Virus record (IMG/VR): IMGVR_UViG_2609460005_000001
DNA from: a virus
Lineage: Duplodnaviria > Heunggongvirae > Uroviricota > Caudoviricetes
Length of the DNA: 4,479 bases
Strand: one strand, 5' to 3'
Shown: positions 1 through 4,479 of the stretch, piece after piece
Position numbering within the stretch: the first letter of the stretch is position 1
Layout of the letters: every line of letters starts with the position of its first letter
Position numbers and translations under genes: made by a program
Notes under the pieces: model-generated
What the model saw: the letters and a program-made list of their open reading frames with translations, nothing else
What the model was told of the DNA's origin: nothing
The model's database searches: none

Positions 1-89
1 TCTGATGGAAATGGAAGCCACGCAAGCACCTTAAAATCACCATCATACACTAAATCAGTAAGTTGGCAGCATTACCTAAACACTGCACT

Positions 90-117
90 GTGTATTCATT
101 CCAACGAGTGAATACAC
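90..117 (+). other. Near-perfect inverted repeat / RNA hairpin (12-bp stem with one G-U pair, 4-nt loop CAAC), not followed by a T-tract
   Basis: Read directly: 90-GTGTATTCATTC-101 pairs with 106-GAGTGAATACAC-117 (position i pairs with 207-i; 99T/108G is the only wobble). Downstream sequence is GGAGCAATG, so there is no U-run and it is not a canonical intrinsic terminator. Confidence 0.4.
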
Positions 118-178
118 GGAGCAATGTCGCTCGTAACTAAACAGGAGCCGACTTGTTCTGATTATTGGAAATCTTCTT

Positions 179-207
179 CGCCCTCCAGTGTGAGGGCGAT
201 TTTTTAT
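179..207 (+). terminator. Rho-independent terminator hairpin upstream of ea10 (tL2a-like position)
   Basis: GC-rich 7-bp stem CGCCCTC (179-185) / GAGGGCG (192-198), 6-nt loop CAGTGT, then GATTTTTTAT (T-run 201-206). It lies about 20 nt upstream of the ea10 start. The lambda tL2 terminator cluster is described in this part of the pL operon; exact correspondence is from memory. Confidence 0.6.
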
Positions 208-225
208 CTATGAGGATATGAATAG

Positions 226-594
226 ATGTCAAACATCAAAAAATACATCATTGATTACGACTGGAAAGCATCAATAGAAATTGAAATCGACCATGACGTA
301 ATGACAGAGGAAAAACTTCACCAGATTAATAATTTCTGGTCAGACTCTGAATACCGACTCAATAAACACGGCTCTGTATTAAATGCTGTATTAATCATGC
401 TGGCGCAACATGCTCTGCTTATAGCAATTTCAAGCGACTTAAATGCATATGGTGTTGTGTGTGAGTTCGACTGGAATGATGGAAATGGTCAGGAAGGATG
501 GCCTCCAATGGATGGTAGCGAAGGAATAAGAATTACCGATATCGATACATCAGGAATATTTGATTCAGATGATATGACTATCAAAGCCGCCTGA
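226..594 (+). CDS. ea10: Ea10 (lambda early pL-operon protein, 122 aa)
   Basis: 122-aa ORF whose translation (MSNIKKYIIDYDWKASIEIEIDHDV...) I recognise as lambda Ea10; size and position immediately upstream of cIII match lambda gene order. GAGGA at 212-216 sits 9 nt before the ATG. Confidence 0.9.
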   Translation: MSNIKKYIIDYDWKASIEIEIDHDVMTEEKLHQINNFWSDSEYRLNKHGSVLNAVLIMLAQHALLIAISSDLNAYGVVCEFDWNDGNGQEGWPPMDGSEGIRITDIDTSGIFDSDDMTIKAA

Positions 595-618
595 GCGCGG
601 CGTTACCGCATACCAATA

Positions 619-645
619 ACGCTTCACTCGAGGCGTTTTTCGTTA
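619..645 (+). terminator. Candidate intrinsic terminator between ea10 and cIII (tL2b-like position)
   Basis: Stem AACGCTTC (619-626) / GAGGCGTT (631-638) with one G-U pair, loop ACTC, then TTTCGTTAT. The T-run is short and partly inside the stem, so it is weaker than the 179-207 hairpin. It ends just before the cIII Shine-Dalgarno. Confidence 0.4.
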
Positions 646-666
646 TGTATAAATAAGGAGCACACC

Positions 667-831
667 ATGCAATATGCCATTGCAGGGTGGCCTGTTGCTG
701 GCTGCCCTTCCGAATCTTTACTTGAACGAATCACCCGTAAATTACGTGACGGATGGAAACGCCTTATCGACATACTTAATCAGCCAGGAGTCCCAAAAAA
801 TGGATCAAACACTTATGGCTATCCAGACTAA
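667..831 (+). CDS. cIII: CIII (54 aa; inhibitor of FtsH-mediated CII degradation)
   Basis: Not in the ORF track because it is under the length cutoff. ATG at 667 is preceded by a strong SD TAAGGAG (654-660). Translation [54 protein letters not shown] matches lambda CIII as I recall it. Stop TAA at 829-831. Confidence 0.9.
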   Translation: MQYAIAGWPVAGCPSESLLERITRKLRDGWKRLIDILNQPGVPKNGSNTYGYPD

Positions 832-943
832 ATTCACTATCGCCACTTTTATTGGCGATGAAAAGATGTTTCGTGAGGCCGTCGACGCTTATAAAAAATG
901 GATATTAATACTGAAACTGAGATCAAGCAAAAGCATTCACTAA
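800..943 (+). CDS. kil: Kil (47 aa; host cell-division/FtsZ inhibitor)
   Basis: ATG at 800 in frame with track ORF 674..943; translation [47 protein letters not shown] matches lambda Kil as recalled. Its start overlaps the 3' end of cIII in a different frame. The upstream 674-799 extension of the track ORF is most likely non-coding in this frame. Confidence 0.85.
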
Positions 944-1314
944 CCCCCTTTCCTGTTTTCCTAATCAGCCCGGCATTTCGCGGGCGATATTTTCACAGCT
1001 ATTTCAGGAGTTCAGCCATGAACGCTTATTACATTCAGGATCGTCTTGAGGCTCAGAGCTGGACGCGTCACTACCAGCAGATCGCCCGTGAAGAGAAAGA
1101 GGCAGAACTGGCAGACGACATGGAAAAAGGCCTGCCCCAGCACCTGTTTGAATCGCTATGCATCGATCATTTGCAACGCCACGGGGTCAGCAAAAAAGCC
1201 ATTACCCGTGCGTTCGATGACGATGTTGAGTTTCAGGAGCGCATGGCAGAACACATCCGGTACATGGTTGAAACCATTGCTCACCACCAGGTTGATATTG
1301 ATTCAGAGGTATAA
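898..1314 (+). CDS. gam: Gam (RecBCD inhibitor); long form 138 aa from 898, short GamS form from the internal ATG at 1018
   Basis: Translation [55 protein letters not shown]... is recognisably lambda Gam. The internal MNAYYIQ start at 1018 has a strong SD (AGGAG about 10 nt upstream), whereas the 898 ATG has none, consistent with the known GamL/GamS forms. Confidence 0.95.
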
Positions 1315-1319
1315 AACGG

Positions 1320-2105
1320 ATGAGTACAGCACTCGCAACGCTGGCTGGGAAGCTGGCTGAACGTGTCGGCATGGATTCTGTCGACCCACAGGAACTGATC
1401 ACCACTCTTCGCCAGACGGCATTTAAAGGTGATGCCAGCGATGCGCAGTTCATCGCATTGTTGATCGTCGCCAACCAGTACGGCCTTAATCCGTGGACGA
1501 AAGAAATTTACGCCTTCCCTGACAAGCAGAACGGCATCGTTCCGGTGGTGGGCGTTGATGGCTGGTCCCGCATCATCAATGAAAACCAGCAGTTTGATGG
1601 CATGGACTTTGAGCAGGACAATGAATCCTGCACATGCCGGATTTACCGCAAAGACCGCAATCATCCGATCTGCGTTACCGAGTGGATGGATGAATGCCGC
1701 CGCGAACCATTCAAAACCCGCGAAGGCAGAGAAATCACGGGGCCGTGGCAGTCGCATCCCAAACGGATGTTACGGCATAAAGCCATGATTCAGTGTGCCC
1801 GTCTCGCCTTCGGATTTGCTGGTATCTATGACAAGGATGAAGCCGAGCGCATTGTCGAAAATACCGCATACACTGCAGAACGTCAGCCGGAACGCGACAT
1901 CACTCCGGTTAACGATGAAACCATGCAGGAGATTAACACTCTGCTGATTGCCCTGGATAAAACATGGGATGACGACTTATTGCCGCTCTGTTCCCAGATA
2001 TTTCGCCGCGACATTCGCGCATCGTCAGAACTGACACAGGCCGAAGCAGTGAAAGCTCTTGGATTCCTGAAACAGAAAGCCACTGAGCAGAAGGTGGCAG
2101 CATGA
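1320..2105 (+). CDS. bet: Bet / Red-beta single-strand annealing recombinase (261 aa)
   Basis: 261-aa translation [44 protein letters not shown]... is lambda Bet essentially end to end. It starts 6 nt after the gam stop and its stop overlaps the exo start (ATGA at 2102-2105). Confidence 0.97.
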
Positions 2106-2782
2106 CACCGGACATTATACTGCAGCGTACCGGGATCGACGTGAGAGCTGTCGAACAGGGGGATGATGCATGGCACAAATTACGGCTCGGCGTCATCACC
2201 GCTTCAGAAGTTCACAACGTGATAGCAAAGCCCCGATCAGGAAAGAAGTGGCCTGACATGAAAATGTCCTACTTCCACACCCTGCTGGCTGAGGTTTGCA
2301 CCGGTGTGGCTCCGGAAGTTAACGCTAAAGCGCTGGCCTGGGGAAAACAGTACGAGAACGACGCCAGAACCCTGTTTGAGTTCACTTCCGGCGTAAATGT
2401 TATTGAATCCCCGATCATCTATCGCGACGAAAGTATGCGCACCGCCTGCTCTCCCGATGGTTTATGCAGTGACGGCAATGGCCTTGAGCTGAAATGCCCG
2501 TTTACCTCCCGGGATTTCATGAAGTTCCGGCTCGGTGGTTTCGAGGCCATAAAGTCGGCTTACATGGCCCAGGTGCAGTACAGCATGTGGGTGACGCGAA
2601 AAGATGCCTGGTACTTTGCCAACTATGACCCGCGTATGAAGCGTGAAGGCCTGCATTATGTCGTGGTTGAGCGGGATGAAAAGTACATGGCGAGTTTTGA
2701 CGAGATGGTGCCGGAGTTCATCGAAAAAATGGACGAGGCACTGGCTGAAATTGGTTTTGCATTTGGGGAGCAATGGCGATGA
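2102..2782 (+). CDS. exo: Exo / Red-alpha 5'-3' dsDNA exonuclease (226 aa)
   Basis: 226-aa translation [65 protein letters not shown]... is lambda exonuclease. ATGA overlap with bet indicates translational coupling. Confidence 0.97.
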
Positions 2783-2940
2783 AGCATCCTCACGATAATA
2801 TCCGGGTAGGCACGATCACTTTCGTCTACTCCGTTACAAAGCGAGGCTGGGTATTTCCCGGCCTTTCTGTTATCCGAAATCCCCTGAAAGCACAGCGGCT
2901 GGCTGAGGAGATAAATAATAAACGGGGGCTGTATGACTGA
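2779..2940 (+). CDS. orf60a-like small protein, 53 aa, apparently truncated relative to lambda orf60a
   Basis: Below the track cutoff. ATG at 2779 overlaps the exo stop (ATGA 2779-2782). Translation [53 protein letters not shown] resembles what I recall of lambda orf60a, which follows exo in the same arrangement. The stop at 2938-2940 lies inside the start of the downstream methyltransferase gene. Confidence 0.55.
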
Positions 2941-3490
2941 TTTCACCGGAAGCAATACTCCTGCCGAACATCGCGACAGCTGGCGCACACCACCAGAGAT
3001 TTTTGCTGCGCTTAATGCAGAGTTCGTTTTTCAACTTGATGCTGCCGCCAGCGAAAAAAACCGACTATGTCGGCTTTTTATCTCACAGGAGCAGAACACA
3101 TTAACCACTTCATGGCCTGAAGCAATGGGATATGCCTCTGGTTATGTCTGGTTGAATCCACCATACAGCAATATTTCCCCTTTTGTGAAAAAGGCAGCCA
3201 CTGAAAACAAATTCAGTAGTGTGGGATGTGTAATGTTATTGCCTGCTGACACATCTGTCGGATGGTTTCATGAAGCGATACAAACCGCCAGTGAGGTCAG
3301 ATTCATCACGGCAGGACGACTGGCATTTATTAACCCACTCACTGAGAAACCCGTCAGTGGAAATAATAAAGGCTCGATGCTCATTATCTGGCACCCATAC
3401 CCCCGTACACACTGCCACTTTACGACCGTTGATCGTGGAGAGTTGATGGCGTTCGGCTCAAGGATTCTTGCCCGTCGGGAGGCTGCATGA
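2933..3490 (+). CDS. Phage Dam-family DNA N6-adenine methyltransferase (185 aa), orphan with no cognate restriction enzyme in the window
   Basis: 185-aa ORF with the catalytic motif-IV tetrapeptide NPPY (in ...YVWLNPPYSNISPF...) and an N-terminal WRTPPEIFAALNAEFVFQLDAAAS segment typical of the small phage Dam family. Assignment is by motif and pattern recognition, not a search. Confidence 0.8.
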   Translation: MTDFTGSNTPAEHRDSWRTPPEIFAALNAEFVFQLDAAASEKNRLCRLFISQEQNTLTTSWPEAMGYASGYVWLNPPYSNISPFVKKAATENKFSSVGCVMLLPADTSVGWFHEAIQTASEVRFITAGRLAFINPLTEKPVSGNNKGSMLIIWHPYPRTHCHFTTVDRGELMAFGSRILARREAA

Positions 3491-3570
3491 CAACCACGGA
3501 ATGCATTTTTCTGGCAGCGGGCTTCATATTCTGTGTGCTTATGCTTGCCGACATGGGACTTGTTCAATGA
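3487..3570 (+). CDS. Candidate 27-aa hydrophobic micro-protein (MTTTECIFLAAGFIFCVLMLADMGLVQ), coupled to both neighbours
   Basis: Not in the track (too short). Its ATG at 3487-3489 overlaps the methyltransferase stop TGA at 3488-3490, and its stop TGA at 3568-3570 overlaps the ATG at 3567-3569 of the next ORF. The core IFLAAGFIFCVLML is long enough for one transmembrane helix. No independent SD was seen; support is purely structural. Confidence 0.3.
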   Translation: MTTTECIFLAAGFIFCVLMLADMGLVQ

Positions 3571-3782
3571 CACCTCAGCAGGAAAACGCCCTTCGCAGCA
3601 TTGCCCGTCAGGCTAATTCTGAAATCAAAAAAGCCAGACAGCAGTTTCCGGATAAAAACGTCGATGACATTTGCCGTAGCGTACTAAAGAAGCACCGCGA
3701 AACGGTAACGCTGATGGGATTCACACCGACTCATTTAAGCCTGGCGATCGGCATGTTAAACGGCGTCTTTAAGGAACGGTGA
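3567..3782 (+). CDS. Hypothetical protein, 71 aa from ATG 3567 (track ORF 3468..3782 begins at a TTG inside the methyltransferase gene)
   Basis: Open frame with mixed charged/helical composition: MTPQQENALRSIARQANSEIKKARQQFPDKNVDDICRSVLKKHRETVTLMGFTPTHLSLAIGMLNGVFKER. The start is ambiguous between ATG 3501 and ATG 3567; 3567 is preferred because of the ATGA coupling with the micro-ORF and because it avoids overlap with the methyltransferase. I do not recognise a family. Confidence 0.5.
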   Translation: MTPQQENALRSIARQANSEIKKARQQFPDKNVDDICRSVLKKHRETVTLMGFTPTHLSLAIGMLNGVFKER

Positions 3783-3803
3783 ACATGAAAAGCAAAATCA
3801 TCA

Positions 3804-3826
3804 GGGAGCTACAGGCTCCTTTTTTA
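3804..3826 (+). terminator. Candidate intrinsic terminator between the 71-aa ORF and the TraR-like gene
   Basis: Stem GGGAGC (3804-3809) / GCTCCT (3815-3820) with a terminal G-U pair, loop TACAG, immediately followed by TTTTTTAT (3821-3828). Short stem but a clean T-tract. Confidence 0.45.
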
Positions 3827-3880
3827 TTGTTCGCATTCATCCTCAAGCGTATTAACCAACAATTCAGGGATTAATGGAAG

Positions 3881-4099
3881 ATGGCAGACATCATTGATTC
3901 AGCATCAGAAATCGAAGAATTACAGCGCAATACAGCAATAAAAATGCGTCGTCTGAACCACCAGGCTATATCTGCCACTCATTGTTGTAAGTGTGGCGAT
4001 CCCATAGATGAACGAAGACGCCTGGCCGTTCAGGGTTGTCGGACTTGTGCAAGTTGCCAGGAGGAGATCGAACTTAAGAACAAACAATGGGGATTGTGA
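3881..4099 (+). CDS. TraR/DksA-family C4 zinc-finger protein (72 aa; phage Orf73-like RNA polymerase-binding regulator)
   Basis: Translation contains C35-x2-C38-x17-C56-x2-C59 (…THCCKCGDPIDERRRLAVQGCRTCASCQEE…), the spacing characteristic of the TraR/DksA C4 zinc finger, and the length matches TraR-like proteins of plasmids and lambdoid phages. The ATG is closely preceded by GGAAG. Confidence 0.8.
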   Translation: MADIIDSASEIEELQRNTAIKMRRLNHQAISATHCCKCGDPIDERRRLAVQGCRTCASCQEEIELKNKQWGL

Positions 4100-4146
4100 T
4101 GGCCTCAAAGCAGCAAATTTCAACATCGTCCAACTGAGGTGTAAAA

Positions 4147-4425
4147 ATGTTCAGAATCATTTTTCCTAACACCTGGTACGTCGACCACCACGGCACTCCC
4201 TGCAAAATCCTGCGTTCTACCCACAACAAAGTTCACTACATCCGAAAAGGCAGAACATGTATCGCCAGCATGTTCCGCTTTAATCATGACTTTGAACCTG
4301 TGAATAAAGCTGATGCAGATCGGATAGCAGAAGAGATCGAAACGGCAGAACACATTAAGAAGTTACGTGACATGCGTTCAAAAAGCAGAGGTAACCATGG
4401 AATCATACAGCCTCACACTCGATGA
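4147..4425 (+). CDS. Hypothetical protein, 92 aa, immediately upstream of and overlapping the excisionase start
   Basis: ORF with a good SD (GAGGTG 4134-4139, 7-nt spacer). The N-terminal half is rich in His/Cys/aromatic residues (…VDHHGTPCKILRSTHNKVHYIRKGRTCIASMF…) and the C-terminal half is acidic/basic and helical. It occupies the position held by ea-type accessory genes upstream of xis in lambdoid phages. No family recognised. Confidence 0.55.
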   Translation: MFRIIFPNTWYVDHHGTPCKILRSTHNKVHYIRKGRTCIASMFRFNHDFEPVNKADADRIAEEIETAEHIKKLRDMRSKSRGNHGIIQPHTR

Positions 4426-4479
4426 GGCCTGTCAGTTTCTTAAGATATCCAGACCAACCGCCACCAACTGGATACGAAC
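4397..4479 (+). CDS. xis: Excisionase / AlpA-family helix-turn-helix DNA-binding protein (Xis), 5' partial, continues past the window end
   Basis: ATG at 4397 opens MESYSLTLDEACQFLKISRPTATNWIR…, an N-terminus I recognise as the P22-type/AlpA-like excisionase family. The frame is still open at the window end. Its position at the distal end of the pL operon fits an xis-int module following. Confidence 0.65.
   Translation, partial: MESYSLTLDEACQFLKISRPTATNWIR

Follow-up and report, generated by a model that had tools for sequence, protein, structure and literature searches.

A Dam-family methyltransferase gene in the orf63 position of a lambda-like exo-xis region, exchanged as a single-gene cassette between start and stop codon

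Organization of the locus

The window, i.e. the whole stretch of 4,479 nucleotides that was analysed (Caudoviricetes, IMG/VR record IMGVR_UViG_2609460005_000001), contains a lambda-type pL-operon segment from ea10 to the body of an orf60a-like gene, followed by a predicted adenine methyltransferase gene (dam), a small hydrophobic ORF, an orf61-like gene and an orf73-type gene (Table 1).

Table 1. Features of the methyltransferase locus, with window coordinates
Feature	Position	Strand	Evidence and remarks
Left homology arm, a stretch of lambda-type pL operon (ea10, cIII, kil, gam, bet, exo, orf60a body) up to and including the shared ATG	77..2935	+	97.9% to lambda; 97.3-98.6% to 434, 21, ev243, SfI and VT2-Sakai
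exo, lambda exonuclease, 226 aa	2102..2782	+	PF09588 YqaJ, 103 bits; collinear with lambda exo
orf60a-like gene (DUF1317), 53 aa, core intact	2779..2940	+	PF07026, 114.1 bits (cutoff 22.3), profile positions 1-50 of 60; PHROG 1998; ATGA overlap with exo
G-run, Shine-Dalgarno-like element for the slot gene	2924..2928	+	1-nt length polymorphism: CGAGGGG in lambda, CGGGGG in the window (gapped alignment)
Shared start codon and left junction	2933..2935	+	ATG of orf63 (lambda, 434, 21, VT2-Sakai), dam (window), 250-aa gene (SfI) and 414-aa PAPS-reductase-like gene (L013, L126)
dam, phage N6-adenine DNA methyltransferase (predicted), 185 aa	2933..3490	+	PF05869, TIGR01712; NPPY at residues 75-78
Cassette-specific DNA, 551 bp, without lambda counterpart	2936..3486	+	No alignment to lambda, 434, 21, ev243 or VT2-Sakai; 100% to PhiR30_1
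Right junction ATGA	3487..3490	+	TGA shared as stop codon by dam (window) and orf63 (lambda-type loci); ATG opens the next small ORF
Right homology arm (27-aa ORF, orf61-like gene, most of the orf73-type gene)	3487..4076	+	97.0% to lambda, 97.5% to 434, 98.8% to ev243; 95-100% per 100-nt bin
27-aa hydrophobic predicted ORF (MTTTECIFLAAGFIFCVLMLADMGLVQ), ATGA overlap at each end	3487..3570	+	Intact in 98/98 loci, identical in 88 (among the matches listed)
orf61-like gene, 71 aa	3567..3782	+	PHROG 303; annotated orf61-like in 434, 21 and PhiR30_1
orf73-type TraR/DksA zinc-finger gene, 72 aa	3881..4099	+	PF01258, 35.2 bits

BLAST comparison with lambda (NC_001416) gave 97.9% identity for positions 77-2935, confirming that ea10 through exo is lambda-like as proposed in the initial annotation of the sequence, with a collapse directly behind the final G of the start codon at 2933-2935. 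In bins of 100 nt the identity to lambda was 96-100% up to position 2900 and 22-43% across 2901-3500. Lambda-type sequence was back at 3487 and continued to about 4076 with 97% identity, by BLAST as well as by bins. Base-level alignment placed the final base common to the window, lambda, 434, 21, ev243 and VT2-Sakai at 2935, the third base of the ATG, and the right break at 3486/3487, with homology to lambda restarting at the shared TGA (3488-3490). The two-piece match pattern was also found by BLAST against 434, 21, ev243 and VT2-Sakai, and the near-identity is lost and regained abruptly on both sides, at 2935/2936 and 3486/3487, in the comparison with all five phages. A drop in identity between 2920 and 2940 had been predicted, and the break falls in this interval; continuation of lambda identity past 2940 was sought and does not occur (22-43% in the bins of 2901-3500).

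The DNA between the two breaks (2936-3486, 551 bp) stands for 185 bp of lambda consisting of the orf60a tail and the body of orf63. Lambda carries no methyltransferase here, as had been stated, and has orf63 in place; the same gene fills the slot in 434, 21, ev243 and VT2-Sakai, while dam fills it in phage PhiR30_1. The event is a 551-bp single-gene swap of orf63 for dam, flush from start codon to stop codon.

A second, separate junction was observed at about 4076-4100, where the window departs from lambda (ea22 onward) into a DUF4222-xis-int module of the SfI/ev243 type.

The orf60a-like frame

The protein encoded by the orf60a-like frame has a RefSeq entry (WP_000682319.1, 'DUF1317 family protein'). 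Its start was described earlier as an ATGA overlap on exo, and its end as a stop after 53 codons, 5 nt beyond the start codon of a Dam-family gene. These descriptions hold at base level: the ATG (2779-2781) overlaps the TGA of exo (2780-2782), the frame consists of 53 codons plus the stop (2779-2940), and the stop codon (2938-2940) ends 5 nt past the ATG of dam at 2933. The lambda C-terminus of a full-length, 60-aa Orf60a (...KRGAVCTKHLLLS) was not found in the window, where the tail reads ...KRGLYD before the stop; these last residues (...KRG-LYD) come from the G-run and from dam codons 1-3. Occurrence of the KRGLYD tail without a downstream methyltransferase was looked for as well, and among the matches listed the tail is present only where a methyltransferase follows.

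The G-run upstream of the shared ATG lies where a ribosome-binding site for orf63 is annotated in the records of 434 and 21. Among the matches listed it reads GGGG or GGGGG in Dam-type loci and GGGAG, AGGGG or GGAGG in others. For the Dam-type contigs among the matches listed, 12 of 15 have GGGG after the AAACG anchor, as the window does, and encode the 53-aa form, and the other three have GGGGG and encode 52 aa. In the two further alleles described below (SfI type and PAPS type), orf60a also stops at the ATGA after 52 aa, among the matches listed. Since the 3' end of orf60a overlaps the slot gene, the tail varies with the cargo and with the length of the slippery G-run; the shortening is a passive by-product, and the gene is not damaged.

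The predicted methyltransferase

The Dam protein matched PF05869 with 190.5 bits (cutoff 28.1) over profile positions 1-168 of 169, and the equivalog TIGR01712 (phage_N6A_met) with 165.6 bits (cutoff 97.05) over positions 3-165 of 165. The amino-methyltransferase motif (D/N)PP(Y/F/W) is present as NPPY (WLNPPYS), aligned with the NPPY of VT2-Sakai Dam and kept in the orthologue of Enterobacter phage ENT1. VT2-Sakai Dam (BAA94133.1) showed 47% identity over 178 aa (E = 2e-55), and homologues from T1-like phages showed 42-45%. The ENT1 orthologue has 76% amino-acid identity with a dN of 0.17; synonymous sites are saturated in this comparison, so only dN and the excess of amino-acid over nucleotide identity are quotable. 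The gene is under purifying selection relative to ENT1 and is intact in 17 of 19 loci. Search for a solved structure by sequence gave no meaningful match (best E = 0.28, CutA).

Among the relatives, M.EcoVT2Dam and M.EcoT1Dam modify GATC, and off-target activity is seen in a relative of T1 Dam (PMC6602927, PMC4996451). Absence of transcription in a lysogen has been described for prophage Dam homologues (PMC4659465), and the dam gene studied here would be silent in a repressed lysogen. M.EcoGIX was considered as a possible further relative, a prophage-borne adenine methylase of relaxed specificity, and was rejected, since it is carried by a plasmid and acts specifically on single-stranded DNA (PMC7736820). 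The window enzyme would most likely methylate adenine in GATC, or in a relaxed version of this site, on replicating phage DNA during early lytic growth; this specificity is an extrapolation from relatives of no more than 42-47% identity. Such methylation would exceed that by the host Dam in completeness, with some protection from methylation-sensitive restriction. GATC is already methylated by E. coli itself.

Alleles of the orf63 position

For the analysis of the slot, 120 viral contigs of IMG/VR anchored on the orf60a body were surveyed; this is a non-random sample and its counts apply among the matches listed. With that scope, the slot of these contigs was filled by orf63 in 86 cases, which makes it the majority allele, by dam in 15, by a 250-aa gene of the SfI type in 11 and by a 414-aa PAPS-reductase-like gene in two. 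These are four unrelated genes with one SD-ATG, all alleles among the matches listed starting at the same GTATG; the start of SfI gp34 (position 4357 of L005), for example, corresponds to window position 2933. The right junction depends on the allele and is found at 3487 for Dam and orf63, at about 3585 for the SfI type and at about 3661 for the PAPS type. Downstream, the ATGA of the right junction is present in 98 of 98 loci of the survey and the orf61-like gene is intact at 71 aa in 95 of them, both among the matches listed. The 27-aa ORF that lies between gave no family match in Pfam and PHROG profile searches.

The only match of the SfI-type 250-aa protein was PHROG 887, labelled 'queuine tRNA-ribosyltransferase' (putative TGT-like). 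Pfam and NCBIfam gave nothing at the thresholds used, apart from one sub-cutoff match to DUF7736 (E = 0.23), and a search of solved structures by sequence gave no match. By annotation, three of the four slot alleles are nucleic-acid-modifying, namely Dam, the TGT/DpdA-like 250-aa protein and the PAPS-reductase/DndC-like 414-aa protein (putative). A C5-methylase-Dam fusion is found in the equivalent place in Enterobacter phages. The left flank of one contig (L085) looked unrelated at first and was examined as a candidate alternative recombination module; it results from an internal deletion that brought ea10 (window 559) next to orf60a (window 2871).

Distribution and source of the window

The question whether other prophages combine the truncated orf60a with the methyltransferase could be answered positively: the arrangement is present in 244 of 5426 complete E. 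coli genomes (~4.5%), with at least 99% identity at the junction, and also in phage PhiR30_1. The full-length cassette was found in E. coli genomes solely in this slot. The flanks themselves have matches at about 4800 places in E. coli. In BL21 and some 68 further genomes, partial matches (query 176-536) beside replication protein P or ren suggested a second genomic address for the cassette, which was rejected: these matches are dam pseudogenes that lost their 5' part by deletion and lie in this very slot in DLP12-type remnants.

Position 76/77 of the window is adjoined by IS1, and the 100%-identical source lacks pL, N and cI and is a truncated prophage remnant beside IS1. The window represents a decayed E. 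coli prophage, from which the promoter-proximal part of the operon is gone next to IS1. Because of this removal, the window copy of dam is probably an unexpressed fossil.

The Escherichia phage PhiR30_1 (PV340558) matched window positions 937-4479 in one piece with 98.4% identity, and the cassette with 100%. Its annotation gives orf60a, a DNA N-6-adenine methyltransferase and orf61; the RefSeq proteins WP_000682319.1 and WP_000129285.1 represent the same arrangement. The deposited PhiR30_1 record is a complete phage genome (host E. coli C), in contrast to the truncated remnant from which the window originates. One deposited phage genome and hundreds of RefSeq E. coli genomes already carry the arrangement in annotated form.

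Mode of exchange and predicted expression

Taken as a whole, dam very probably holds the orf63 slot as a flush operon cassette that is swapped by homologous recombination in conserved flanks. Among the matches listed, the mean pairwise divergence of the dam cassette is 0.44% (18 copies), and that of the right flank of dam carriers is 2.0%, with a maximum of 4.3%. Some dam loci among the matches listed have flanks nearest or identical to those of orf63-type loci, on the left in L120, L023 and L098 and on the right in L009 and L024, a flank-incongruence test that rests on few differences in a non-random IMG/VR sample. Among the matches listed, dam is found as one cassette on differing flank haplotypes, and one type of flank can carry alternative cassettes. 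A near-invariant cassette on varied flanks fits exchange by homologous recombination in conserved flanks. No foreign compositional signature was detected, with 48.5% GC in the cassette and 48.8% in the flanks.

The G-run ribosome-binding site and the ATG are part of the conserved left flank, within the 3' end of orf60a, and the ATGA overlap is part of the conserved right flank. Cassettes would move among lambdoid phages and prophages via these flanks, which are ~97-99% identical (exo/orf60a on the left, orf61/orf73 on the right), and the Red functions encoded directly upstream would probably promote the exchange. The flush junctions would be the outcome of selection for replacements that are expressed and non-polar, and of repeated exchange that sharpens the boundaries. 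A slot gene would be transcribed with the N-antiterminated early operon from pL and, judging from the sequence and the annotations of 434 and 21, would be translated from the shared initiation site.

The initial annotation had assumed one junction at about 2935 that replaced everything distal to orf60a with a foreign cassette. Lambda identity does stop at 2935, and the window is unlike lambda at its far end (DUF4222, xis-like), but identity is regained at 3487 for about 590 bp at 97%, the match is in two pieces against 434, 21, ev243 and VT2-Sakai too, and the loss at ~4076-4100 is a separate junction common to ev243 and SfI, which makes this model very improbable. What stands of it is a genuine mosaic junction at 2935/2936, where the 3' end of the orf60a frame meets a gene that lambda lacks; the distal operon itself was kept, with lambda sequence (orf61 region and orf73-type gene) from 3487. 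Likewise, 'non-lambda cargo' is right in that the gene is absent from lambda but is overstated, since Dam is found in Enterobacter lambdoid phages and a paralogue in Stx phages. That the junction is an assembly or chimera artefact is scarcely conceivable with an identical junction in 244 complete genomes from unrelated studies, at least 15 IMG/VR contigs and one phage isolate.

The 53-codon orf60a could also be read as a frameshifted pseudogene, and the junction as the decay of a dying prophage rather than a selected arrangement. The window does come from a decayed prophage bounded by IS elements, the G-run just 5' of the stop differs from lambda by 1 nt, and BL21-type DLP12 has a truncated dam pseudogene in the equivalent slot. 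This reading is nevertheless improbable: the 53-aa form recurs in 244 genomes and in PhiR30_1, an isolated phage, the part matched by DUF1317 profile positions 1-50 (114 bits) is intact, either G-run length leads to a stop 1-2 codons from the ATG (52 or 53 aa), and orf60a ends at the ATGA (52 aa) with the SfI-type and PAPS-type alleles too. A 'moron' model, in which dam would be an autonomous insertion between lambda genes, equipped with a promoter and terminator of its own and expressed from the prophage, is again quite improbable. The gene is accessory, non-essential and absent from lambda, and orphan methyltransferases are often called morons or auxiliary genes. However, orf63 is missing and not displaced, so dam is a replacement and not an insertion, and it uses the pre-existing SD-ATG and TGA of orf63. 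A consensus-based scan found no promoter-like site on the + strand in 2700-3600, neither 5' of dam nor within it, and promoter-like counts equalled those of shuffles; between dam and the next ORF there is no terminator (ATGA overlap), terminator-like matches being short stems within coding sequence only. The prophage Dam homologue reported as untranscribed in a lysogen (PMC4659465), not necessarily the same protein as the window Dam, also argues against prophage expression.

The swap of a flush cassette in conserved flanks remains the preferred explanation, and within it dam could be as old in the slot as orf63, because Enterobacter phages carry dam beside an orf61-like gene without orf60a or the 27-aa ORF.

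Comparison with known phage systems

The exo-xis region is reportedly a subject of work in the Wegrzyn and Donaldson laboratories. As described for lambda and Stx phages (orf60a-orf63-orf61-orf73-ea22; PMC8614690, PMC6213356, PMC5575149), this region has the same place in the pL operon directly after exo, and the window shares its orf60a body and its orf61-like and orf73-like genes, with 95-100% nucleotide identity to lambda and 434; orf73 is also named as a member of the conserved exo-xis block (PMC8614690). The window differs by carrying Dam instead of orf63 and by the replacement of ea22 and beyond with the SfI/ev243-type DUF4222-xis-int module. No methyltransferase allele is mentioned in the exo-xis papers examined, where the region is described as a conserved block, and literature searches on such an allele and on PF05869 gave nothing of relevance.

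The predicted enzyme belongs to the same PF05869/TIGR01712 family of small orphan phage enzymes as M.EcoVT2Dam (VT2-Sakai/933W), M.EcoT1Dam and HP1 Dam, and NPPY is common to the window Dam and VT2-Sakai Dam. The address is different: VT2-Sakai Dam is encoded in the pR operon as ninB-dam-ninE, whereas the window Dam lies in the exo-xis slot of the pL operon. A 47%-identical paralogue is found in the nin region of Stx phages, and the same Dam gene is located between exo-like and orf61-like genes in Enterobacter lambdoid phages.

Junctions of lambdoid phages at gene boundaries were reportedly recognized by Juhala, Hendrix and colleagues. In homology-driven mosaicism of lambdoid phages (Martinsohn et al. 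2008, PMC2327257; De Paepe et al. 2014, PMC3945230) there is the same sharp fall at a gene boundary, from ~98% identity to an absence of homology, with conserved flanks on both sides, one cassette on different backgrounds and the Red genes adjacent. Nothing essential differs here; what stands out is that four unrelated genes share the SD-ATG as left edge while their right edges differ. The case is ordinary lambdoid mosaicism and a clean textbook example of it.

Implications

The exo-xis 'conserved block' is not invariant, as about a quarter of the sampled lambdoid contigs, among the matches listed, are without orf63 in the slot. Studies in which orf63 is taken to be a conserved pro-lytic factor or a drug target are affected by this variability. 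The alternative occupants are mostly of the DNA-modification type, which hints at an anti-restriction hotspot. A further and rather doubtful suggestion is that the orf63 position serves specifically as an 'expression socket' into which DNA-modification or counter-restriction genes can be swapped, with its conserved SD-ATG in the orf60a end and immediate-early, N-antiterminated expression. If this were true, orf63 itself might act in the host-defence arena, and the slot could be mined for new anti-restriction genes.

Layout of the operon and its host context

The window carries a lambdoid early-left (pL) operon, with its + strand reading in the direction of transcription. The chromosome of E. 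coli SW07164 (3682059-3686537) is 100% identical to it. In this strain the end of an IS1 transposase gene falls at window 76/77, and positions 1-76 are an IS1 terminus with tens of thousands of matches across E. coli genomes. The SW07164 prophage lacks the pL promoter, N, ral and the immunity regions. Since ISKpn26, IS3 and pieces of phage genes are found upstream of IS1, where N, pL and the immunity region would be expected, this copy of the operon is part of a decayed prophage remnant.

Features of the window (positions in window coordinates)
Feature	Position	Strand
ea10	226-594	+
cIII	667-831	+
kil	800-943	+
gam	898 or 1018-1314	+
bet	1320-2105	+
exo	2102-2782	+
orf60a-like frame (DUF1317)	2779-2940	+
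Dam-family methyltransferase	2933-3490	+
Hydrophobic ORF, 27 aa	3487-3570	+
orf61-like gene, 71 aa	3567-3782	+
TraR/DksA zinc-finger gene (orf73-type)	3881-4099	+
DUF4222 gene	4147-4425	+
Excisionase-like frame, start only	from 4397	+

Junctions with lambda

BLAST against lambda (NC_001416) gave 97.9% identity over 77-2935, in agreement with the near-identity from ea10 through exo described in the initial annotation. In 100-nt bins, identity to lambda was 96-100% up to 2900, 22-43% at 2901-3500 and 95-100% at 3501-4000. Gapped alignment with lambda, 434, 21, ev243, VT2-Sakai, SfI and PhiR30_1 (an isolated Escherichia phage with the identical dam arrangement) placed the last common base at 2935, within the predicted 2920-2940. 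This base is the G of ATG 2933-2935, the start of dam in the window and of orf63 in lambda (record position 31196). The description of the orf60a-like frame was also confirmed: it overlaps exo by ATGA (2779-2782) and stops after 53 codons (2938-2940), 5 nt past the methyltransferase ATG, while lambda, with orf63 at the equivalent ATG, has no methyltransferase here.

The proposed recombination junction thus corresponds to a real break, but not to a replacement of the distal operon, as had been claimed. Lambda-type sequence is back from 3487 to ~4076 with 97% identity (BLAST), and the same two-piece match was obtained with 434, 21, ev243 and VT2-Sakai. At base level, homology restarts at ATGA 3487-3490, of which the TGA is the stop of dam in the window and of orf63 in lambda-type phages. 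The break therefore bounds a cassette of 551 bp (2936-3486), standing for 185 bp of lambda. Because homology stops at the one ATG and restarts at the ATGA, the difference is one coding sequence exchanged for another with start and stop codons as borders, an ordinary case of lambdoid mosaicism with its breaks at gene boundaries.

A second junction, independent of those of dam, lies at ~4076-4100, towards the end of the orf73-type zinc-finger gene, where lambda, 434 and VT2-Sakai part from the window and lambda runs into ea22. Past this point the window tracks ev243, SfI and PhiR30_1, with DUF4222, an excisionase-like gene and integrase; this DUF4222-xis-int module is located at thrW-proA in strain SF-468.

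Lambda orf60a overlaps the orf63 start with its final 8 sense codons; with dam in this slot, between the orf60a body and the orf61-like gene, the frame runs into TGA almost immediately. The G-run 2924-2928 upstream of the ATG lacks one base relative to lambda and varies in length among dam carriers: among the matches listed, 12 dam contigs with the window length have the tail ...KRGLYD* (53 aa), and three with one extra G have ...KRGAV* (52 aa). Among the same matches, orf60a of 52 aa stopping at ATGA is also found with the SfI-type and PAPS-type alleles. The window frame keeps DUF1317 profile positions 1-50 of 60 intact (114 bits), and the short orf60a appears to be a by-product of the overlap with the slot gene, not a decayed gene.

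Distribution and exchange of the dam cassette

The same arrangement recurs in other prophages: the full-length cassette was found in 244 of 5426 complete E. coli genomes, all 244 carrying both junctions. About 68 further genomes, including BL21, have a 5'-truncated dam pseudogene in the slot of a DLP12-type remnant at argU. In these cryptic prophages, the DLP12 of B strains (BL21, L132 3503-3871) included, a deletion fused dam to a ren or P remnant, and the orf61-like protein downstream is identical to that of the window (WP_000188870.1). PGAP labels the orf60a-like and dam products 'DUF1317 family protein' (WP_000682319.1) and 'phage N-6-adenine-methyltransferase' (WP_000129285.1), and the PhiR30_1 record already annotates orf60a, the methyltransferase and orf61. 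The arrangement is deposited, annotated and common. Papers on the exo-xis region present orf60a-orf63-orf61-orf73-ea22 as a conserved block, with pro-lytic phenotypes for orf60a, orf63 and orf61 (PMC8614690, PMC6213356, PMC5575149); no mention of a methyltransferase allele was found in the exo-xis literature.

The nearest diverged copies of the cassette occur in Enterobacter lambdoid phages, with about 70% nucleotide identity over the full 551 bp. The ENT1 dam is a stand-alone gene of 183 aa (MTDY...ARREAA*) with 76% protein identity to the window Dam, flanked on one side by an exo-like gene and two small ORFs, on the other by orf61-like and then orf73-like genes, and overlapping its neighbours by ATGA at either end. 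CobraSix gp41 (L008 2625-4538), also downstream of exo, is a 637-aa protein in which a C5-cytosine methylase (PF00145) is fused to a Dam domain, the latter forming its C-terminal third with DNA about 70% identical to the cassette. These placements indicate that dam is a regular occupant of the exo-downstream neighbourhood across the wider lambdoid pool.

Mean pairwise divergence of the cassette is 0.44% (n=18), against typically 1-2% for left flanks and a mean of 2.0% (maximum 4.3%) for the right flank of dam carriers. For three dam loci (L120, L023, L098) the nearest neighbour of the left flank is an orf63-type locus, and for two (L009, L024) the right flank is identical to one. GC comparison of cassette (48.5%) and flanks (48.8%) gave no compositional signature. 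This pattern is the one expected of a young, near-invariant cassette moved among backgrounds by crossovers in conserved flanks. Recurrent exchange is well supported by these comparisons and, given the non-random sample and few differences, not proven; the swap may have been dam for orf63 or orf63 for dam. In one dam-carrying IMG/VR locus (L085) an internal deletion joins ea10 (window 559) to the 3' part of orf60a (window 2871), taking out cIII, kil, gam, bet and exo.

Dam enzyme and its expression

The window Dam matches PF05869 (190.5 bits) and the TIGR01712 equivalog (165.6 bits), with an NPPY motif at residues 75-78. Over its full length it shares 47% identity (E = 2e-55) with the Dam of VT2-Sakai, whose gene sits between ninB and ninE and whose record describes it as similar to HP1 Orf13 and T1 M.T1; homologues in T1-like phages show 42-45% identity. 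GATC is modified by M.EcoVT2Dam and M.EcoT1Dam, and a T1 Dam relative has off-target activity (PMC6602927, PMC4996451). Of the 19 loci surveyed, 17 keep dam intact, and with dN = 0.17 and saturated synonymous sites towards ENT1 the gene is under purifying selection.

A consensus-based scan of 2700-3600 revealed no + strand promoter-like site inside the cassette or ahead of it, nor is there a terminator between dam and the next ORF. A prophage Dam homologue was untranscribed in a lysogen (PMC4659465). On these grounds dam would be expressed immediate-early from pL upon induction or infection, translated from the SD-ATG common to the slot genes, and would methylate adenine, on replicating phage DNA, at GATC or a relaxed form of that site. 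Any benefit is conjectural: fuller methylation than by host Dam, or escape from methylation-sensitive restriction. In the window's own host dam is probably silent, as the promoter-proximal operon is gone.

Small genes downstream of the slot

The 27-aa ORF (MTTTECIFLAAGFIFCVLMLADMGLVQ) has an ATGA overlap at each end; among the matches listed, 98 of 98 loci keep it intact and 88 have the identical sequence. It lacks annotation in lambda and RefSeq E. coli and falls, in another frame, within what lambda's record annotates as the 5' part of orf61. Its product could be a genuine small membrane peptide, the loci being too alike in DNA to tell. Lambda's orf61 (L001 record 30839-31024) is itself a frameshifted form of the 71-aa gene: one additional base at window 3626/3627 cuts the product read from the conserved ATG to 29 aa. 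Among the matches listed, 95 of 98 loci retain the whole 71-aa frame, the frameshift occurring only in lambda and two lambda-identical contigs (L046, L112). This agrees with the modelling of lambda Orf61 as unstructured and of Stx-phage Orf61 as a three-helix fold (PMC8614690).

Alleles of the slot

Anchoring on the conserved orf60a body (GCTGAGGMGATAAATAATAAACG) gave at least 120 IMG/VR contigs.

Slot alleles among the matches listed
Allele	Contigs	Basis
orf63 type (about 201 nt)	at least 86	DUF1382
dam type (565-567 nt)	at least 15	PF05869
250-aa gene of phage SfI (gp34)	at least 11	PHROG 887 'queuine tRNA-ribosyltransferase', E = 1e-98
414-aa PAPS-reductase-domain gene	at least 2	PF01507, E = 7e-21; PHROG 424
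Unclassifiable, contigs truncated	at least 6	

Among these matches, all four genes begin at a common GTATG behind a GGRG-type Shine-Dalgarno, which the 434 and 21 records annotate as the orf63 ribosome-binding site. The right junction varies with the allele: with orf63 and dam it is at 3487, while that of the SfI type lies near 3585 and that of the PAPS type near 3661. The right-boundary ATGA is kept in 98 of 98 listed loci with the right anchor. In L013 and L126 the 414-aa gene, which also has a weak QueC match, starts at the common ATG and heads a 2.58-kb insert that replaces the 27-aa ORF together with the opening 94 nt (about 31 codons) of the orf61-like gene. The window Dam, in its N-terminal part, is matched by one PHROG family of that kind, 33262 ('PAPS reductase'), which implies that PAPS-reductase-Dam fusion proteins are present in phages.

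The 250-aa allele is found in SfI (L005 4357-5109), L065 and at least ten other IMG/VR loci. RefSeq gives it the same label as PHROG 887, and sequence searches of Pfam, NCBIfam and PDB returned no match supporting that label. Should it prove to be a DpdA-like DNA transglycosylase, E. coli and Shigella lambdoid prophages would carry in it a gene for 7-deazaguanine DNA modification. The only mildly new angle is the single SD-ATG common to four unrelated slot genes, three of them annotated as nucleic-acid-modifying enzymes; on this basis the slot could, though this is rather doubtful, be an anti-restriction 'socket'.

Follow-up and report, generated by a model that had tools for sequence, protein, structure and literature searches.

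A solitary phage Dam-family N6-adenine methyltransferase with a predicted GATC target in the orf63 slot of a lambdoid early-left operon

Introduction

What does a solitary adenine methyltransferase gene, found behind the recombination genes of a lambdoid early-left operon, act on, is this particular copy expressed, and of what use would its product be to a phage? These questions are raised by a stretch of 4,479 nucleotides of DNA from a virus of the Caudoviricetes (IMG/VR record IMGVR_UViG_2609460005_000001), which was analysed as a whole and is called the window below. An earlier note, made from the sequence alone, had described in it an orphan Dam-family N6-adenine methyltransferase with an NPPY catalytic motif, placed directly after the Red recombination module and transcribed early from pL, and had assigned to it an anti-restriction function or possibly epigenetic control of the host. 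The gene proved to belong to a well-known family of small phage Dam enzymes; it has been annotated before and is not new. The significance of the analysis lies mainly in its correct annotation and in a target that can be predicted as GATC. In addition, the enzyme bears on the question why phages of Dam+ bacteria encode a GATC methylase of their own.

Results and discussion

The gene and its family

The methyltransferase reading frame is intact and comprises 185 codons on the plus strand (2933-3490), with an ATG at 2933 and a TGA at 3488-3490. The features that define the gene are:

2933..3490, plus strand: coding sequence of a phage Dam-family (PF05869 / TIGR01712) N6-adenine DNA methyltransferase of 185 aa (based on the ORF, Pfam, NCBIfam, the RefSeq annotation and AlphaFold)
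3035..3052, plus strand: motif I-like LDAAAS, residues 35-40, at the end of the first strand, a putative AdoMet-binding loop (based on alignment and model)
3155..3166, plus strand: motif IV NPPY, residues 75-78, the catalytic loop following strand 71-74 (based on sequence, alignments and model)

The encoded protein matched Pfam family PF05869 ('Dam') with an E-value of 2.3e-56 and 190.5 bits (cut-off 28.1) over positions 1-168 of the 169 in the profile, and the NCBIfam equivalog TIGR01712 ('phage_N6A_met') with 165.6 bits (cut-off 97.05) over profile positions 3-165 of 165. The search against the phage Dam model that had been proposed as a check thus gave a strong full-length match, and matches above the curated cut-offs of both families bear out the assignment to the Dam-family N6-adenine methyltransferases. 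Other resources agreed: the protein matched PHROG 111 ('DNA methyltransferase') with an E-value of 1.5e-77, its top PADLOC model was 'orphan methyltransferase' (oMTase), and the exact protein is present in RefSeq as WP_000129285.1 ('phage N-6-adenine-methyltransferase'). The gene is also solitary, as had been noticed before. No restriction endonuclease was matched among the neighbouring ORFs of the window using Pfam, NCBIfam, PHROG and PADLOC, and none was annotated in phage PhiR30_1 or around the gene in two E. coli contexts (22-44 kb).

The NPPY tetrapeptide (codons AAT CCA CCA TAC, nt 3155-3166) was in register with the NPPY of characterised members when the sequences were aligned, in line with its reading as the catalytic motif. 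Together with 15 further residues it is invariant in six family members, namely the window protein and proteins of the phages T1, VT2-Sakai and HP1, of a Staphylococcus phage and of a Lactococcus phage (the latter two, the Gram-positive members of the alignment, being of 141 and 140 aa, respectively, and both belonging to PF05869). N75, P76, P77 and Y78 are also invariant among 29 enterobacterial homologues. Within LDAAAS, L35 and D36 are invariant across the six family members, and the strand concerned spans residues 33-37 in the model; a role of this loop in AdoMet binding is putative and follows the general architecture of class I methyltransferases. The AlphaFold model of the window protein, made with an alignment of the 29 homologues (mean pLDDT 80.8, pTM 0.79), predicted a single alpha/beta domain of the Rossmann-like class I type, with the fold of an N6-adenine methyltransferase and no separate target-recognition domain.

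Comparison of the window gene with Klebsiella homologues at 70-74% identity yielded a pN of 0.19 against a saturated pS of about 0.8, and dN/dS was 0.075 between two Klebsiella homologues. The low pN and the low dN/dS point to strong purifying selection on the methyltransferase gene. We consider it very probable that 2933-3490 encodes an active, stand-alone AdoMet-dependent N6-adenine DNA methyltransferase of the family that includes M.EcoVT2Dam and the Dam enzymes of T1 and HP1, activity being predicted here from family and motifs.

Gene order and replacement of lambda orf63

The plus strand of the window represents the distal part of an early-left (pL) operon of lambdoid type and matches the ea10-to-xis segment of lambda. 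The features besides the methyltransferase are:

1..76, no strand given: IS1 terminus, which interrupts the early-left operon ahead of the ea10-like gene (based on the match to NZ_CM129849)
226-594, plus strand: ea10-like DUF2528 gene
667-831, plus strand: cIII
800-943, plus strand: kil
1018-1314, plus strand: gam (Pfam Gam; PGAP)
1320-2105, plus strand: bet (Pfam RecT; PGAP)
2102..2782, plus strand: exo, encoding lambda exonuclease (Pfam YqaJ; PGAP) and forming the Red module with gam and bet
2779..2940, plus strand: orf60a / DUF1317, 53 codons (Pfam PF07026, E 2.8e-33; PGAP)
3487..3570, plus strand: unannotated hydrophobic ORF of 27 codons, MTTTECIFLAAGFIFCVLMLADMGLVQ (based on sequence and substitution pattern)
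3567..3782, plus strand: orf61-like gene, 71 aa (PHROG 303; PGAP; alignment with lambda and VT2-Sakai)
3881-4099, plus strand: TraR/DksA-type zinc-finger gene
4147-4425, plus strand: DUF4222 gene
about 4397 onward, plus strand: start of an excisionase-like gene

The location of the methyltransferase between exo and xis/int was confirmed. The placement directly after the Red module holds in the sense that the gene lies downstream of gam-bet-exo in the same operon, but orf60a (2779-2940) intervenes. The genes of this part of the operon overlap each other: the ATG of orf60a overlaps the stop of exo (ATGA, 2779-2782), the 3' end of orf60a overlaps the start of the methyltransferase by 8 nt (2933-2940), and the 27-codon ORF overlaps with its ATG the stop of the methyltransferase (ATGA, 3487-3490) and with its stop the ATG of orf61 (ATGA, 3567-3570). 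These start/stop overlaps indicate that exo, orf60a, the methyltransferase, the 27-codon ORF and orf61 form one string, predicted to be translationally coupled. In the frame of the 27-codon ORF, seven of the nine substitutions among 7 lambdoid phages are synonymous, and the alternative frame, that of a long orf61, contains a stop codon in phage 21 and in ev207. A promoter scan of the window returned no more sites than were found in shuffled sequence, and no promoter-like site was found on the plus strand between exo and the methyltransferase. Terminator-like hairpins are present at 178-199 and, downstream of orf61, at 3803-3821.

A further finding was the way in which the gene is inserted. The flanks are about 98% identical to lambda and VT2-Sakai; the homology ends at the start codon (...CTGT followed by the ATG at 2933) and restarts at ...ATGA (3487-3490), such that the 558-bp methyltransferase ORF occupies the slot of the 192-bp orf63 (DUF1382) in lambda and VT2-Sakai. 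To judge from these junctions, the methyltransferase is a one-for-one replacement of lambda orf63, brought about by module exchange at gene boundaries, and it offers a clean case of ORF-for-ORF exchange in the lambda exo-xis region. The two genes share position, operon and start and stop junctions, whereas the product of lambda orf63 is an unrelated protein of 63 aa and no enzyme. A pro-lytic effect of lambda orf63 is reported (PMC10869804). The exo-xis papers examined do not mention a methyltransferase in the orf63 slot.

Occurrence in phages and bacterial genomes

The allele of the window was found in one of 50,697 phage records, that of PhiR30_1 (protein 100% identical), and the family as a whole had matches in 2,063 phage records. 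The gene was present in 312 of the 5,426 complete E. coli genomes (about 6%), in 241 of them with an identity of at least 99%; among the matches listed, the E. coli copies were always chromosomal and were named 'phage N-6-adenine-methyltransferase'. Homologues at 65-84% identity occur widely in Klebsiella, Enterobacter, Citrobacter and their relatives. In prophages of the Klebsiella type the orthologue is flanked on one side by a recombinase module that varies (RecT/YqaJ, RecT/Gp157 or Erf, as found upstream of the Klebsiella/Enterobacter orthologues) and on the other by a TraR-like gene, xis and int. One Klebsiella orthologue forms an in-frame fusion with a C5-cytosine methylase.

IS1 truncation and expression of the window copy

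The exo-xis region is transcribed from pL (PMC3824215), and for intact relatives this knowledge and the conserved synteny support early transcription of the methyltransferase from pL. For instance, E. coli NZ_LR882057 carries an identical segment with genes for a LexA-family repressor, N and ral upstream, and the order of the intact type reads repressor, N, ral, ea10, cIII, kil, gam, bet, exo, orf60a, methyltransferase. For the window copy itself such transcription is uncertain, as the operon is cut by IS1 at 76/77 and pL is absent. In NZ_CM129849 the CDS of the IS1 transposase ends 55 nt inside the window and the 768-bp element ends at position 76. Owing to this IS1 piece (1-76), a query with the whole window gave 80,003 match places, yet only one complete genome (strain SW07164, NZ_CM129849) matched all 4,479 bases at 100%, the matches of the others starting at 77. 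Upstream of the segment in NZ_CM129849 we found IS1, ISKpn26, integrase fragments and an unrelated, non-lambdoid baseplate gene, and the locus contained neither pL, N or cI/repressor nor lambdoid replication, lysis or structural genes. The IS1 cut and the absence of pL, N and cI from the matching genome render the expression of the window copy uncertain: it is located in an apparent prophage remnant and may be poorly expressed or not expressed at all.

The strictest form of this reading is that the gene is carried along silently in a decayed prophage, from which IS1 removed pL, N and the repressor, and that its product is absent, or made by read-through only, and at present without effect. We give this an even chance. 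It agrees with the IS1 end in the window, with the poverty of the only fully matching locus in lambdoid genes, and with the position of the terminator-like hairpin at 178-199 downstream of the IS1 junction. Against it stands the intact state of the ORF, which has counterparts of 100% identity in prophages that look complete and in a phage record giving E. coli C as the host. An intact and identical ORF suggests that the truncation was recent, and the sequence is predicted to specify a working enzyme still. Furthermore, read-through or hybrid promoters formed at the IS1 end may drive expression.

Predicted target sequence

The earlier note held that the target could not be deduced from the sequence. 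GATC can nevertheless be predicted by bracketing the window protein with characterised family members. The window protein is 48.6% identical to VT2-Sakai Dam, 43.5% to T1 Dam and 36.9% to HP1 Dam, whereas these three are only 31-36% identical among themselves, each being nearer to the window protein than to the others. HP1 Dam is reported to be specific for GATC (Piekarowicz and Bujnicki, 1999). The same sequence is the target of M.EcoVT2Dam (PMC6602927) and of M.EcoT1Dam and M.Btr190III (PMC4996451). Methylation of GATC by M.Phi93DAM protects phage DNA against DpnII (PMC4190342), and methylation of GATC by PamA alters host gene expression and virulence (PMC12435837). We confirmed close relatives of M.Phi93DAM and PamA as members of PF05869. 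Since GATC is methylated by all the characterised members that were found, and since the VT2, T1 and HP1 enzymes resemble the window protein more than they resemble each other, the predicted recognition site is, most probably, 5'-GATC-3'.

An enzyme of the same family that is not strict for GATC, recognising another short motif or methylating adenines in a relaxed, near non-specific manner, is unlikely. The window protein shares only 49% identity with its nearest characterised relative, and in a single domain of 185 aa without a target-recognition domain a few changes in loops could shift the specificity. M.Btr190III, of the same family and 35% identical to M.EcoT1Dam, methylates GATC with marked off-target activity on many related sequences (PMC4996451). 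On the other hand, the non-specific enzymes Hia5 and Hin1523 are EcoDam-like and fall outside PF05869 (PMC3299994). The consistency of the family over a wide range of sequences also argues for GATC. No specificity other than GATC was found among the six characterised members, which span 31-49% identity and derive from phages of both Gram-negative and Gram-positive bacteria.

The window contains 18 GATC sites, where 23.9 are expected. In PhiR30_1 there are 126 against an expected 215 (observed/expected 0.59), making GATC the rarest of the sixteen 4-bp palindromes relative to a trinucleotide-based expectation. This depletion of GATC in a carrier phage is uninformative on the specificity of the enzyme.

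Proposed mechanism and role

Judging from the family, the single Rossmann-type domain would bind AdoMet at the LDAAAS loop following strand 1, the target adenine would flip into the pocket formed by NPPY behind strand 4, and the methyl group would be transferred to the N6 of adenine, most probably within 5'-GATC-3'. In intact phages the string of coupled genes, located downstream of the repressor, N and ral, would be expressed from pL upon infection or prophage induction, and the lysogen would keep it silent. The role of the enzyme would then be to finish the GATC methylation of fast-replicating phage DNA, leaving the progeny fully marked, and such progeny would resist enzymes that cleave GATC sites lacking the methyl group.

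The E. coli hosts are Dam+, and a second GATC methylase looks redundant in them. Host Dam leaves the DNA in lambda and P22 virions under-methylated (PMC8022706), which provides a rationale for a phage-encoded GATC methylase in Dam+ hosts as well. By analogy, self-methylation of GATC against restriction is the most likely use of the enzyme. It is favoured by the precedent of M.Phi93DAM, by the presence of ral in the same operon and by the fusion to a C5-methylase in Klebsiella.

The association of the gene with recombination functions might point to a second use: if every GATC were rapidly methylated on both strands, MutH would find no hemimethylated sites to nick, and mismatch repair would be kept off the intermediates of Red (Bet/Exo) recombination. 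If this were true, it would promote exchange between diverged lambdoid genomes. The methyltransferase is in one operon with, and translationally linked to, gam-bet-exo, the Klebsiella/Enterobacter orthologue stays downstream of three different recombinase modules, and the VT2-Sakai paralogue is found directly after NinB/Orf. It has been observed that transient overexpression of Dam raises oligo-recombination by Red through disabled mismatch repair (PMC4770203). Nevertheless, the position is also an accessory slot of the early-left operon that is home to many unrelated small genes, the T1 and HP1 homologues are not located beside recombination genes, and ral and the C5-methylase fusion favour anti-restriction instead, so that recombination as the main role is distinctly unlikely.

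We consider it very unlikely that the enzyme serves as an epigenetic regulator of host genes in the lysogen, the other function that had been suggested before. PamA of S. aureus, a PF05869 homologue, does have such an effect: by methylating GATC it changes the transcription of host genes and virulence (PMC12435837). However, E. coli, unlike S. aureus, has its own Dam acting on GATC, to which extra methylation adds little, and in intact relatives the gene is part of a pL operon that is repressed in the lysogen. On both grounds, epigenetic control of the host is less likely here than anti-restriction.

Comparison with known enzymes

At the level of the fold, the top neighbour of the model was PCIF1 (an mRNA cap m6A methyltransferase), METTL16, KsgA and TrmM were also matched, and the scores of EcoDam, M.TaqI, T4 Dam and DpnM were nearly equal to that of PCIF1, the likeness to these structural neighbours being at fold level only (12-17% identity). 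That the substrate is RNA or something else than DNA, as the best match to PCIF1 and the other RNA enzymes might suggest, is extremely improbable, considering that these matches concern the fold alone, that the relatives by sequence are proven DNA methyltransferases and that the DNA enzymes score almost as well. The phage Dam family PF05869 is without an experimental structure. Searches of the PDB by sequence, with the single sequence as well as with a profile of 29 sequences, returned only a chance match to CutA and no match to the Dam structures.

E. coli Dam, T4 Dam and DpnM (alpha class, PF02086) possess a distinct target-recognition domain and have DPPY where the window protein has NPPY. 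The window protein had no match to PF02086 (MethyltransfD12) at E <= 0.01, and its similarity to structures of the EcoDam type is at fold level only, over 105-110 residues. The relation to EcoDam, T4 Dam and DpnM is thus one of analogy at the family level and not of membership. A non-specific methylase of the Hia5/M.EcoGII type was considered and rejected, as the Hia5 group is EcoDam-like and the window protein belongs to PF05869. Enzymes of the Hia5, Hin1523 and Nma1821 type were grouped with EcoDam, DpnM and T4 Dam by HHsearch, the aspartate of motif IV being residue 194 (PMC3299994); the group has DPPY and a length of about 290 aa and is set apart from the window protein by the published description and by Pfam family. 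Three further candidates from E. coli were set aside: M.EcoMIV of strain EC958, a prophage 'Dam homologue', carries PF02086 and is hence a different gene, and M.EcoGVI (YhdJ-like, ATGCAT) and M.EcoGIX (plasmid-borne and non-specific) of C227-11 have no bearing on the window gene.

Among members of the family proper, PamA, from the S. aureus prophage mPhi11, and M.Phi93DAM, from a lactococcal phage of the 936 type, belong to PF05869 and have NPPY as their sole obvious motif; homologues of their length align with the window protein at 31-35% identity. They differ in being about 140 aa long and in lacking the C-terminal 40 residues of the window protein (a strand and a long helix), and as the hosts of these phages do not encode a Dam, GATC methylation is non-redundant there. 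HP1 Dam (orf13 of Haemophilus phage HP1, NP_043482; 173 aa) is of the same family, with 36.9-39% identity, and is encoded by the last gene of an early operon, but it is found in a P2-like phage of another host genus among other neighbouring genes. M.EcoT1Dam (gp20 of phage T1, YP_003925) has 43.5-45% identity, an aligned NPPY and specificity for GATC. It is distinguished by an N-terminal extension of 45 residues, an insertion of 14 residues after residue 126, and an origin from a virulent phage in which the gene lies away from recombination genes. With its 237 positions, the top PADLOC model ('orphan MTase') is exactly as long as T1 Dam.

The closest known enzyme is M.EcoVT2Dam (orf32 of VT2-Sakai, NP_050531, also present in 933W-type phages). 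It is a member of the same family with 47-49% identity over the full length, an aligned NPPY and a similar size (175 versus 185 aa), and its gene, too, is an orphan in a lambdoid phage of E. coli. The two genes differ in location: that of M.EcoVT2Dam lies in the nin region, on the pR side, between NinB/Orf and NinE, and the window gene in the exo-xis region, on the pL side. As only about half of the residues are common to both proteins, the window gene is best regarded as a separate lineage, a paralogue and not an allele of M.EcoVT2Dam.

Truncated prophage; variation of the methyltransferase gene

An IS1 terminus occupies positions 1-76 of the window, with the junction at 76/77. Among complete E. 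coli genomes the whole window was matched only in NZ_CM129849 (strain SW07164), where IS1, ISKpn26 and integrase fragments lie on the upstream side and N, repressor and late genes are absent. The IS1 end and this context show that the source of the window is a remnant of a lambdoid prophage that has been truncated. Less than 80% of the methyltransferase gene was matched in 68 of the 312 gene-bearing E. coli genomes, and in 71 genomes with the gene the identity was only 95-99%; these partial and diverged matches suggest truncated or recombinant alleles.

Small open reading frames around orf61

Two short ORFs lie on either side of the orf61-like gene (encoding a protein of 71 aa):

3487-3570, + strand: hydrophobic 27-codon ORF, unannotated, with ATGA overlaps at both ends, MTTTECIFLAAGFIFCVLMLADMGLVQ
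3785-3874, + strand: 29-codon ORF, a 'putative secreted protein' in the phage 21 annotation, MKSKIIRELQAPFLLFAFILKRINQQFRD

Through the ATGA overlaps the 27-codon ORF is joined to the stop codon of the methyltransferase gene at one end and to the start codon of orf61 at the other. Lambda, VT2-Sakai and phage 21 are among the phages in which this ORF is conserved, and in a comparison of seven phages 7 of the 9 substitutions were synonymous in its frame, while the overlapping long 'orf61' frame (annotated in some RefSeq records as a 93-aa 'ZapA') has gained a stop codon in two phages, 21 and ev207. A Pfam search with its product gave no match. The 27-codon ORF is probably a genuine gene for a small membrane protein.

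Inside the 29-codon ORF we observed a terminator-like hairpin (3803-3821) followed by a T-run; the segment may be a terminator or a small gene, or may combine the two.

The alignment also showed a run of six A residues at 3627-3632 in the window and in VT2-Sakai, against seven in lambda. The frame is therefore shifted, and lambda orf61 as annotated differs from the 71-aa protein of the window in reading frame and C-terminus.

Relatives of the methyltransferase

In a Klebsiella prophage (chromosome JAWQXH010000001.1; L007:3690-5603) the orthologous Dam domain (PF05869, E 2e-57) forms the C-terminal part of a single 637-codon ORF, which begins with a C5-cytosine methyltransferase as its N-terminal part (PF00145, E 5e-36). 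The gene caller had given only the last 200 aa of this ORF. The two domains also occur together in several database homologues, and the product appears to be a phage methylase with two activities, m5C and m6A.

In the nin region of VT2-Sakai (L004:3793-5141) the gene of the Stx-phage paralogue M.EcoVT2Dam overlaps the 3' end of the gene for the recombination mediator NinB/Orf, with a Lar-like restriction-alleviation gene just upstream, and ral lies within the methyltransferase operon in intact relatives of the window. Recombination and anti-restriction genes alike accompany these methylases.

GATC frequency

The whole genome of PhiR30_1, a phage whose methyltransferase is identical to that of the window, contains 126 GATC sites against 215 expected from trinucleotide frequencies. 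The resulting ratio of 0.59 is the lowest among the sixteen 4-bp palindromes, despite the phage's own GATC-type methylase gene; in phage T1, by comparison, the observed/expected ratio is 0.78.

Follow-up and report, generated by a model that had tools for sequence, protein, structure and literature searches.

The DNA analyzed here, a window of 4,479 nucleotides, matches an Escherichia coli chromosome at 100% (annotated as NZ_CM129849) and phage PhiR30_1 at 99.3%. Its gene order, ea10-cIII-kil-gam-bet-exo-orf60a-...-xis-int, and the cIII thermosensor detected within it (Rfam RF01804) are those of a lambda-like phage, and the genes considered below sit between exo and xis on the strand of the leftward early (pL) operon. 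The interval 2933–4425, in which an Rfam scan matched no family, very probably belongs to the pL operon of a lambda-like E. coli prophage, of which it forms the exo-xis segment, and is assembled from three separately exchangeable modules. This region has been named and studied before, and the present copy is an ordinary mosaic member.

Gene content of the exo-xis interval

An earlier reading made from the sequence alone had described the open reading frames (ORFs) listed here as tightly packed and mostly overlapping at their start and stop codons; the coordinates and overlaps between 2779 and 4425 confirmed this, and the ORFs are real. The orf60a homologue (DUF1317; 2779–2940, plus strand) was identified by PF07026 (E=2.8e-33), by its PGAP annotation and by alignment with lambda and phage 21, and its final five or so codons vary with the identity of the downstream gene. 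A second possible ATG for this gene lies at 2773. It overlaps the upstream gene through an ATGA (2779/2782) and the following methyltransferase gene by 8 nt (2933/2940), after which come an ATGA between the methyltransferase gene and a 27-codon micro-ORF, m27 (3487/3490), an ATGA between m27 and a 71-codon ORF (3567/3570), a GTGA between the latter and a 31-codon ORF (3779/3782), and a 29-nt overlap between a DUF4222 gene and xis. Because overlapping start and stop codons extend along the whole pL operon from bet onwards, the genes of the interval would be translationally coupled as part of that operon and not as a dedicated system.

The first gene of the interval (2933–3490, plus strand) fills the exact place of lambda orf63 in the alignment with lambda and phage 21. 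Its profile matches and the swap boundaries relative to lambda bear out the orphan methyltransferase of the sequence-only reading: an N6-adenine methyltransferase of the phage Dam family, well above cut-off with both Pfam PF05869 (190.5 bits, cut-off 28.1) and the equivalog model TIGR01712 (165.6 bits, cut-off 97.05), with the catalytic motif N75-P-P-Y78 at positions 3155–3166 and with orf60a and m27 as neighbors, no restriction gene adjoining it. PADLOC, which contains defence models and not anti-defence models, matched it best with its oMTase models, and this generic orphan methyltransferase was the only content of the cassette relevant to anti-defence. A tblastn search found no orf63 (DUF1382) homologue in loci of the same type as the window, a PDB sequence search returned no relative of the methyltransferase, and the allele was present at an identity of at least 99% in one deposited phage only.

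The characterized relative of this enzyme is M.EcoVT2Dam of VT2-Sakai, an orphan of the same PF05869/TIGR01712 family with the same NPPY motif, which is 47% identical over the full length and whose reported target is GATC (PMC6602927). Its gene belongs to the pR operon, within the nin region, in contrast to the position in the pL operon after orf60a found here. Methylation of GATC by a phage Dam duplicates that of the host Dam in E. coli. A further comparison is offered by M.EcoPA8orf6770P-PNB-2 of phage PA8, which likewise lies in an early-left accessory region, beside a DUF1382 gene, with a Dam-like annotation, and which, though annotated as a DNA adenine methyltransferase, was found to methylate 16S rRNA. 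However, the PA8 enzyme is an MT-A70 protein (PF05063) that depends on a partner subunit missing from the window and has no detectable similarity to the present protein (E=27), and carrying its 16S rRNA result over to the latter was rejected.

In 160 IMG/VR loci the position occupied here by Dam is alternatively filled by orf63 or by a DpdA-like, a PAPS-reductase-like or a DndB-like (DndB/DGQHR) gene. Since these include occupants of the DNA-modification type, an anti-restriction reading fits for the Dam slot only, and an anti-defence role restricted to this slot may be considered plausible.

Two micro-ORFs, both described as hydrophobic in the sequence-only reading, flank the 71-codon ORF. 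For m27 (3487–3570, plus strand), which encodes the 27-aa peptide MTTTECIFLAAGFIFCVLMLADMGLVQ, hydrophobicity holds, and the peptide is probably a real, translated single-pass membrane peptide, as judged from its codon variants and conservation. Its ATG forms the left border of a conserved core block, and its ATGA coupling is retained behind two different upstream genes. The peptide is unchanged in 117 of 130 loci and is identical in lambda; of 16 variants among its alleles, 11 are third-position changes that are silent when read in its own frame, compared with 2–3 for the other frames (P about 1.5e-4), and none creates a stop. It is labelled "hypothetical protein" on 981 contigs and carries no annotation in PGAP or in the lambda RefSeq record.

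The second micro-ORF, m31 (29 aa, 3785–3874, plus strand; 31 aa from a GTG at 3779), always adjoins the TraR-like gene described below and was found in all 160 IMG/VR loci. It departs from the earlier description in having a GRAVY of only 0.04 and in overlying a terminator-like hairpin (3803–3831, plus strand), found by sequence scan and RNA folding, with an 8-bp stem followed by UUUUUUAUU. The hairpin folds at −11.1 kcal/mol (z=−3.06), and no variants were seen at positions 3805–3819 in the first sample of loci. The start codon is ATG in lambda, whose 31-aa ORF differs at one residue, and the ORF is annotated in phages 21 and 434. Its frame preference is weak, with 9 synonymous and 10 non-synonymous variants. 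Translation of m31 may nevertheless occur, given that a review assigns to the exo-xis region a 31-aa peptide detected by ribosome profiling of lambda (PMC8614690), a peptide tentatively equated here with m31 on the wording of the review and on length.

Between the two lies the 71-codon ORF (3567–3782, plus strand), the full-length form of orf61 of lambda and Stx phages (phrog_303), whose product is predicted to be a three-helix bundle. On sequence grounds, the annotated orf61 of lambda is a frameshifted form of this gene. The 71-codon frame is intact in 145 of 145 DNA loci, and the idea that the gene decays frequently, raised by protein homologues resembling double frameshifts around an A-run, was dropped on that count. 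The ZapA identity that NCBI attaches to many orf61 homologues was likewise rejected, there being no PF05164 match above cut-off and no ZapA-like fold. A scan of genome contigs for homologues in other species added no diversity, as nearly all hits were Escherichia or lambda-identical contigs in unrelated taxa, the latter probably contamination with control DNA.

The TraR-like regulator of the sequence-only reading was recovered as a TraR/DksA-family zinc-finger ORF (3881–4099, plus strand), an orthologue of lambda Orf73, through Pfam PF01258 (35.2 bits, cut-off 24.9), its identity to Orf73 and its alignment with TraR; with the NCBIfam TraR subfamily model TIGR02419 it scored 53.6 bits, below the cut-off of 59.7. 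The protein aligns over its full length with F TraR (PDB 5W1S/6N57), with which it shares four zinc ligands (C35, C38, C56 and C59) and the residues D3 and D6 (MADIIDSA aligned with MSDEADEA). It is 90% identical to Orf73, including the two extra cysteines typical of that protein, and differs from it by seven substitutions in 71 aligned residues, five of them at the C-terminal end, and by a shorter tail (72 aa versus 73). Both D3 and D6 are required for function in TraR and in Orf73, and the D3A/D6A mutations of Orf73 abolish its phenotype in lambda (PMC9239242). By homology, the protein would be a regulator acting in RNA polymerase's secondary channel.

About 50 nt downstream of orf73, a 92-aa DUF4222 protein (phrog_285; 4147–4425, plus strand; PF13973, 69.4 bits, cut-off 27) is encoded in place of lambda ea22 and ea8.5, and no match to ea22 was found in loci sharing the architecture of the window. 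The protein is predicted to form an SH3/Tudor-like barrel (residues 10–52) followed by a long C-terminal helix. The sole studied DUF4222 relative is RgdR (ECs1581), a pleiotropic transcription modulator that regulates type III secretion and motility in EHEC and in which an RGD motif is important for activity (PMC3378721). By its description, RgdR has the same Pfam domain and is likewise prophage-borne (99 aa versus 92 aa), but its context is a P4-like island in contrast to the lambdoid exo-xis context here. The RGD is absent from residues 20–22 of the present protein, which has K-I-L instead, with K20 and I21 invariant in the alignment. The last gene is the 5′ part of an HTH_17 excisionase-like (xis) gene, cut by the end of the window (4397–4479, plus strand), and after it the source genome encodes a tyrosine integrase whose homology to DLP12 intD was seen by tblastn.

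Relation to lambda and DLP12

The interval occupies the same position in the pL transcript as lambda's exo-xis region, and orf60a, full-length orf61 and orf73 are all present (PMC8614690, PMC3824215), with about 98% DNA identity to lambda across the orf61-orf73 segment (3487 to about 4076). It differs in carrying Dam for orf63, a single DUF4222 gene for ea22, ea8.5 and orf55, and xis and int genes of DLP12 type. The sequence-only reading had taken the whole orf63, orf61, ea22 and ea8.5 block of lambda as replaced; this is right for orf63 and for ea22/ea8.5, but orf61 has been kept, and lambda also has m27, the 31-aa ORF and orf73.

The closest arrangement is that of PhiR30_1 and of the left end of DLP12 in E. 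coli B and ATCC 8739, where Dam, the 71-aa ORF, TraR, DUF4222, xis and int occur in the same order at 98–99% identity. In the DLP12 remnants a deletion has truncated Dam and joined what is left to part of replication gene P, and xis is disrupted, whereas all genes are intact in the window.

Module borders and co-occurrence

The interval consists of at least three modules with borders at gene boundaries. Homology to lambda and phage 21 runs up to the shared ATG at 2933, resumes at the ATGA at 3487 and ends near 4070, and the end-points of matches cluster at query positions 555, 1128–1144, 1441–1444 and 1493. Every one of the 179 phage records with the core between these borders (3487 to about 4076: m27, the 71-aa ORF, m31 and the TraR-like gene) matches it at an identity of 95% or more.

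Of 5426 complete E. coli genomes, 3393 contained some part of the cassette, whereas 312 had the Dam allele and 295 had 80% or more of the cassette. In the IMG/VR set, where loci were picked by TraR similarity and frequencies are biased accordingly, m31 and TraR were present in 160 of 160 loci, full-length orf61 in 139, orf63 in 101 and Dam in 21, and DUF4222 accompanied one TraR allele in 79 of 80 loci and the other in 9 of 80. Comparative genomics of the exo-xis interval across genomes and prophages, the check proposed together with the view that the genes travel and function as a unit, thus speaks against that view: more than 90% of core carriers have no Dam, and the junctions fall at gene borders. 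That Dam is linked to the other genes, with 80% or more of the cassette in 295 of the 312 genomes that have the allele, is best explained by recent shared ancestry within one DLP12-like prophage lineage.

State of the prophage in the source strain

Positions 1–76 are the end of an IS1 copy (annotation of NZ_CM129849) that truncates the prophage upstream of ea10. Other genomes align from position 77 onwards only, and the IS1 end accounts for the very large number of match places. Because of this truncation, pL and N are absent from the source strain, which makes expression of the interval there doubtful.

Discussion

The Orf73 orthologue is the one gene of the interval for which a function in host takeover, proposed earlier for the whole cassette, finds support, through 90% identity to an experimentally characterized protein and retention of D3, D6 and the four zinc cysteines. 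Lambda Orf73 binds RNA polymerase, inhibits rRNA promoters, slows host growth and raises phage yield, with a small effect in promoter activation and with two laboratories disagreeing on the yield (PMC9239242). At this level of identity, the present protein would occupy RNA polymerase's secondary channel as TraR does and would shut down rRNA and ribosomal-protein promoters without ppGpp, leading to a slower host and more phage. It would be expressed from a nearly invariant core module common to lambda, 21, 434 and Stx phages, together with m27, m31 and the 71-aa Orf61, which would act as a three-helix protein, and N-modified polymerase would read through the terminator-like hairpin under m31. 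To the left of the core, Dam would be produced early in lytic growth and methylate phage DNA as it is replicated, most likely at GATC if it follows its relative at 47% identity, so that progeny DNA could be fully modified against restriction. The right-hand module would combine the DLP12-type xis and int with DUF4222 as a small barrel-plus-helix protein.

That the six ORFs are inherited together as one cassette for anti-defence and host takeover, working as a unit, appears highly improbable. Close packing with start/stop overlaps, the 295 of 312 Dam-allele genomes with at least 80% of the cassette and the DNA-modification genes drawn to the post-orf60a slot speak for it; yet the overlaps run along the whole operon from bet onwards, and the Dam linkage points to shared descent because most copies agree at an identity of at least 99% at the nucleotide level. 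Beyond the scarcity of Dam among core carriers and the junctions at gene borders, one locus (L134) combines Dam with the other TraR allele and lacks DUF4222, and ea22, ea8.5, an ASCH gene or others take the place of DUF4222 elsewhere. Separable single-gene phenotypes have already been reported for lambda orf60a, orf61, orf63 and orf73, and among the matches listed in the exo-xis literature none tied these genes to counter-defence or tried them against defence systems. For the methyltransferase itself, a role other than chiefly anti-restriction is unlikely. Dam overproduction suppresses mismatch repair, and early over-methylation of GATC might blind MutH and so aid Red recombination between diverged phages, or might tune phage or host expression or replication timing. 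The Dam gene lies directly 3′ of gam-bet-exo-orf60a on one transcript, and with the host Dam already present further GATC methylation would protect little in E. coli; the DpdA-like, DndB-like and PAPS-reductase-like occupants of the same slot, however, point to DNA modification and restriction evasion.

We are also doubtful, to a lesser degree, that the micro-ORFs are not genes, m31 being an intrinsic terminator whose tail is rich in T and m27 a spacer retained by linkage. PGAP calls neither; m31 encloses the hairpin and U-run, the T-tract accounts for its hydrophobic run FLLFAF, and its variants show no third-position bias (8 of 19). Against this stand the own-frame synonymous excess of m27, its freedom from stop variants and its retained ATGA coupling, and, for m31, a synonymous count that is the highest of the three frames, no stop-creating variant and the peptide that the review places in the region. 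For the source strain, the chances are about even that the prophage is decaying and that the interval persists as a relic which is neither expressed nor functional at present. IS1 abuts position 77, and upstream there are IS5, IS3 and disrupted integrase and baseplate genes; neither N and pL nor the immunity region is present, and a truncated copy of the cassette persists in what remains of DLP12 in E. coli B and ATCC 8739. Conversely, every ORF is intact and 99–100% identical to PhiR30_1, a phage genome deposited as complete, and to hundreds of other genomes, and read-out from IS1 is possible.

Beside our preferred reading of the interval as separately exchangeable modules stands a joint proposal that we regard as equally open to acceptance and doubt. 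In it, m27 would be a true membrane micro-protein, strongly conserved in lambda and most E. coli lambdoid prophages and hidden under the mis-framed N-terminus of annotated orf61, with lambda orf61 derived from the 71-aa gene by a lineage-specific A7 frameshift, and the position after orf60a would serve lambdoid phages as a dedicated place for swapping genes of DNA modification and anti-restriction (Dam, DpdA-like, PAPS-reductase-like and DndB-like).

The discovery value of the locus is small, as earlier work had described the region, how conserved it is and Orf73/TraR as its main effector, and the cassette is already deposited and annotated in PhiR30_1 and in hundreds of E. coli genomes, among them E. 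coli B and BL21 with their DLP12 remnants. Caution is warranted regarding the "ZapA" label for orf61 homologues, which is propagating in databases. For the biology of lambdoid phages, the frameshifted reference orf61 of lambda and the overlapping, constrained 27-aa ORF affect how published orf61 deletion phenotypes are read, since these phenotypes may reflect m27 or polar effects. The distinction between the fixed parts of the exo-xis region (m27, Orf61, m31 and Orf73) and the swap-slots would guide the search for anti-restriction cargo.

Gene content and genomic setting of the interval

The interval between exo and xis (2933–4425) is the known exo-xis region in mosaic form, which is common in E. 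coli and has already been deposited and annotated. All ORFs named there by the sequence-only reading were confirmed in position on the + strand: a 185-aa methyltransferase (2933–3490; hereafter Dam) that matches PF05869 Dam (190 bits) and the TIGR01712 equivalog (165.6 bits, cut-off 97) and has 'orphan MTase' as best PADLOC matches, a 27-aa ORF with no family (m27, 3487–3570), a 71-aa ORF with a match to phrog_303 only (3567–3782), a 29-aa ORF, 31 aa from a GTG, also with no family (m31, 3785/3779–3874), a 72-aa TraR/DksA zinc-finger protein (PF01258 zf-dksA_traR, 3881–4099), and a 92-aa protein of PF13973 DUF4222 (4147–4425). The overlaps of start and stop codons were likewise borne out (ATGA at 3487 and 3567, GTGA at 3779, 8 nt at 2933–2940, and 29 nt at 4397–4425); since bet/exo and exo/orf60a are coupled in the same way, this coupling is a property of the operon and not specific to the interval.

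The + strand of the window corresponds to the direction of the lambda pL transcript and encodes an ea10-like DUF2528 gene (226–594), cIII (667–831), kil and gam between cIII and bet, bet (1320–2105), exo (2102–2782), orf60a/DUF1317 (2779–2940), and an HTH excisionase gene from 4397. An intact lambda cIII RNA thermosensor (Rfam RF01804, 88.5 bits) covers 654–712, from upstream of cIII into the gene. On the + strand, terminator-like hairpins with a T-run lie ahead of the ea10-like gene (178–199) and between this gene and cIII (618–637), both in gaps between genes of the pL operon, and also inside orf60a (2843–2865). The chromosome of E. coli SW07164 matches the window at 100% identity, and at least 80% of the window is present in 307 of 5426 complete E. 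coli genomes. The prophage is bordered by an IS1 end (1–76) a short way upstream of the ea10-like gene, and beyond it come IS5, IS3, remnants of a baseplate, and a split integrase (positions 1–6021 of the source-chromosome locus L003). The prophage of the source strain has thus lost N, pL, and the immunity region.

Comparison with lambda and the orf61 frameshift

The sequence-only reading took the interval for a replacement of the lambda gene set by a different one. We compared the two using a six-frame ORF listing of lambda 27.7–34.5 kb and a three-way DNA alignment of the window, lambda, and phage 21. The two are homologous as far as the ATG at 2933, with which orf63 starts in lambda and Dam in the window; homology resumes from the ATGA at 3487 and stops near 4070 at the 3′ end of orf73. 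Replacement therefore holds for the exchange of orf63 for Dam, of ea22/ea8.5/orf55 for the DUF4222 gene, and of xis/int, but is wrong for the core of m27, the 71-aa ORF, m31, and the TraR-like gene. Lambda has an identical m27 peptide, a 31-aa ORF that differs by one residue, an unannotated 73-aa ORF that is the published orf73 (64 of 71 residues, 90%, shared with the TraR-like protein of the window), and a frameshifted 71-aa ORF.

The lambda copy of the latter is broken by one extra A (A7 vs A6 at window 3626–3631; about 30,870 in lambda NC_001416; L002 3140–3325, minus strand). The window, phages 21 and 434, and all 145 other loci scored carry A6, the 71-codon frame is intact in these 145 loci, and the extra A occurs in all lambda-type records, as judged by match length. 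The annotated 61-aa orf61 of lambda is thus what a frameshift and truncation have left of a conserved 71-aa gene: a 31-residue out-of-frame N-terminal extension across m27 is followed by 22 real residues and a frameshifted tail, so that only 22 of 61 residues are those of the true protein. A review has already remarked that Orf61 of lambda 'appears truncated' compared to Stx-phage Orf61 (PMC8614690). Published lambda/Phi24B genetics called orf61 and orf60a 'pro-lytic' (PMC8614690); the lambda data for orf61 came from the frameshifted gene. The name 'cell division protein ZapA', given by NCBI to many homologues of 3567–3782, was rejected, as the Pfam ZapA match falls below the cut-off and the predicted fold has no ZapA match. 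Contigs with a one-base length difference like that in lambda orf61, some of about 48.4–48.5 kb, were also found in assemblies labelled Shewanella, Pseudomonas, Oceanobacillus, Kitasatospora, Bradyrhizobium, and others (L012–L025), where contamination with lambda control DNA is likely.

Co-occurrence of the genes

Among deposited phages, the whole interval was found only in PhiR30_1 (99.3% identity), with parts only in a further 182 records. Even a sensitive search found the block 3481–3885 in 179 phage records with an identity of 95% or more in each; lambda, 21, 434, SfI, and many Stx phages are among them. Any part of the interval was present in 3393 of the 5426 complete E. coli genomes, the Dam allele in 312, and at least 80% of the interval in 295. 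For an evenly spaced sample of 40 of the best places in these genomes, the architecture was orf63 with the core only in 12 (e.g., EDL933), orf63, core, and DUF4222 in 11, the same with an ASCH gene before DUF4222 in seven, Dam, core, and DUF4222 in four, and partial in six.

Two TraR alleles also served as anchors to collect 160 IMG/VR loci, in which we scored the genes by tblastn. Here m31 and TraR occurred together in every locus and the 71-aa ORF in 139; m27 was present in 122, always and only with orf63 (101 loci) or Dam (21 loci) preceding it. DUF4222 accompanied the window TraR allele in 79 of 80 loci vs 9 of 80 for the allele of the Stx phage VT2-Sakai, and one locus (L134) combines Dam with a non-window TraR allele without DUF4222. 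The genes thus dissociate into three modules in this exo-to-xis comparison, which contradicts the proposal of a single co-inherited cassette. Dam copies are linked to the rest at 99% identity or more in most cases, and this near-perfect linkage appears to reflect a single prophage lineage related to DLP12. Remnants of this gene set lie beside a tRNA-Arg gene upstream of fimZ in E. coli B REL606 (L006 2759–4343) and ATCC 8739 (L007): a truncated Dam, the 71-aa ORF, TraR, DUF4222, a broken xis, and intD. The cassette is retained in the cryptic prophage DLP12 of E. coli B and BL21-type strains, where a deletion fuses Dam to a fragment of replication gene P and xis is broken.

Coding capacity of the micro-ORFs

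Variants were pooled from all fetched loci, 130 of which cover m27, and each was scored in three frames. In the m27 frame, synonymous third-position changes account for 11 of the 16 distinct variant alleles (23% expected at random; binomial P about 1.5e-4) and the five replacements are mostly conservative (F>L, A>V, G>V, V>A, D>N), whereas the other two frames have 2/16 and 3/16 synonymous changes and one stop-creating change each. G3498T, found in 87 of the 130 loci, creates a stop codon in the frame on which both the long lambda 'orf61' N-terminus and the 93-aa Stx-phage annotation (e.g., VT2-Sakai orf10) rely. The m27 peptide is identical in 117 of the 130 loci and has a 21-residue hydrophobic stretch (GRAVY 1.62), and its ATG, at the left edge of the conserved block, shares bases with the stop codon of whichever of the two genes precedes it. 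We accordingly regard m27 as very probably translated and the long Orf61 N-terminus as not genuine, which fits the remark that residues 1–23 of the Phi24B model are unreliable (PMC8614690). Although absent from the lambda RefSeq and PGAP annotations, m27 is not unknown to databases, where the exact peptide is a 'hypothetical protein' on 981 contigs.

The coding evidence for m31 is mixed. Nine synonymous vs ten non-synonymous variants give only a slight preference for its own frame, no stop-creating variant occurred in the pooled loci, m31 is annotated in phages 21 and 434, and a review mentions a 31-aa peptide from lambda ribosome profiling for the exo-xis region (PMC8614690). The ORF also contains an 8-bp hairpin followed by UUUUUUAUU (z=-3.06), and the T-tract after the hairpin encodes a hydrophobic FLLFAF run.

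The TraR-like and DUF4222 proteins

A full-length alignment of the TraR-like protein with F TraR, as seen in RNA polymerase complexes (PDB 5W1S, 6N57; E=3e-5), places D3, D6, and the four zinc cysteines in register, and the protein shares the two extra cysteines noted for lambda Orf73. According to Gopalkrishnan et al. (PMC9239242), Orf73 binds RNA polymerase, acts at low concentration and without ppGpp as an inhibitor of rrnB P1 and of ribosomal-protein promoters, complements a dksA null, slows host growth when expressed from pL, and raises phage yield 3- to 4-fold, an effect lost with D3A/D6A. An earlier study had found yield after infection to change in the opposite direction. With 90% identity, the mechanism of Orf73 is the best inference for the window protein. 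Host takeover, as proposed for the cassette, thus stands for this gene only and is already published for the lambda orthologue.

The only studied member of the DUF4222 family that we found, RgdR, is encoded on a prophage, regulates type III secretion and motility in a pleiotropic manner, and binds DNA weakly and without specificity (PMC3378721); its RGD motif is missing from the window protein, which with low confidence we would guess to be a small transcription-modulating adaptor.

The methyltransferase and its slot

The window Dam has NPPY at residues 75–78, no adjacent restriction gene, and relatives in 2063 phage records, among them T1-like, Vibrio, and Stx phages. VT2-Sakai orf32 (nin region) is 47% identical over the full length and is taken to be M.EcoVT2Dam, an orphan methyltransferase from prophage VT2-Sa with GATC as its reported target (PMC6602927). 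A Stx-phage enzyme labelled 'DNA adenine methyltransferase' and recently reported to methylate 16S rRNA is an MT-A70 protein without similarity to the window Dam, so this function is not transferable by homology; the case cautions against trusting the label.

A role of the window Dam in mismatch repair or Red recombination would be a reasonable alternative to anti-restriction. The strongest contextual clue to an anti-restriction role is the slot itself. Directly after orf60a (window 2933–3486), the 160 IMG/VR loci carry orf63, Dam, a 250-aa DpdA-like transglycosylase (phrog_887 'queuine tRNA-ribosyltransferase', E=4e-99), a 414-aa PAPS-reductase-domain protein (PF01507), or a 354-aa DndB/DGQHR protein (PF14072, TIGR03187) (e.g., L039, L043, L045, L130), and the last ~5 codons of orf60a vary with the occupant. 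The DpdA-like gene is not confined to this slot: three loci have it downstream of the TraR gene instead. In the PAPS-reductase variant L039 (2450–3700, minus strand), about 1.4 kb between the PAPS-reductase gene and m31 contains opposite-strand ORFs for a 210-aa probable membrane protein and a split SAM-methyltransferase-like gene, and looks like a moron insertion.

Four of the five kinds of occupant are DNA-modification-type genes, which supports a role in self-modification and anti-restriction for whatever occupies the slot. Such a role is plausible for the slot genes, and an anti-defence function of the interval is plausible for the Dam slot only. Three side findings are worth a note, namely the frameshift in lambda orf61, the constraint on the m27 ORF, and the swap-slot for DNA-modification genes, but they do not make the proposed cassette remarkable.

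What the first reader, a model, noticed from the sequence alone, without database searches (positions are those of the whole stretch)
3487..3570. Unannotated 27-aa hydrophobic micro-ORF start/stop-coupled between the methyltransferase and the 71-aa gene
The reading frame MTTTECIFLAAGFIFCVLMLADMGLVQ exactly fills the gap between two genes with ATGA overlaps at both ends (3487-3490 and 3567-3570). That geometry is typical of translationally coupled operon genes and unlikely by chance. The peptide resembles small single-pass membrane peptides such as type I toxin-like or phage membrane modulators. It is invisible to standard ORF callers.
Basis: partly seen in the sequence, partly recalled or inferred. 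Interest (0 to 1): 0.65.

Follow-up and report, generated by a model that had tools for sequence, protein, structure and literature searches.

The report
Hidden membrane micro-gene in lambdoid phages
A 27-codon reading frame for a greasy, membrane-type peptide sits between two early genes of lambda-like phages, lambda included; its mutations are mostly silent, as in a real gene, yet genome annotation and the literature read this stretch as part of the neighbouring gene orf61.

Summary
ORF 3487-3570 (MTTTECIFLAAGFIFCVLMLADMGLVQ) fills the gap between a phage Dam-type methyltransferase (2933-3490) and the 71-aa orf61 (3567-3782), with ATGA overlaps at both ends.

The window is the exo-xis region of a lambdoid prophage. 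The same 84 nt occur in phage lambda and in 58% of complete E. coli genomes.

- **Coding evidence:** 322 clean copies gave 27 distinct mutations; 15 fall on codon position 3 of this frame and 14 are synonymous (7.4 expected, P=0.006). Of variants seen at least five times, 8 of 10 are synonymous (P=9e-4).
- **Rival start rejected:** the frame of the 93-aa orf61 (ATG 3501) shows no constraint. Periodicity switches to the orf61 frame at 3567.
- **Origin:** distant orf61 homologues (Klebsiella, Enterobacter phages) join the upstream gene directly by ATGA. The micro-ORF is therefore a lineage-specific 80-nt insertion that took over a strong ribosome-binding site.

No protein family, RNA family or RNA structure matches. 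Most likely it is a translated, translationally coupled small membrane peptide of unknown target. A type I toxin identity is not supported. Translation itself is unproven. Published "orf61" deletions also destroy this ORF.

The parts
3487..3570 (+). 27-codon micro-ORF plus stop; peptide MTTTECIFLAAGFIFCVLMLADMGLVQ
   Evidence: One search lists the ORF. It is 100% identical in lambda. In 322 clean copies there are 32 nucleotide haplotypes and the peptide is unchanged in 281. Synonymous changes are 14 of 27 against 7.4 expected, P=0.006; for variants seen at least 5 times, 8 of 10, P=9e-4. It is present in 3142 of 5426 complete E. coli genomes.
3477..3482 (+). Shine-Dalgarno GGGAGG, 4 nt before the micro-ORF ATG, lying inside the 3' end of the methyltransferase gene
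   Evidence: Anti-SD duplex energy is -10.3 kcal/mol; about 2% of window positions reach -8 or lower. The same junction GGAGGC(N)GC-ATGAC precedes orf61 homologues in Klebsiella and Enterobacter phages.
3487..3490 (+). ATGA: stop of the upstream gene overlapping the micro-ORF start
   Evidence: In every locus checked, whether the upstream gene is orf63 (several alleles) or the methyltransferase, its TGA overlaps this ATG. Homology between the window and lambda starts exactly here.
3502..3546 (+). Codons 6-20, uninterrupted hydrophobic core CIFLAAGFIFCVLML, flanked by E5 and D22
   Evidence: whole-peptide GRAVY 1.62; 15-residue core with Kyte-Doolittle mean 2.87; no Lys or Arg; two acidic residues.
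3567..3570 (+). ATGA: micro-ORF stop overlapping the orf61 start
   Evidence: The orf61 start has only a weak SD here (-3.9 kcal/mol), against -5.6 in alleles without the micro-ORF and -9.5 to -10.3 in distant homologues. The 3567 A>G variant (35 loci) gives a GTG start and is synonymous in the micro-ORF.
3567..3782 (+). orf61 proper (71 aa), the downstream coupled gene
   Evidence: RefSeq CDS; phrog_303. Codon periodicity of variation switches to this frame at 3567: 15 of 18 common variants are synonymous, P=4e-6. Distant homologues align over residues 1-71.
2933..3490 (+). Phage Dam-type N6-adenine methyltransferase, the upstream coupled gene in this window (orf63 takes its place in lambda)
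   Evidence: Pfam PF05869, E=2e-56; NCBIfam TIGR01712.
3487..3566 (+). 80-nt lineage-specific insertion, bounded by the direct repeat ATGACA (3487-3492 and 3567-3572)
   Evidence: In Enterobacter phage BHUENT3 a homologue of this same methyltransferase (...LLARREAA*) is joined by ATGA directly to the orf61 homologue. The same holds with unrelated upstream genes in Klebsiella phages KpnBHU6, RothD and Kp4864-1.

Best explanation
The 84 nt are a real, young protein-coding gene of the lambdoid pL early operon.

How it is proposed to work:
1. Ribosomes finishing the upstream gene (orf63 in lambda, the Dam-type methyltransferase here) restart at the overlapping ATGA. In this window a strong GGGAGG site helps them.
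2. They make a 27-residue, very hydrophobic, slightly acidic peptide that most likely inserts into the inner membrane as a single short helix.
3. They terminate on a second ATGA that hands them to orf61, whose own ribosome-binding site is weak in this arrangement.

The peptide sequence itself is under purifying selection, so it is more than a passive coupling spacer. Its target is unknown. By analogy with other bacterial peptides of about 30 residues, it would modulate a membrane protein or a membrane property early after infection or induction.

Shown here: the geometry, its conservation in all contexts, the frame-specific selection, the hydrophobicity, and the insertion origin.
Inferred: translation, reinitiation coupling, membrane insertion, function.
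For: **1. Frame-specific purifying selection.** In 3490-3566, 27 distinct mutations fall 6/6/15 on codon positions 1/2/3 of this frame. Fourteen are synonymous against 7.4 expected (P=0.006). Among variants seen at least twice, 12 of 20 are synonymous (P=0.002); at least five times, 8 of 10 (P=9e-4). The other two plus-strand frames show none: 6 of 27 against 7.9 and 7.8 expected. The most diverged copy found (E. coli CRE444, 7 differences) has 5 synonymous and 2 non-synonymous changes and an intact ORF.

**2. Periodicity switch.** Periodicity of variation switches to the orf61 frame at 3567.

**3. Geometry kept in all contexts.** Unrelated upstream genes (orf63 alleles, methyltransferase) all end in an ATGA overlapping this ATG. 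The mosaic joint with lambda lies exactly at the ATG.

**4. orf61 starts at 3567, not upstream.**
- The frame-0 extension carries G>R (45 loci), T>A (91) and H>Y (11).
- The commonest variant, 3498G>T (132 loci), puts a TGA in that frame.
- Alleles without the micro-ORF (L114, L115, PhiR5_1) and distant homologues start at the equivalent Met.
- ATG 3501 has no SD: -2.6 kcal/mol, equal to the background mean.

**5. Ribosome-binding sites.** Strong SD before the micro-ORF (-10.3) and weak SD before orf61 (-3.9), against -5.6 to -10.3 where orf61 lacks the micro-ORF.

**6. Hydrophobicity** well beyond composition (P=0.003).

**7. No RNA explanation.** No Rfam hit in the region, and folding z-scores of +0.6 and +1.7.
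Against: - No direct evidence of translation was available.
- A review of the lambda ribosome-profiling study (PMC8614690) lists only a 7-aa and a 31-aa extra peptide in this block, not a 27-aa one. The primary paper is not held. Footprints here would have been credited to the overlapping annotated orf61.
- All copies are at least about 92% identical, so statistical power is modest (P about 1e-3).
- Low-frequency non-conservative variants exist: I14K, G12V, D22G and Q27stop.
- The ORF is absent from distant relatives, so it is young and could still be a proto-gene.
- The peptide has no basic residue, and its uninterrupted hydrophobic core is only 15 residues, which is short for a membrane span.
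- No family, structure or partner is known.
Confidence: 0.68

Rival explanations
1. Coupling device only. The ORF is translated, but its sole role is to carry ribosomes from the upstream gene to the weak orf61 start. The peptide is a by-product with no function of its own.
For: ATGA overlaps at both ends in all contexts. The orf61 SD is weak where the micro-ORF is present and stronger where it is absent. The ORF arose from an insertion between two genes that were already coupled. The micro-ORF never occurs without orf61 downstream in the loci sampled.
Against: A pure spacer needs only an open frame of the right phase. It would not show an excess of synonymous over amino-acid-changing substitutions, nor hydrophobicity far above compositional expectation. 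The ancestral direct ATGA junction already coupled orf61 to a strong SD, so the insertion adds nothing for coupling.
Confidence: 0.15
2. No separate gene. The region is the N-terminal extension of a 93-aa Orf61 that starts at ATG 3501, or further upstream as in the lambda annotation. This is how 933W and Phi24B and the exo-xis literature treat it.
For: The frame is open from 3468, and 93-aa, 104-aa and lambda 61-aa versions are deposited. ATG 3501 is invariant in the sample.
Against: In that frame only 6 of 27 mutations are synonymous against 7.9 expected (P=0.85), with common radical changes; a TGA at 3498 in 132 loci rules out every start upstream of 3498 (the TTG 3468 and lambda-type starts), though not ATG 3501. 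There is no SD. Alleles with a different upstream gene, and all distant homologues, begin at the 3567-equivalent Met. RefSeq calls the 71-aa form. Published models could not place residues 1-23 in the fold (PMC8614690). The invariance of ATG 3501 is explained by codons E5 and C6 of the micro-ORF.
Confidence: 0.05
3. Chance ORF in a non-coding spacer. The insertion happens to be open, and the substitution pattern is a sampling accident.
For: Openness alone has P=0.28. Total divergence is small. The ORF is lineage-specific.
Against: The synonymous excess is specific to this frame and strengthens with variant frequency, down to P=9e-4. Hydrophobicity has P=0.003. The start, stop and phase are intact in all 322 clean copies, apart from a stop at the last codon in 4.
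Confidence: 0.07
4. The selected frame is the antisense ORF 3554..3420 (44 aa here, 61 aa in lambda), which shares third codon positions with the micro-ORF.
For: It shows a weaker synonymous excess, 11 of 27, P=0.04. Such an 'echo' frame is equally significant for the bona fide orf61 control, so the test alone cannot separate strands.
Against: Every antisense-synonymous change is also sense-synonymous, while four sense-synonymous changes alter the antisense peptide. Its only start codon is destroyed by 3552C>T in 11 loci. It runs across the mosaic joint, so its C-terminal half differs completely between the window and lambda. It opposes pL transcription, and promoter-like sites are at the chance level.
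Confidence: 0.02
5. Type I toxin: a small membrane-damaging peptide kept silent by an antisense RNA.
For: Size and hydrophobicity are in the range of TisB, Ibs, DinQ and ShoB (the comparison sequences were recalled from memory).
Against: The ORF is embedded in an operon and start/stop-coupled to both neighbours. It has no promoter of its own, no antisense RNA family and no stable structure. It has no basic residues, whereas the listed toxins have 1-4. It is carried by 58% of E. coli genomes only as part of repressed prophage early operons.
Confidence: 0.03

Closest known systems
Small hydrophobic inner-membrane proteins of enterobacteria (for example KdpF at 29 aa, YohP at 27 aa, AcrZ, MgtS, CydX), which bind and tune larger membrane complexes
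   Same: Size (27 aa). One hydrophobic helix. GRAVY 1.62, against 1.89 for KdpF. Like KdpF, it has no basic residue and is encoded inside an operon next to larger genes.
   Different: No sequence similarity to any of them, and no Pfam, NCBIfam or PHROG family. The neighbouring genes encode soluble proteins (a DNA methyltransferase or orf63, and orf61), not a membrane complex. It is phage-borne and expressed only from pL. No partner is known.
Hydrophobic intergenic smORFs of Enterobacteriaceae predicted to be coding (the 'Entero67K' set, PMC11188072)
   Same: An unannotated, hydrophobic, lineage-restricted smORF. That study reports many such ORFs lying within 10 nt of a neighbouring gene, and a sizeable share overlapping it by 1-4 nt, and links this to termination-reinitiation.
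   Different: The peptide was not found in the supplementary files held for that paper. Here the ORF overlaps both neighbours, has a traceable insertion origin, and lies in a model phage where it has been read as part of another gene.
Termination-reinitiation (ATGA/TGATG) translational coupling in bacterial and phage operons (Huber et al. 2019, cited in PMC11188072; established knowledge)
   Same: 4-nt stop/start overlaps on both sides. The downstream SD is weak where coupling is available.
   Different: Coupling was not measured here. In this window the micro-ORF also has a strong SD of its own.
Type I toxins (TisB, IbsC, DinQ, ShoB, Hok/Ldr)
   Same: A short hydrophobic peptide.
   Different: No antisense RNA, no own promoter, no cationic residues, and an operon-internal position.
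The 31-aa small ORF downstream of orf61 (window 3779/3785-3874; called 'orf2313' in PMC8614690)
   Same: A second tiny ORF in the same gene block, starting 3 nt after the preceding stop. It is missing from the RefSeq record examined and from reference lambda, but is annotated in some phage records.
   Different: It is reported as translated in lambda (PMC8614690). It is not hydrophobic overall (GRAVY -0.01). It overlaps a terminator-like hairpin. It shows no significant synonymous excess here (12 of 33, P=0.16).

Membership tests
Protein-coding gene (generic) | Excess of synonymous over non-synonymous substitution in its own frame, relative to a neutral expectation and to the other frames | tested here: met
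   14 of 27 synonymous against 7.4 expected, P=0.006. For variants seen at least 5 times, 8 of 10, P=9e-4. The other plus-strand frames give P>0.8.
Protein-coding gene (generic) | Start, stop and phase maintained across copies and genomic contexts | tested here: met
   322 clean copies all have the ATG and no frameshift; the only nonsense variant hits the last codon (n=4). ATGA is kept with orf63 and with the methyltransferase upstream.
Protein-coding gene (generic) | Direct evidence of translation (ribosome footprints, tagged product, mass spectrometry) | not testable with these tools
   The primary lambda ribosome-profiling paper is not held. A review of it mentions only 7-aa and 31-aa extra peptides. 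With no Lys or Arg the peptide has no tryptic cleavage site, so standard proteomics would probably miss it; this is my inference.
Small single-pass membrane protein | A hydrophobic segment long enough to span the bilayer | tested here: inconclusive
   The uninterrupted core is 15 residues (6-20). A 21-residue window (6-26) includes D22. The summed Hessa-scale values are about 0 to -3.5 kcal/mol, without position weighting. No dedicated predictor such as TMHMM or DeepTMHMM was available.
Small single-pass membrane protein | Membrane localisation shown experimentally | not testable with these tools
   Needs fractionation or imaging of a tagged peptide.
Type I toxin-antitoxin toxin | A cis- or trans-encoded antisense RNA antitoxin, and an independent transcription unit | tested here: not met
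   No Rfam family in 3400-3600. Minus-strand promoter-like sites are at the chance level, 2 found against 1.7 expected. The ORF is start/stop-coupled to both neighbours.
Type I toxin-antitoxin toxin | Toxicity or membrane depolarisation on expression | not testable with these tools
   Experiment needed.
Translationally coupled (termination-reinitiation) gene | Stop/start overlap of 1-4 nt with the neighbouring gene | tested here: met
   ATGA at 3487-3490 and at 3567-3570, conserved in all loci.
Translationally coupled (termination-reinitiation) gene | Downstream translation depends on upstream translation | not testable with these tools
   Only indirect support: the orf61 SD is -3.9 kcal/mol here, against -5.6 to -10.3 where no micro-ORF precedes it.
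N-terminal part of Orf61 (93-aa annotation; phrog_303 long form) | Purifying selection in the orf61 frame upstream of 3567, and presence of the extension in homologues | tested here: not met
   6 of 27 synonymous, P=0.85, and a TGA at 3498 in 132 loci. Homologues and alternative alleles start at the 3567-equivalent Met.

The most novel reading that the evidence does not exclude
The peptide is a recently born gene. An 80-nt insertion landed exactly on the start codon of orf61, captured its strong ribosome-binding site, and yielded a new membrane peptide that came under selection and spread through E. coli lambdoid prophages.

In laboratory lambda the true orf61 is a frameshifted pseudogene. There, the 27-aa peptide rather than Orf61 would be the active product behind the 'orf61' effects on prophage induction and lysogenisation reported from deletion mutants.
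Probability: 0.25. Interest if true: 0.7.

Novelty: new member of a known kind. Interest (0 to 1): 0.55.

Why it matters
- **A probable extra gene in phage lambda.** The 84 nt lie in lambda itself and in Shiga-toxin phages, in the exo-xis block whose small genes influence the lysis-lysogeny decision and Stx prophage induction.
- **The orf61 literature needs re-reading.** Work on "orf61" (yeast two-hybrid, structure modelling, deletion phenotypes) used protein sequences that read this stretch in the wrong frame.
- **The published deletions are confounded.** The lambda deletion removes codons 13-27 of the micro-ORF. The Phi24B deletion removes its last three codons and its stop. Lambda's own orf61 is frameshifted. 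Phenotypes assigned to Orf61 may therefore belong, wholly or partly, to the 27-aa peptide.
- **A datable case of gene birth.** The insertion at a coupled gene junction has a clear before state (Klebsiella and Enterobacter phages) and after state (E. coli lambdoids).

Tried and rejected
- **Family searches.** Pfam, NCBIfam and PHROGs gave nothing significant for the 27-mer; the best were phrog_21538 at E=0.68 and MtrF at E=0.03, below its cutoff.
- **Distant homologues of the peptide.** tblastn of the 27-mer against 50,697 phage records found only copies at least 92% identical, plus one chance hit.
- **Degraded "distant" orf61 proteins.** Hits at 51-52% identity (P0104, P0110) proved to be indel-ridden or degraded copies and are useless for selection tests. 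L116 and L117 are truncated prophage remnants.
- **RNA element.** No Rfam hit and no excess structure.
- **Tandem-duplication origin.** The 80 nt show no significant similarity to the orf61 5' end (P=0.17) or to anything else in the window.
- **Frameshift fusion to Orf61.** A -1 shift at A-TTT-TTC would fuse the peptide to Orf61. I considered this by eye and rejected it, because the frame-0 stretch up to 3566 is unconstrained.
- **Literature search by peptide sequence.** No paper matched, and it is absent from the held supplements of the enterobacterial microproteome study. The lambda ribosome-profiling paper could not be read.
- **Structure prediction.** The tool's minimum is 30 residues, so the 27-mer could not be modelled.
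Full report
**1. What the window is**

The 4.5-kb window is the leftward early (pL) operon of a lambdoid prophage. The evidence for each gene:
- The Rfam cIII thermoregulator lies at 654-712.
- bet, exo and a DUF1317 (orf60a-like) gene follow, as annotated in an identical RefSeq prophage.
- Next is a phage Dam-type N6-adenine methyltransferase at 2933-3490 (Pfam PF05869, E=2e-56; TIGR01712).
- Then comes the 71-aa gene that the lambda literature calls orf61 (3567-3782; phrog_303).
- The last two are the TraR/DksA-type orf73 and a DUF4222 gene.

The window is 100% identical over 3300-3800 to phage PhiR30_1 and to a prophage of E. coli RM14723.

**2.

ORF 3487-3570 encodes MTTTECIFLAAGFIFCVLMLADMGLVQ. 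Its ATG overlaps the methyltransferase stop (ATGA, 3487-3490). Its TGA overlaps the orf61 ATG (ATGA, 3567-3570). RefSeq leaves 3491-3566 empty. None of 59 full-length RefSeq rows lists a CDS for it.

It is not entirely unknown to databases. The exact 27-mer is deposited as "hypothetical protein" in some GenBank records and in UniRef, and was called on 981 contigs.

An open frame of this length is unremarkable on its own (P=0.28). Its hydrophobicity is not (P=0.003), and it is the most hydrophobic ATG-ORF in the window.

**3. The same 84 nt are in phage lambda and most E. coli**

Homology between the window and lambda begins exactly at the micro-ORF ATG. In lambda the ORF is 100% identical and overlaps the stop of orf63 instead.

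The 84 nt occur in 3142 of 5426 complete E. coli genomes, as 4255 copies.

The annotated lambda "orf61" (30839..31024, complement) is an artefact. It starts inside orf63 and reads the micro-ORF region in another frame. It then enters true orf61 and is cut short, because laboratory lambda has A7 where other phages have A6 (window 3632-3637). In Stx phages the same stretch is annotated as the first 22 residues of a 93-aa Orf61 starting at the equivalent of ATG 3501. Published models could not place these residues in the fold (PMC8614690).

**4. Which frame is under selection**

I collected 342 loci from IMG/VR, GTDB genomes and metagenomes, using anchors in orf61 only. After dropping indel-ridden copies, 322 cover the micro-ORF. 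They give 32 nucleotide haplotypes, and the peptide is unchanged in 281.

Between 3490 and 3566 there are 27 distinct mutations:

| Measure | Micro-ORF frame | orf61 frame (3468/3501 reading) |
|---|---|---|
| Mutations on codon positions 1/2/3 | 6/6/15 | 15/6/6 |
| Synonymous, all variants | 14 of 27 (7.4 expected, P=0.006) | 6 of 27 (7.9 expected, P=0.85) |
| Synonymous, seen at least twice | 12 of 20 (P=0.002) | 3 of 20 (P=0.96) |
| Synonymous, seen at least five times | 8 of 10 (P=9e-4) | 1 of 10 (P=0.97) |

- In the orf61 frame the common variants are radical: G>R in 45 loci, T>A in 91, H>Y in 11. The commonest variant of all, 3498G>T in 132 loci, creates a TGA in that frame.
- From 3571 onward the pattern flips to the orf61 frame. 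There, 31 of 57 mutations fall on position 3, and 15 of 18 common variants are synonymous (P=4e-6).
- The most diverged copy found (E. coli CRE444, 7 differences) has 5 synonymous and 2 non-synonymous changes and an intact ORF.

The only other frame with a signal is the antisense frame that shares third positions (11 of 27, P=0.04). Such an echo is equally strong for the orf61 control, so the test cannot by itself choose the strand. Three points favour the sense frame:
- Every antisense-synonymous change is also sense-synonymous, while four sense-synonymous changes alter the antisense peptide.
- The sole antisense start codon is lost in 11 loci.
- The antisense ORF runs across the mosaic joint.

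**5. orf61 starts at 3567**

Four lines besides the substitution pattern support this start.
- A second allele class (L114, L115, PhiR5_1) has a 250-aa gene ending 7 nt before the orf61 ATG. It has no micro-ORF and has its own GAGG site.
- Distant homologues at 30-47% identity in Klebsiella, Enterobacter and Vibrio phages align from about residue 1 to residues 68-71.
- 3567A>G gives a GTG start in 35 loci and is synonymous in the micro-ORF.
- ATG 3501 has no Shine-Dalgarno pairing: -2.6 kcal/mol, which equals the background mean.

**6. Origin**

In Enterobacter phage BHUENT3 a true homologue of this window's methyltransferase (...LLARREAA*) ends in CGGGAGGCCGC-ATGA, and that ATG starts the orf61 homologue directly. 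Klebsiella phages KpnBHU6, RothD and Kp4864-1 show the same junction behind upstream genes (a 255-aa protein in KpnBHU6, and a gene annotated as a methyltransferase subunit in RothD, with a near-identical 3' end in Kp4864-1) that show no detectable similarity to the window's methyltransferase.

The window has CGGGAGGCTGC-ATGACA, then 74 nt, then ATGACA-orf61. The micro-ORF is therefore a lineage-specific 80-nt insertion (80 = 2 mod 3) bounded by an ATGACA repeat. It took over the strong ribosome-binding site that originally served orf61.

The anti-SD duplex energies fit this picture:

| Start codon | Energy (kcal/mol) |
|---|---|
| Micro-ORF, this window | -10.3 |
| Micro-ORF, lambda context | -3.1 |
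| orf61 behind the micro-ORF | -3.9 |
| orf61 in alleles without the micro-ORF | -5.6 |
| orf61 homologues in Klebsiella and Enterobacter phages | -9.5 to -10.3 |

The source of the 80 nt is unknown. It shows no similarity to the orf61 5' end or to the rest of the window. When I anchored the search on the micro-ORF itself, orf61 always followed, and only orf63 or the methyltransferase preceded.

**7. What the peptide looks like**

GRAVY is 1.62. The uninterrupted hydrophobic core is residues 6-20, flanked by E5 and D22, and there is no Lys or Arg. No Pfam, NCBIfam or PHROG family matches. No homologue below 92% identity exists in phage genomes. No RNA family or stable structure covers the region.

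It resembles the roughly 30-residue membrane modulators of enterobacteria more than type I toxins. Type I toxins have their own transcription unit, an antisense RNA and cationic residues. None of these is seen here.

**8. Best explanation and its limits**

The most likely reading (about 0.7) is a real, young gene. It would be translated by reinitiation after the upstream gene, helped here by a strong SD. It would yield a small membrane peptide whose sequence is under selection, and pass ribosomes on to orf61.

Shown: geometry, conservation, frame-specific selection, hydrophobicity, insertion origin.
Inferred: translation, coupling, membrane insertion, function.

Against this reading:
- There is no direct evidence of translation. 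The review of the lambda profiling study names only 7-aa and 31-aa extra peptides. Footprints here would have been assigned to the overlapping annotated orf61.
- Divergence is low.
- Some radical low-frequency variants exist.
- The hydrophobic core is short.

**9. Consequence for published work**

The primers in PMC4699033 map as follows:
- The lambda delta-orf61 construct removes micro-ORF codons 13-27 plus the first 13 codons of the already frameshifted orf61.
- The Phi24B construct removes micro-ORF codons 25-27 and its stop, plus orf61 codons 1-55.

Phenotypes ascribed to orf61 (PMC6213356) are therefore confounded with loss or alteration of the 27-aa peptide. In lambda the peptide is the more plausible active product.

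**10. Verdict**

This is a credible new small gene of a known kind: a hydrophobic, operon-embedded micro-protein. Such ORFs are common among predicted intergenic smORFs of Enterobacteriaceae (PMC11188072). It is of above-average interest because it lies in lambda and Stx phages, corrects a long-standing mis-annotation, and offers a clean case of gene birth at a coupled junction.

Noticed in passing
window 3779-3874 (ATG at 3785): A second tiny ORF (29 aa from the ATG, 31 aa from the GTG; MNMKSKIIRELQAPFLLFAFILKRINQQFRD) starts 3 nt after the orf61 stop and overlaps a terminator-like hairpin at 3803-3821 followed by a T-run. It is annotated in some phage records, and a review says it is translated in lambda (31 aa). 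The synonymous excess here is not significant (12 of 33, P=0.16).
   Followed up: partly
window 3632-3637; L002 (lambda) 1646-1652: Laboratory lambda carries A7 where this window and most prophages have A6, which frameshifts the true orf61 after 23 residues. The annotated lambda orf61 is a chimera of an out-of-frame read of the micro-ORF, 23 residues of orf61 and a 6-residue tail. Yeast two-hybrid and modelling work on 'lambda Orf61' used this artefact.
   Followed up: yes
loci L014-L027 (genome-contig hits): Assemblies labelled Shewanella, Bradyrhizobium, Pseudomonas, Paenibacillus, Kitasatospora and others contain this region with the lambda-specific A7. This looks like laboratory lambda DNA contaminating those assemblies.
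   Followed up: no
window 3567-3782: RefSeq often names the 71-aa or 93-aa orf61 product 'cell division protein ZapA'. The Pfam ZapA match is only 16.1 bits (E=0.014), below the 23.8-bit cutoff. The name looks like an over-propagated annotation.
   Followed up: partly
window 3474-3491; L380 1190-1206; L381 1190-1206; L383 ~690-706: The junction motif (C/A)GGAGGC(N)GC-ATGAC is conserved at the 3' ends of the upstream genes of several phages; the KpnBHU6 and RothD genes show no detectable similarity to the window's methyltransferase (BHUENT3's is its homologue). It seems to travel with the downstream gene as its translation-initiation region, marking a recombination joint inside the last codons of whichever gene lies upstream.
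   Followed up: partly
L114 1238-1993; L115 741-1493; L385 1-693: An alternative E. coli allele replaces orf63 and the micro-ORF with a 250-aa gene of unknown function (no Pfam hit on record) and gives orf61 a different N-terminus (MTIEHNN...). Homology to the window resumes about 20 nt into orf61.
   Followed up: partly
window 654-712 and 667-831: The Rfam Lambda_thermo (cIII thermoregulator) matches at 88.5 bits, which identifies ORF 667-831 as cIII.
   Followed up: no

What the first reader, a model, noticed from the sequence alone, without database searches (positions are those of the whole stretch)
4147..4425. Unknown 92-aa protein overlapping the excisionase start by 29 nt
It has a good SD and an N-terminal His/Cys-rich segment that could be a small metal-binding or nucleic-acid-binding fold. 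It occupies the variable ea-gene slot upstream of xis, and the overlap with xis suggests co-regulation with excision functions. Function is not predictable from sequence.
Basis: inference. Interest (0 to 1): 0.45.

Follow-up and report, generated by a model that had tools for sequence, protein, structure and literature searches.

The report
Known DUF4222 prophage protein beside excisionase
The 92-codon frame is a real, conserved gene of lambda-like prophages, but it belongs to a catalogued family (DUF4222, which includes the virulence regulator RgdR), occurs in about four in ten complete E. coli genomes, and has no conserved metal-binding site, so it is ordinary rather than new.

The parts
4136..4141 (+). 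Shine-Dalgarno sequence GAGGTG of the DUF4222 gene. An in-frame TGA at 4135-4137 closes the frame upstream.
   Evidence: Read from the sequence. The same upstream 25 nt occur in SfI, E2865, SCEC020001 and Lambda_2E9.
4147..4425 (+). DUF4222 (PF13973) / phrog_285 protein gene, 92 aa, identical to RefSeq WP_000488407.1.
   Evidence: dN/dS 0.10-0.19.
4174..4302 (+). Residues 10-52: predicted five-stranded SH3/Tudor-like beta-barrel with a short helix at 42-48. This is the Pfam DUF4222 core.
4306..4389 (+). Residues 54-81: long C-terminal helix, acidic first half and basic second half, carrying the family-conserved I60, E65 and H69-IKKLR motif.
4376..4377 (.). Mosaic junction at codon 77. Homology with the 79-aa (phage 21 / icd-type) gene variants ends here.
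   Evidence: DNA alignment. Megablast matches stop at query nt 227-230.
4378..4422 (+). Residues 78-92 (SKSRGNHGIIQPHTR): module-specific tail, predicted disordered after residue 81. The joint brings it in with the xis-int module.
   Evidence: (pLDDT 54 and 44 for the last two blocks).
4388..4391 (+). GAGG Shine-Dalgarno sequence of xis, lying inside the DUF4222 reading frame.
   Evidence: Read from the sequence.
4397..4479 (+). 5' part of the excisionase gene (HTH_17, phrog_2907), cut by the window end. It overlaps the DUF4222 gene by 29 nt. It is 116 aa and intact in the source-identical genome.
   Evidence: In other genomes the same xis 5' end is joined to a different upstream gene, with homology starting at the xis ATG.
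3881..4099 (+). TraR/DksA-family C4 zinc-finger gene, the most constant neighbour of the DUF4222 gene.
   Evidence: A homologue lies upstream on the same strand in 18 of 21 loci.

Best explanation
The ORF is a genuine gene for a small basic protein (10.9 kDa, pI 9.9) of the DUF4222 family, the family of the prophage/PICI regulator RgdR. It lies at the distal end of the lambdoid early-left (pL: cIII-kil-gam-bet-exo-...-xis-int) operon. It usually sits just after a TraR/DksA-like zinc-finger gene and before whichever xis-int module the phage carries. The predicted structure is an SH3/Tudor-like five-stranded barrel (residues 10-52) plus a long amphipathic helix (54-81).

Inferred mechanism: it is made with the delayed-early genes and acts in trans as a small modulator of transcription. 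It would do so through low-specificity DNA binding and/or contact with a component of the host transcription machinery, as reported for RgdR. It is not a metalloprotein and is not part of the excision machinery.

The last 15 residues and the 29-nt overlap with xis are by-products of a recombination joint at codon 77.

Shown: gene reality, family membership, selection, predicted fold, the mosaic joint and the synteny. Inferred: when it is expressed and the regulatory activity.
For: Family: PF13973 at 69.4 bits against a cut-off of 27; phrog_285 E 3e-38; RefSeq name. RgdR also hits PF13973 and aligns with the window protein at 24% identity, E 4e-6.

Selection: dN/dS 0.10-0.19 at dS above 1.

Charge: pI 9.93, against 10.09 for RgdR.

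RgdR biology: it activates LEE1 independently of Ler, represses motility, and binds DNA non-specifically in EMSA (PMC3378721).

Operon context: the cIII thermoregulator RNA, gam, bet and exo are on the same strand.

Linkage: a TraR/DksA gene is upstream in 18 of 21 loci, while the downstream xis belongs to three unrelated families at variable distance.

Joint at codon 77.
Against: The window protein is only 24% identical to RgdR. It lacks RgdR's RGD motif and N-terminal extension. None of the residues that separate active from inactive RgdR variants is conserved in it, so RgdR's activity cannot simply be transferred.

RgdR's own mechanism is unresolved, and its DNA binding was non-specific.

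SH3/Tudor-like barrels are generic. Foldseek found no significant PDB hit (best E 0.019).

No expression or phenotype data exist for this subfamily.

In the source-identical genome an IS1 truncates the prophage upstream, so pL-driven expression may be lost in that strain.
Confidence: 0.5

Rival explanations
1. Tudor-like RNA-polymerase binder. The barrel docks on the RNAP beta lobe, as the UvrD/PcrA C-terminal domains and the CarD RID do. Together with the neighbouring TraR-like secondary-channel binder, it forms a two-protein phage module that reprograms host transcription.
Confidence: 0.15
2. Excision or integration accessory factor. It is functionally or translationally coupled to xis and modulates the directionality or timing of site-specific recombination.
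For: It is always in the distal pL segment within about 1.7 kb of xis/int. It is directly adjacent to xis in E. coli phages. The 29-nt overlap places the xis SD inside the ORF.
Against: The mosaic joint at codon 77 separates it from the xis-int module. It is paired with three unrelated excisionase families and different integrases. In Enterobacter, Salmonella and Citrobacter prophages, 1-5 unrelated genes intervene. RgdR sits before a primase gene in a PICI, not beside xis. In DLP12-type remnants the gene persists next to a truncated xis.
Confidence: 0.1
3. Generic protein-binding host-takeover or anti-defence factor. The SH3-like barrel would target some host protein other than the transcription apparatus.
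For: The location is a hypervariable accessory region that also holds a Dam methylase, DndB/DGQHR, ASCH, dATP/dGTP pyrophosphohydrolase and cytosine methylases in different phages. The small barrel fold is a common protein-binding module.
Against: There is no PADLOC hit, although that library holds defence systems rather than anti-defence proteins. There is no consistent linkage to any defence-related neighbour. The one characterised relative is a regulator.
Confidence: 0.2
4. Small zinc- or metal-binding protein that uses the N-terminal His/Cys residues.
For: There are 8 His and 2 Cys. C19, C38, H15, H26 and H30 are conserved in relatives of 54% identity or more.
Against: In homologues of 47-56% identity H26 and H30 are already replaced, and C38 becomes R at 47%. 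Across the family C19 is V in 12 of 21 sequences and C38 is R, N or Q. RgdR has one His and one Cys. The replacement of C19 by V suggests a buried core position (inference). No zinc-finger or metal-binding family was hit. Ligand distances in the model could not be measured.
Confidence: 0.03
5. Not a gene, or the real gene is the antisense ORF 4120-4353 (77 aa). The equivalent antisense ORF is the one annotated in Salmonella phage S9-5.
For: The antisense frame is open for 42-100 codons in most loci. It was annotated in S9-5.
Against: Antisense dN/dS is 1-2.5 against 0.10-0.19 for the sense frame. The antisense frame is interrupted in several loci, whereas the sense frame is intact in all 22 sequences examined. 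Pfam and PHROG hits are on the sense strand.
Confidence: 0.01

Closest known systems
Pfam PF13973 (DUF4222) / PHROG phrog_285
   Same: Full-length domain match (residues 3-53 against model positions 1-53, 69.4 bits). Same length class, prophage-borne and enterobacterial. The identical sequence is already annotated under this name in RefSeq.
   Different: Nothing in sequence terms. Both libraries list the family as of unknown function.
RgdR (ECs1581) of the EHEC O157:H7 CP-933C/Sp7 island (OI-51, a PICI); Flockhart et al. 2012, PMC3378721
   Same: Same Pfam domain. Small and basic (pI 10.1 against 9.9). Barrel core followed by a basic C-terminal segment with a similar I-x-x-[IL]-[KR]-K-[LM] motif. 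Carried on a mobile element.
   Different: 24% identity. The window protein has no RGD motif (P7-N8-T9 aligns to it) and lacks the 16-residue N-terminal extension. It sits in a lambdoid pL operon before xis, not before a primase gene in a P4-like island. The residues shown to matter in RgdR (R20, K35) are not conserved. Activity on LEE or motility is untested.
C-terminal Tudor domains of UvrD/PcrA and the RNAP-interacting domain of CarD
   Different: 4-11% identity and no detectable sequence relationship. Those are domains of large proteins, whereas this is a stand-alone barrel with an added helix. RNAP binding is untested.
Lambda Ea8.5 and orf55 (lambdap35)
   Same: Positional analogues: small accessory genes immediately upstream of xis in the pL transcript.
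   Different: No sequence similarity at all.

Membership tests
DUF4222 (PF13973) | Match to the family HMM above the curated gathering score, covering the whole domain | tested here: met
   69.4 bits against a cut-off of 27; residues 3-53 on model positions 1-53 of 53. Also phrog_285 E 3.2e-38 over 82 of 83 positions.
DUF4222 (PF13973) | Family-conserved residues present (M1, F2, I5, D13, V29, Y31, F45, F49, E50, I60, E65, H69-IKKLR) | tested here: met
   Alignment A2 of 21 sequences down to 23% identity, including RgdR and the Stx-phage and Klebsiella homologues.
RgdR functional group (T3SS/motility regulators, PMC3378721) | RGD tripeptide at positions 20-22 | tested here: not met
   The RgdR residues R20-G21-D22 align to window P7-N8-T9.
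RgdR functional group (T3SS/motility regulators, PMC3378721) | Orthologue-level similarity (the paper reports above 77% over 99 aa) and a 99-aa architecture with an N-terminal extension | tested here: not met
   24% identity over 75 aa. The window protein starts at the barrel, with no extension.
RgdR functional group (T3SS/motility regulators, PMC3378721) | Located in a P4-like island/PICI upstream of the primase gene | tested here: not met
   The window gene is in a lambdoid cIII-gam-bet-exo-...-xis-int operon. RgdR lies between small ORFs and a primase gene.
RgdR functional group (T3SS/motility regulators, PMC3378721) | Activates LEE1/T3S, represses motility, shifts DNA in EMSA | not testable with these tools
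   Needs experiments.
Zinc-finger / small metal-binding proteins | A set of 3-4 Cys/His ligands conserved across homologues | tested here: not met
   C19 is V in 12 of 21 sequences, C38 is R, N or Q, and H26, H30 and H47 vary freely in A2. These residues are conserved only in the close subfamily A1. No metal-binding family was hit.
SH3/Tudor-like small beta-barrel fold | Five-stranded barrel superposable on known members | tested here: met
RNAP-binding Tudor domains (UvrD/PcrA CTD, CarD/Mfd RID) | Conserved RNAP beta-lobe contact surface and demonstrated binding | not tested
Excisionase / recombination directionality factors | Winged-helix or HTH fold, or a match to an Xis family (HTH_17, Exc, DUF1233) | tested here: not met
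   No such hit for the 92-aa protein. The predicted fold is a barrel plus helix. The true xis is the next gene.

The most novel reading that the evidence does not exclude
DUF4222 proteins, including RgdR, are stand-alone Tudor-like domains that bind the RNA polymerase beta lobe. In lambdoid phages they would work as a pair with the adjacent TraR-like secondary-channel binder to redirect host transcription early after induction. This would explain how RgdR changes LEE1, motility and curli expression without sequence-specific DNA binding.
Probability: 0.12. Interest if true: 0.55.

Novelty: already known. Interest (0 to 1): 0.15.

Why it matters
It matters only modestly. The gene is among the most widespread lambdoid accessory genes in E. 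coli (about 43% of complete genomes), and its biochemical function is still undefined. The one studied relative regulates EHEC virulence genes. A structural hypothesis (SH3/Tudor-like barrel plus basic helix, steadily linked to a TraR-like gene) gives a concrete test for a family that has stood as a 'DUF' since RgdR was described in 2012. For this scan the main value is negative. The ORF is not an orphan, not a metalloprotein and not part of the excision module. Its overlap with xis is a recombination scar.

Tried and rejected
- NCBIfam: no hit for the protein.
- PADLOC: no hit.
- PDB by sequence, single protein and family profile: nothing at E below 0.2.
- Foldseek against PDB and BFVD: only generic, non-significant small-barrel hits.
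- The afdb50 library was not available.
- The search for related loci with the divergent alignment A2 failed for lack of a conserved stretch. It was rerun with A1.
- The exhaustive profile search found only 48 clusters (50% identity) at E <= 1e-3. It did not list RgdR's branch or other full-length members below about 25% identity.
- Apparent domain fusions (P0017 'ybl17', P0130, P0131, P0142, P0149, P0009, P0044, P0139) turned out to be deletion, frameshift or start-calling artefacts in degraded prophages, not real architectures.
- Lambda Ea8.5 and orf55, the positional equivalents, show no similarity.
- A literature search for the accession numbers, ybl17 and PF13973 found nothing relevant. 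'DUF4222' appears in 5 papers, and the two read led only to RgdR and a STEC marker table.
- The antisense ORF was rejected by dN/dS.
- The metal-binding reading was rejected by ligand conservation.

Full report
**1. Observation**

The window is the early-left (pL-type) operon of a lambdoid prophage, read on the + strand. Its genes in order are:
- an Ea10-like DUF2528 gene (226-594)
- cIII, with its Rfam thermoregulator RNA (654-712)
- kil
- gam
- bet (1320-2105)
- exo (2102-2782)
- a DUF1317 gene
- a Dam-type N6-adenine methylase (2933-3490)
- a phrog_303 gene (3567-3782)
- a TraR/DksA zinc-finger gene (3881-4099)
- the ORF in question (4147-4425)
- the 5' end of an HTH_17 excisionase gene starting at 4397

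Independent annotations of phage SfI and of E. coli SW07164 place both genes identically. The window is 100% identical to SW07164 over all 4479 bases.

**2. It is a real gene**

DNA at or above 95% identity to the ORF is present in 2357 of 5426 complete E. coli genomes, and 117 phage records hold a protein-level match. Homologues from Enterobacter, Salmonella, Citrobacter, Lelliottia, Pseudocitrobacter and Klebsiella keep the frame and the MF start.

For divergent pairs (dS above 1), Nei-Gojobori dN/dS in the sense frame is 0.10-0.19. The antisense ORF 4120-4353 gives 1-2.5 and is interrupted in several loci.

**3. It is not an orphan**

The protein matches Pfam DUF4222 (PF13973) at 69.4 bits against a cut-off of 27. 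It matches phrog_285 at E 3e-38. RefSeq names the identical sequence WP_000488407.1 'DUF4222 domain-containing protein'.

The exhaustive profile search found only 48 clusters (50% identity) at E <= 1e-3, so the lambdoid subfamily is narrow. The 11 genome loci found in the one-genome-per-species search were nearly all from Enterobacteriaceae.

The literature search for 'DUF4222' led to one characterised member, RgdR (ECs1581). RgdR is 99 aa and is encoded on the cryptic P4-like island CP-933C/Sp7 (OI-51, later recognised as a PICI). It activates LEE1 and type III secretion independently of Ler, GrlA and QseC. It represses motility and increases Congo-red binding. It binds DNA only non-specifically in EMSA (PMC3378721; PMC10877973; PMC6092414).

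I took RgdR from the Sakai genome. Its computed mass of 11,703 Da and pI of 10.09 equal the published values. It hits PF13973 and aligns with the window protein at 24% identity over 75 residues (E 4e-6).

RgdR's RGD motif aligns to P7-N8-T9 of the window protein. Its 16-residue N-terminal extension is absent. R20 and K35, the residues whose substitution altered RgdR activity, are not conserved. The window protein is therefore a family member and a distant paralogue of RgdR, not an RgdR orthologue.

**4. Structure**

With a 29-sequence alignment, AlphaFold2 gives mean pLDDT 84.4, with 92-93 over residues 11-60. The model has:
- five strands (10-12, 18-24, 28-33, 36-41, 50-52), with a short helix at 42-48 between the last two
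- a long helix at 54-81
- a low-confidence tail

Foldseek against PDB and BFVD gave only non-significant matches of the same fold class. There is no sequence-level relative in the PDB. The fold class (SH3/Tudor-like barrel plus helix) is well supported as a prediction. Any specific functional analogy is only a lead.

**5. The His/Cys idea**

The protein is His-rich: 8 of 92 residues, P about 0.001 against a 2.3% background. The candidate ligands do not hold up across the family.
- C19, C38, H15, H26 and H30 are conserved in relatives of at least 54% identity.
- At 47-56% identity H26 and H30 are already replaced, and C38 becomes R.
- In the 21-sequence family alignment C19 is V in 12 sequences, C38 is R, N or Q, and every barrel His varies.
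- Only H69, in the helix motif EHIKKLR, is family-wide (17 of 21).
- RgdR has one His and one Cys.

The replacement of C19 by V suggests a buried core position (inference). I could not measure distances in the model. A conserved metal site is not supported.

**6. The xis overlap**

A DNA alignment of the window and SfI against the phage 21 / icd-type loci shows near-identity up to window 4376, followed by unrelated sequence. The break falls at codon 77.

In the phage 21-type context the protein ends two codons later (79 aa...LRAIRRK). An Exc-family xis follows after 140 nt. In the window type, the frame runs on for 15 codons (SKSRGNHGIIQPHTR) through the xis Shine-Dalgarno sequence and the first 29 nt of xis.

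A 101-nt probe across the joint is found whole in 1107 genomes, about 47% of the carriers. In other genomes the same xis 5' end is joined to a different upstream gene (yfdT), with homology beginning at the xis ATG.

Across 21 loci the distance from the DUF4222 stop to an excisionase gene varies widely:
- -29 nt in 4 loci
- +13 nt
- +140 nt in 4 loci
- +258 to about +1700 nt in others

In the last group, dATP/dGTP pyrophosphohydrolase, DUF551, DUF7694 or unknown genes lie in between. The excisionases belong to three unrelated families: HTH_17, Exc and DUF1233. In DLP12-type remnants the gene persists beside a truncated xis.

The overlap is thus a recombination scar specific to one module combination. 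It is not a conserved coupling. Whether it affects xis translation in this combination is untested.

**7. The steadier partner**

A TraR/DksA zinc-finger gene lies upstream on the same strand in 18 of 21 loci. In eight it is immediately adjacent. In the others one to three genes (ASCH, NinX-like and others) intervene. The Stx-phage branch (POCJ13 type, 37% identity) lacks it and follows exo directly.

**8. Mechanism**

- Shown: a conserved, selected, basic 9-11 kDa protein with a predicted SH3/Tudor-like barrel and an amphipathic helix. It is encoded in the delayed-early leftward operon and belongs to the RgdR family.
- Inferred: it is produced on induction or infection and acts in trans as a small modulator of transcription, by low-specificity DNA binding and/or contact with the transcription apparatus, as RgdR appears to.

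I put family membership and gene reality at about 0.97. I put the regulator-like mechanism at about 0.35-0.4. The more specific RNAP-lobe-binding version is at about 0.12-0.15.

The rivals are an excision accessory factor (0.1), a generic host-takeover or anti-defence binder (0.2), a metalloprotein (0.03) and a non-gene or antisense gene (0.01).

In the strain with the identical sequence, an IS1 end occupies window 1-76 and truncates the prophage upstream. The native pL promoter is probably missing there.

**9. Verdict**

The object is an already catalogued, very common prophage gene whose biochemical function is still open. Interest is low (0.15) and novelty is 'already known'.

Noticed in passing
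window 1-76: End of an IS1 element. The window starts inside IS1: the IS1 transposase CDS ends at window 21 in the identical genome, and homology to other prophages starts at 77. The insertion cuts the prophage's early-left operon off from its promoter-proximal part.
   Followed up: partly
window 654-712: Rfam Lambda_thermo (cIII thermoregulator RNA), 88.5 bits, spanning the cIII start at 667. It confirms the lambda-type pL operon context.
   Followed up: no
window 3881-4099: A TraR/DksA-family C4 zinc-finger gene (phrog_54). A homologue lies upstream of the DUF4222 gene in 18 of 21 loci from six genera. This linkage is tighter than the linkage to xis.
   Followed up: partly
window 4120-4353 (- strand); L010 1513-1704: A long antisense 'shadow' ORF overlaps the DUF4222 gene codon-for-codon and stays open in most homologous loci. 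In Salmonella phage S9-5 the annotators called this antisense ORF and missed the DUF4222 gene. dN/dS of 1-2.5 shows it is not selected.
   Followed up: yes
window 3488-3571: An unannotated 27-codon ORF (MTTTECIFLAAGFIFCVLMLADMGLVQ). It is strongly hydrophobic, overlaps the stop of the Dam methylase gene and ends just inside the phrog_303 gene. It may be a small membrane peptide.
   Followed up: no
window 3803-3821: A terminator-like hairpin followed by a T run, between the phrog_303 gene and the TraR-like gene on the + strand. It lies inside the pL transcript and would need antitermination to be read through.
   Followed up: no
window 2933-3490: A phage Dam-type N6-adenine methyltransferase (PF05869, E 2e-56) occupies the variable slot after exo/DUF1317. 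Related phages carry a DndB/DGQHR protein, a queuine tRNA-ribosyltransferase-like gene, cytosine methylases or DUF1382 at this position.
   Followed up: no
L007 (Shigella phage POCJ13) about 2753-2800: The Stx-phage DUF4222 homologue is followed by a GC-rich hairpin plus T run. An apparently unannotated excisionase ORF (MDSHSITLKEAC...) then lies between it and int.
   Followed up: no
L024 (E. coli SW07164) 9160-10479: Just beyond the integrase of this prophage lie a PerC-family regulator gene and an Abi-family gene. PerC/Pch regulators act on LEE, as RgdR does.
   Followed up: no
proteins P0017, P0142, P0149, P0131, P0139: Many database 'DUF4222' proteins of odd length are chimeras made by deletions or frameshifts in decaying prophages. 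Examples are the phrog_303 N-terminus fused at residue 22, Ea22-like or methylase N-termini, and read-through into xis.
   Followed up: partly
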